From NCBI RefSeq assembly GCF_964188315.1, contig NC_135657.1, forward strand, positions 76,446,001 through 76,510,000: a DNA stretch of 64,000 bases, in the 5' to 3' direction. Shown in pieces: positions 1 to 64,000 of the stretch. The translations under genes and the position numbers were made by a program. Positions within the stretch are counted from its first letter, which is position 1; every line of letters begins with the position of its first letter. This stretch comes from Podarcis muralis (lineage: Eukaryota). Below the pieces are notes generated by a model that did no database searches, was not told the origin of the DNA, and saw only the letters and a list, made by a program, of their open reading frames with translations.

Positions 1-832
1 CTGTGTGTTTAGAGGATGAAGCAGAAATAAGTATTCTGCACCGTTTGCATCTGCTAAGCTACCCTTCTTGGGCAAGATCTGCCTGCATAGTTATTTGTAA
101 TTAATTTGCAAAGTACCTGAAATCTTGCAAAGTATTTGGTTTTGGTCTTCCAGTGCAGTTTCTGCAAAACATTGACTGCTGCAAGAACTGACCATGCTAG
201 ATAAAAGCAAATCGCTTTGTAATGCACTTTGCAAAAGTGCTAGCTAATTAGTTCGCGGATGGATTTCACACTGCATAAAGAGCTTTGCAAAGTGCTGATT
301 ATTTCACAGAGCATCCAAGCAGTATTTTACAATATTTTGTTTTGAACTAGTAAGCTAGGTAGTTGTTCATACAATTTCTTTGACCATGGAGGAAAAAAAG
401 TTAAAATACAGAGGAACTGTTAAGTAAAAAGGTTTTTTTTAAAATGGGACACTAGATTCTTTGTGTGATGGAAGGAAAGAGGCTAAGTTCACAATGTTCA
501 AATTCTCAACTTCAAAGTGTGTGTGTTGTTAAGCATGTTATTATTAGGTTTGCACATTGGCTGAGATGGTACACAGCAAAGCAGGCTGGACATTTTAACT
601 CTTTCTGAGACTTAGAAGGATATTTTACTTTGCTGTACAGCAGCAGGGTCTCCCACAAGTCTTTCCTTCAGTACATTTCCACCTAGCAATATTAGCTAAA
701 AGATTCTGACAAGTACTTTGTTCCTGAGATTACAGGGTATTAATAAAACTTAGAAGTCTCATTGAAATCCGTGAGACTTACCTTTGGGTAAACAGGCCCC
801 CAGAGCTCAATCCAATTCATCTACATAAATCT

Positions 833-1730
833 CATTGTGGCCTGGCTACAATGGCCTGGAGATGGCCGACAATGGCCTGACTGCAACAGCCACATTGGGA
901 TGGCCACATTGGCATGGCTGCAATAGCCTGGCAACAATTGACACAATGACCTCACCACAATTGCACTGCAACTATTGACACAATGGCCTGGCCACTATAG
1001 AAACAATGGCCACAAATGGACACAATGGAAAAATGCCAACAATAGCCAGGGCACAATGAACATAATGGCCTGCCACAATGGACATAATGGACACTGTAGC
1101 CTGGACACAATGGACACAACGGCCTGGCTACAATCAACACAATGGAAACCATGGGCACAATGGCCTAGCCACAATGGACACAGGAGACACCATGGACACA
1201 ATGGCCTTGCCTGAATGGACACAATGGAAACAATGGCCTGTCTACAATTAACACAATGGACACAATGGCTTGGGAACAATGGAGAGAATGGACACAATTT
1301 CCTGACCATAATTCACACATTGGACTGAATGAACACAATGGGCTGAAAAAAGTGACTACAATGGCCACAATGGCCTGGATAAAGTGGCCAAAATGAACAC
1401 AATGGCCACAATAGAAATAATGGACACAATGGCCTGGACATAATGGACACAATTGACACAATGAGCTGGCCACAATGGAGGGAAAAGACAGACTGGACAC
1501 TATGACCTGGCCATGATGGGCACAATGGAAACTGTGGTCTGGCTACAAATAGACACAATGCATAAAATAGGCACCACAGCCTTGCCTCAGTGGACACTAT
1601 GGACACAATGGACTTGGCACAATAACCCCAATAGCTATTGTGGCCACGATGGCTTGGACACAATGGGCACATGAGACACATTGGCCCTGTCACAATGGCC
1701 ACAATAGCCACATTGGCCACAGTAGCCATT
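833..1730. repeat. Degenerate minisatellite of 9-10 bp units (ggacacaatg / ggccacaatg / tggcctgg)
   Basis: Dozens of visible acaatgg variants. It explains the overlapping His/Asn/Gly-rich and Cys/Val-rich ORFs on both strands. Confidence 0.9.
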
Positions 1731-1857
1731 CTGGAAGTTGGGCAATAGGGGCAGTACAAGATTCCCACTAGTATACCAACCTACCCACTGCACCAAGGAT
1801 TCCCTGCCTGAGCTTCCCAAGCTCCTTCAGGTTTTTGGCCCTTTTCTTGTTACTCCA

Positions 1858-2255
1858 GTTTGAGTGTTGGTTGCTCATTTTGGGGGGCTGTTCAGAAGGC
1901 AGTGTTTATGACACAAAACAGCACGCCTCTATGGCACCAGTTTGGAGACAATCGCACAAGGTTGGGTTTGAGGGTGTCCCTATGGCCCCCGGGTTGAGTG
2001 TCAATTACTCAGTTTGGGGGGTGGCATAGAAAGCAGGGTCTGTGGCACAAAATGACACAAAACTAGCACAAAGCTTTGGCACTTGTTTGGAGTCAATTGG
2101 ACAAGGTTGCATTTTTTGGCATTAACTCGTGACCCCGATTTGCTAAGTCAATTGCTTGCTTGGGAGGGCAGCAGCACAAAATGTGGGGTTCACAGCTCAA
2201 AACAGAACAGAATTAGCACAAAAAAATTGGTATCAGTTGGCGGGGGAATCCAGAA
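1858..2255. repeat. Three degenerate ~140-bp tandem units related to the right half of the MITE at 3007-3245
   Basis: The motif ttgagtgt..ttactcagtt..gggg..gcagggt..cacaaaa..ctagcac..ttggca.cagtttgg recurs near 1860, 1995 and 2150, and again at 3100-3210. Confidence 0.6.
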
Positions 2256-3006
2256 TTGTGGCTGTCAGAAGGGGGGGGGTAGTGCTTTGTTGTTTTTATT
2301 TTAATTATTTACTTGTGTGTTTACCTTGTATTTTATTCTGTGAACTGTCCTGAGGTCTTGTGAGGAAGGGTAGTATATAAATAAATAAAACCAATTGGAA
2401 AATGCAATAATGTCAACAATATGGCAAGAGAGAGAGATAGATAGAGGCGGGGGGGGGGGGTGTTCAGAAGACAGAGCAAAGACATTACCTGGGAAAATAA
2501 GGCATCAGATAGGCGCGTGCACATTTTAGATCAGATGCCTGTTTCATTTACACTGGATTACTTTAAAATGTAAAAACAAAGATGGGCTGCATCTGGTAAA
2601 ATTTGGGGATGTTTGAGAGGCAATGAATGGTGTTTAAATCTAATCTGATTAGGCAAACTGAAGGATAAAATAAAGCTGAAGAATCTTTCACATACCAGTG
2701 CCAGATGTTTTATGAGCTTATAATTGCTCTTAGCACCTGGCGCCGTCAGACAGGTTCCAGATCATGCAGGGTGAACAATTAGAGAGAATCATGAACAGAG
2801 AATTCATGTGGGGCACACTCTATTTGTGATGCACGGTAACAGCCCAAAATACCTGCTGCTTCCTGCAGCAGTTCCCTGACCCTATATTAATCAGGAACGT
2901 TCTAACCAGGCTCTGAAAATGACTTTGACCAATCCGAATTTCTCATTTGTCTCATTCTATATCTCCATACTTGGTTTCTGCAGAATAAAGGGTAGCGCTG
3001 AAATGA

Positions 3007-3245
3007 ACTCCATTAACACCTGACCCCAAAATGTCAAATCCTCACCCCTGAACGGATGCCAAAGTTTAGTGCTAGCCATTTTGTACCAGAAACCCCATTT
3101 TTGAGTGTCAGTTACTCAGTTCATGGGGAAGGGGCAGCAGAACGACATGCAGGGTTCACAGCACAAAACAGCCCTAAACTAGCACTAAACTTTGGCATCA
3201 GTTTGGGAGGGGTCCAAATTTTCGGGGTCACATGTTAATGGAGCT
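3007..3245. mobile_element. MITE with ~65-bp terminal inverted repeats (TIRs), possibly MULE/Mutator-type
   Basis: The left arm ctccattaacacctgaccccaaaa...gatgccaaagtttagtgctag is the reverse complement of the right arm ctagcactaaactttggcatc...ggggtcacatgttaatggag. Flanking direct repeat gctgaaatga (2997-3006) / gctaaaatga (3246-3255). Confidence 0.75.
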
Positions 3246-3359
3246 GCTAAAATGATCATACCAGATTCTTTTGTTAAGTAAACAGGGTTGTTAAAATCTG
3301 TGAACTGTCCCCCTTGTTCTGTAAGTTAAAGGCAATATGTTATCAAATAAATTAAATAG

Positions 3360-3720
3360 GTAAAGGTAAAGGTACCCCTGCCCATACGGGCCAGTCTTGA
3401 CAGACTCTAGGGTTGTGCGCCCATCTCACTCTATAGGCCGGGGGCCAGCGCTGTCCGCAGACACTTCCGGGTCACGTGGCCAGCGTGACAAGCTGCATCT
3501 GGCGAGCCAGCGCAGCACACGGAAACGCCGTTTACCTTCCCGCTAGTAAGCGGTCCCTATTTATCTACTTGCACCCGGGGGGTGCTTTCGAACTGCTAGG
3601 TTGGCAGGCGCTGGGACCGAACAACGGGAGCACACCCCGCCGCGGGGATTCGAACCGCCAACCTTTCGATCGGCAAGTCCTAGGCGCTGAGGCTTTAACC
3701 CACAGCGCCACCCGCGTCCC
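3360..3720 (-). mobile_element. Sauria-type (Squam1) tRNA-derived SINE, full length, young
   Basis: Minus strand starts GGGACGCGGGTGGCGCTGTGGGTTAAA and ends in (ACCTTT)n. 15-bp TSD aaataaattaaatag (3345-3359, 3723-3737). CpGs retained. Confidence 0.95.
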
Positions 3721-4025
3721 ATAAATAAATTAAATAGACGGAAGCAATTTGCCTGTATGGCAAAGGAGGACATGTATTTATTTCTGCTCTTCTCCCCTAG
3801 CTAGAGGTGTTAACATTTTTGTGTGAAAGAACACACAAGACTGGTAGCTATGGAGACACACACATTGAGAGACAGAAGCCGAGAGCTCTGGAATGTAATA
3901 ATCATTTGGGACTGGCCACCACACTTAGAAACCTGATGAAGGAGCAGTTGATTTGGGGCATCTGTTGGAGTTAAACTGTATCTTTGCCTCTATTCAACCT
4001 GTATGTATTTGTCAATAAATTACAT

Positions 4026-4137
4026 GGGTGGCATTTAAGGCTACTCAAAGTAGACTTATTGAAGTTAATGGACATGACTAACAGGTTGATTAATTTCAAT
4101 AGGTCTACTCTGAGCCAGAGTTATTTGAATATAACCC
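4026..4137. mobile_element. Old palindromic MITE
   Basis: Inverted arms ctactcaaagtagacttattgaagttaat / attaatttcaataggtctactctgag. A similar element lies at ~35060-35170. Confidence 0.6.
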
Positions 4138-4509
4138 TATATTTAAAACACCCCCCCCCCCCACAAGCCTCCTGTGACCTCATGCCAAGGAAATAGAACC
4201 TCGGCATATACTGCTCAGGGAATTGTGGGGAGCTTAGCAATACTTTTCATGCCCAGAGACAGTGCAAACTAGATGGACCTTTTTGTTTACAAAGATTTCT
4301 TTTAATTATTATTTTGTTCACTGATGCCAATTGGATCAAGATTCCGTGCTTATCTTTTCCCGTTTGTTTTAACTCTAGGCTTCCAAAGAGACTAATTATT
4401 CTTGACAAAGGTACAGCTGTTATATAACTTGGCTTCACGCTTGTCTCTTTGTACCATTACTTAGTTTACATGTTGATTTCTGGCTTGCTCTCAGATTTTG
4501 TATCAGGAA

Positions 4510-4635
4510 ATTTTTTATGTCTGATGTTTTACAATTTTTTTATAAGCACTGTAAGCCACCCAGAGGAGTGGCTGGGGAAACCCAGCTAGATTGGTGGGGT
4601 ACATATTATTATTATTAGTAGTAATAGTAGTAGTA
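4510..4635 (+). mobile_element. L2-type LINE 3' tail
   Basis: gtaagccacccagaggagtggctggggaaacccagctagat..ggggtacata followed by (att/agt)n. Same family as the tails at 29018 and 56790. Confidence 0.75.
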
Positions 4636-5221
4636 GTAAAATCTCATCTTTTGTTTCTTTGAAGAATCAGGAAGCAGACAGCCTGGTGCATTATCTCATT
4701 ACAGTATTAAACAGTAAAAAATGGGTCAATTCATTTGGAAAACAAAACAAAACCAGAAAGACCTAGCATGCACCATCTTAACCATTGGAGGACAACAGAG
4801 AAAGAGATAATTTTATGTAAATTCCAGCACAGACTTTGTGTATAAGCAGTAATTTAATAATGAGAAGAGTGAGCTTGAAATAACCCTTCCACCCCCACCA
4901 CCAGCAAGCTGCAAACAGAGCACTAAATATAGTTTTAAGCTGAGGGAATATATTTGTGCCTTTTACAATTTCCTGCCTGTAGCCATCAGCTTGATGCCAT
5001 TTGTTGTCAATTTCACACTAGGAAGTCATGTGAAACTGTGAACAGAGAGCAGGATAGATTAAAACTACACTTTAAGACATTCTTACAAACTGCTGAGCAT
5101 GTAGTGTTTTCATTGAGTTGCAAAATTGACACAACTTGAAGTTTGGAGTCTGGGTGAATCCTAGTCATGTTAAGCTCATCAACTTTTTTGGGGGTATGTG
5201 TGTGTAAAGTATCATATTTAT

Positions 5222-5305
5222 GAGGGCATAGAAAGAGATCAGGCTGATAGCCCATCTAGTCCAGCATCCTCTTCTCACACTGGCCAACCAGATGCTTGAG
5301 GGAAA
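5222..5305 (-). mobile_element. CR1 LINE 3' UTR fragment
   Basis: cccatctagtccagcatcctcttctcacactggccaaccagatgc is the reverse complement of the CR1 3' end seen at 28010-28070. Confidence 0.75.
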
Positions 5306-5321
5306 CATGGCCAAGTCCCAT

Positions 5322-5680
5322 CAAAAGAGGTGGAGATGGAAAGAAGACAAGGTCCCGTCCAGAGAGGAATGGCAAACCAAGTTGATGGACTACACCGAAA
5401 TGGCAAAGCTGATTGGAAAGCTCAGAAACCAAGACAACAAAAACTTTAAGAAAGAATGGGGGGAAATTACCATTTATTGTAAGCAGATGAAAACATTGGC
5501 AGGATTTTAATAACACTTGTCATGTAGCAATTATTATGGACAATATGGACAGATATAAAATATGGTCTACGAAACAATATGCAGTTGAAAATCTCTAAAT
5601 GAGGATATTGATTTGGTTTTGTTATAACTCTACACTTGCAAAATCAAATAAAAAATATCTTTAAAAAAAGAAAAAAGAAA
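5322..5680 (+). mobile_element. L1 LINE 3' fragment (ORF2 C-terminus, 3' UTR, A-rich tail)
   Basis: The frame RWKEDKVPSREEWQTKLMDYTEMAKL resembles the L1 ORF2 end and the L1 at 29.6 kb. Ends in aataaa and an A-rich tail. Confidence 0.8.
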
Positions 5681-5702
5681 GTGGTAGAGATCTTATTTCT
5701 TT

Positions 5703-6130
5703 AGGGAAACAGGAACTGCCTTATACTGCACCAGACTATTAGAAGAGTTTGGATTTGATATCCCGCTTTATCACTACCCTAAGGAGTCTCGAAGCGGCTA
5801 ACATTCTCCTTTCCCTTCCTCCCCCACAACAAACACTCTGTGAGGTGAGTAGGGCTGAGAGACTTCAGAGAAGTGTGACTAGCCCAAGGTCACCCAGCAG
5901 CTGCATGTGGAGGAGCGGAGACGCGAACCCGGTTCCCCAGATTACGAGACTACCGCTCTTAACCACTACACCACACTGGCCACATTAGTCCATCTAGCTC
6001 AGTATTAGCTACACTGACTGGCAGCAGCTGTCCAGGGTTTCAGAAAAGGAGTCTTTCCCACTCCTATCTGAAGATGCTAGCAGTTGAACCTGGGACGCAA
6101 AGGTGATGCTCCGCCACTCGGCTATGGCCC
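5703..6130 (-). mobile_element. Old tRNA-derived SINE split by a younger SINE (pieces 5703-5740 and 5981-6130)
   Basis: aggaactgccttatactgcaccagac | cattagtccatctagctcagtatt...gttgaacctgggac...gctatggccc reads as one element. Relatives at ~42700-42865 and ~60620-60730. Confidence 0.75.
5741..5980 (-). mobile_element. MIR/Ther1-derived squamate SINE (Squam3-type)
   Basis: tRNA head GCCAGTGTGGTGTAGTGGTTAAGAGC with B-box GGTTCGCGTCTCC and a (CTT)n tail. Nearly identical to 57065-57315. Confidence 0.9.
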
Positions 6131-6284
6131 TTCAGCTCGCTTATTGAGTTAAGATATTTTTTATCCTGAAATTCATACTAAGGCACAGCAAGACAGCTAT
6201 GAAAAACAGTATTAAAAATAGCACAACATGTACATAAAATAACCACAGTACAGTAGTACTTACGTCTTCAGACAATGAAAACCT

Positions 6285-6298
6285 TGCCCTCTAGTGGC
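6285..6298 (-). promoter_or_regulatory. Candidate CTCF binding motif
   Basis: Minus strand reads GCCACTAGAGGGCA, matching the CTCF core CCASYAGRKGGC, in non-TE sequence. Motif match only. Confidence 0.4.
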
Positions 6299-7624
6299 TC
6301 TTATCTTACAACAGAATTTAAGAACAATACTTTGCTTTTTAGCAAGTCTTTAATTCCCAGAGGAATTTGCTGATAAACCCCTTCAAAAAGGAGGACGAAT
6401 TTAAAGACCTTTGCACTTAGTTTTCTATTTCAAAGCAAAGGAGTTTCTCAATCTTCTTTAAAAATGGCTGATTGCATTTTTAAAGGAAATACAAATCCAA
6501 TAATCTCCCATGACATGCATTTATACAGACAAACTTGTAAAGTATCAATTTATAATTTCATTTATTGAAACAGAATGAAATATTCTAATATTGAAATAGA
6601 ATGAAAATGCCTACAAAATACATTATCAGTAAAACTTTTCTGTATATTGAAAAGCCTGAAATAATACTAAATAGGCACCCAGCTGTTGAATTTCCAACGA
6701 GGCATTGATACTTTGCTTATCTAAATAAAGCATGTTGTGTGAGATCAATGAATTTGTTTCCCCCCCTTAGGACAGTAAATGCATTAGGCCATTTTAAGGG
6801 AAACTGGCAGAGCCTCTTTGCTTTGAAATCTTCTGTATGTTGTTTATGGTTCTTTGTCTAAAACGAATTCTGTGAAAACAGTGACACTCCATGGCCAGTA
6901 AGAATAATACCAAACATTGCTTTAGTATACAGGATACTTACAGAATCCGTAAGGAAGAACCCTTTAAATCTGCAAAAGGCCAACCTACCCTATTTCTAGT
7001 GAAGGACTTATTTCAGGAAAGAGTCACATGTCAACCTTCCTGTTTTTCTACTGTAATGACAGCACATTTTCCCCCTGCACTTCCCAGCACAGTCCGTCCT
7101 TTCCCTCCACCAACACCCCACTTAGACATGTTCACAAAGGAGGGAACCCCTGATTTAATACTTCTGAGCAGAATAAAATTTATTTGCTTGCATTCTTCCC
7201 TGCTTCCACCACTTGCTCAACTGTCACTGTCCCCAAGCAGCAAAGAACTCACTTTGGGGGGCAGGATTAATGGATGACAGAGAGACAGGGTAGCATGTCT
7301 CCTTCAAATATATAGCATGTTCCTTCAAATACGGGTGTGCGAACCTGCTCTCCTTCCCTAGTCCTTTGTAAAGTGAAGACAGTAGTTTAATCCTTTAATG
7401 TTTGTTTTGTTTTGTTCTTTTTAAAAAATCAGTATCATGATGCTGGCATGTTCTACTGAGCATAATGGGGATCAGAGCAATTGGAATATCATATAACAGA
7501 AAAAGACACAAGGACTGTAGAAAGAGTTGGAAGAATGAGAAATCTAGTGAGTGTCTCCCAATGGGCGTTCCCTGTTGGATGTAGTATGCTTCTGAACACT
7601 AGTTGCTGGAAACCACAAGAGGGT

Positions 7625-7752
7625 AGAACTCTGGTACAGTCAGGTTGTCCTTGAGGGCTTTTCACAGGCATCTGTTTGGCCACAGTGACAACAGGGTTCT
7701 GGATTAGATAGGCTATTTGCCTGATCCAACAAGCCTCTTCTTAAGTTCTTAG
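7625..7752 (+). mobile_element. CR1 LINE 3' end
   Basis: caggcatctgtttggccacagtgacaacagg..ctggattagat..cctgatccaacaagcctcttcttaagttctta. Confidence 0.75.
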
Positions 7753-8691
7753 GTTCTTCTGCCTTCCTACTCATCCTACTTGATCAGATGATTCCTCTCC
7801 CTGGAAGATGGAGAAAAGGAAGCAGACAGTTAAAAGAACTAGGCATTTCATGCATCCATTTTTGGGGAGTGAGCACAAGATTGGTTGCCCATTTTAACTT
7901 GTCACTAGCCCTCTTCAGGCAATATAGGTAAAACAGGACAGTGGGGATGCACATTTAGCGATATCTCCTGGAGCATCATGATTCCCCATGGCCCATCATG
8001 TGGTTACAGTGAGCTTCTGGCGGGGAGCCTTGTGTGTCCATGGAAGCCACTTGTGCAACTGAGAACCTTGGAAGATCAGGGTTCTCAATCACATTATGCA
8101 TGGGATGCGTGCATAAATACACAAGACTTGCAATAACAGATGCTCCCTGTAATCACATGAAGAACTGAAGGCTGGCCTAAGCACAGATCCCTGCAGTGCT
8201 GTTCTACCCAAGTTCCAGTTTCTGGAATGAATGGCTGAAGAAGGCTGGTATGAACATGAGATCTTTCTCAGTTGTTGTGGCAACTAAGTAGTTGCATTTG
8301 CACCATACGTTACCATTAGCTACATACCCACCCAGTCTTTGTCTTTAGTATTCATGATATGTTTTCCATTTGTTGAAAAGAAATTGGAAGTAATTGAAAC
8401 ATTCCAAAGATTCGCAATTTCATTAGCACTTGATGAGCTGTCACAGAATCAAGAAGTACATAACACAATTGCTACAGATAACAACACACAAGTTAATAAA
8501 CCCTTCTAATTTTAATTTATTGAAAATGTCTCTCATCACATTTTCCCATGCTGTTTTTATTTATTTATTTTTAAAATATTTTTTATTAAAGATTTTCTTT
8601 GTTCACAAGAGTTTTCAGAGCCTAATTAAAGCGGCCAGAGCTATTTGTGCCTGAGAAGTCCTTGAGGACTTTGGTGAAATAGACTAACATG

Positions 8692-8818
8692 CAGGGCTTT
8701 TTTTTTTAGTTGGAACTTGCTAGAACTCAGTTCCAGCACCTCTCAGGTGGGTGCTGTTGACATTATAAGAGAACAAGGGAGGCATTCTGGCACCTCTATT
8801 TCCATAAAAATAGCGCTG
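8692..8818. mobile_element. hAT-type MITE
   Basis: Termini cagggcttttt ... aaaaatagcgctg, with internal gttccagcacctc repeats. No clear TSD. Confidence 0.6.
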
Positions 8819-9180
8819 TGGAAAAAATATTTTTATTCCCATATGGACACTGGATATCAAATGCAGAATTCAAACACTTCCTGAATGATGCTGCGCAGCT
8901 CTTAGTTCTGTACACTTGTGTTAGGGCTGAACTGTAGGCAGCTATCCAGAATGACCCAAGCAGCCAGGTACTGGGAACCAGCCAGAGCACAAAAAATGGG
9001 CTAAAGATGGTTGCAGCTGAGGGCAAGATGGGGGTCACAATAAAAAAATAAGCAGAAGCAGACAACAAAGGACAAATAGGAAGGCAGGTTGGGTAGGAAG
9101 GTAGGTTGGAAATCAGGACTGAAAAGCTAGTGAGAAGTCAATGCATAAGCCAGGGTTGTCACGGGAAAGAACTTGCCCCC

Positions 9181-9483
9181 TGTTAAGTTGTGGGTGAACA
9201 TATCAGATGACACAGCGATTTCTCCAAAGCAGCTCTTTATTTGTAAGCTGGAACAGAACTGAACTGAAGGGCTCAGTCAGCCTGCTTATATAGAGCTCCA
9301 GAACCTCGTTACTGTAACAACTTTCTAAAACTATCCAATCACTGGACGTCACTTTCGATCCTTCATTTGCATAACCATCTACAGTATCCATCCAATCACT
9401 GGACGTCACTTTCGATCCTTCATTTGCATAACTATCTACAGTATCCCCCTGCTGGCCCAGGGTGAGAACTTCAGTACATAACA
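9181..9483 (-). mobile_element. Solo LTR (303 bp) with duplicated enhancer unit
   Basis: TGTTA...TAACA termini and TSD ccccc (9176-9180, 9484-9488). Minus-strand TATA (~9286) and AATAAA (~9237). 57-bp tandem duplication at 9333-9446. Confidence 0.85.
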
Positions 9484-10585
9484 CCCCCAACTTCGCTCTC
9501 TCTCTGTTTTGTGTGTGTATTCCACAGCATGTCATTGATGCAATAATAGTGTGTTCATGGCAGATTTATACTACATTATTGCCATCTGGAGGGGGACTAA
9601 CACAAGGGGGTGATACCACAGTAATGATGACTGGCTTATCTGTACAAACACACTCCACACATGCAATGAGCAAATGGACACCCAGGAAGAGCTGACAGTG
9701 TAGAAAGGCAAGATGGAAAAACACTGAGGCTATGTGGAGAATCAGTTGGGAATACACATTTTTTTATTTAAAATTTTTAAGCTTCACCTTTCCACTAGAA
9801 TGGCCCTAAAGATAGCTTATCAATCAAGATCAGCATACTACACAGCTCCCAGTTTGGTATACACTGCTGGGACCAGAACTACAAACTTTCAGATATGTGT
9901 GCAGCTGCCTTATGTATTGGTCTTTAATGCAGAGACATTGTTGATGTGTCTATTCATGCTTTATACGTGGTGCAGAGTTGCCAGGGATATTTCAGTTTCC
10001 TCTGCCCATTTCTCAAGACATTGTTGTGTTATTACTTTTCTCTAAGTTGAACATAGTATTGAAGTTGTAAGTTTAAGTGTACACATGCTATATTTCATTG
10101 CATAGTGTTTAAATTGTTGTAAAAGAAGCTTTAGGCAGAGAGTCAGTATTATTCAATAGGGTGTGCTACATCATCTTGTGACTCATCCACTGACTTTGTC
10201 ACAAGTTGAACGCACAAGACAATGAAGAGAGGTGTGCTTCTCTGTCTTTATATACTATGGGCAGGGAAGCATAAGGAGTTGTGTTCTTTAGGTAGTGTCT
10301 CCTTCTGGTGTGTTACAGCAGAAAGTCCCAGGAATCCCTTCTGCTCTTAAAACAGCATGGTCTTACTCTGGAATCAGAAGAAAAGATTTACTGAACTTTA
10401 AAAGACTGTAATTCATTGCTAATACACAATGTATTCTTTTTTGTTGTTTGGTAACACTTACTGATTGCAACTAAATGTTTAAAAACCAAGTTCGGCAAAT
10501 AAACCTTAAATACTTACTTATTGTGGTGGAGAGAATTTATTTCTAAACAAGAGTCAGAGCAGAAGCTTTCAGTTGGCCCTATATC

Positions 10586-10758
10586 CAGTGCTTTTTTTTC
10601 TTAAAAAATGTTTAGGGTACTCTCATTTTGACTCAAGAAAACTCCCATTTTATAGTTCAAATTGGGAAAAATAAATACAGCAAATGGACAAAAGTACAAA
10701 GATTCACAAAATGTTTATGGGTATGCTTACCCCTGTGTACGCCCAGAAAAAAGCACTG
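10586..10758. mobile_element. hAT-type MITE
   Basis: TIR cagtgctttttt / aaaaaagcactg. 8-bp TSD cctatatc / cctatata. Confidence 0.85.
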
Positions 10759-12865
10759 CCTATATACACATAGGTGGCAATAGGTGGAATCCAATGTAGA
10801 CCTAGGGCAAACATTCCATCACTACAAAGATTTCTACTTGCCCAATTAAACATTCTTTCCTTCTCCTCCCCACCATGTGCTCCCCAAACTCTCTGGAGCA
10901 GAGAGGATATGGAGTACACACAGGGAAAGGAGCAGGAGGGAAAGTTCTTTTTGCTGAAGTGGAAGTCCTTGTGTTGATAATATACAGCAGAATACTGTCC
11001 TATATTACAGCAGCATTAGCGTTGACATAGGGGCTGTGTAGAGACTGATACCTTAAGATCCCCCCCTCCCCAATTATATCAAATTCCACTCTTAAAAGTG
11101 TTTAAAAACATGTTGTCTCCTTGTGAAAGAATGTGTGCAAGATGTGTACTATGGCAGGAGAAGGTTGTTGAAGAAATGAAAATGTGCTGGAATATGGATC
11201 TAGGTCTGGCCTTGCCAAACATATGAGCCACCAGCCCAAATGTAGGCTACTTGCCATGTACACCTTGACTTGTTGGTGTTTGGTTTGAAACACAAAACAG
11301 AGTGGGCCTTGTTAAGTACCTAGTAGGCCCATTTATACAGTTGGTGATCTGTGTTTGCCAGTTTGGGAGGCTACAAGTTGTGAAGGCCAGATATAAGCTC
11401 CGTTCTTATCATGGTAAAATGACCTCTTTAGCAAATGTGTGGAAACACAAAGTCAAGATTGGAAATCCTTCTGCTTTATACCCAGGAAAGGACAAAACCT
11501 TAATTCAAACCTGAAGAGTATATGTACCAAATTTTGTTTAATAGTTATCACAATATATTATATTAGAGCAGTCAAACAAATCAATCAAGCTAAGTTAAAA
11601 TGCATTCTGTTGTTCAATGATTAATGCTAAATCATGTTTTGAATACTGAATCACCAACTTTATGGCCTTCTAAACTGCAGTTTAAAAATAATTACATTAT
11701 CTCAGCAAGTGGAACCTTCAGGGAATAGAGCAGATGAGACTTGGCATTATTTTAGTTTGTGTTTACCAAATTAGGTTAAGTGTCTCATAGGAAATCAAAA
11801 AAGTATAAGCTACAAATGTCTGGATACATTAGGCCTTTCCAGGCCTTCTCCTCATGTGTAGACTAAACATGTGGAGTGGGAAGCAGCAGGGCCACATATA
11901 CCATTTGGCTGGGTGAGAGAGCTGTCTCTGGCAGAAGCTTTGGGGTGTTGTGTCATGAAAAGGCAGATAACTGCTATTTATTTCTATTGTATTTTTACTC
12001 CTAAGAATAGACCCTGGAGGAGAACATGACCTATTTATGGGTTGTTGTTTTTGATCTATCCATGTTTGAACATAGATGACTATTACTTCAATTCTTCCTT
12101 CATTGATCACATGCAAAAGCTCTTCTGCCCCCAAATCCCACCCACTTATGTCCTAGATTTAAAACATTACCTGTGCATCTACTGACTTTACAATATCAAG
12201 TGAATAAAATGCTACAGTTGTCCAACTAGTCTGATACTTGGAATCTTGCAGATCTTAAACTTACTGCTTTCTCCCCCCCCCCCCCCGCCCCTTTTATCTC
12301 TGTCTTTCACAAAACCATTTTTCTTTATTAATAGCAGAAACCCTGTTCATTCCATACATAGCACAGTCATATATTCCACCTCCTGTTCCAAACCTGATAC
12401 AAGAGATTATTGGAAATGCAAGTTACTTGCTGCTTGATATTCATTTAGGTAGAAATGAAAGTGTAGAAGATAGGGTCAGGTCACAACTCTTGACCTAGTT
12501 GTGTTGAGGTCCATCTTCAAGGACACCACCCAATATGGGTAGATGTTATATAGGCACATGCTATATGTACTTGAGAAAAATTGAGGATATGGATAACATG
12601 TATGTGGGTTCTTGCATACCAGTTCTGATGGTGCATGGAGGTCAGGAAAGAGCTAGCAGGTACTTCTCTAACCTCTTTTCCATGTGATAATTGCTACCCA
12701 AAATGAACATCTGATTGGGTGAGTCACTGTTCTGTATCCTAAACATTCTGGATTGCATATGATACAGTATTATTAAAAGCATTAGAAAATTGACAGTGTA
12801 ATTTTAACTATCTTTCTGCTTCTGCCAGTAGTATTCATGCTCTAGTTTCATTCTTTCCTCTTCTA

Positions 12866-13204
12866 AAAAAGGTAAAAAGGTAAAGGACCCCTGACAGTTA
12901 AGTCCAGTTGCAGACGACTCTGGGGTTGCAGGGCTCATCTTGCTTTACAGGCTGAGGGAGCTGACGCTTGTCCGCAGACAGTTTTTCCAGGTCATGTGAA
13001 ACCAGAGCAGTGCACAGAAACGCCTTTTCCTTCCCACCAGAGCAGTACCTATTTATCTACTTGCATTTTTGGCGTGCTTTCAAACTGCTAGGTTGGCAGG
13101 AACAGGGACCAAGCAACGGGAGCTCACCCTGCTGCAGGGATTCAAACCGCCAACCTTCTGATCAGCAAACCCAAGTGGCTCAGTGGTTTAAACCACAGTG
13201 CCAC
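12866..13204 (-). mobile_element. Sauria-type SINE
   Basis: Same body as 3360-3720. TSD cctcttcta (12857-12865, 13205-13213). Confidence 0.92.
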
Positions 13205-13715
13205 CCTCTTCTAGTTAGTATTTGACACTAATGGCACAATAAGTCACTTTTTCATTTAAAAAATGAGACACAATCCCTGCCTCTCGATTGATTCACTATA
13301 ACACAACAAAAGCCCTACTGGATCAGGCCGAAGGCTAATCTACTCCTGCATCCTGTTTCCAACAGTCACCAACTCAGGTCCCCCTGAGAAGTCCACAAAA
13401 CGTACATGAGAGTAATAGCCCTTCCACACTGATATTCCTCAGCAAGTCAGTGTCAGATTTATGTATAGGCTAAGTAGGCTGAAGCCTAGGGCCTCTAAAT
13501 CTAGGGGGCCTCGCCAGCCCACCCACACCCCAGCGGGCCATCTCCCCTCTCCCAAAATTGCCAACCCAAGACTTTGTGTGAGGGGAGGGCAACTCAGGCC
13601 CAGCAACTATGAGACTCAGGGCTAGCCAGTGGGGCCCAATTTGAAGCAGTGGGGCGAAACTTGAATTTTATTTTGTAGGGCCCCAGTTCACAGTCAAAGT
13701 CTGCAAAATCTTATA

Positions 13716-13930
13716 CAGTGGTACCTCGGGTTACATACGCTTCTCTGCTAACCCAGAAATATTACCCCGGGTTAAGAACTTTGTTTCAGGATGAGAACAG
13801 AAATAGTGCAGTGGCGGTGCAGCGGCAGCAGGAGGCCCCATTAGCTAAGGTGGTGCTTCAGGTTAAGAACAGTTTCAGGTTAAGGACAGACCTCCGGAAC
13901 GAATTAAGTACTTAACCCAAGGTACCACTG
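13716..13930. mobile_element. Tc1/mariner (Tigger-like) MITE
   Basis: TIR cagtggtacctcgggtta / taacccaaggtaccactg with TA on both sides. Confidence 0.92.
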
Positions 13931-13938
13931 TAATTACG

Positions 13939-14726
13939 TGTTCAGACCCAGAGACCTCCCCCCTAAATAAAGACACATTTGACTCAAATTTTAGTTTTGG
14001 TTTTTGGCAGAATTTAGGCCACAACTTTATTGATTACAGAAAAGTGAGTGGTTGCATAGGCTCTGGTTCGACTAGCTCCCTGCACCCTTGCAGGTGGCGC
14101 TGACCCAGAGCTCTATCATAGGTCAGCCAAGGGTGAACACCTGAGGCAGGTGAAAAGCCCAGGAACAGACTCTGTTCCCTCCCCCAGATGCTCCCCTGGA
14201 CTCAGGCATGGGTGCAACCCCCTTTCGGGGGTTGATCAAACCAAGTTGAGTCCCTGGATTCCTTTAACGGAATACCTTTCACATAGGGATGGTGAGACCA
14301 CTCTCCCATTCCTATCACATGACCCCTATCCACAACCTTACAAGTTGTGATGAATTGCTATGCAGTAGGCGAAACCCAAATGGCCACAGCCAATCAGCCA
14401 AGTAGGGAAAATTCCTGCTGTGCCCCTGTCCCAATGACAGATGACACACGACGGCATAGCAAGGTCAATTGCAAAATGCCCTAAAATTAGGGAGAGGTAG
14501 GCAGGTGTTCCGAATGCACAAGCCGAAAGAGGAAACTCTGGGACACGTGCATGGGTTTATATAGGTCCCACAATCAATTTAGACTGCACCCCATTGGCCA
14601 GAGTACACCCAGCAACGAGAGACCTACCAATCAGGTGTTGTGGCTATCCAATAGACCCTCCCCCCCACAACCAGGAGGTCAGTCTCCAGGTCTCACCGCA
14701 ACACATGGCCTCTTTTAAGGAGGACA
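13939..14726 (-). mobile_element. Solo-LTR-like element (ERV/gypsy), nested in the hAT element
   Basis: TG...CA ends. Minus-strand TATA (tttatatagg ~14557), CCAAT boxes and AATAAA (~14025). Absent from the second copy of the flanking sequence at 26160. No clean TSD. Confidence 0.65.
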
Positions 14727-17700
14727 TGGTATATAAATAAAATCCATCTAGATTGCCCTGGTGTGGGGGGCCCCTTAGGAGTGGCCCACAGGGCCCAATT
14801 TGGTCCAATTGCTCCAATTGCCTTAAGGTCAGCCCTGATGAGACTGTGCAAGGGTTGGACTGCAAGCCCTGCACCTTCTAGGTCCCTGGTGTCACTATTG
14901 AGAGTGCAGACACAAGGACTTGTTATGAAAATAAAGGGGGGCACTTACTGAAAATCAGTTTTGTCACTCCCCCCTGCAGACCCCGGGACTATGAGCCCAG
15001 CCACCTTTCATTCAGTTGCAAATAAGCTACAGTTGCAAATGGCAACAAAATATCTGTGAAAGGAAGAGGAGCAGGTTTGCTCAAGTGTTGCAGGTAGAAA
15101 TACTGTTTGTAATGAAGTGAGAGCAGTAGTTTACTTGCTCAAATTAACAAATAAGAAAGTTTTGAGAATTTAAATTCTGGATAAATTCTGGATTAAAATT
15201 GATACTTAATTGAGAAGGGGCTTAATTTGAATAGTAGAGTGCCTGGTATCTGGTGGGCAATCTCATCCTTTATTGGCTCTGTGGCTGCAGAGCAAATCAC
15301 CTGTCAGGAGAGTTCTGAGATTCAGATGTGGGTCAGATGCCTTGTCAATCCCAGCAGGTATATAAGAGGGAGACCGCCCTGGCCAGGCCTTCATGTTTTT
15401 TTAAAGAATAACATTACAACTTCATTTTCCTAAAAAGGCTTACAAAGTTCAGTTATTGCCAAAGTTTTTCAGTGTTAATTTTATGCATTTTTAAAAATCA
15501 CCATGGTTTTTAATAATAATATCTTATGACCTTTAGAGGAGAAATTGTGACTTGCAGATTTTTTTTTTAAATCACCATGGTATTTAACAATAATATCTTA
15601 TGTCCTTTAGAGCAGGAATAGTGACTTGCAGAATTTTAAATACCCGCCATCATCCTTGGCTTCACTCAGTTTTGTTTATAACACTCTTCCATTTTCTTCT
15701 AGTTGTGTGGGTGGGGGATGGGGATGGGCCTCACAAGCAGAGTAGCCTTGGGCCTCTCTTCTTCTAAATCTGGCCCTGCGGCAAGTGGTATCCAAATGCA
15801 TGCTGCCTCTGATCCTGGAGATATCATATTGCCATCAAGACTAGAAGCTACTGAGAGCCTTATCCCCCTTGAATTTATCTAATCCTTTCTTAAAGCCATC
15901 TAAGTTGGCAGCCATCCCCATGTCTTGTTGCAGCAAATTCCGTAGAAAAGTCTGGTTGCACATCATTTTAAAAAGCTATGCTTAATGTGAACATTCTCAT
16001 GGCACTCCTTCCACAATCCTGCTGCTGCTGCCATGCTGTGGAGAAAACAAGCTAGTGCCTGGCTTCTTGTGTCATCTGAAGACAAGCTCATGGTTTGTGT
16101 CTTCCAAACAAACCATAAGCAATAACCAAGTTATGTTCTTGGTTTAGGGCTTGTGTCTTGTTTGAAAGGAACAAGTCTGACTTCAGATGATTTGAAGAGC
16201 CAGACTCTGCCTTGTTTCATCCACAGTGTACCAGCAGCAAGAGGAAACTGCTCATTCATGGTTTAATGACACACAGACTGGGGCACTGAAGGAAAACTTC
16301 CTTTTTTCTATCCTTAATCTCTCAATTCACTGCAAGTATCAAACATATGAAAGAAAACAGAATCACAGTGAGGTAACTTAAAAGAGCTTATTGGTGAGCA
16401 GATCAGTTTTGAAGAAACACTGCATGCTACATTCTGTTGCAGGACATGGGGCATCATTTTCATTTCATCCAGAAGAAACTGCTTTGACACATATAAGAAC
16501 AAAATTCTGCCCAGAAGCAGGTCTCAGAATGACATAGTTCTCACCCTTAGATTTTCAGACAAAAATGGCTGTTGGCTGTCCATACCCAGAGGGCATTACT
16601 CTGTTACTTAGCAACCCTTCTGAATTTCCACCTTCCAGAAATTAACCTCTTTGTAGGTTCCACCTAACCCTAAAAAAGACCCCCAAAATAACCACCCAGA
16701 ATTGTCTTGAACAAATAATTCTCACAGCCAAGAGAATCGATTTGTTAGGGAGGAAAATGGAAAGCTTAACTCATACTATTATTGGTTTTGTCTCTGATTG
16801 CCTTTTGCTGGTCCATCCGAAAGAGGTGGGGGCAAGAAGATAAAGGGGGGACAACATATTATTACTAAATATTCATTAAGGCTGCAAACGAGCACACACT
16901 TACCTGAGTGTAGATCCCACTGTGTGGGGCTTGTTTCTGGGTAGAAGTATATGCACACAAAATGCAAACAATATTTTCAGTCTCATCTCTTTTTAAATCA
17001 CTATATGTTAGCACAACCTAATTTTCCTGTTCTCTGACCTATTTCCTTAACTACATTTAGTTTATCTATTTATTTAAGTATGTATTTATTTTTATGAAAC
17101 CTGAAATACATTATCTAATTATAAAAATATGTGAGCAAAGCAGATGGGTTTCCATAGCTAGCATATTAAAATTGCTATTCTTTACACATGGTGTCGACTG
17201 AGTACGTAAATTTTTTTTTAAAAAAAATGTATCTCTTTCTACGTAGTTTATAACTGCTGAAGCTTGTATAATGTTGTGTTCTAAACCTGGATCCTAGGAT
17301 AATGTAGTGGTAGGTACATGGATTTCAAATAGATGAGCATACATTTTTGATAACTCATACATAAAACTATTAAACAGCTGTGTTGTAGAATGGGAAGACA
17401 CTTTAAAAAATATATCATTTGATGTCCTGCATTGAGGTTAGTTCCACTGCAATCACAAAAGAATTTCAAGACAATAGGTTTATGTTTGGCATACTAAAGA
17501 GTTCATTAGTTTTCTTAAATATGGAAAGAACTAATTTGAGAATGAGACCTGTAAATTAAGTTTGATATGAACTTCAGAGATCTATGTATTTCAGAGATTT
17601 GTGGATTCAAATTTACCTGCTGCATACATAAATATGTAGATGTTTCCATTTTACTGTTGGTTATATATCACTGAAGTCTGCCAAGATGTCCCAAACCACT

Positions 17701-18449
17701 GGTATGCTGCCAGAGATATATAAAACTTAATTATCTAGAATTTTTCTCATGTTTCATAGTGACCAACGGACTGGAAGTACAGAAATGTGAAAGTTTTCCC
17801 CATTAGCTTAATGAGATTTGCATCTGTCAAAATGATTTGCTGTGGTTCTAATGCAGTTGCAAACACACCGAGTCTTCTCATGGTATGGAAACAGAGGGTA
17901 AATAATTTCTAATATTTTGTTATAATAACATTTCTCTATAACAGCTTTGTGGAGATTTATGTGGATTTGTTTTCTTGAGTTTAGCCATAGAATAATTAGG
18001 ATTAGTTTTGGATGAAAAATCAAGGAGAGAAATGCAATTTAATTTAAGAATGTTATGTCAGCTGGCAGCTCCACAGAGAAAAGAGCTGTCATTTTAAATA
18101 CAAGGAAATGTAGGCCACAATCCCCAGCTCACTTAGTGCAGAGTTGGTTGGCACCCGCCTGCCTCAGGAGACAATGGAGTGCAAAGTATTCCTAGATCAT
18201 TCCAAACTCAAGACGCTTGGGAACTGCTTCCTTGGGAAAGTTTGATTGTAGTTAGACTTACATCAGTGAATATGGAGTGAAGCTGTACTAGTATGAAGAA
18301 CAACCATTTTACAGTTTCTGCCTCTTTTACATGCCCAAGTCAACGTGGAACCTGACTTTCACACTGTTGCTTACTGAATATGGATAAAAACAATTTATAA
18401 TCTATAACCTTATCTATAACCTTGTAAAAAGGAATGCTACAAAGCTGGT

Positions 18450-18616
18450 CTTTGGGTTTTTATAAGACATGTCCTATGGATAAAAATAATCCAGGTCTTC
18501 TCTCTACAAGATGCAAAGGGTGTCCCTGATCTACTTTGGGTTTTTGTGAGACGTCCTATGGATAAGAAGGCTTCAGGTCTTCTTTCTACAAGACACAAAG
18601 GAAACTTCCCTGATCT
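18450..18616. repeat. Diverged 84-bp tandem duplication
   Basis: ctttgggttttt..gtcctatggataa..caggtcttct.tctacaaga..caaagg..tccctgatct occurs at 18450 and 18534. Confidence 0.85.
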
Positions 18617-19210
18617 GCTGTTTTAGAGACAATTCATATTTCCAGGAAGTGCTCATTCAAGCTCCTTGGAGACTGTAGTTACTAGTGGGGCTGAAGGCTG
18701 GGCTGCATTTATTTGAGTAAAAGACAGAGTTGGCTCCAGGTCTGCAGGGCAAAGTCTCTATGAATGTGTCCTGGAGGACTTACGTAGCAGTGATGACAAC
18801 AGCACTCTGAGCAGTGGCAGGCAGCTGGGGTTAGAACAGGGATGGTTCAGTCCCAGAACAGCATTCCTTTCTGGACAAACATTTGAGGTCCACATGCTAG
18901 TGGTGGGCAGGGCCAGAGACAAAAGTGGGTGGAGCAATGAATACACACATACTCACAGACCTCTTATTATCGTCTGTCCAGGAAAGCAGGTGGCATTATA
19001 AAGTTCAATAACATATTCCAGGAAGACGAAAACACTTGAGATGGCTGCAACTAGAGGGAGAGTGTGGCTTGAGGAAAGTCTCAAGGGCCTGATATAAATG
19101 TCTGGAGAAGGGCCACATTGCCATAGTGTAATGATGCTCCAGGGATATTGCTCTTAGCTGCTTACCTGTGAAAATTTGCCATGATGCTCTTATTGTTGGT
19201 ATTTGCTATA

Positions 19211-19547
19211 TGATGCACTGTGGATTAAACCACAGAGGCTAGGGTTTGCCGATTAGAAGGTCAGCAGTTCGAATCCCTGTGGTGGGGTGAGCTCCCGTTG
19301 CTCGGTCCCTGCTCCTGCCAACCTAGCAGTTCGAAAGCACGTCAAAATGCAAGTAGATAAATAGGTACTGCTCTGGTAGGAAGGTAAACAGCATTTCCGT
19401 GCGCTGCTCTGGTTCGCCAGAAACAGCTTAGTCATGCTGGCGACATGTACGCCGGCTCCCTTGGCCAATAAAGCAAGGTGAGAGCCACAACCCCAGAGTC
19501 ATCTGTGATTGGACCTAATGTTCAGGGGTCCCTTTACCTTTACCTTT
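19211..19547 (+). mobile_element. Sauria-type SINE, slightly 5' eroded
   Basis: ctgtggattaaaccacagaggctaggg...gttcgaatccc...ggggtccctttacctttaccttt. Confidence 0.9.
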
Positions 19548-19592
19548 ATGTTTCTATTTGTTTTAAATTGTAAATCACCTAAAAAACTCAAA

Positions 19593-19633
<41 letters not shown>
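19593..19633. repeat. (TAG)n microsatellite
   Basis: Visible perfect repeat. Confidence 0.95.
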
Positions 19634-21189
19634 ATAATAGACCCATCCATCCATCACTGCTCACAGTGATAGGTTGGATTTTCTTTTAAGGTAGGGATGC
19701 AAGGCTGGTTTAAGTGGTGGGCCCATCCAGGTTGGTGGGTCCCATGCAGCTGTCCAAGGATACCAGGTGCTAATGCCAGCTCATATGAAAGAACCCTTCC
19801 ACACGGGTGCTCTAATGGTGATGTGATTTCCAATACGCAGTGCTTGCATTGAGTTCCCCCAATGTGAGGCTATGTTCTTCTCAGTGCAATAAACTAGCTC
19901 TGATGGACCACAAACTAACATACCTAACCTTTGCTCTGGATTGCAGTGAATATCTGGTAGAGAGTAAATATCTAGTAGGCAGTAAGCAGACAGCAAAGGA
20001 GGGCTTTTGCCTTTATGCTCTTTAGCGGGCTTCCCAGCAACATCAGGCTAGGTGCTGTTGGAAAAAAGAATGCAGGATTAGATGCAGCCTTGGTCTGATC
20101 CAGCAGGGCTCATCTTGGGTTTTTAGAGTATAAAGGTTAACGTTCACTCAGTTCCACAGTAGCAAACAATGAAAGCCTCTGCTACTGACAGCTGAAGATC
20201 CCCTAAATATCAAAACAGAGTTTTTGTAAGAAATAAAGTGCTATACTAATATAAGAACAATAGAGGCCACTGTGGCTCCAGAATTCAAAACAGAACCCAA
20301 AAACATTTTAGCAGGCAGGCATATAGATATGTGTATGTGTGATACTGATTCAAAAGTATTTAAAGATATAAATATATTAGATTTTTTTAATAGAAAAAAT
20401 CAATTATGTATCAAATTCCTTCTCCCCCATATAAGACCTTTTATTGAGTTTTTTAAAAGTCCAGAGAACTTTAATCTAGTTCACCTAAGCACATAGGGTT
20501 GCTACTGTCAGTGCAGAAAAGATAGAAATTCAGACATAGTCGTTTATGAATGCAGATTCTGGGACTTCGCATAGCCTGTAATGGACAGAAACCCCTTTCA
20601 CTGCCTTTTGAATCACAGCCTTAAGCTGTGGCTCATACATACCGGTACATCTCCATCACTAATGACTTGCAAGCGTGAATGGGCCATCACAAATCTGACA
20701 CCACAAAAAGAATATCCGTATGCCTTCAAGCCCAATTTATTTCAAAGGAATCAGTTCAGACATTTAGAAATCAAGTGTGGGGAAAAGGTGATATACATTC
20801 ATGTATGAACTAGACCTATGGAATAATTTGGTTTTACATTGACATCCTATGCAAAACATATGTAGTTGACCATTGCAGCACCTTAAGGACTAATAATTTT
20901 AAGCTGTTGTGAACTATAGGCCATGTCATGACGTGTATAAAGTGTTGTTATCTCGAGCTGCAGATATATACATGCACAGTCACTGGTGAGCTGTAAATAG
21001 TGAGGCCAGAGGGAAATAAAATGCAGAAAAGTTATTAATAGTGGTCATAATTCTTGGTTGTGTTTGCTGCAGCTATCCCTCTAGAAATAGTTAACTAAAA
21101 AGATTTTGAAGTGCAGTTTTCTGCTGGCAGATCTCTCCTTCACTTTAGAGGACCACCTCTGTTTATGGCTTGTGGTACCATAAAAGATC

Positions 21190-21310
21190 CTAAGAACATA
21201 AGAAGAGGCTTCTGGATCAGGCCAATGGCCCATCTAGCCCAGCATCCTGTTCTCACAGTGGCCAACCAGATGCCTAGGGGAAATTAGCAAGCAAGATTTG
21301 AGCACAAGGA
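21190..21310 (-). mobile_element. CR1 3' end
   Basis: taagaacataagaagaggcttctggatcaggccaatggcccatctagcccagcatcctgttctcacagtggccaaccagatgcc. Another tail of this family lies at ~20025-20110 (+). Confidence 0.8.
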
Positions 21311-21694
21311 TCCTGTGCTAGCAACTCCTAATGACTCTTGTGGCGAAGGTAAGAGATCATTTAATGTTAAACATGCTCACTGTCCCCAGCAACTGATGCA
21401 CCGATCATGCCATTTTAACTAGACAATCCTGCCGCCAAGGAACTCTGCAGGGAAATTAGGATGCCTGCATATGACTCCTTTTGGCTGCGCTTTGCACTTC
21501 CCTTTTCTCTCCAGGCCAGGCAGGCAAAGATTGCAGGAAGAGGAAACAGAAGCCTTAAGCTATTACAGCCCTGGTGCTGACTTTTTGGGTTTGCAATATG
21601 CTATGAAACAGAAGACCTATGTTGGGCATCTGGTCCTGGAAGACAGATATAGAATATTATCTATATCTGTATAGGTCAGGCTCTAATTCCTATC

Positions 21695-22152
21695 TGTCAG
21701 GGAACTGCCATCAGTACTGGAGGGAGAGCGTGAAAGCCAGAGGGATTCCAGAGGGCGTCCAGGGATCGGGAGAAGCAGCCCATCTTCTGGGGAAGAGAAT
21801 AAGTGTAGCACCAGTGGAGAAGGGGGGCAGGTGGGGGAGGTGGTGAGGCAGTCCCATGACTCCTTGCCTGGGACCAGCGGGGAGACTAGGGGTCCTCCCT
21901 TGCCCACGCCCTCCCTGCGCAGAAGGCTTCCGCGCAGAGAGGGTAGGCGGAGACTAGGCATCAAAGAACTTCTTTGCTGGAAGAAGTTTAAGAAACGCCC
22001 ACTCACGGATTCTGCCAGCGATTGAGTCAGCCACGGGCGAGTGGTTGTCCGGACAGAGGAGGTTCACTTTGGCAGCCCAGCCAGGTGTTTGCACCCAGCC
22101 AGGAAGATAAGCACCTGCTTACGCACAAGCAACCCCCTTAGGAACCATTACA
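21695..22152 (+). mobile_element. Solo LTR (458 bp), probably Ty3/gypsy
   Basis: TGTCAG...TTACA termini and 5-bp TSD ctatc (21690-21694, 22153-22157). GC/CpG-rich. Open frame 21696-22025. Confidence 0.85.
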
Positions 22153-22648
22153 CTATCCATATCTAACATTCACATGATTAAAGGTGCTAATGGAAAAGGA
22201 AACACAGCCATTAAATCAAGAGTTCTAGGAGTGTTGCTTGGTGCAGTCATTAAAGAAAAACTAGAGGAAACAAGAGCCCCAAAGTGTGGTTTTACTATGG
22301 GGCCACTGGTTGCCTGCTGTCAATCATTATCTGTCAATCATTATCTGAGGACTTGCTCCTAATGATGGAGAGAAGGAAGAGTTGGAGGACAATGATGATG
22401 ACAATAAACATAAGCGGAACTTCATGTTGTGTGGAGCTAGTGGATAAAGGGTAGCTTTGGGGCTGAGAAGAAGATTTAAGATCAATCAGGATCAGGATTA
22501 GTTCAGTTCTCTCCCAAGTCTGTTACGCCAGAGCAGACAGTCTACATGAATTTCATTGCAGGCAATGTTATATAAATTTATCTATTTATTTAGGACCAAT
22601 TCAGATCACTAGGACATTCTTACTCCATCAGAATAAAATTGGATCAGG

Positions 22649-22658
22649 CACACACACA

Positions 22659-22695
<37 letters not shown>
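22649..22695. repeat. (CA)n microsatellite
   Basis: Visible repeat. Confidence 0.95.
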
Positions 22696-22698
<3 letters not shown>

Positions 22699-22917
22699 TG
22701 CATATGATTCCTTATTTGATTTTAGTGGGATTTCTGCATGGGCATAGGGCTGCCTATTTCAAAAAGTGAAAATCCAGACACAAAAGTTATTGGGTTTTTT
22801 TGGCTAAGTTGTTCAGCTTTTTGATTAATGTATTTTTTGCAAAAACTCAAGGGTGGCAGTGGGAAATGAAGTATTGAGCTATTTTTAAGGAAATTTACCA
22901 AAACCTACACTTCCATC

Positions 22918-23032
22918 ATGGGTTGTCCTATGTCCAGATTTTCCTGGACATTTAAGTGATTTTGGCCCAGATGCTGTTTAAGAGGGCCAAATCCCAGCTA
23001 CGTTTGGAAAATTGTGGACATATGGCAGCCCT
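22918..23032. mobile_element. Short hAT-type MITE
   Basis: gggttgtcctatgtccagattttcctggaca ... ggacatatggcagcccta form inverted termini. Confidence 0.6.
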
Positions 23033-23140
23033 ACATGGGCAGTACTTTAAGAATCAGAGTGGCATTTGTATTTTTAAATTGTTGTGATTTGCCCTTGGTC
23101 CCCAAGGTGATGGTTAGGTAATAAACCAAATTAATTACCG

Positions 23141-23847
23141 TCAGTATGATCCATGTGCTCTCACCACCTTGTTCTGGTAAGCGACAAGCTGCAGTTTCCA
23201 AACCATCTCCAAAGGCAGACCCACCTCTATTGTGTTACAGTAGTATAAGCCAGAGGTAACCATAGCATAGACAACAGTTCTTAGGCTGCCCTTGTCCAGC
23301 TGATGGAAGGCAGCTTGCGCCACTGAGGCTGCTTGAGCCTCAAGTGACAATATGGCTCCAGAAGTACTCCCAAGCTACACACCTTCTCTTTCAGAAGGTG
23401 CTTAACTCCATCCAGAGCAGCACACATTCCACTAATCCAGTCTAGGGACCCAGCCACTAACAGTACCTCAGTGTTGTCTGGATTAGGCTTCAGTTTATTG
23501 GTTCTCATCCAGCACTTCCACTGCCACTGCAGCTGTAAAGAGGACGATGGCTGTGTACCATCAGCATATTGCTGACAAAGTACTCCATAATTCCAGATGA
23601 CCCCGCTCAGCAGTTTCGTGCAGATGTTAAACAGCACAGGGGATAATATCAAACTCTGGCAAACTCCACACTGAAGGCTCCACAGGGCCAATACTCCTCA
23701 GGCAGCACTTTCTGAAAATGACTATCAGAGTAGGACTGGAACCATCACAAAGTGATGCCACCTATCTCCAATTCAGGCAGCTGCTCCAAGGACACAATGA
23801 TTGTTGGCATCAAAGGCTGTGGGATCAAGGGGAATTAAGGGAGCCAC
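23141..23847 (-). mobile_element. L2/CR1-clade LINE ORF2 (reverse transcriptase) fragment, decayed
   Basis: Frames LILSPVLFNICTKLL..CQQYADGTQ (RT motifs LSP.LF and YADD) and LEAQAASVAQAAFHQL..VYAMVTSGLYYCN..GLPL..KLQL. Confidence 0.9.
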
Positions 23848-24687
23848 TGTCAGAGACTGCCTCCAGGTCCCAGCTCACAGAGGACCCACGCTAGCCAGCG
23901 GTAATATACAAAAGTCTTTATTAAAGTACATTATCCATTTTCAAACCCTAGCGTGCGTCTCTACGTCTAGACACTAGACCGGCGAAGCTCCGTCTGAGTC
24001 TCCGCCCCCTGTACACCAGCTTAAGACTCTAGCCTTACTCCACCTTTTCCGTCTCTCCTTCCGCCTCTGGGTCCTACCACCCCCCGGGGTCCCTTCCTTC
24101 CTGGACGCTTCGGAGGCGGACCCTTCGGACTCTTCCCCCTCCCTTCGGCGGGCTTTAGGACCTGGCTCCCTATCCGGGCTGCTCATTGCGCCACCCTCTT
24201 GTACATTTGAACTTGGCGCGCGCGCGCTGCCTCCGACCTTCCTTTTGACCGTTTCCTCGCTCTCTGATGCAGGCGTGGCTAACCCTGACTCATGTCCTTC
24301 CGCTGACGGAAAGCTGCCTGCTGCCGATGCCTGGGACTCCTCCCCTCTACTGCTCTCCGGTGGGGAAGCTGGTCCCGATTTCCAGCTGCTGCTCTCGGAG
24401 TCCCCTCTGGCCCCTCCTTCCTGAGGTGTTCCCTCTGGCAACCCCCTAGCTCTGACCACGGGAGCCCCTTTCTGTGAATCCTCCGATTCGCTGGAGAGAC
24501 TTAGAGACCTCGGGCGGCTCTCATCGCTCACTTCCCCCTCGGATTCCTCCCCCTCGGTCTCTAATTCCTCCCTTTCCTGTCCCTCTGCTCCTGAGCCCCT
24601 GACATCCACATTCTCCTGTTTCTCTTTCAACAGAGGCCTACAGAAAGGGTGACCTCCCACCCCCTTAACCACTTCCCGCATCTGTCA
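23848..24687 (-). mobile_element. Young solo LTR (840 bp), probably Ty3/gypsy, containing a long ORF
   Basis: Minus strand TGACAGA...TCTGACA with AATAAA ~70 nt before the 3' end. CpG-rich. It abuts the L2 fragment exactly. No TSD. Confidence 0.75.
23974..24681 (-). CDS. LTR-encoded 235-aa acidic, Ser/Gly/Glu-rich ORF with a basic C-terminal motif; function unknown
   Basis: Uninterrupted ATG-to-stop frame starting 7 nt into the LTR. The C-terminal RRKERRKRWSKARVLSW resembles the end of the frame in the 21695 LTR. No expression evidence. Confidence 0.4.
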   Translation of the reverse strand: MREVVKGVGGHPFCRPLLKEKQENVDVRGSGAEGQEREELETEGEESEGEVSDESRPRSLSLSSESEDSQKGAPVVRARGLPEGTPQEGGARGDSESSSWKSGPASPPESSRGEESQASAAGSFPSAEGHESGLATPASESEETVKRKVGGSARAPSSNVQEGGAMSSPDREPGPKARRREGEESEGSASEASRKEGTPGGGRTQRRKERRKRWSKARVLSWCTGGGDSDGASPV

Positions 24688-25900
24688 TGAAGGATCATGG
24701 ATTCCCATACATTTCTAGCTCTCTGTGGCAATGTCTAAGCTGTTCTCTTGGTACACTCCAGTTGCTTTTAATGTGCCTGAGCTTACCCTCTTATAGGTAG
24801 ATTTCTGTGTTTCCTCCAGAATGATTGAAGCAGAGATGCTTGCCTCACGCGGCAGTGGAAAGTCTGTAGTTGATTTGAACATTTGGGGCAGGAGACAGAT
24901 AATGAGGACAGGAAGGCACTGCTGAGATGCTAATTCAATTTTCCCACCCATTCCTCAGTTCACTGCTGATCCTGGGATCTGTTAGTGTGTAACAGTTACA
25001 TAGCTGACCATGTCTGCTCTCTGTCTAGTCAGCCCACAATCTGGATAATGTGTTTCACATTACAGGCCAAGCTATGAGCTCATACTGCTATAGTCATAAG
25101 TCACAAATAACAGATACGCTAATGCTGCCCATTACTTGTGAGTTATTTTTCCTCATTTAAGTGGCCTCCATGTGACAACTGTGGCTCAGCCTGAATTTTC
25201 TTAGAGCTGGAGGACTGAGAGCTATGACCCTTAATCACCAGAGCTGAAGTGATTTTCATATTGGCAGGAGATTTCACTGCTGCTTTAGTACGCTCACATA
25301 GAAATCAAAGGGTGAGTGCTAATTATATACTTATTTCCCCCAATGCTTATGGCTCACTTCTATATATTTAACACCATTTGATAGTAATTTGGCAGGATTC
25401 TTTAGTACCTGCAGTGGGGAACTGCTATTACCTCTATTTTTGACCCAAGAGATTTAAGGCAATAATTCAAAATTGTCAGCAGGTATGCAACCTGTGACTT
25501 ATTTATATAACCCTTAAATATCTGTGTGATGAATACGGAATTTTTCCCTGACTCTCAATTTGCCTCTTAATACCCCAGACATTAATAGTAGGTCAAATGA
25601 ATGATTATTTGTGTGTGTGTGTGTGTGTGTAAAATCAGTGTCAAGTGTGCATGAAAAACCACGCTTCTGCCACAACAACAAAATGCATAAATAGTAGTAG
25701 ATGTGTTGCTTACATAGTTTATAATTGATCTAAAGCTTTAAGATGCTGGAGTATCAAGACTTGAGGGTACCTCACATCAAAAAGAATACTGTGGAGTTGG
25801 AAAATCGAGTCCTCCTCGCAGAGGGCATGTGTTGCGGTGAGATTATCAGGACTGACCTCACTGTTTGTGTGGGTGGGAGTGATTGGATAGCCACAATGTA

Positions 25901-26435
25901 TATGTATAGGCTAAGTAGGCTGAAGCCTAGGGCCTCTAAGCCTAGGGGGCCTAACCAGCCCTCCTGCTCCCCAGCAGGCAGTCTCCCCTCTCCCAAAATT
26001 GCAAACCCAAGACTTCATGCAAGGGCAGGGCAACTCAGGCCCAGCAACTATGAAACTCAGGGCTAGCCAGTGGGGCCCAATTTGAAGCAGTGGGCTGCAA
26101 CTTGAATTTTTTTTTTTTTGGTAGGGCCCCAGTTCACAGCCAAAGTCTGCAAAATCTTATATATATAAATAAAATCCATCGAGATTGCCCTGGTGTGGGG
26201 GCCCCATTACGAGTGGCCTGTGGGGCACAATTTGGCCCAATTGCTCTAATTGCCTTAAGGTCAGCCCTGATGAGACTGTGCAGGGGTTAGACTACACCTT
26301 CTAGGTCCCTGGTGTCACCATTCAGAGTGCAGACTCAAGGACTTGCTATGAAAATAAAATGAGGGCACTTATTGGAAATCAGTTTTGTCACCTTTCCCCC
26401 CCAAAACCCCAGGATGATGAGCCCAGCCACCTTTT
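25901..26435. mobile_element. Second copy of the internal arms of the 13448-15778 hAT element, without its nested MITE and LTR
   Basis: 25901-26161 aligns with 13458-13715, and 26162-26435 with 14730-15008, at roughly 85-90% identity by eye. Confidence 0.9.
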
Positions 26436-26879
26436 ATTCACAGTCGCGTAAGCACTACACTACAGCATGGCCATAAACTTGTACGTTCAACTGCTGAAAT
26501 ATACACCCAATATGTAGCAATGGAGATTTTTGTTTCTGCTTTATGAATGAACATGGTATTTTATGAATGGACTCTGTATTTTGTGAATTACCTAAGAGCC
26601 ACCAATAGGGAGCTCTAGAATCTGACAGCTAACCAATTGGGTACTACCAAACAGTGACCCCTATTGCTGAAAGCAAGTAACCAGCAGGTTGACTGATGAC
26701 CCCCTGCTGTGCAGATAATGGAGAAAGCTCGTAAATTGTATCCCTTCTGGCATCCTGGCCAACTCTATTACGCTGGTGTAAACCCTGTTGCACCAGAAGC
26801 ACAGAATAGCAGCAAATAAAATCCACTCATACATCAGCGACTGATAAGACTTGGCAACCAGTTCTTCCAAAGTCTTCCT

Positions 26880-27010
26880 AAATTATAAAGCTCCAAAATA
26901 CAGGCCAAAAGAGAGCAGGTCTGGGAAGAGCGAGGCATACAATGGGCACCACCAGTGAAAAGGCCCTGCTCCGTGTAGCTCCTGCCCTGTCATTTGATAG
27001 GATGCCCACT
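26880..27010 (-). mobile_element. L2 3' fragment
   Basis: Minus strand acacggagcagggccttttcactggtggtgccc, frame TRSRAFSLVVP, typical of the L2 ORF2 end. Confidence 0.6.
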
Positions 27011-27254
27011 TGCCCTCCTTCTTGGCATGGAATGCTGTCTATTGGAGTCTCCAGGTCCAGTACAAAGACCATAAGAAGGGAGAGCAGGGACCTTGAAGTT
27101 CCCAACAGCGGTCAAGCAAGCAAGCACGCACGCATGCACACAGGTCACCTTCATCACAGTCAGGATGCCTATGTCCTGGCCAGGTCTGCACCCAACCTTG
27201 TTTTTGTACAATCTTGTTTGTCCTCAGTAACCAATATTATATTATCAACATATA

Positions 27255-27513
27255 CAAGCAGAAAAGTTGTTTTCCTTCATTTGCAAGGAATCGTACAAAA
27301 CAAAGTGGCACTAATAAAGAAAAGTTCCAGGGTGGCAACAGAAAGCAAACTAAACATGCTTTTGCAGTTCATCAAAACTATCCAGCAATATCAAGTTATA
27401 GAAAAACTGGTGCTATTAACAATAATCCTTCTAGTTGGTTAATTGGTTCTGCAACTTCCATGCACATGATGCGTGATGCTAATTATTTCTCCCAAGAGTT
27501 AAATGATAAGTAA
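27255..27513 (+). pseudogene. Ty1/copia gag-knuckle / protease relic
   Basis: KSCF..FARNR (eroded CCHC knuckle) followed by SWLIGSATSMHMMRDANYFSQEL, matching the copia protease motif W(I/L)LDSGA(S/T)xHM. Confidence 0.7.
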
Positions 27514-28170
27514 TCAGAGGCAGCTACAGGAGAGCTGTGAGATTCAGGTGAGGTTCAGATGCCTTGTCAATCCCAGCAGGTATATAAGAGGATGACCCGG
27601 CCTGCCGAGTGACATGATAGGAGTTTATAAAATTATGCACAGCACAGACAGAGAAAAGTTGTTTTACCTCTCTCATATTACTAGAACTGATGCACATCCA
27701 ATGGAGATGAATGTTGGAAGATTTGGGACAGATAAAATGAAAGGGTTTACAGTATTTTTTTTTTTGGGGGGGGGGGTTTAACACAGTGCATAGTTATACT
27801 ATTTAAGTATAGAACTTGCTCCCACAGGAGGCAGAGATGGCCCACCAACTTGGGTGGCTTTCAAAGAGGATGAGACAAATTCATGAATGGCAGTGCTGTC
27901 AGGAGCTACCAGTCACAATGTCTTATCTTGTTCTAACTCCACTATCAGAGGCAATATGTGGTGGGCAGAATGTCATTGTGCTCATATCCTGCTTGGAGGC
28001 TTCCCACAGACATTTGGTTGGCCACTGTGAGAACAGGATGCTGGACTAGATGGGGCTGGACCAGCAGGCTCATCTTGTGGGATGGTTTTAATAGATAGGA
28101 GAGGATATCTTAATTGACATTTCTCCCTCCAGGTGACCACATGCGTGGGTTGAACAGAGTAAAGTCCTAC

Positions 28171-28405
28171 CAAACTACAAGAAAGAAGATTCCACCTAAA
28201 CATTAGGAAGAACTTCCTGACAGTAAGACCTGTTCGACAGTGGAATTTGCTGCCAAGGAGTGTGGTGGAGTCTCCTTCTTTGGAGGTCTTTAAGCAGAGG
28301 CTTGACAACCATATGTCAGGAGTTCTCTGATGGTGTTTCCTGCTTGACAGGGGGTTGGACTCGATGGCCCTTGTGGTCTATTCCAACTCTATGATTCTAT
28401 GATTC
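28171..28405 (+). mobile_element. CR1 3' end, younger family
   Basis: aagattccacctaaacattaggaagaacttcctgacagtaag...gggggttggactcgatggccc..ttccaactct(atgattct)n. Confidence 0.92.
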
Positions 28406-28696
28406 ATTAGAAGCAAAATGATTTAAATTAAGTCCAGCTGCAAAACAAACTGACTTATGCTTTCATACTGCTGATTAACAAAGAATCAGACAACAGAGCT
28501 TAAAATATGATTTACTTACTTATAGCCTTGCATTGGTTCTTAGCTACAGCAACATTAAAAATTATGCAGATAAAATACTTATATTTACAGGAAAAGCAGC
28601 CTCTGGCATGTGCCTGAGTTGGAGGAAGTGGACATACATTGCCCTGCATAGCTGGTTGAAGAAAGAGAGAGGGGGAAATGAACAGGAAATCACTAT

Positions 28697-28830
28697 ATCA
28701 TAGAATCATAGAGTTGGAAGGGCCACGAGGGTCATCTAATCTAACCCCCTGCAATGCAGGAGTCTTTTGCCCAAAGTGGGACTCCAACCCATGACTGAGA
28801 TTAAGAGTCTCATGCTCTACCAACTGAGCT
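28697..28830 (-). mobile_element. Short SINE: tRNA-Lys(CTT)-derived head fused to a CR1 tail
   Basis: Minus strand AGCTCAGTTGGTAGAGCATGAGACTCTTAATCTCAG..TGGGTTGGAGTCCCACTTTGGGC is tRNA-Lys-like. It is followed by cctgcattgcagggggttagattagatgaccc..ttccaactctatgattctatgat. Confidence 0.85.
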
Positions 28831-29017
28831 CCTTCCCACTCTGGAGAGGAGGCAAAATGACATCACACAGAGGCCTGTGTGATGTACTTCAGTGGTCTGT
28901 GTCTCTGCCTGTCAGCAATATACCACTGAGACACTGGAGAGTTGCTGCAGCAATATAGCTCTGTGGCTGTCAGCCCCTAAACTTACCAGCTAGCAAGAAT
29001 ATGCATTGTTGGATTTG

Positions 29018-29177
29018 AATAATAATAATAATAATAATAATTTATTATTTATACCTCGCCCACCTGGTTGGGTTTCCCCAGCCACTCTGGGCGGCTTCCA
29101 ACAAAATATTAAAATAAAATAGTCTGTCAAACATTAAAAGCTTCCCTAAACAGGGCTGCCTTCAGATGTCTTCTAAA
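29018..29177 (-). mobile_element. L2-type LINE 3' tail
   Basis: (aat)n then ttatacctcgcccacctggttgggtttccccagccactctgggcggctt...cagggctgccttcagatgtcttcta. Confidence 0.88.
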
Positions 29178-29260
29178 ACTCATATGATCTCCCACATAAC
29201 TTATGTTTATGCTCTTATGTGTTTTAGCTGATACTCAAGGCTTTATCCCCCCCCCCCAGT

Positions 29261-29925
29261 TTCTTTTTTTTAATAATGTTTTTTATTGAGTTTTACATTT
29301 TATCATAATAACATCATATCAAATAACAAAAGAAAGACAATCCCCCAATTTCCCCCTTCCCCCCAGGACTTCCCTCAACTTCCTCCTCTGGTTATTTACA
29401 TATCAACTTTTCCTGCTTGTTTTGTTATCTCTTAATGTAAAGTTCTTTAAATTCAGTATTGTTTTGCTCTTGTCATCCTAACATCATCTTTGTGATTTCT
29501 ATACAGTATTCGTTTTGATAATTGTGTTTACTCAAATCCTGCTAGTGAGTCCATGTTTTTACATTGTTTCTGTAGATATAGCATAAACAGCTCCCGGTCT
29601 TTTTAAAAATCTCTGTTGTCCTTGTCTCCGAGTCTTTCAGTTAGATTCGCCATTTCAGCATATTCCACCAGTTTTTCTTGCCATTCTTCTTTAGTTCAGC
29701 ACTTTCTCATCTTTGGACTAGTGATATCCTAGCCGTGGTTGTAGCATACATAAAAAGTTCCTTCTTTTCCTTTGGCAGTTCTTGACCTGAAATGTCTAGT
29801 AAAATATCTTCTGGTCTTTTAACAAAGGTCATCTTTAACATTTTTTTCATTTCATTATACATCATTTCCCAATAATTTTTAATTATTTTACAATTCCACC
29901 ACAAATGAAAAAACGTGCCTCCCCC
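29261..29925 (-). mobile_element. L1 LINE 3' fragment
   Basis: Minus frame GTFFHLWWNCKIIKNYW...ELFMYATTTAR..EEWQEKLVEYAEMA matches the L1 ORF2 Cys-rich C-terminus. Poly-T at the left end. Confidence 0.88.
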
Positions 29926-32780
29926 CCCCCCCACACTTCCAACACTTACTGGAGCCTGTTCTATACTTGTTTGCCATTTTTGCTGGTGTGATATACCATC
30001 AATATATCATTTTCATATAATTCTCTTTTAGTAATATGCAGTCAGAAAATTTTAAATTCACTTTCCATAATATTCCCAGCCTTCCATTTGTATATTATGT
30101 CCTAAATCTTGTGCCAACAATCTCCCCTCCTCCCTCAGTTTCAAGTCTCTGCTTTTGGCCACAAGGCTTGTGCAACAGGGCAAGAGGAGAGAGCTTTTCC
30201 TACCTTCCTTCCTTTGCCCTAAACAGAGACAGAAGAAACCACTGACTCAGGCACAAAGCTAGTGCTTCAAGACATAAAAATTAGGTTTAGGGAAAATTTA
30301 CTCTTGTTAGTTCTGCTCCTGCTCAACGCTCTTCCTTCATCTCTGCACTTGAAAAAGCCACATGTACAGTGCTCTTGCTCTGCTTAAACTTGATCACCAC
30401 ATCAGGCCTGATGCTGAAGGACACATGAGCAATCAAATTAATTACTGTTATTGTTGTTATAGCACTGACATTGGAAACTGGATATATGGTGGGAATCAGG
30501 TAGTAATAACTGTACTTCCAAGGCAGAGAGCCCCACAGTCTATGAGTATGCTTCATTTAAGCAAGACCTTCTACCCATAGCTAAAAGATGTACTTTGGGG
30601 CCAGGAAGACACTGTTGCTGCTTACAACTGATCCACAAGTACCAGGAAATTTGATACATGGTTGTTGATCACTACATCAAAGATTGCATTTTAAAACTAG
30701 TGCAGTAAGGTCAGTATTATTCACTAGCTAAATATGTATTTAATTTAATTCTCCGGCCAAAGCAGAATTGAATTTGTTATGCTCTTGTTGGCTCTATCTT
30801 ATTTACATTTGACCCGATTTGATTAACAGTGTGCTTCTTTCAAATCTGGCACCCATACTGAGAAACGTCTTTGACATATTAAGAATTATGTCATTGTACA
30901 ATTTATGACCCAGCATTCTAGCAGGCATGGAATCATCGGCTCCTTGCAGCATTATGAATAGGAAACCCAAGCAAGGGCTTGTTTTCTTTAATTATTGAAT
31001 TGATATAAATTAGAATTAGCATGGTGGTTGGAATGTAATTACATAGCCATACAATCATTTATTTTGTGTTAATTCACCATGTCCAATTTTCCTGCATTAA
31101 CCCCTACCCAGCACATTATGACCTGGCATTATGCAGTAGTAATAACAGGTCCTTGATCCCCCCCCTTTCCTCCTCCTCCTCCTCCTGCTCCTTTGTAATT
31201 ACCTAAACCTAAGATTTGGGGAGGGGGTAGAGATGGGGGGGATTATTTGTTCAACTTTATTAATAAGACTTTAGAATCTTGCTGCTAAAAAAAAATTGCC
31301 TCAATTTGCTAACATTTTCCATTACTAAATGTATCTGTATTTAAATTTATTTTAATTAACTGGAGCCTGCTGTTTCAAAAAGCAGTAGTAACAACTGAAA
31401 TGAGGAGTAAACAGGAATTCCAACAGAGATATTTCATGCAAAGAGTACTAGGGATACAGAATATAAATTGCCAAGCGCATTGATGCAAACAGTATAAATG
31501 AATATCTGGGGAGAGAGAAGGGAAGAATTAAAGCGGCAGTGACTTTGCTTGAGGGTGAACTTTTAAACTTATTTAAAGAGTGGACATGTTGATTGAAGCA
31601 GCTGGTGGTGTTTGGCATTGTTGGTATTTCCTTCTGCCTTGCCGGTCTCTGTTGTGACGCTGTGTGGTTTGAAAAGCCAAGGAACCACAGAGAGGGGACA
31701 CAACAGTCCATGATGGTCGTTTGCATATACAGATCACAACAGCAAATATGTTGAGAAGGACTTGTTCTTTCATTTGATGATTGCAGTTCAAGGTGAGCCT
31801 AGCAGTGTGTGGCTTCTGTCCTCCTGCAGGAAATAAAACAGGGCAGTCTAAACATGAAGCACATTGTGGAACCTCTAGTCTGTGCCCACTAGATACACCA
31901 CCCTACACACCCCCACCCACCCACCCACCATCTATGACACAGTGAATGAATTTTAATTAGCAACTTAATCTTTTCTAAGCATCGTTCCAGTTGGCAGAAT
32001 ACCCTCAAAACCCTCACAGCACACGGAGCTGAGTTAGGCATTTCTTTGTATATGTTTACTTACCTTTTTTTTGAGATTCAAGGTCTTCTTAAAAATTCCC
32101 TCTAATGCCATCATCAAGATACTTTGTCTACTAATTGAAGAGGGAAAATACTGGCCTATTACCAAATCCCTTTTGTCTCTAACTGGTAAATGTGCCCTGT
32201 CCAGCACATCCTGTTTAATGTGTAGAATAAAACTTCCATAGAGATTGGAATTCGGTAAAATAATAGTTTTCAAACTGTGCTCTGGGGGAACTTAGAGGTT
32301 CCTCAATGAGAACATCAGTAATACCAGACAAGCATCCCTGAGGTATAGCTTGCTTATTTACAAAGCCACTGCAAAGTTTTGCGTGTGTTCCAGGGCACAG
32401 TCCCTGTTCAAAGGGAGCAACAGGAATATCTTGATTAGGTACAAAGTGGCTGTACACCCAGAATCCTGTCCAGGAAGATGCTGAAGATTCCTTAGAAGGC
32501 AAATGGATGTGGAAAGTGTTTGCTAGTTTGAAAGCGCTGCTTTAGGATGTATTTCATGTGGGAAAGCCTGGATAATGACATCAGTGAAGTGCAGCACTAA
32601 CAGCGGTAGTGGCTGGTGCTTGTTGGTGGGACCAAAGGCACAGAGGCCAACAGTAGATGGAGCCAGAGCCAATGGCAGGCAGAGCCAACTGATTCTAGCT
32701 TTGTGCCCATAGTCCTCCCTACTGAGTTCTTTGGGGACTAAGGAGGAAGAAGTTCACAAACAGTGCCACCCACTGGACTA

Positions 32781-33149
32781 AAAAGGTAAAGGTAAAGGAC
32801 GCTTGACAATTAAGTCCAGTTGCGAACAACTCTAGGGTTGTGCACTCATCTCGCTTTACTGGCCGAGGGAGCTGACGTTTGTCCGCAGACAACTTTTCTG
32901 GATCATGTGGCCAGCATGACTAAGCCGCTTCTGGAGAAACCAGAGCAGCACACAGAAACACCGTTTACCTTCCCGCCGGAGCGGTACCTATTTATCTACT
33001 TTTACTTTGAAGTGCTTTCGAACTGCTAGGTTGGCAGGACCTGGGACTGAACAATGGGAGCTCACCCCGTCGCAGGCATTCGAACCTCCGACCTTCTGAT
33101 TGGCAAGCCCTAGACTCAGTGGTTTAGACCACAGCACCACTCGCTTCCC
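32781..33149 (-). mobile_element. Sauria-type SINE
   Basis: Full body. TSD ctggacta (32773-32780, 33150-33157). Confidence 0.93.
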
Positions 33150-33264
33150 CTGGACTAGTTGTCAGTAAAAAGGCAGGCAGGTGAGTGGCGGTGGTGAGTG
33201 GTGGTGGAGGTTAGAGTGATGTTGGTGGAGCAGTGTCTCGTTCACCTTAATGGAATGATGCTTA

Positions 33265-33635
33265 CCTTCTAGTCAGGCATCTTTGCAGGATGGTGCCGGC
33301 ACCAGCCCAGGATCCGAAGGGTGCGCTAGAGACAAGGGGGTTTTCTGGGCTGGCATGAACCCTCTCTGGCTTCACACAGACCCAGGAAGTGGACTGCAGC
33401 ACTCCTCAAGGTAGCAACCGTGCAAGGAGTACCTACTTGATGTGTGTTCCCTTTGGCTTGGATTAACCCCCAAATGACATACCTCAACAGGCAGGCTGAT
33501 TGTCAAACGATTTCCCAATGCCTTGCCGGACCCTTCATCTGTAATCAATAAAGTTGTGGCCTGATTTGACCCATGCAACGTCTCCTGTGTAATAATTGAG
33601 ATTGGCCCTGGGTGCTGGGGGTGCCTGGCTCATGC
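33265..33635 (+). mobile_element. LTR remnant related to the 13939-14726 element
   Basis: tgtaatcaataaagttgtggcct is the exact reverse complement of 14017-14039. Boundaries uncertain. Confidence 0.5.
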
Positions 33636-34484
33636 AATGAGCTCCTCTCATTCAAAGCAGTTCTATATACAAAAAGAACCTAAGTCAGAGATATTAGTAG
33701 AGCTGAAAGCAGGATTGCGGTTGCATAATGCAAGAAAGCCAGCTCATTCTTTGCTTTTTACCGAGGTAAGGTGCTGCCTAGAAACAACCCCATGACTTTT
33801 GATGAAATAGGATTTCTTCATTTTCCTCTTCCGAAGGAAAGCGCATACACATATTGATGCACACAAATGCTATTATCCTTTCTCCACAGTCAATTACAAC
33901 CTCTTAACTTCTTCCAATAGTCTAATTCTTCTTCCCCTCTCAACTGTCAGCCACCCTCCAAGTTTCTAGGCTAGGTTCTCTAGCAGGCTTGCTCTCCTGA
34001 GAAATTATTACAGTTCAGGAGAGTCAGCAATAATCTCTAGCTACTTTGTTGTGCGCATTTAACACTGTGACATGTTATTCAGACTATATATAATTGCTGG
34101 TCCATTAATCACCAAATGGCTGCTTGGTCACAGGAGGTTTGTAGATGGATTGTCAGACAGCCAGATAGTAGAGGCTTGATGTTGAAAGTGGCAAAGGAGA
34201 TTTGAATATTAGGACTTGGATCCAAAGATATACTCTGGGTGTCCCCAAGGGTTTGCGTGTGCCCAGTGTATTTTATTATTATTATTATTCGTTTGCTGAA
34301 TGGAAGATTCTAATGCTCCCCTTTTACATCAGCTAATTGGTGATAATTGCTGGGGGAAAGAGAGATGGGTGTGCTTTGAGGAGGAAAGGGGAGAGCCAAA
34401 GGGCCCAGTGATATTCTGTGGCCAAGGCCCCCCATCTGGCATGGTCAGTGGTTAGAGATTATCGAAGTCGCAGTCCAACCACAC

Positions 34485-35010
34485 AGAACCATAGAATTGT
34501 AGAGTTGGAAGGGATTCAAAGGGTCATCTAGTCTAATCCCCTGCTGCAAGAATCACAGCTAAAGAATCCCTGACAGATGGTTGCCCAACCTCTACTTAAA
34601 AACCTCCAATGAAGGAGAGTCCACCACCTTCTGAGATAATCTATTCCACTGTCAAACAACTCTTTCTGTCAGAAAGTTCTTCCTAATGTTTTGTTGGAAG
34701 TTCCTTTCTTGTAATTGGAATTCATTGGCTACAAAACTGGATACAGAACTGGTTCTGACCAAGGCAGGCTAGAGCAGCCCTATGACTTCCCTTGATCTGG
34801 ACTGTTGATGCAGCCTAGAATTGCATTAGGGTTTTTTTGTGCTGCTATTTTACACTGTTGATTTGTGTTAAGCTTGTGGTCTACTAAGACTCATAGATCC
34901 ATTTCACACGTCCTTCTGTCAAGGCATTCTTGTAGAACTTTGCATTTGTCCCTAATGAAATTCATTTTGTTAGTTTTGACCCAGTTCTCCAATCTGTTAA
35001 AGTCAGATTG
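34485..35010 (-). mobile_element. CR1 LINE fragment with internal deletions
   Basis: catagaattgtagagttggaaggg tail. Frame LQSDFNRLENWVKTNKMNFIRDKCKVL is from the CR1 RT C-terminal region. Confidence 0.88.
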
Positions 35011-36742
35011 GAGAACTGGAGGGCTACAGGATCCCATTCCTAGGCTAGAGTGACTAAACGAAACCATACAGTACTCAGAGAGTATACTCATTGAAATCAG
35101 TGAAGTTAGCTACTTGTCTATTGACTTTAATGGGTCTACTCCCTCCAGGTATGACATAGCTGGATACACCCTTTTATTGTACCTCACCTTTCATAATTCA
35201 ATAAATTATAGGGAAATGTTTCACACCGCATCTATAGCTGTCTGTATACATTGACCACCTTAGGGTAAGGCTGGAGAGCATGTGGTCCTCCAACACACAC
35301 GTCATCGCTAGCCAACATGGTCAGTAGTCTTACAGTGGTCTTGCTCTTAGCTGCCTGCTCCTGCAGAAGTCCAATGAGTTTAGCAGAAAATATGCTTACA
35401 GTGCCATCTATAACTGGAGGATACTACATTCCACAGAAAGGTATGCTCAGGTCCCAGAAAACAGCAAATGCTATCAATAAAACATGAAGCAAAGTTAATT
35501 ACAGGCTTCCGTTCAGAGGCACTCTGCCGCTAGTGGCCCATTATAATGAATCATTTTTCAAACAGAGCAGAGATTGACTGAGATTTCATAAACTTTCCAT
35601 TCTCCATGTTTTCCCTGTGCAATAAATGCCTGCTGTACACTGGGAAAGTGATTAAGTATCAATTTCATGTAGAATCAGGAATAAATGTTTAAAAGACTAA
35701 TGAGACACTATTTTTACTGCTTCCAGTGCTGTGGCTAAGTCGTGTTGTGTTGGACAAATGCCTCTGTCATTAATTAGCCATTGACTGTCCTTTTTTTGTT
35801 TTTAACCTTCTAGGTTTCTAACTACATATGTGACATTAATCACATGGTTTGTCATTGAGTGCATGGTTTTTCTTTCAGAAAAAGCCAACAGAGGGGGACA
35901 TTGTGGATCTGGACTTTTTTGGGGGAAGGGGAGGGATAGGAGACTCCAGCCCTTTATCCCCCTACATAGGTTGCTGCCCACCTGCCATTTGCATGGGGAA
36001 AAGCTCAAATTTTCTTAAAATGCTAGTGAGTCCCCACCCCACCAGACTGGGACCATAATGAAGGGCAAAGTGCTCAAATCCTCCTACTCCATGCCAGACT
36101 CCCAATCTAGATGGGGCCTCCTGTCCTTACTGCATCTGGACTTCTGTGCTGAAGGACAAACCATGTGACTGATATCCCAAATAGTTTGACCCTAACTAGA
36201 ATCACCTGTAAACTGACTGTTCATTTGCAAGGTTATAGCTTTTGCCTATGGTACAAAGCTTGCATTTTCTTTGGACGTGACAATCAGCATTATCATTCTT
36301 TATAACGTGACTAGGGAACTGGATCCAGCAGGTTGGCTGGATCCAGAAGGGCTACTTGGATAGGTGGGTGGGCCTGTGCCCCTGTCAATCACCTGGCATC
36401 ATATAATCTCAGGTGACTGAAAATTCAGCTGGGGCCGCAAAGGAAGATCCTGGCTTGAGTTCAGATAGGGATAACAAGGAAGAGTCTGAGAACGTAAGCC
36501 TAATGAAGTTTATTAGGACATCAAGGTGACATATAAATAATGTTACAAACATGCAAACAAACCAATGCCATTAAAATTGACTTTTGTGGGGCTGTACAAA
36601 GATAATAATTTTATCAGTTGCTCTACTTATGTTTTGGCCTCTGGCCCTCCCCATTACTGGTATGTGGCCCCTGAGAGGATGCCGACAAAGGAATGCGCCC
36701 CCTGACCACAAAGGATTCCTCACCCCCAACTAGAGACTAGAC

Positions 36743-36878
36743 CGGCTTTTCTCAACCTTGGGTTCCCAGATGTTCTTGAACTACAACTCCCATCATCCCT
36801 GACCACTGGTCGTGCTGGCTAGGAATGATGGGAGTTGTAGTCCAACAACATCTAGGGACCCAAAGCTGAGAAAGGATG
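36743..36878. mobile_element. Palindromic hAT-type MITE
   Basis: ccagatgtt..gaactacaactcccatcat / atgatgggagttgtagtccaacaacatct. 8-bp TSD gactagac / tactagac. Confidence 0.85.
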
Positions 36879-38954
36879 TACTAGACTTTCCTGTGATTTG
36901 TAAGCTTACTGGTTGCTGGCATGGCAGAAAAATATAATCTCTTCTTAGCATTCTCTTCTCCCACCCTTCTGCTGACCAAGCTGCCTCTTAATTTGACCAA
37001 GGTCCTTAAAGGCACTGGCAGTTCATGTTTTACATGCAGTGATCAAAAGCATGAATAATAGGATGATTTAAATAAATACAGAGAGGGGTAAATTCTGGTA
37101 AACAGAGGGGGAAATATATGTTTTGTTCAAAGATGGATAGACAAGCCTCCCTCTCAGAAATGTATCCTCCTAGACAGTACAGCCTAGAATGGGAAGTAAG
37201 ATGTGTTAACTCTCTGAGGTGTAATAGCTACTCATTGACTGCTCACCTTTTGAGACATAAACCATTTATTAATTTTAAATAGGACCTCAGAATTTATATC
37301 TCCTCCTGACAGTGTATGACCTTCGCTGTTATCCATCATATTAAGTGGCATGAAATGCACATTTCTAAAGGAAAAGCAATCATCAACACACTAACAGCTC
37401 CCTGGGATGTGATACTTCACAAATAATCATGTTCAGTCCTATTTCATGAGGGATCATTACACATTTATACAAATGGCATGATGATGTGCACAGCTCAGAA
37501 CAAAAAGCGTCCAGTGTTGTACGCATGGCAATATGTGGATATGTGACAATAAATGCTCGGAAGAAACGGAGAGACACGATTGAGCCATATTTTTCTCTTT
37601 CATATAATAGCAAAGGGTTGCCATATTTCTTTAGGGATGCTGCTCTCGTGCTTTTAAACAGCAATCTAATGTACAGGGCAGGATTCACCTAAACATCCCC
37701 ACCAGCAGAAGCCCTGCGCAAGGACCTCTTGTGCAGAGAAGTTTTCCCAACTCTCTTACACACTGAAATTGTATATATGTGTCAGGAGAACCTGCAGAAG
37801 AGTGCTGGAGGATTGTTTTGTCTAGCAAGCTGAAATACTAGTGCAGATGGGACATTCGTAATAGCGCAACATTGAATTCCACCCACAGAAAGTTAGTGAG
37901 ACATTAGCAGCTTTCCCCATCACTTATTTCAATGCTGGGGGTGGGGGGGATCAGTTGCTAAATGTCTGTGTGTCAGATTGGGCTCCTGTTGAAGACATAT
38001 GAGCAAAGCTAGTAAAAAAAATTACAAGAAGTGGCAAAATCTAACAAAAGGTGTATTAGTCTAGGAAAAAGGAAAGGACATATCAATTTCTTAAACATTT
38101 GGTGAAATATACAGATATTGTTCTCTCCCCATTGGGGCATGAATTTTCCTGACACTTATCTCATACCTATTTTGTTTATTCCAAATCTGAAACAAAGCTA
38201 GGAAGAATTTAATGCAAATTCTCCTAACTTGCATTTTCTGGAGAAATTTTAAATGCACAATTCTATTAATTTGATTTCTGTTAATCTGATTCCCAGCGAT
38301 GGATGATGCAGGAATGCACATAGATTTTCTTATCAGTTGCCAAATGCGATACAGCTTTAAAATCCAACAAGTTATCTATTTCAGTCGTAAAAGCTCTAAC
38401 ATTTGCCAAATTGGTCCAGCTATTCTAGTTGGTAGATATTGTCATGTAAGTAACAGAGAGAATTACTAGAGTGTGACTTGAGACTTCATTCTGTGCCTAA
38501 TAGCAGGAGTAATAAAAACACACTAATACATAACATTTGTATAGTGGCTTCTGAGTTTCCAAAAGGCTTCTCATGCATTATCTCAGTAATCCTGCACAAT
38601 TGCCTTGTAAGGTCAGTATTATTACATCCATCATAGATTAGTGGCTGAGTTGATTATCGCTTGCCTCGGACAGAAACAATATCTGAACTAGGATGTGTGT
38701 TCAGATTTCTGCAACTTGGTGCAGACCATGTGCTGTTCATGTGCCCTCTGGATGTGCCCTTTCAGGGTGTCCCCCCCCCTCTAATTTTTCCACGTACTTG
38801 CAGTATTGCCAAAATAACAGCAAAGCCAAAACGGTTTTCTATTTGTATTGGAGGAGCTACTGTAATTGGTTTTGTTTTTACTGCATTTGGTTGATCTAAG
38901 AACAAAGTGCATGCAAGGGTGGGCTGTGCTATTGAATGTGCACATGTGTTCATA

Positions 38955-39293
38955 AAGGTAAAGGGACCCCTGACCATTAGGTCCAGTCATGACTGACTCT
39001 GGGGTTGCGGCGCTCATCTCGCTTTATTGGCCGAGGGAGCCGGTGTACAGCTTCCGAGTCATGTGGCCAGCATGACTAAGCCGCTTCTGGTGAACCAGAG
39101 CAGCGCACGGAAACGCCATTTACCTTCCTGCCGGAGCGGTACCTATTTATCTACTTGCACTTTGACATGCTTTCAAACTGCTAGGTTGGCAGGAGCAATG
39201 GGAGCTCACCCCGTTGCGGGGATTCAAACTGCCAACCTTCTGATCGGCAAGTCCTAGGCTCTGTGGTTTAACCCACAGTGCCACCTGCGTCCC
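38955..39293 (-). mobile_element. Sauria-type SINE
   Basis: Full body. TSD atgtgttcata (38944-38954, 39298-39308). Confidence 0.95.
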
Positions 39294-40909
39294 TTATATG
39301 TGTTCATAGATAACTGCTAATCAGATCACAGTCAGCACTGGTCCAGCATTGCCAAGCAACCTGTTTGTAAGTGGGGACTAGGTCCATTTAACTGTGGAGG
39401 TTTGCTTCTGATCCAGAACTCCCATTGTTAGATGTGGAACTCACTCAGAGAACCATGTATATGGGTCCCATGTTGGCATGTGGTTTCTGATACAGCAAAC
39501 TATATTCCATCTCAGATTTTATACTATCAAATGACAGAGATGCTCTGAGTCATATTGCATTATACACTCAATCAACCATACCCTTTATTTTTGTAAGTAT
39601 GGATTTTTTGGTGGTACTATATTTAAATGGAACTCATCAGTGCAATCCTATATGTTTCTGCTCAGAAGTAACTGCTATTGGATTCAATAGCAGTTGATCC
39701 TAGGTAAGTGTGTATAGAATTTCAGCCTAAATATTATATTTTAGTGGAACTTAATGGATTGTGCTCTGTGGTTCAAAGAAGTCCATTTTGCACAGGCATA
39801 TTTTCTACTTTGTTGTTGTTGCTACTTTGCTTGTCATTTAAAGAACTTTTTAAATGTGCAAAACTGAAAAATATCAACATGCTCTTCACAGGCACTTGCA
39901 TCCCACTGATACATCAAATGTCTTTAATTGTGTCCTGGCATTTTTAGATTATGTCAGGAAAGCTTTGACAACTTAATGACAATGGTGAAGCCAGCAGGGG
40001 GAACTTGAGTCAATTTTGTAGGATAAATGAAGCCTATGTAAAACGAAATGTTCATGAACTTTCAAAGCACCAGTTGGATTTCTTTCTCTCATTGTAAAGG
40101 TCTTTAGAAAAGCAAGACACTACCAACTACCAGCTCATTCCTTACTAGCCCAAGGTCAGGTCTTTTGCTATATGAGCCATAGGTACAGGGTGGTTATTTA
40201 AAAAGTGAATGCAGAAGAACGTCAAGCTCATGGCAAACTATTTGTCTGTATCTGTGGCTACTTCTCTAGTTGGAGTACTATGGAATAAACAATGGTTTTT
40301 AAAGAAACAATTATCTAAGAAAGGGCATGCATTTCAATAACATACGAGGAAAAAGAAAGTCAATACTACTTAATCAAAATTAAACATACACACAAAACAA
40401 AATTGGGCTGTTATGTTCCCAGTTCCTAAAAATAATAATTATTAATGGGTGTGGGGGGATAGTAGCATTTTTTAAAACATATGTTTATGCACTACATATG
40501 AAATTGCCTTAAATCAAACCATACTCTCCAACATTTTGCAAAAGAAACAGGGACACTTAAGTAGGGTTGCCAAATGACTTGGCTTGTCAGGCTTTGCCTG
40601 GATACTAGTGCCCTTTTGGACCATTATGTGGCCTGTGCTGGCTAGAGCTTATGAAAATTATAGTATAAAACATCTGGAGGGTGCAGGGTTTAGAAGGACA
40701 ATTCAGTTTTCTGAAGACAGCATGCACTAATTCCTGTCAAAAACATATTTTTCTTCCCCCAGGAGCTGAAATGAGAATGTAAATAAAACCGCATACCCTA
40801 ACACCACCACACTCTCCACTGGCCTTCATTCTAAGGAAACCAAACCTGGGTAAGTGATGGAACCTCTGGAGTCACACACTTTTTGGAGACTGTGGTGGTG
40901 TGTAATAAT

Positions 40910-41289
40910 AGGATGTGGGTGGTGCTGTGGTCTAAACTACTGAGCCTCTTGGGCTTGCTGATTGGAAGATCGGCGGTTCGAATCCCCACGATAGGGTGAG
41001 CTCCAGTTGCTCTGTCCCAGCTCCTGCCAACCTAGCAGTTTGAAAGCATGCCAGCACAAGTAGATAAATAGGTACCCCTGTGGCAGGAAGGTAAATGCCA
41101 TTTCTCTGCACTCTGGTTTCCATCACATTGTCCCGTTGTGCCAGAAGCAGTTTAGTCAAGCTGGCCACATGACCCGGAAAGCTGTCTGTGGATAAACACC
41201 AGCTCTCTCACCCTGAAAGAGCTATAAGTGCCACAACCCATAGTCACCTTTGACTGGACTTAACTGTGGAGGGGTCCTTTACCTTTACC
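40910..41289 (+). mobile_element. Sauria-type SINE, more diverged subfamily
   Basis: ggatgtgggtggtgctgtggtctaaac...ggttcgaatcccc...ggggtcctttacctttac. Short TSD taatag. Confidence 0.9.
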
Positions 41290-42422
41290 TTAATAGGTAT
41301 GTGAAAACAGGACTCCACCTGTCCATCCCAGCATCGGATGGCCAAAGCAGGCTGGAGGAAAGAAGAGACTCATTTAGCAAATCAATTAACACAAGCATCA
41401 AACTATTATGAAACCTATATTTCTTTTGCCTCTGTGATTGAAACACTACCCACCTGCTCCTGTTTCTACTTCTCTGTTGGATTGGCATGACTGTAGCTGT
41501 GATAGCATCTAATAATGATGAAGTTTTAAAATATAAATCAGAAAAGGGAGTTCTGGCATGTGACTGTTGATGTGACATTGTAGTCATGTGTCCTTTTGTC
41601 TGGAGAAGATTTGCTGTTGTGATAAGGAGTTAGCCTCTCTTCAGGGCACAAGTCATTTTAATCAGGGTAGAAGAATTTTTTTAATATACATTCTTTTCAG
41701 TCTTTTAAGCATATGATTAGAAAGCAGGTATGTGTATGTTTATCCCTCTTGGATGAAAGAGGAGAAGTGCTCCTTGAAGAGATTTTAACAAACCATCCTT
41801 TTTGACATTTTTATAGCCCTTGAGGAACTTTCTTGTCCCCCTTGTGATGCATCTTTATATCTCTCCCGTAAAAAACATAGGAAGCCAATGCCCTGGGATA
41901 CTTTTTATGCTTCTAGCAGTTCTAGCTTTTCATCTACTTTCTCTGGTGGTTTTATGCATAAATAAACAAACATCAAGGAAAAAGGTAATGAAAGAATAGA
42001 ATGTCGGAAATGCAATACAAACCAAATGACTGGTTTCCACCCCTCGGCTAGATAGAGCTACATTTTAGTTGTTCATGTACAGAATAGTTTTTTTTAAAAA
42101 GTGCATCTGATTTTAAACATAAAAGAAGCACTGTGCTGAGACATATTTCAAGCCCCTAAAGGCTATACTACCTATCAGCCACAGCCCTGTCCCTGGCAGC
42201 CGCCCTACAGCTGAACAGAAACACATATAAGGACAAGGCAAGAAGCTTACATCCGCCATCTTATTTAGTCTCATAGACTAGCAAGGGTAGCCAAAGTGGT
42301 GCTTTCCAGATGTTCAGTACAACTCCCATCATCCTTGGCCATGCTGGCCGAGGATGATGAGTTATACTCCCAAACATATGGATGATACCATGTGAGCTAC
42401 CCTTTCTCTATAGTATACTGTA

Positions 42423-42682
42423 CAGTGGTACCTTGGGTTACAGATGCTTCAGGTTATGTGTTTTCAGGTTGCGCACCGCACCGAACCAGGAAGTACCGGA
42501 ACTGGTTACTTCTGGGTTTTGGCTCTCGTGCATGCACAGAAACACTAAATTGCGCTTTGCACATGTGCAGAAGCACGAATCATGACCCACTCATGCGCAG
42601 ACGTGGCGCTGCAGGTTGTGAACGCTACGGGTTGCAAACGTGCCTCCCGCATGGATCATGTTCGCAACCCGAGGTTCCACTG
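42423..42682. mobile_element. Tc1/mariner (Tigger-like) MITE
   Basis: TIR cagtggtaccttgggtt / aacccgaggttccactg with TA flanks. Confidence 0.9.
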
Positions 42683-42699
42683 TACATCGTTATATAGAA

Positions 42700-42865
42700 A
42701 CATAACAAGTTGCCTTATGCTGAGTCACACCCTAAGTCCATCTAGTTCAATACTGCCCAGATTGACTGGCAGTTTCAGACAATGGGCCTTTCCCAGCCAT
42801 ACTTGGAGATTGAACAAAACACTTTTTGCATGAAAGGCAGATGTTCTACTATTGAGTCATGGCCT
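42700..42865 (-). mobile_element. Old tRNA-derived SINE
   Basis: gttgccttatgctgagtcac..gtccatctagttcaat..ttcccagccatacttggag..ttttgcatgaaaggcagatgttctacta. Same family as 5703-6130. Confidence 0.65.
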
Positions 42866-45069
42866 TTCCCCCTTATTACATGCAAACCACCAATTTTATC
42901 AGTATTGACACCTGTGACTTTGACTACCTTTTTTTTTTTTTAAAGCAAACCAATATTTGGGTGGGCTTATGAGGCACATACTAGCCTACTTCTGGCTTTC
43001 TGAATAGGACAGTTTTGTACTTTAAGATCAGGACTATGCAACTGTCTTGTGTTCCAGCACTTTATTGAGTTTGAATGATTTTTTTTTAAAAAAAATGCTG
43101 ATCTGGTATGAGAACTATGTTGTATTTAAAACTTAATTTATATTGCAAGCGAGCACAATTTTGCACAATATGCATTTTGTTGCTAAAATCAACGAAGATT
43201 TAATGCCATCCCCCTTATTATAACCTGCCTCCCCTAAACACGCACACACTTCTGTCTTAGCTCTCTTCCTATTTAGCATTGCTTTTGCTCACACTGCAAG
43301 ATGTCAACATTATATATCAATTTCACAAATGTAAATTTGGCCAATGAATAAAGACCATATCATGTGCTCAGGAGCACCAGCACCAGTTCTCACCGTACGT
43401 CAGCCATTACTATTCATATGTAATAGTATATTCAATATACAATAGCATATTGCATATTCAGAAAAGCTGTTCCTGAACTACATCTTATGATGTGGCACTC
43501 CATATATGGAAGAGATCCAGAGATCAGAATCCAACCTCGGTAAAGTATGGTCACTTCCTCTATTAATCTCAGAAGTGTTCGATTCTACTAAATTTGTATT
43601 TTCATTCCCACAAAACAGAAATAACTTCCACAAGTGAGTTTTTGACCCTGATCCTCCATCTTCAAGGAGGCCTTTTGAGGCTGCAGCCCTCTGTAGTGGC
43701 AAACTGGACTAAATAAATCAAATAAAGATTCAGCACATAGCCATTAAGTCAGCCCACTGAGTTGTGCACTGTCCTGAAAGTTGCTGAGCAGCAGAAGGTA
43801 AAGTAATCGCTCAGTAATGTCAAGATGAATAAAATAAAAGGCTATCTCATGTTGCAATTGATTTCAATCTGCTGAAATATGCACTATGCATTTTGATTAG
43901 CCTCGCAATGCAAGATGCTGTGCTGTGTGCAAGGGGAGCTCCTTTATTTTGTTATTGTTCTTCTTCTTCTAGAAGACCATCATTCATCACACCATTTTCT
44001 AATCTACATTTTATTTCTTTTGATGGGATCAATGTACACAATAAAGGGTGTTACCTTGCATTCCTGCATGTTGATTGGACTTGGCAATGGTGAGCCACAT
44101 ATATATAGCCCAGCAGCATGGTAGGTTAAGAAAACGTTTGCTAATGCCATCTATTACATTATTCATTGACCTCCCCCCCATTCCTTGACCACTCTACCTT
44201 AGAAATGATGAGTGCATATTTCAAGATGTCATTCCAACCCATTCTGTTTGTTTTACAGGACTGTCTGAGACATAAAAATGAAAGATGGTGCCCAATGAAG
44301 AAATAAACAACTGCACAGTTAATGCCCAAGATGGAAAGCCAATGGTTCCTGATGCATGATTTCATTGGTGTGAAATAACTTTGAAGGGAAAATAAATAAT
44401 AATTATTAGTCATTTATGGGGCCAGACGGACAATTTAGTTTTGTGTGCAAGCAGAATACATATTAGCTGGTTGTGTGCAAAGCTTGATGTTCTTTTTAAA
44501 AAATTATTCAGAGTTGTTTGATGTTTGAAGCACATCATCATGACTGAACAATGTGAGAAATGTATTGTCATAAGTTTTGGGTGTCAGGTGCAAGGCACCT
44601 ATAATTTCTGGATTTAGTAATTGTTAGAAATTAACTGAAGTTTGAGAAGTTGATCTGCAAACACTAAACTTCTAGATCTAGCAGGGATTCAAGCTGGAAA
44701 TAGCAGAGGCCAGATTCCTCATGAGGCAACCACTTAATAAAAGGTGAGGCATCAGGACCTTCTGTGCCAGAACGTCCTGATGGGAGGTGGAGCCCCTTCT
44801 CCAGCTGTGTGTTAGTAGGAAGAGCCAAAACGGGTTTAGGAGTTCAGTTTGGATGATGTTGGTGAGAGGGAAATAGTTTTCACTGGGTTAGCAGTGACAA
44901 TGAGGAAGGAGGTGGGCAAAGAGCACTGTGTGGGCTGAGTGTGGCAGGTTGTAACAAAGAGTCAGAGAGCATGGGTGATTTCTCTGTTCTTAGACCCAAG
45001 CTTGTAGGAGAATCAAGGGACCCTCTTGGAGTGTAATGTGTGAAACCTCTCCATCTCATGTTGTATATA

Positions 45070-45370
45070 AAGGCAAAGCTAAAGGTACCCCTGACAGTCA
45101 AGTCTAGTCATGAACAACTCTGGGACTGCGGCACTCATCTCACTTTACTGCCCAAGGGAGCCGGCGTTTGTCCACTTCCACGCCGTTTACATTCCCACCG
45201 AAGCGATACCTATTTATCTACTTGCACTGCGTGCTTTCGAACTGCTAGGTTGGAAGGAGCAGGGACTGAACAACGGGAGCTCACCCTGTTGCAGGGCCTC
45301 AAACCGCCGACCTTCCGATTGGCAAGTCCAAGCGGCGCAATGGTTTAAACCACAGCGCCACCTGCGTCCC
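45070..45370 (-). mobile_element. Sauria-type SINE with internal deletion
   Basis: Body shorter than the other copies. TSD catgttgtatata (45057-45069, 45373-45385). Confidence 0.93.
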
Positions 45371-46943
45371 ACCATGTTGTATATAGGCATAAATAAATTC
45401 TATATCATGAAGAAACCATAGTCTCCACTGTGTCTCAGGAAACACAGACCCTGGGTAAAGCATGCCTTCAGCCCCTGGAATCTCACACCACTCACTGGAG
45501 ATTCGGGTGGCATGTAGCAGTATTATTGCATATGACAGTAATGGTAAGAGAAGCGGGAGATGAGAAAAGAGGCTACTTGTCATGGCGGCAGCCACACCAC
45601 CCTGCAACTCAGCTTGTGGCTGGGGATATCCCATGCTGGGCCATGAGCTGCAGTCGAAAACATTTGAAGGGAAAGTTGTACTAAATGATTCAGAATGGTG
45701 AAAACTCAGAAGGACCATGAAGAGCTCTAAACTCTCTCTTGTTAAATGGTGTGACCGGGCAGCCAAATTGCAAACATATTTGGTGTAGGTATAAATTAGT
45801 GGTTTGAGCTGGTAAGTGGAGAGATGTGGTGTGACAGGACCCACTCCAGTGACTACAGTCGCACCTTTTCCCATTTCCCATTTTTGGGGATCTTTCACAC
45901 ACAAAAGAGAGCACAGCTTATAAGATAAGCATTGTCCCATGAGCTGGTGCTTTGAAAACTTACACAATTTTACGGAGGACCTTCTGCTTTGAGGTCAGAG
46001 ACTCCCTGCCCATGGGCTAAGGTGACTGCCAGCATAAACAAGGCCTCGTGTGATCTTTATTTAAACAATAACGACAAGCCAACGAATAAGAAAGAGAGAA
46101 CTGAAGCAAGAAAATGAAAAATAAACACAGCTAAAGCTTAACAGGAAATAGTACCACACAGGGAGAGCTGTGTAATGTGCTTTTTATCCATATAACATAA
46201 ATAAGTTCAGAGACAAATCGCAAGGGGCTTTCATTTTATTTGCAAAATATTCCCCTGGAAATGTGTTGAGCACATGAACCTACTACTATCATGAGTGATG
46301 CCTGCAAAGTACATTTGCTTTTCTTAAAATAGATAAGGAAGGCAAAGTTTTACAGAAAGTGCTTTAAAAATACATGTGTGTGTGTAGGCTAATAATGACT
46401 TATAAATCTAGAGGGAGTAAGCATCAACAGTGATGGAGAGCTGTAGGGAAATCACACTTCTTCATAATGGAGATTATTTAGTAAGTTACTGAAGGCAATT
46501 GGTCAGAGGCGCTCAATGCAAGAGCGAAGAGTTGGCTTCTTTTGCAATCTCCTGTTGTTTCTGTGCACTTTTGAACACTCACTTTGACGAAACGACATTG
46601 TTTTCATCCTACATTTGGCACGGAGTAAAATGCTAAGATTAATCACTGCAGGCTGCTTTTGACTTTGGTGAAGATGAAGCTACTTCCATTGTGGCTTTAA
46701 TAGATGTAATTGTCTTGTCTTTGAATAGAACAGCAAGTTCAAGTTTGATTATTTGACAGACATAGCTTTTGCTGCATATAGATGTATTATTAATATCCTA
46801 TTAACTCTCACTGGATACAACAAATATCTAGGCCTCATTGTCCTCGGCAATGCGCAGCGCACAAAGAGACACTTTCTTGTCATGAGGAGAATACAAATCA
46901 AGAGCTCAGTCAAAAGGTAGATATATACAAGTTGGCTTACACG

Positions 46944-47355
46944 TAGAGATGGGGAGAATTTGTTTTGTTTGCATTAAATGAAAAACTTCTATCTGAAATG
47001 ATACAATGTGAAATGAAACACAGGCGTCCTTTGAAATTTGCATTTCCCTAAATTTTGCCATGCTGCTCTCCAAACAATGTGAACAAAATGCATATATTAA
47101 GGGAAAGTGCACAAACATGCATGTATTATGAAAATAAATACAAAATGCACTATATTAGGGGAAATTGCTTGCAAAAATGTGTACATTAATCAAAATTACA
47201 TGCAAAATGTATCTTTCATGAAAAATTTGCATTAAAATGGTTACGGATTTTCATGAAGGTTCTTCTTTTTTAAAAGGAAAAAAAGAAAGAAAACTGCTGT
47301 AAAAATATAGAGAGCTGAATTTAAGATTAGAAAAATGAGAAGCTGAAAGAAACCA
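46944..47355. mobile_element. AT-rich non-autonomous DNA-transposon-like repeat
   Basis: Starts tagagatggggaga, with repeated aaatgca..atattagggga motifs. Family unresolved. Confidence 0.4.
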
Positions 47356-50300
47356 AAAAGGTAATTTTGTTGTCAGTGCAACTTTATAGCAACTCTGCTT
47401 CATTAGCAGCTGCCTTGTTTTTGGTGCTTTTGTTGTTGTTTTGTTGAACTTTGATTTTTTTTTATTAACCTGTTGTTGTAATCTTCCTTTTCTACGTTTC
47501 TGTGAGATGACAAGGAATAATATATCTAAGGAATGTGCACACTTTCATTCCCAGAACCGTTTCATGTTAATGTTTTCACACAAGTATCCTCAACATGCAC
47601 ACTGAAATGAATTTCTTGCAGCTCTTGGAAAGATTCTGCTTTCAACTATTGAGACCTAACAGGACTTTCAAAACTAACAACCTCATGTCTTTCCAACAGC
47701 CACAGAAACATATAATAGAACTTCTAAACCCGAGAGCTAGATCAAGCCATTGTGAACTTAGCCTGTCAGTGTAAATCAGCATTAGAACATCGCAACAGCT
47801 TTGCAAGAAAAACATGTCCAATGCAACACAGAGCTTGGCTCCCTTTAGGGAAGGGGAAGGTTTGGAGCTCCTTCTTGACTTCAGTCACACAATACATTCA
47901 TAATCCTGAAAAATGTACTTGTGCCTGGGAGGAATAAAATATTTTTTACTGTAAGAGGCAAACACATGGATCACCAGAAGTATGACCTGTTGGAAACTAA
48001 GGGCTCACCCACACTCCCAATTGTCCCATGCACAGAAAGCATGGGTCTGAGCAGTTTCCTGCTGGTTTCCTGTGGTTTTCTGCTTTCTAGGCTTGGTCCA
48101 AGCAATTTTGCCTTTTCCCTACCACTTTCCCGTGGAAAATCCACTCTAAATTGGACTAATTGGGCTAAATTGCACTAAATTAGAGCAAACATCAATCCAG
48201 AGAAAACCAGGTTGATGTTTGCTCTGATTCAGTGGCAATGGTTTTTGTCCTGAGGAGAAAAATGGTGAACGCTAATACTGTGAGTTTAAAACCATAAATG
48301 GCCAGAATAACTAACAAAAACAATCAAATTACCCAACTTGACAACATTTGAGTGTAATTCATCAGTCTATCTCAGTATGCTTGGTTCATGTTTTAAGCAG
48401 ACCAAACAATGATGAATAATGCACAGGGGAAGTTAATCTGCAGCCTGAGTGTTTTAATAAATAAAAGGTAACAAATCCATTCAGGTCCATGGCTTCTTGC
48501 CAACACTTGCTTTGAAAGAGAGCTGCTGTCAGTACACACAAACAGTGCTGTGAGCTTTCTGCTGCTTCCTTTTATTTGTGGTTTGTATATATTCTTGGAC
48601 ACAGAATGCTGTTGGCTTTCATGCCATGAGTACCGCAAAATAGGAAAAGTCCTTCATGAGACTAGAAAAGTCATCTCAGATGGGAGTGGGCAGAGAATCA
48701 TGGATAAGAATAAGAATAATTCACAGATTTACTTTACAGTTATGGGGCAGTGGCTACTTTCACTTCCTGTGTCTTCCTAGTGCAGTGTCCATTTTGATTA
48801 CAGCCTCATTTGGCATATTTAGATTATTTATTCCTTTGGCATCTTTGACATTCAGTTGTACTGGTTTGCTTTTCATTGCTTAATCACTGCGGGGTCCTTT
48901 TTCTTGTATAGTCAAATGTGTCACATTTGGTAATTTTATTCCGAGGCTGCTGGGTAGCTTCACAGTGGCTTATTTATTTATTTAAATTTATTACATTTGC
49001 ATACCGCCCTTCATCCGAAGATCACAGGGTGGTACACAAAATAAAGACACAAAATGCATAATAAACAAAAACCAAACCAAACCAATAGCCACCCCCCCAC
49101 ACAAAAGGACCTCACCTCTTATTCCCATGAGTGCTAAACTTGTAAGAGGCTTGAACCCTCCAAACCATGCAATACAGGGTAGGCATCTGAGTGGTTCATT
49201 GTGGGATAACTTGAGTCACTCCTTGCCAGATATCCCATTGCTGGAATCAGCTGGAAAAAGTCAAGGATGAAACCTGGTAATGTGATTTCCCCATACTGGC
49301 CCTGAAGGATGAACCACCTGCATAGCTTTAGGGGTGAAAAATGCCATTGGTAACTACGGTAGTCTATGTGATGAGCATTATCTGCATTCAACTCTAATGT
49401 GAAAACAAGGCAGTAAGAAATCAATGCTTTAAAACATGAAGTCAAAGTTGTTAGTGAAAAGCATTTCATTTTCTGTCACAGTATTGTAATCAATTGAGAG
49501 GAAGGAAAACAAAACAAGAAAGCACTTGACACTGTCATCTTAAGGACTTCCAATGTCATCAGAGAGCTCTTACTTTGACACGACTAATCCAATGCTTTAC
49601 TTTAGAGGGAAAAATGAATTGAGAGGCAGTATGCTGTCAACTTACAAGGATTAGAGATATATTAATAACAACTAATTATAGCTTCAGGCTGCAATCCTAA
49701 AAATATTTGCTTGAGAGTTAGCCTCATTGAACACAGTGAGATTTGTTTCTAAGTAAATATCCATAGGACATTACCCTCGATGAAGCATTCTTTGAAATAT
49801 TTCTTACCAAAAGAAATATGCAGGTTTTGCTGGTAAGTCCTTGTGGGCGATATATTTTCATACTGATTTCCTGCATGCTGATAGCAAAAAAAGTTCAGAT
49901 TAGTTTTACACAGGGAAACTATTATTTTATTTCTTTCCTAGTTGTGCATAAGTTGCTAATGATAATGGTGCAAATGATCCCTTAGATTAGATGAAATAGT
50001 ATTGGTCTTCTCCTTGATGGATAAAAGTTGCTAATCTAATGATTAAAATGTTATTTCGAATACCTGTTAAAAATCTATGGTTCTTTCTAAAAGAAAAATA
50101 AAAGGCCATGGCACGGAAATACATGTCTGTGAGCATACAAAATAACTACAAGGCACAATCATAACTTTACCACCTCCGCAGAGGAGCTAACTGTTAAATG
50201 GTCATTGCCTTATTCTGCTGGCTTTGGCTTCTTGCAAGGCTGGGGAGAAGAGCACTATGGACGACTCTATCTCTGAATCAGAGAAGAGATGAGATGTGTC

Positions 50301-50708
50301 TTCTAGTAACAATGATCATGAAGACCATTATGGCATTGCATGGTTGCTGGGTCATGCCTCATGAAAGGCACCAGAAATGGGCATTGTGAATTGTGATCAA
50401 GAATTGAGTGACATTGTGCGCTTGCTTTTAATAAATTAACAAGGACCGGTGGGAAACTCTTGGTTCCAGCTAGCAGCTTAACAGTAGAAATTGAACTATG
50501 TGGAGAAATGTTCAAGAAGCAGATCACATACAACACATTGCAGTTCTTCATCGTGTAGTTCTTCACTTGGAAAGTTGATGCCTGGTGGGTTTGAGGTGGT
50601 TCTGATTATTTGTGCTTACAAGGACATATTTCTAGCTTAGCTTCAACTTTAGTCAATGAGTTTTCAAACATTTTCATACATCTTAATGAATTTAGGCATG
50701 GGTTCTTA

Positions 50709-50725
50709 AAGAAGAAGAAGAAGAA

Positions 50726-50760
<35 letters not shown>

Positions 50761-50775
50761 GGAGGAGGAGGAGGA
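50709..50775. repeat. Compound (AAG)n(AGG)n microsatellite
   Basis: Visible repeat. It produces the poly-K/R and poly-F ORFs. Confidence 0.95.
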
Positions 50776-52735
50776 AGTTGGCAGCCCTATTTACATGTTT
50801 CTTAAGATAAAATTCAGAGATCATTGGGAGAGGAGAAAATGTTACTGCACTCTTTATGAGAGTGCAGCCACTTAGTATTCATGAACTGAATTTGGGATTT
50901 ATGTGCTTCAATCAACACCTAAAGGAGTTTCATTAGAGCTGATGAGGGCTAAATTCACCCCAACCCATTTAGCTACCTTTCTGGATTCCTTTTCGATTGG
51001 TATTTCTTTCACAGAGGTGGAAAGTGGCACAGGGTTGATTCTATCTTGCAGCAGGCAACTGAACTGGTATCTAGTTCCTTCCAAGTCAGCAGGCACTGCT
51101 CTGTTTGATACTAAAAATGACTTTCTCCCAATTTCCCCATTACACGTGAAAGCTGTTAATTCAGTGGATTTAAGCAATAGACATTACAGAGAACATTCAA
51201 TAATTCTATGACTTGTCCTCACAATTTTAACAGTTTGAAGGTACTGTTCTAAAGTTTTGCCAGTGCATAAAGAAGTTGTCAAGTTCCCTTGTTATTGCCA
51301 AGAGTTGCAAGGTTGTTGGTGCAATGTTGTTACGTTTATAGCACAGAAACATTGATATATATATGGGGTTAGTTTCGCTATTATGTTGCTGCTTTATTAT
51401 TCATGTTATGATGAAATTGTTTTTGTGATGGTCGATTCTGAGGTGTAACTGTCCTTTTTTTGTTGGAAGCCATTTGGGGCATGTGGGAAGGCAATAGACT
51501 AATAAAATGATGACAAACCTGTGCCCAATTGGAATTATTAAGGGTATTATCCAGTGCCTCAGCCCTACTGCCTGGGGCTTCACTGTGCCTGAGCCTGCAA
51601 CTTGCAGCTCTCCAGATGTTGTTGCATTGCATCTGTCATCATCTGTGGCCATGACGGCTGGAGTCCAACAGCATCCTTGCTTTAAGGAGTGTTTGTGCCT
51701 CCTGCCAAAGAAAGCCCAGAAGTCTAGGTCACAAAATACATAGAGATATGTGAGACAAGCAAAGCATATTATAAATTATAAGAGACAAAGACTCAGGGAA
51801 TGAGCAGAATGGCAGATCTGAAAAAGAACAATGCTACCCACATGGATGAGTTGTCTGCAGATGACAATGAAGACAAGATAAAAAACATAAATCTGACAGC
51901 AGCTTAGCCCTGAGGGAAGAGTTGAAAGTAATGGAAGACATTTTGTCTTTATCAGGCCACAAACACAATCAAATTCTCCAGTGAGTACTGTGTGCACATT
52001 GCAGAGTGAAGAGAGAAAAGTGTGAATAATGGCTTTGAAAAATCCTCAACAGCTAATGTTTGAACCATATGCTATACAACAGGCTTAATACTAAATAACT
52101 GCCTTGCTATATACCTTAAGGAACTTTTCCAGTATAAAGGAGGAGGTGAACATTTTCAGAAGATTCAGAATAAACTTGCAGTACAAGGAAAAGAAAGGCA
52201 AGGCCAAAGCTTATCTAGAATCACCAGTCTCTGAACTGAGAACCCCTCACTCACCTTAGTAGACAATAGAAGGGTCCTATGAAACAAATATGCATCAATT
52301 TTCTGTCATTGGAACTTGACAGGAAATGAATGGGTTACGTACTGGTGATAACTGATCACATACCCTGAAAAAATAAAAAATAAAAAGCCATCTACTTTGG
52401 CTCAGAAATTGTGGAATCACTATTTTGTGCATTGTGGTAGATCAAGCATTATTTATTCCATTCAAGGACATGACTTTGAAAGTAGCCTCTGAATTGATTT
52501 TATGTATGTGCTTTTTTAAAGCTGTTTTTATTTTCATAGTTATTTTTAATTGTTTTCATATGTAAACTGTGTTAATATACACAAATGTTCAGTATATGCC
52601 ATTGCGTTATAAATTGCTTTGACATGCCTCATGGGAAATGATTCATCAATGAAATAAACAACAACAAATGTCATGTTTGAGCCCTTTCTCCCGCTATTTG
52701 ACATGGAACAAATTTGGAAGAGTAGACCATTAAAA

Positions 52736-52980
52736 GAGTAGACCACCTCCAGAGAAGACTCCCTGGAAAAGACCCTGATGTTGGGAAAGATTGAGGGCAC
52801 AAGGAGAAGGGGACGATGGAGGACGAGATGGTTGGACAGTGTTCTCGAAGCTACCAGCATGAGTTTGACCAAACTGCGGGAGGCAGTGGAAGACAGGAGT
52901 GCCTGGCATGCTCTGGTCCATGGGGTCACGAAGAGTCGGACACGACTAAACGACTAAACAACAACAATAACAACAACAAC
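52736..52980 (+). mobile_element. BovB (RTE) LINE, 5'-truncated 3' end
   Basis: Frame DSLEKTLMLGKIEGTRRRG..RWLD..EAVEDRSAWHALVHGVTKSRTRLND*, then a (caa)n tail. TSD agaccattaaaa (52724-52735, 52981-52992). Confidence 0.95.
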
Positions 52981-54099
52981 AGACCATTAAAAAGTGTTGC
53001 TATTACAGAACACACACACACACACACAACTGCATTTAATTCCTATTGGCTGTTGCTCACATGGTTCTCTCTTGGAAAGTTTTCTTCAGTTTTTAAGTCA
53101 GGCTAATCCCTGTGCAGTGAGGTGCTGTTGTGCTGTGCTATACATCAGCTTGCCAGCAATTCATTTTCATATATCTTTAGATTGTTTTACGTAAACATTT
53201 ATCAAGTTAAAATAGGCATCCAAGAGTTTGACCACCAACTTTATAAGAGGTAATTGTGATGCACTGTCATTTTTCAATGCAAGCACACATTTGATGGACA
53301 CTTGGGGAAAGATGCCTAAAGGCGTATATGAGAATGTATAATGCATAGCAATGCTCTGCTGTACTCATCACCTAGCAGAAGGTCACCAGGTACCACATCA
53401 CTGAAATTCTGATTGAGGATTCAGTTCAGGATTACTACTGGGGGGGGGGACAGATTCCCCCCCCCCTTTCCATTTGCATTACTACATTATGCACAGTACA
53501 GGTTTCACCTTGTATCTTCAAGTACACTTTTACCCATTCTTGAGTATAACATCTAGTAAGAAAGAGCCTGATGAAAATCCCATTGAAGGCACCTCATAAA
53601 TCAGGCCTCTTTTTGAATATACATACATGAGGTTTATAACTTCATGCTATGGTAATTTCATAGTACTTTATATCCAGAGATTTCATAACAAAAGCAATGT
53701 TTGCTATTTTAAATCTTTTTTCTTAAATGTTGGACTTTCTGAACAAAACATGTCCTTGACGTGATGGCAGTCATTCCATTAGTGCAAGCCTTTTAGCATG
53801 CTGAAGAGAAGGACACTTCTCTCCTCCCCACAATGTTGTTTTGGGGATTCTCCTGAGCCGCCCCCCCCAACCCATTTTGGGGGCATGGGGAAGGAAAGGA
53901 GGAAGCCTCATTGTGTTAGTAGAAGTTCCTGTGCAGGTTTCTGCTAGCAGGACTAGTTAATTGAATTCCACCCATTAAATGTAAGTTGAGAGGTTACTTT
54001 ATTCTACCTAATAAGAATATGAGATCTCTTGTGCATGGATGACATCATACTGACTTTGATCTACCCTAAAAGATCAATCCATGAAAAATTCTGGAAACA

Positions 54100-55470
54100 T
54101 ACAGTCAGCCTTCAGGATAAAAAACATGAATGGTTCAGTATCAACTGTCTGCCAGACCAACTGGGGAAAATCTCAAACTATAACAGTATACAATGAAATG
54201 ATATTCCAATAACATATTTAGGAGTTTGGCTATATCTTGATCTGCAAGACATAAAAGAGCATGACTTTGAAAAAATGGCATCACAAACTGAGAAAGTAGT
54301 GGAACAATGGGGAAGACACTCGTCATCCTTTGGAAAGAAAGCTGCATCGTATATAATTATTTTTCCTGAAATCTTATTTTCACTGCAAACTTTATTTCTA
54401 GAAGTAGAAAATAACAAATTAGCAAAGGGAAAGCATGAAATTTATTTGGTCAAGTAAGCCTCAACTGTGAATGAAAACCTTTATCAAAAAACTAATAAAG
54501 GTGGATTTGGCATCCCTGAAATTATAAGGTGTTATGAAGCAGTAAAAATAGCAATGATTGGTAGCTGGTTTGAAGATATTCAAGTAAATAGAGCAGAACA
54601 AGTAATAAATAAGAAACAAATATGGCAAATATTTTGGTTCAAACCAAGGATGCACACTCTTGATTCCAACAGTCTCTCATCAACAAAAGCAGTTATCAAA
54701 GTGCAGTGCTAACTTCAACCAAAATTGGCTCCTGAAATCTCCTCTCCTATCTCTTATCAAATGAATTCCCAGGAAGAACAATACAGTATATTATAGACTT
54801 TTCATCTTTGTCTGAAACGAAAAAAGTTGCACTTCTCCTGCTGGTTCAATGATGCAAATGGATCTTACAGTACTTTCAATTGAGACATACTGCAGAACAA
54901 CTACAAACTAAATATGGTCTTTGTTGAACACTTACACCTTTTGAAATTTTGTTTCCAATCTGAATCAAAAGACAGCAATCAGTAACATCTATTTCCTTAT
55001 GTCTGAAATAAAATTAAATCTATTACACCCATCTTTTAAGAAATAAAACTGGGGTGTGTGTGCTAACAAGTGATAATTGATAAATAAAATATAATGAATG
55101 GGCTTGGATCATTAAAACAGTTATATCATTCGTGATAAAGAAAGTCTCTTCAATATATCAGTGACATCTTACTCCGTACAAGCTGGCTAAAATCTATAAA
55201 ATGAATCTGAATTGATGGAGATGCAGGAACACTAAGTAGAATTTGTAGACGTGTTTTGGTCCTGTAGCAAAATAAACCATTTCTGAAATATAATATTTGA
55301 AACAATATTGTGGAGTATAACCAAACAAGAAACTCTAAAACTCTTTTGTTTGGCATAATACAAACAGAAGACAGGAACATGGACTACCAGTTAGTCAGAA
55401 GCTTGAGTAGTATGAAATTGCACAGTACTGGAAAAATGAAGACTCTCCACCAGTAAACAACTGGACACCT
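54100..55470 (+). mobile_element. Old L1/Tx1-type LINE ORF2 fragment, heavily decayed
   Basis: Successive motifs ITYLGVWL, EQWGRHSSSFGKKA..IFPEILFSLQTL (cf. W..LSLLGRI..LP.LLFLFQTL) and LYQKTNKGGFGIPEIIRCYEA (cf. GGLGLP..YY.A). Confidence 0.7.
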
Positions 55471-56789
55471 TCATCTGTCCCAGCTGCAACAAGACATATC
55501 TCTCCCATTTTGGTTTCTAAAGCCATAGTAGGCAATATAACTGTCCAACAGTTCCTCGTCTCCTAGCAGCCCCAGCCATCTAAGTTAGTGGCCATCAAAA
55601 TATTTTGTGGCATTGAATTTTGTGAATAAATAATGAATTTTATGACTTTCTTTTGTCTGTCCTAACTCTACTGTCATTTAGTTTCATTAAGTGACCCCCC
55701 CCCCCATGTTTTAATTATCAAGGAAGCAGATTTTTCCTGTGTATTTGCTCAACAACATTCACAATTTCTCTCTGATATTCTCCTTTTGTTGCTCCCCAAC
55801 AAAACTAAATGCACTAAGATTTTCCATAAAACGTTGTTGTCTTGTGCACATTCCTATTCAGACATCCTCCTGCATACAGGAGATGCACTCATGTATCCAA
55901 TTTTCACCATATGATGTGAAGTGTGAAACCACAACTATGTACTTTGTGACACATAAATGAAAATCAAAAGTAGTGATGCAATTCCGGAATAAAACTATGA
56001 AATTAGCTGAAATATTAATATTACTCATTGATTTTTATTGAAGACAGGGATGCACTCGGATTCTAACCACCACCAGATCCTTTAGATTGTCTCTGCTCCC
56101 TCCCTGGGTCAACAGTCAGGCTATCCTCCAAAAATATTAATCAAGATAATAACTGAGCTTGAAACTGCCCTTTGTTATGATAGCAATATTTTTGCTTTTA
56201 AACAGTTACCTCAGAAAAACAAAATATGGTGCTAATGGCTTCCACTTGTAGGCACATAACATCATTTCTTTGAATGCAGACCTGTTGCTAGGCCATGAAT
56301 TGTGCTTAATTACACAGGCATGAGGCACTCATTCACCCAGCTGTAGTCTCATTTAGAAAAAAACATGGCTGGCACTAGTATATCCAAGAATGTTTCGCCC
56401 CAGCAGGATGCCTGGAGTAAAAACCTCCTTTGGCCTTGAGGAACTGCTATACAGGTTAGAGTTTTACGGGGGAGTTTTCAGGGGAGTTTTTTTGTGAAAA
56501 GAGTCTGAAGGAAGAATGGAAGAGATGAGAAAGAAAAGTGACCAATGAGACCATGGAGAGCAGCAGCAGCAGCCTCAACAAAAGTACCTGCAGAAGACAG
56601 TGGATGAAAGAGAACTGCCAAGCACTGATAGGAGATGGAGCAGTTGCAGGCTGCATACATGCCATACATTTACCGGTAAGCATAATTCTATCCCTGTTCT
56701 TCTCCTCTGAAGTCAACTCAAGTTCCACTGCTGACTCCGCTGATGGTGCCTCATTCTATAGCATATAGCAGATGTCAAAACAATAAACA

Positions 56790-56934
56790 ACTACCTGACA
56801 TTCAGAAGACATCTTAAGGCAGCCCTGTTCAGGGAAGTTTTTAATGTATGATATTTTAGTGTTTTTTGGTTTCTATGGAAGCCGCCCAGAGTGGCTGGGG
56901 AAACCCAGCCAGATGGGCGGGGTACAAATAATAA

Positions 56935-56987
<53 letters not shown>
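56790..56987 (+). mobile_element. L2-type LINE 3' tail ending in (ATT)n
   Basis: cattcagaagacatcttaaggcagccctgttcagggaag...gccgcccagagtggctggggaaacccagccagatgggcggggtacaaataa(att)n. Confidence 0.9.
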
Positions 56988-57064
56988 CTCTCATCCCTTT
57001 AAATGAATCAAAATGTTACGTAGTTGCAGCAACATTCGAGTCTTGGTTTGCTTTCATTTCATTA

Positions 57065-57315
57065 GGAGCCAGTGTGGTGTAGTGGTTAAGAGTGGGAGAC
57101 TTGTAATCTGGGGAACCGGGTTCGCGTCTCCGCTCCTCCACATGCAGCTGCTGGGTGACCTTGGGCTAGTCACACTTCTTTGAAGTCTCTCAGCCCCACT
57201 CACCTCACAGAGTGTTTGTTGTGGGGGAGGAAGGGAAAGGAGAATGTTAGCCGCTTTGAGACTCCTTCGAGTAGTGATAAAGTGGGATATCAAATCCAAA
57301 CTCTTCTTCTTCTTC
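57065..57315 (+). mobile_element. MIR/Ther1-derived squamate SINE (Squam3-type)
   Basis: ggagccagtgtggtgtagtggttaagag...gggttcgcgtctcc...aaatccaaact(ctt)n. Confidence 0.92.
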
Positions 57316-60209
57316 ATTTGCCTTTTTCCCCCCTTGCTATTTCTCCTATCCTGGATCCTGTTCTGTTCTGGATCCTGTTCTGGATCCTGTTCTGTCAGTT
57401 AAGTTGCCAGCAGCAGCATTCTTTTCCACCTTTGGTCGTCGAAGTCACCAGTCTGAGGTAATCTTTTACAATTATTGAAGCATTTGGAGATCCTTTAAGT
57501 CTTCCTCCATTAGCCTTGTCTGTTGCTGCTGCTAAACACCTTATAATACGGCTGTTACGTATATCAGCAAGTGCAGGCTTCAGGTGGGTGGGTAGATGGG
57601 GGGAAGAAGAGAATTTATGTCACCACCAGTGCTTCTTTGGAAACACTTTAGCCCAAGATTATGTTTTAAAAATCTGTTTATTTACTTGAATTATTCCTCT
57701 TGATTCTGCCTTCCCCGACTCTTTAGATGGTTCTCTAGTAGTTCTCCAAGCATGCTACTTTGGATACTGCCATTATCCTGATTCATCTAGCTCACAACAG
57801 TCTTGAAACCTAGGTTCCATAGCAGAACAAGTGGCTGTGCCAGTAGGGAAAGTGGAGGTTTTTCTTTCTTTCGGGGTAAAATTAAATTTATTATAATTTA
57901 ATTATTTTAAACACCACCTTTTAGAACAAGAAACACACCCACGGTGGCTTACAATAACTAAAAAAAAAACCACCAATAGTTTGAATACATTTTTTAAAAA
58001 GTCATGAACAGAAACCAGAGTAACCACCGCCTCTGCCAAAACCAACAAGGAACAAGGGGGGGGGGGGCAGCCAACAGCCTACTTCCACTTCCATACCAGG
58101 CCACCCCTTCCCTTTCCTGCTCGCTGCAGCTCCCACTTTCCCACAAAGTCTGCTCCAAAGGGTTGGGGTCTATTCTGGATCAGATTGGAGAGGGGCACAC
58201 AAAAAATAGGAAAGGGAATTGCACCCTTCAACAGTAGGAATGGCCTTATTAATTGTAGTAATGGATAGCCAATTAGCTACTGGGCTAAGATCAAGGTGCT
58301 GTGCTGGGGCATTTTTTGTTCAGCATGGCAACAACTTTTCAAAAGCATGTTTTGTCCTTTTAAACACTCTCACACCAAAAAAAAGGGAAAAAGGAAACCC
58401 ATTAAAATCACCACTCCATTCTTGTTTGATGCTACTGCTTTCTTTCTCAAGCTCAATAAAAAACCTCCCATTTCATGCCATGACTGAAAGCCTCTGGATG
58501 TGGGTGACCTCCTGCATGGGCTCCATTTCACAGCATTGGCCAGTGGCTTCCTTTGAACCAAGAAACTCCTCTGCCATCCTGCCGTTCAGCTGGGTATCCA
58601 CACCAGAGCCATCCCAAGCTCCATTCGCCTTCCTAATCAGCCACACAACATTTCTAGTAATGGTCAGTGCCCATGCAGGATTTTATTTAAAAGGAGTACT
58701 AAATATTCAATAATGATTTGGTCTAGGCTAACCTTCCAGGTGTCTATGAAGTTGGTTTCTTTCTTTCTTTTTTAATCCTTGGGGTTGCGGAGAGGTCAGC
58801 CTTTCAAGATCAGGCTGAACCATTCTACAGTCATGCAAATTTCATGGTGCTGTCTCCTTGGTGGGACCCCACCTATTTGGCATGCTCATTGCTCCACCTA
58901 CTGTCTTTCTTTGTACAGACCTGCTGGATTTTAATTCCTTGCATGGTTCCTAATGATCATACTTGCCTTGTTCTGGTGAAAAAAAGATCTCATCTCTTGG
59001 CTGCAAGCTGCTTTCCATAGGTCATGCCTCCCAATGCACACAAAGATAATAATATTGAATATAAAACATGTGCTTATGTGCTTTGATTGACCAGGATGAG
59101 AATGAACTGCACCATCCAAGCTCTGCCCCTTTAGCTGTCCTACACAAATAGATATTGTTTAACATTCTCCGTAGGAAATGTTCAAATGTCCCTTGACAAC
59201 ATCCAGGGCATTCTGTAAATGTGTTCAGCTGTATTGTTTTTAAACCTTGGCATATTCTTGTAGCAGAGCGAAAGGTACTGCTCCATTTACAAATGCATTA
59301 CAAATCCAATTAAGGAGATGGAACAGCTGAAATTCTTTTCACATTTGCGATCAAAACTAGCTTTGCAATGCTATTTAATTTTTCTTTCTCTCCCTCACCT
59401 AGTGTGGAAGAACACAGACACTTCTAGCCAATATATTCTTGGTGATTTGCGCCCCCCCCCCCCCATCACAGTCAAGTAGAAGCTATCAAGTAACAACGAT
59501 AACTGTGATTTTAATCAAAATATTATGGAGAATCTAATATCAGGAATACTGACATCTGCTCAATTCTTTGAGCATCTTAGTATTTGTTGAAAATGGATAT
59601 ACATATCTGCACATAAAATGACCTAAGTTGCTATGAATCACTTACATAGCACTTTTATAACCCGATGCTAAGGGACATTTTTCATGCTCCTTTTCCTTGC
59701 ACATGGTCTTGAGAAGCTTGCCAGGAAGCAGCTGGAAGATGCACATCTATATAACTTAAAGATGTCAGGTGTTTGTCTTGGATGACCCCCATGATAAACT
59801 GATTGCCTAAATGTGGGCGGGGGGGGGGGGGGCTAAAGAGATCTGCATTGTCAGCTCTCAGGTTCTGGATTTGTGCATCTTCTGAGAACTAAGGCATGGT
59901 AGGGAAATTAATATTAAATGGTGCCTTGTGGTTTTTCTGCTCCTGTAGCAGGAAAGAGCAGTTTACATGGCCCCATCTGGGGTCCACAACTTTGCCATCT
60001 CTCTTAATTATCTATTCCCACCCCCCTTTCCCCCCCCTCAAGGTTTGTACTGAGTGGTTCTTTTCACTGCCCTGCTCATTCTGCACACACACCCATTTTT
60101 CTTTTCCTTCTCTCATCAAGACTCTTCCTTTCAATAACCAAATGGAGATGTTTCCCTTAAATCAGTGAACAGGCTGACTACCCCATGTATATATTTTATG
60201 TATTATTAT

Positions 60210-60407
60210 TTCTTACATTTATGTCCCACTTTCCCCTCATGTTGCTCAAGGTGGTATCCATGGTTTTCCACATCTTACTCCCACAACAATCCTGTGAGAC
60301 TCAGAGACAGTGACTGACACAATAGTATCCAGCATGGCCAAGTGCAGATTTGAACCCTGATCTCACTGGTCCTAGTATAACACTTTAACCATGGCACCAC
60401 AATGGTA
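60210..60407 (-). mobile_element. Old MIR-like SINE
   Basis: cacaacaatcctgtgag..gagacagtgactgac..gatttgaaccctgatctc..cactttaaccatggcaccaca. Confidence 0.65.
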
Positions 60408-60754
60408 AATTAGAGTTTGTGATGCAGTTTTCTGACTGATACTTAAATCTCAGTGTTACAAAGCTTGACATATAGCTGTTATCAGAAGCAGCTGTACTGT
60501 CACAAATACTCTAAGGATGGACAAACACCAAACTCCATTAGTTACAGTCTGAAAAATAGAATCTTCTGGACTCTTTACCTCAAGTATCACATTTATGGTG
60601 TACATCACACACACAGACAGGGTTTCAGACAGAAGTGTTTCCCAGCCCTACCTGGAAAACCAAGGTTTGAACCTGGCACCTTCTGCATGCAAAGCTGCAA
60701 GGCAGATTCTGTACCTTTGAGCTATGGTCCAATCCTTTAGCAGTTGGTCAGCAG

Positions 60755-61415
60755 CTGTACATGAATCTGCAAGGTGATGCAGTTGCTAAACAAGCTAATG
60801 CAGTCTTAGATGGCAGTGGCAGAAGCACCATGTCCTTAGCATGAGAAGTAATAGGTAAAGGGACCCCTGACTATTAGGTCCAGTTGCAGACGACTCTGGG
60901 GTTGTGGTGCTCATCTCACTTTACTGGATAAGGGAGACGGCGTACAGCTTCTGGGTCATGTGGCCAGCATGACTGAGCTGCTTCTGGCGAACCAGAGCAG
61001 TGCACGGAAACGCCGTTTATCTTCTCACTGGAGCGGTACCTATTTATCTACTTGCACTTCGTGCTTTCGAACTGCTAGGTTGGCAGGAGCAGGGCCCGAG
61101 CAATGGGAGCTCACCCCGTCGCCAGGATTCGAACCACCAACCTTCTGATCGGCAAGCCCTAGGCTCTGTGATTTAACCCACAGCGCCACCTGCGTCCCTA
61201 TGAGAAGTAATAGTTCCACTCTATTCTGTGCTGGCCAGACCACAACTGAAGTTCTTTGCTCAGTTCTGGGCATCACATTTTAAGAAGAGCATTGACAAAC
61301 TAGAAGCATGTCCATTGGAAGGCAACTAGGAATGGGGATGGGTCTGAAAACCAAATCCTATGAAGAACAATTGAAAAAACTGGGTACATTTAGTCAGGAA
61401 AAGAGAAAATTTAAG
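60755..61415 (+). mobile_element. CR1 ORF2 fragment split by a Sauria SINE
   Basis: aagctaatgcagtcttag..gagaagtaatag | ttccactctattctgtgctggccagaccaca..attgacaaactaga..tcctatgaagaacaattg. Confidence 0.8.
60855..61198 (-). mobile_element. Sauria-type SINE
   Basis: Full body. TSD atgagaagtaatag (60841-60854, 61200-61213). Confidence 0.95.
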
Positions 61416-63418
61416 CAGAGGGAAGGCCAGACATCTACCAGGGATGATGCAGTTGCATCCCATATTACAGAATCCTGGGGCAAGGGTATAGTCTCTCCCA
61501 TCTCTATGATCTTATTCTAAACCTTACTACAGCTAAGTCCAGCTCTGGAATTTTAGATAGGCTAGATAGGCCCTTGCAGGGTTCTTTGCATGTTCTTATG
61601 TGACTTTCTAAGACATTCTGCAGCAAATGCGACATATTGCAACCCCACTCATACCATCCAAAGCCCATGCAGGCTAACGAAGGCTAATGTTATGGGAGAA
61701 GATGACCCTGATCTTCAGTTTTTCACCTCCCTCTCCAAATATAATTATGTTGGGGTTGAGGGGGAGATCACAAACTCCACTTTTCAGATTTCTGAATTAG
61801 TTTCCCTGCACTTTTGGGAGGCACATTTTCTGATGTGTAATCTGTTACCATTCCCAAGTTAATAACATCGCCTCTTTATCTTCGTTTATAATTAATTGAT
61901 TATACTGGAGCACCATCCATCATAGATTCTTCCCTCACTACCTTTCAAAGAGAAAATAGTAAATCAACTTTATAACCATAAAAATTGATCTGACTCAGTT
62001 ACTGAATGTAATTTAAAAACAAAAACAACAAAAAACAAATAAATTGCTAGAAATTGCAGCAAAATGGGTTTGAGTTGTGTTTTGAAAATATATATTGTAC
62101 AATCACCTTTGAGACTGCATCGCTACGGGTATACGACTGTCCTGGAATAATTTTATTCCAGATAACTCTCAGACATTTCACTCCCTCATCTAATAGTCTA
62201 TACCATTTATGCAGAAAGTTATCCCTGTGCCTCTGCATGAGAACCTTCATGGCCATTCACTTGGCTATATAGAGTTGTGGGGGGCACTTACTTCTTTATA
62301 TTGTTGATATCAGTTTGTTCTACTTCATGTTCTACCTGAACGTTTTGACATTATTCGATGTCATGTCCATTTTTAAGAGAGAGAAACCACACAAGTGGAC
62401 CTCAGCATGATATGGGGCTTAAGTGGGATCCCCAACGCATATATTCTTATGGCATCTGTGTGGTGGTGAGGGGGAATGGTGCACTGTGGTTGGTGAAAGC
62501 CCCAGGGAATTTGTGAACTGGGGGCTTTGCTTTTCTGAGAAGGAGAATGAACTTGAAAAACAGAAATAGAAAATGGGAGATCAAGTTCTCTAGGAAGACA
62601 TCAAAGTCACTATCTATGATACTTGAGCCATGTTTTATTCCGGCAAAGGAACAAAGAACAAATTTGAATTTCATAGGATTATCAGGAAAGAGAACTCATT
62701 GTTTCCATTATAGTTAGCAAATCCAATGCTAACTATAGCATTATTATTCTTTCTTTGTAAGTTTTACATCTTTTATCTCACAAAATACATTCATTTATTA
62801 AAGGAATCGGTAAAAGGCAAGTCCTTGATATTTCTGCTAGACAAAATTTTTGATCATTCAAACTAGTTAAAGCTCTGGCAAATGAAGAATAGCAATGCAG
62901 ATGCAACTACTGCATGGCACTATCATGCAAACCAATTTCTTTTGGATAAAATGGTTCTGCCATTATTCCCTAGGTAAAATTCTGAAGTTCTTACATCTTT
63001 GTGCATATGCTGCATACACAACTCTTTACTTTGGCTTTTGACACTTGAGATACATGTTTTGGGACCCAACTATTCTTGGGATTGTAAATCATTTTAAATG
63101 TTTTTAATGTTGTATTTTAAATTGTTGTGACCCACCCTGAGACCTGTCTCCTTTTTTTATTTCCTAGCAGCCTTTGCTAATTTTGTTGGAACTTTTGTTG
63201 CAAAAGACACACACACAGAGAGAGTTGTTTCAGCTGTTCCACACTTGAAGAGATTGAAGATGGCTAGGCAGAGAAAGCGTAATATGCCCATGGCTACCTA
63301 GTAAGCTCCATAAATATTTCTGTTTTCTGTATTCAGGCAAACTCACCAATGTAGCTACTGTGCATCACTAATCATATAAAGGAAGCATGGTTTACTAGAT
63401 AACTAAGTCTGTTCAGAC

Positions 63419-63905
63419 CATGGGTCAGCAAACTAAGGTGCGCGGGCTGGATCAGGCCCAATAGCTTTCTAAATCCGGCCCGCGGATGGTCCGGAAATCA
63501 CTGTGTGGATCTCCAGCGTGCGCACGTTCTTTCTCTCTCCCTCCCTCTCTCTCACACGGCAGCGGTGGCACCTCCTCCCTCCCTCCTCCTGGCTTCTCCC
63601 CGCCCTGCCTAGAGGAAGAAGGGTGCTGGGCTTTGTTGATGCAAGCCCCTCTCCGGAGCCCTTTTGCGTGCCACTCATCGTCCCTCCGCTGCTGCCAGTC
63701 CCTGCCACTCACAAGACACAGGATCCGCGGCTGGCTGAGTGCCCCTCTTGAGCAGCCACCATTTAAAGCAGCTCCTCTCTGGAGCCCTTTCGCACGCGCT
63801 CATCATCCCTCGAATGAATATTTCCCCCAAAAAATATAGTCTGGCCCCCCACAAGGTCTGAGGGACAGTGGACCGGCCCCTGCTGAAAAAGTTTGAGGAC
63901 ACCTG
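63419..63905. mobile_element. hAT-type MITE with GC-rich interior
   Basis: Termini catgggtcagcaaact / agtttgaggacacctg. 8-bp TSD gttcagac / gttcagat. Confidence 0.85.
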
Positions 63906-64000
63906 GTTCAGATAATCAAAATGGAGCTGGGGTAGGATGCCAAATTTGAAACTAGGTGTCTTGGCTACTGATTGGCAATTAGAACCATCAGGTTGAATTT

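What the first reader, a model, noticed from the sequence alone, without database searches (positions are those of the whole stretch)
23974..24681. Intact 235-aa ORF filling the U3 region of a young solo LTR
Seen: an ATG 7 nt inside the LTR opens a stop-free 708-bp frame. The product is a disordered acidic/Ser-rich protein ending in an NLS-like basic cluster plus (V/L)L(S/C)W, a motif echoed in the other LTR 2 kb away. Known precedents for U3-overlapping accessory genes are MMTV sag and lentiviral nef. Inference: lizard LTR retroelements may encode an undescribed accessory nuclear protein that persists in solo LTRs. Caveat: a purine/GC-rich strand is naturally poor in stop codons.
Basis: partly seen in the sequence, partly recalled or inferred. 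Interest (0 to 1): 0.7.

Follow-up and report, generated by a model that had tools for sequence, protein, structure and literature searches.

The report
Retrotransposon integrase tail encoded inside LTR
This reading frame is not a separate gene but the last 209 codons of a young lizard retrotransposon's pol gene, which runs on into the terminal repeat and is kept intact by selection, likely as a floppy integrase tail that helps the element enter the nucleus and choose where it inserts.

Summary
It spans 23848-24604, so the ATG lies 77 nt outside it, in an old LINE; 8 of 16 other solo/5' LTRs get such a flank ATG by chance. In full-length copies the same frame is the end of a 1566-codon pol (PR-RT-RH-IN-SH3-cageless chromodomain-tail) that reads through the PPT and fills U3. 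The element is a Tf1/Sushi-type Ty3/Gypsy chromovirus (11-nt self-priming site). Between sister families the U3 codons are under purifying selection (dN/dS 0.26-0.33, 0 indels in 627 nt); private changes in LTR copies look neutral. The neighbouring LTR's family and a third family read into U3 in the same phase. Plant CRM chromoviruses are the precedent. Two leads remain untested: a LEDGF-binding-type (TIM, FxGF) motif beside the cageless chromodomain, upstream of the LTR, and strong enrichment of this family at chromosome ends. It is not a nef/sag-like accessory gene. The scan's earlier notes held nothing on it.

The parts
23848..24604 (-). Solo LTR (757 bp, TGTCAG..CTGACA) of a young Tf1/Sushi-type Ty3/Gypsy family ('family A')
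   Evidence: boundaries agree in 30 of 30 loci
23974..24603 (-). Last 209 codons plus stop of pol (integrase C-terminal tail), filling U3 and ending about 20 nt into the inferred R
   Evidence: frame continuous with pol in full-length copies; selection
24016..24066 (-). Basic cluster plus VLSW at the protein's end; NLS-like (inferred)
   Evidence: sequence; same kind of end in A2, B, P0136, P0139
24605..24681 (-). Host flank that supplies the ATG and the first 25 codons by chance; part of an old LINE-like repeat
23985..23995 (-). 11 nt complementary to the primer-binding site of full-length copies: self-priming signature, marks the inferred start of R
   Evidence: LTR nt 610-620
24020..24025 (-). 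TATA-like hexamer 30 nt upstream of the inferred start of R, overlapping the codons of the terminal motif (inferred)
   Evidence: sequence, alignment
23917..23922 (-). AATAAA polyadenylation signal
   Evidence: LTR nt 683
23843..23847 (.). Target-site duplication, one copy
   Evidence: 5-bp TSDs are exact in other copies
24605..24609 (.). Target-site duplication, other copy (4 of 5 letters match)
21695..22152 (+). Solo LTR (458 bp, exact 5-bp TSD) of related family B; nt 21696-22025 hold the last 109 codons of that family's pol frame, ending basic cluster + LLCW

Best explanation
The frame is the C-terminal 209 codons of the pol gene of a young Tf1/Sushi-type Ty3/Gypsy retrotransposon, left behind in a solo LTR and joined by chance to an ATG in flanking host DNA; in the full element it likely forms a disordered tail on integrase that likely serves nuclear import and chromatin targeting. 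Shown: in full-length copies pol reads through the polypurine tract into the 3' LTR and stops at LTR nt 631; the U3 codons evolve under purifying selection between sister families; two other lizard families do the same in the same phase. Inferred: the tail is made only from full-length RNA as part of Gag-Pol (pol lies in the -1 frame to gag, with a GGGAAAC slippery heptamer in the overlap), stays on integrase after protease cleavage, and its basic end acts as a nuclear localisation signal or chromatin contact, as for Ty1 integrase and the LTR-encoded CR motif of plant CRM elements. Because U3 is copied to both ends at reverse transcription, every LTR and solo LTR carries the tail's coding sequence upstream of its own promoter start, where it is a passive, neutrally decaying copy.
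For: Boundaries and PPT/PBS context. Open 1566-codon pol ending inside the 3' LTR in L031 and in 4 of 4 sister-family A2 copies, picked because one search listed their frames as open; Pfam PR, RT, RNase H, integrase, SH3; chromodomain fold (Pfam E 0.006, under the cut-off). A vs A2 over 209 U3 codons: dN/dS 0.26 (bootstrap 0.17-0.39; 0.33 with kappa 3), dS 0.67 as in RT (0.68); last 36 codons 0.15-0.19. 140 substitutions split 30/40/70 over codon positions (p 9e-5), 0 indels in 627 nt versus three 1-nt indels in the 126 nt behind the stop. Family B tails of 100, 109 and 125 codons and family C tails of about 112-118 codons differ in frame and keep their C-terminal motifs. In-frame flank ATG in 9 of 17 solo/5' LTRs including this one. 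Private changes: 8 syn/13 nonsyn in A (30 copies), 18/38 in B (20 copies), none different from neutral (p 0.13-0.64). Precedent: PMC3059260, PMC3605345 (passages); Ty1 C-terminal NLS: PMC2490736 (abstract).
Against: No protein evidence; function of the tail is inferred. dN/dS rests on one pair of copies from two subfamilies. The 3' end of the PPT holds an in-frame ATG (12 of 13 3' LTR loci have an in-frame Met upstream), so a separately initiated tail protein from an internal RNA is not strictly excluded. Part of the constraint near the stop could be on DNA/RNA signals (TATA-like box, self-priming site). The internal, non-LTR part of the tail is less constrained (dN/dS 0.53-0.67). The neutral test on private changes is weak (21 and 56 changes; point estimates 0.5-0.85).
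Confidence: 0.85

Rival explanations
1. A separate accessory protein (nef/sag-like) is made from U3, starting at the in-frame ATG at the end of the PPT on a spliced or internally started RNA, in addition to or instead of the Pol tail.
For: In-frame ATG 5 nt before the 3' LTR in families A, A2; selection on the U3 codons.
Against: No stop separates pol from U3. Family B has GTG at that position and family C a different context. No joint or pile of starts near the PPT in four RNA runs (shallow, tissue unknown).
Confidence: 0.07
2. This particular solo LTR plus its flank ATG is an expressed, host-retained 235-aa gene.
For: The frame is open from ATG to stop.
Against: Flank ATGs are common by chance (8 of 16 other solo/5' LTRs); the copy is 99-100% like its family, so intactness is expected (29 of 30 copies open); zero depth over 24680-24753 and at most 0.54 over 24606-24679 in four RNA runs; the LTR promoter lies at the ORF's 3' end.
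Confidence: 0.02
3. The tail has no function of its own; the frame stays open only because a stop near R keeps the 3' UTR short (for example against nonsense-mediated decay) or because purine-rich U3 is poor in stops.
For: Disordered, low-complexity, variable length (100-209 codons); stop sits within about 40 nt of the inferred R start in A, B and C.
Against: Amino-acid level constraint (dN/dS 0.15-0.37) and conserved terminal motifs across families 45% alike in the SH3/chromodomain are not predicted by mere frame keeping; shuffles reach such a frame in 0.2%.
Confidence: 0.08

Closest known systems
Tf1/Sushi group of Ty3/Gypsy chromoviruses (V-clade: Sushi-ichi, Amn; PMC6317226 passages, PMC3601003 passages)
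   Same: gag + pol in -1 frame, PR-RT-RH-IN order, chromodomain at the integrase end, no tRNA PBS but an 11-nt self-priming complement, TGTCA..ACA ends, 5-bp TSD
   Different: Chromodomain lacks all three aromatic cage residues; pol continues about 370 aa past it, 209 of them inside the LTR; not found described for vertebrate members in the searches made
Plant CRM group A centromeric retrotransposons (CR motif; PMC3059260, PMC3605345 passages)
   Same: [quoted passage not shown]
   Different: Different clade, tRNA-Met primed, CR motif replaces the chromodomain; here a chromodomain fold remains, the tail is longer and acidic, and copies pile at both chromosome ends, centromere link not shown
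Ty1 integrase C-terminal domain (PMC2490736 abstract)
   Same: Nuclear targeting signal at the C-terminus of integrase
   Different: Copia superfamily; import function shown there, only inferred here
HIV/SIV nef and MMTV sag (recalled, no call)
   Same: Coding sequence overlapping U3
   Different: Those are separate genes with their own start and RNA; this is the in-frame end of pol
TND-interacting motifs / LEDGF IBD-binding motifs of JPO2, PogZ, MLL1 (PMC9987994, PMC8022399 passages; sequences)
   Same: Helix with Phe, 7-16-residue acidic/Ser/Thr linker, FxGF, in a disordered region
   Different: In family A it lies upstream of the PPT, outside the window's LTR, and its linker is Ser/Thr-rich rather than acidic; binding untested

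Membership tests
Ty3/Gypsy LTR retrotransposon | LTRs with TG..CA ends, TSD, PPT | tested here: met
   this copy's TSD matches 4 of 5
Ty3/Gypsy LTR retrotransposon | gag, then PR-RT-RH-IN; no env | tested here: met
Tf1/Sushi chromovirus | Self-priming: PBS complementary to the 5' end of its own RNA instead of a tRNA | tested here: met
   11 nt in A, A2, B; 9-10 nt in C; feature as stated in PMC6317226. The RNA start itself was not mapped
Tf1/Sushi chromovirus | Chromodomain at the integrase C-terminus | tested here: met
   Predicted fold matches HP1/CBX/CDYL chromodomains; Pfam PF00385 E 0.006, under cut-off; aromatic cage absent
Tf1/Sushi chromovirus | Phylogenetic placement with named Sushi-ichi/Tf1 references | tested here: inconclusive
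   Quick tree of 53 integrase stretches puts A, B, C and Anolis/Rhineura elements in one branch (SH-aLRT 98), but no named reference was in the tree
CRM group A | Polyprotein extends into the 3' LTR | tested here: met
CRM group A | tRNA-Met PBS, CR motif in place of a chromodomain, plant host | tested here: not met
   self-priming, chromodomain fold present, lizard host
CRM group A | Centromeric localisation | tested here: inconclusive
   Enriched within 1 Mb of contig ends, at both ends of several contigs, some inside a 395-bp terminal satellite; centromeres not mapped
U3 accessory gene (nef/sag type) | Own start codon and frame separate from pol | tested here: not met
   frame continuous with pol; the window's ATG is host flank
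U3 accessory gene (nef/sag type) | Own spliced or internal mRNA | tested here: inconclusive
   none seen in four shallow RNA lays
TND-interacting motif (LEDGF IBM type) | Helix + acidic/phosphorylatable linker + FxGF in a disordered region | tested here: met
   rule of my own recovers 5 of 5 human fusion constructs and hits A, B, Anolis tails above shuffles; upstream of the LTR in family A
TND-interacting motif (LEDGF IBM type) | Binds a TND domain | not testable with these tools
   needs a binding assay

The most novel reading that the evidence does not exclude
Squamate Sushi-type chromoviruses that lost the methyl-lysine cage of their chromodomain rebuilt integration targeting in a long disordered integrase tail that spills into U3: a host-mimicking TIM/FxGF motif that docks on LEDGF/HRP2-type TND proteins (the factor lentiviruses use, reached by another route), plus an LTR-encoded acidic/basic end that in family A steers copies to chromosome ends, a vertebrate parallel of plant centromeric retrotransposons.
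Probability: 0.3. Interest if true: 0.8.

Novelty: new variant of a known kind. Interest (0 to 1): 0.48.

Why it matters
For the locus itself, little: it is one of thousands of young solo LTRs and its ATG is an accident. For the family it matters more. All of U3 is under a double constraint, as promoter and as protein code, which I did not find described for vertebrate Ty3/Gypsy elements in the searched library. It warns that long ORFs in such LTRs are pol ends, not new genes. It gives a natural series (cage-intact family C, cageless B with two TIM-like motifs, cageless A with a very long tail and a chromosome-end bias) in one genome with many recent insertions, in which the open question of how chromoviruses without an aromatic cage choose sites can be tested.

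Tried and rejected
Pfam on the 235-aa product: nothing. ESM Atlas: no answer for the ORF or a homologue. Complex prediction of lizard LEDGF IBD with the family A TIM-like 36-mer: no verdict, score 0.01, alignments not used. Sequencing-run search: no RNA holder listed; raw RNA runs added by species label were laid instead. First pattern search for family B 3' LTRs found 0; a looser one worked. One search aligned a wrongly placed stretch and was discarded. Careful tree did not finish; quick tree used: TIM-bearing rows fall on two branches, one origin not excluded, so the 10 hits are not independent. blastn failed to join the right flank to the LINE; a targeted alignment did in 3 of 7. Pfam did not recognise the LINE remnant; its naming as a LINE RT remnant rests on recalled motifs and on its being a 70-77% dispersed repeat. 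'Stop codon always inside R' rejected: family C stops about 36 nt before the inferred R. 'TIM motif explains the end bias' rejected: family B has it and shows no bias (0 of 39, 1 of 72). 'End bias is only subtelomeric duplication' rejected in the main: 33 of 39 end-proximal junctions are distinct. Earlier findings: nothing relevant.

Full report
Observation. The minus strand holds a stop-free frame from ATG 24681 to stop 23974, 235 aa, with no Pfam match. A search of the window's own genome with 23840-24700 gave 3567 candidates; the 40 scored are 99-100% identical and, apart from the window itself, align only from query base 89-97 on. In all 30 loci fetched the repeat is a 756-757-bp LTR beginning TGTCAG and ending in CA (CTGACA in 29), which places it at 23848-24604. 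The 5-bp target duplication matches at 4 of 5 letters, while other copies have exact ones. The left flank is a 70-77% dispersed repeat with reverse-transcriptase-like remnants (named LINE from recalled motifs), and the right flank continues it in 3 of 7 copies tested. Among the 17 solo or 5' LTRs of the 30, 9 (8 of 16 without this one) have an in-frame ATG in their flank. The 209-codon open run inside the LTR is not a composition effect (0.22% of 5000 shuffles).

What it is. Pairs of hits about 5.8 kb apart are full-length elements of about 6.58 kb (eight fetched; the output was cut). They carry gag (358 aa; capsid, zinc knuckle) and, in the -1 frame, pol; a GGGAAAC heptamer lies in the overlap (its likeness to the PEG10 site is recalled). 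In L031 pol is open for 1566 codons: protease, RT, RNase H, integrase, SH3, a chromodomain fold, then about 370 disordered residues that run through the polypurine tract into the 3' LTR and stop at LTR nt 631, the same stop as the window's ORF. Other copies are broken by stops or frameshifts at varying places. Behind the 5' LTR there is no tRNA-type site but 11 nt complementary to LTR nt 610-620, the self-priming signature of the Tf1/Sushi group (PMC6317226, passages); the LTR ends fit the Sushi pattern TGTYANR (PMC3601003, passages). So the frame covers all of U3 and ends about 20 nt into the inferred R. The closest named proteins are Podarcis muralis 'Gypsy retrotransposon integrase-like' entries, 99% for the best.

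Selection. A sister family (A2, 86% in the SH3/chromodomain region, many copies with 1566-codon frames) allows a test on one pair of real copies. Over the 209 U3 codons dN/dS is 0.26 (bootstrap 0.17-0.39; 0.33 with transitions weighted 3x), with dS 0.67 as in RT (0.68); RT, RNase H and integrase core give 0.05-0.11, the last 36 codons 0.15-0.19, the internal part of the tail 0.53-0.67. The window's LTR and an A2 LTR differ by 140 substitutions in the coding part, 30/40/70 by codon position (p 9e-5), with no indel in 627 nt and three single-base indels in the 126 nt behind the stop. After insertion the constraint is not seen: private changes are 8 synonymous/13 non-synonymous in 30 A copies and 18/38 in 20 B copies, not different from neutral under three mutation models (p 0.13-0.64); the test is small and the copies are best hits.

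Other families. The LTR at 21695-22152 (family B) has 109 open codons in the same phase ending in a basic cluster and LLCW. Full-length B-type elements show pol running into the LTR, with 100 or 125 LTR codons and the same end. Family C, with a canonical chromodomain, also reads about 112-118 codons into U3 in the same phase and ends in a basic RRSxRL-type stretch (7 of 7 elements). Two unnamed representatives (P0136, P0139) end in basic + LLCW; Rhineura and Vipera relatives have acidic-then-basic tails. Many canonical-chromodomain relatives in that list end within about 30 residues of a Gly-rich PPT-like stretch; their LTR borders could not be checked.

Mechanism. Shown: frame continuity, selection, disorder, shared phase. 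Inferred: the tail is translated from full-length RNA as part of Gag-Pol, remains on integrase, and its basic end serves import or chromatin contact, as the C-terminal signal of Ty1 integrase does (PMC2490736, abstract). In a solo LTR the sequence lies upstream of the LTR's own start and is a passive copy. Four RNA runs (6-12% of each read) give family-level reads on the LTR with loose ends at both borders, zero depth over 24680-24753 and at most 0.54 over 24606-24679; on a full-length copy they give low cover of the interior and no joint or pile of starts at the PPT. This is weak, tissue unknown. An in-frame ATG at the end of the PPT in A and A2 (GTG in B) leaves a small chance of a separate product.

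Known precedent. [quoted passage not shown] The architecture is therefore known. Searches (listings only) showed no paper describing it for lizards or vertebrate Sushi elements; the library lacks most subscription papers and Repbase notes, where it may be recorded. No supplements were read.

Lead 1, a TIM-like motif. TND-interacting motifs are a helix, an 8-16-residue acidic or phosphorylatable linker and an FxGF that LEDGF and HRP2 need (PMC9987994, PMC8022399, passages). A rule of my own, set after I saw the motif, recovers 5 of 5 human IBD-fusion constructs (JPO2 twice, PogZ, MLL1 twice). Of 152 parsed tails (159 proteins given) it hits 10: 0 of 122 with a canonical cage, 8 of 13 with a degenerate one, 2 of 17 unparsed (the Anolis family, which lacks the chromodomain). 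Shuffles of each tail reach the count in 0.005-1.5%. In family A the motif (P0001 about 1205-1223) is as invariant as the chromodomain across three A-type proteins and lies upstream of the PPT, not in the window. The hits fall on two branches of a quick tree and are not independent. Binding is untested.

Lead 2, chromosome ends. Among best hits, collapsed at 100 kb and without contig C20, sites within 1 Mb of a contig end are 8 of 25 for A, 17 of 31 and 20 of 71 for two A2 sets, against 2.6% expected; family C 4 of 115, family B 0 of 39 and 1 of 72. I entered 32 of the 40 A hits and 130 of the 150 A2 hits, leaving out mostly partner LTRs of the same element. Of 39 end-proximal junctions compared, 33 are distinct; three groups are segmental duplicates, and the excess survives their removal (14 of 28, 17 of 68). 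Six of 34 end-proximal loci, and 3 of 30 and 3 of 20 best-hit A/A2 loci, match a 395-bp satellite found at contig ends, against 0 of 63 B and C loci. Lacertid chromosomes are mostly acrocentric (PMC10654178, passages), but copies occur at both ends of several contigs, so subtelomeric is the safe word. Targeting and retention are not separated, and the samples are top-scoring subfamilies, not a census. The window's own copy is mid-chromosome.

Verdict. This is a solo LTR of a Tf1/Sushi chromovirus whose U3 encodes the selected C-terminal tail of integrase: a new variant of a known arrangement, with two testable leads on targeting.

Noticed in passing
L031:1403-1522:- (P0001 about 1197-1232); L097:714-959:-; P0011 974-994; P0136; P0139: TIM/LEDGF-IBM-like motifs (helix-Phe, acidic or Ser/Thr linker, FxGF) next to cageless or missing chromodomains; two in tandem in family B; the Anolis one is close to JPO2's first motif.
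   Followed up: partly
G000 contig ends; L163-L196, L020, L030: Families A/A2 are strongly enriched within 1 Mb of contig ends, partly inside a 395-bp terminal satellite (1412 exact matches of one motif; listed places at the ends of C11-C14); B and C are not.
   Followed up: partly
G000:C20: A 30-Mb contig holds 7 of 32 A sites, 14 of 116 A2 sites and 22 of 137 C sites, far above its 2% share; possibly a W chromosome (inference).
   Followed up: no
L132-L138 (family C): A very young family with a canonical chromodomain occurs both with gag and pol in two frames (1270-codon pol) and as one fused frame (1560-1581 codons); its LTR length varies behind the stop.
   Followed up: partly
P0229, P0246, P0252, P0265, P0266, P0282: Several more distant relatives (one from a carp) end Pol about 20-30 residues after a PPT-like stretch with a recurring RSxSP(E/V)(Y/F) end, hinting at a shorter LTR-encoded motif; LTR borders not checked.
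   Followed up: no
window 911-1739: Degenerate tandem array built on 9-, 23-, 32- and 41-nt steps (ACAATGG-rich).
   Followed up: no
window 3361-3720, 12872-13220, 19215-19549, 32786-33150, 38951-39294, 40903-41112, 45067-45369, 60846-61199: Eight copies of one short interspersed repeat, probably the Sauria SINE (name recalled).
   Followed up: no
window 5741-5980 and 57068-57307: Two 240-nt copies, 96% alike, in opposite orientation 51 kb apart: a young small repeat.
   Followed up: no
RNA runs X23, X24 on window 24050-24131: Reads skipping about 80 nt of the LTR near the end of the frame; likely a deletion variant in another copy, not checked against DNA.
   Followed up: no
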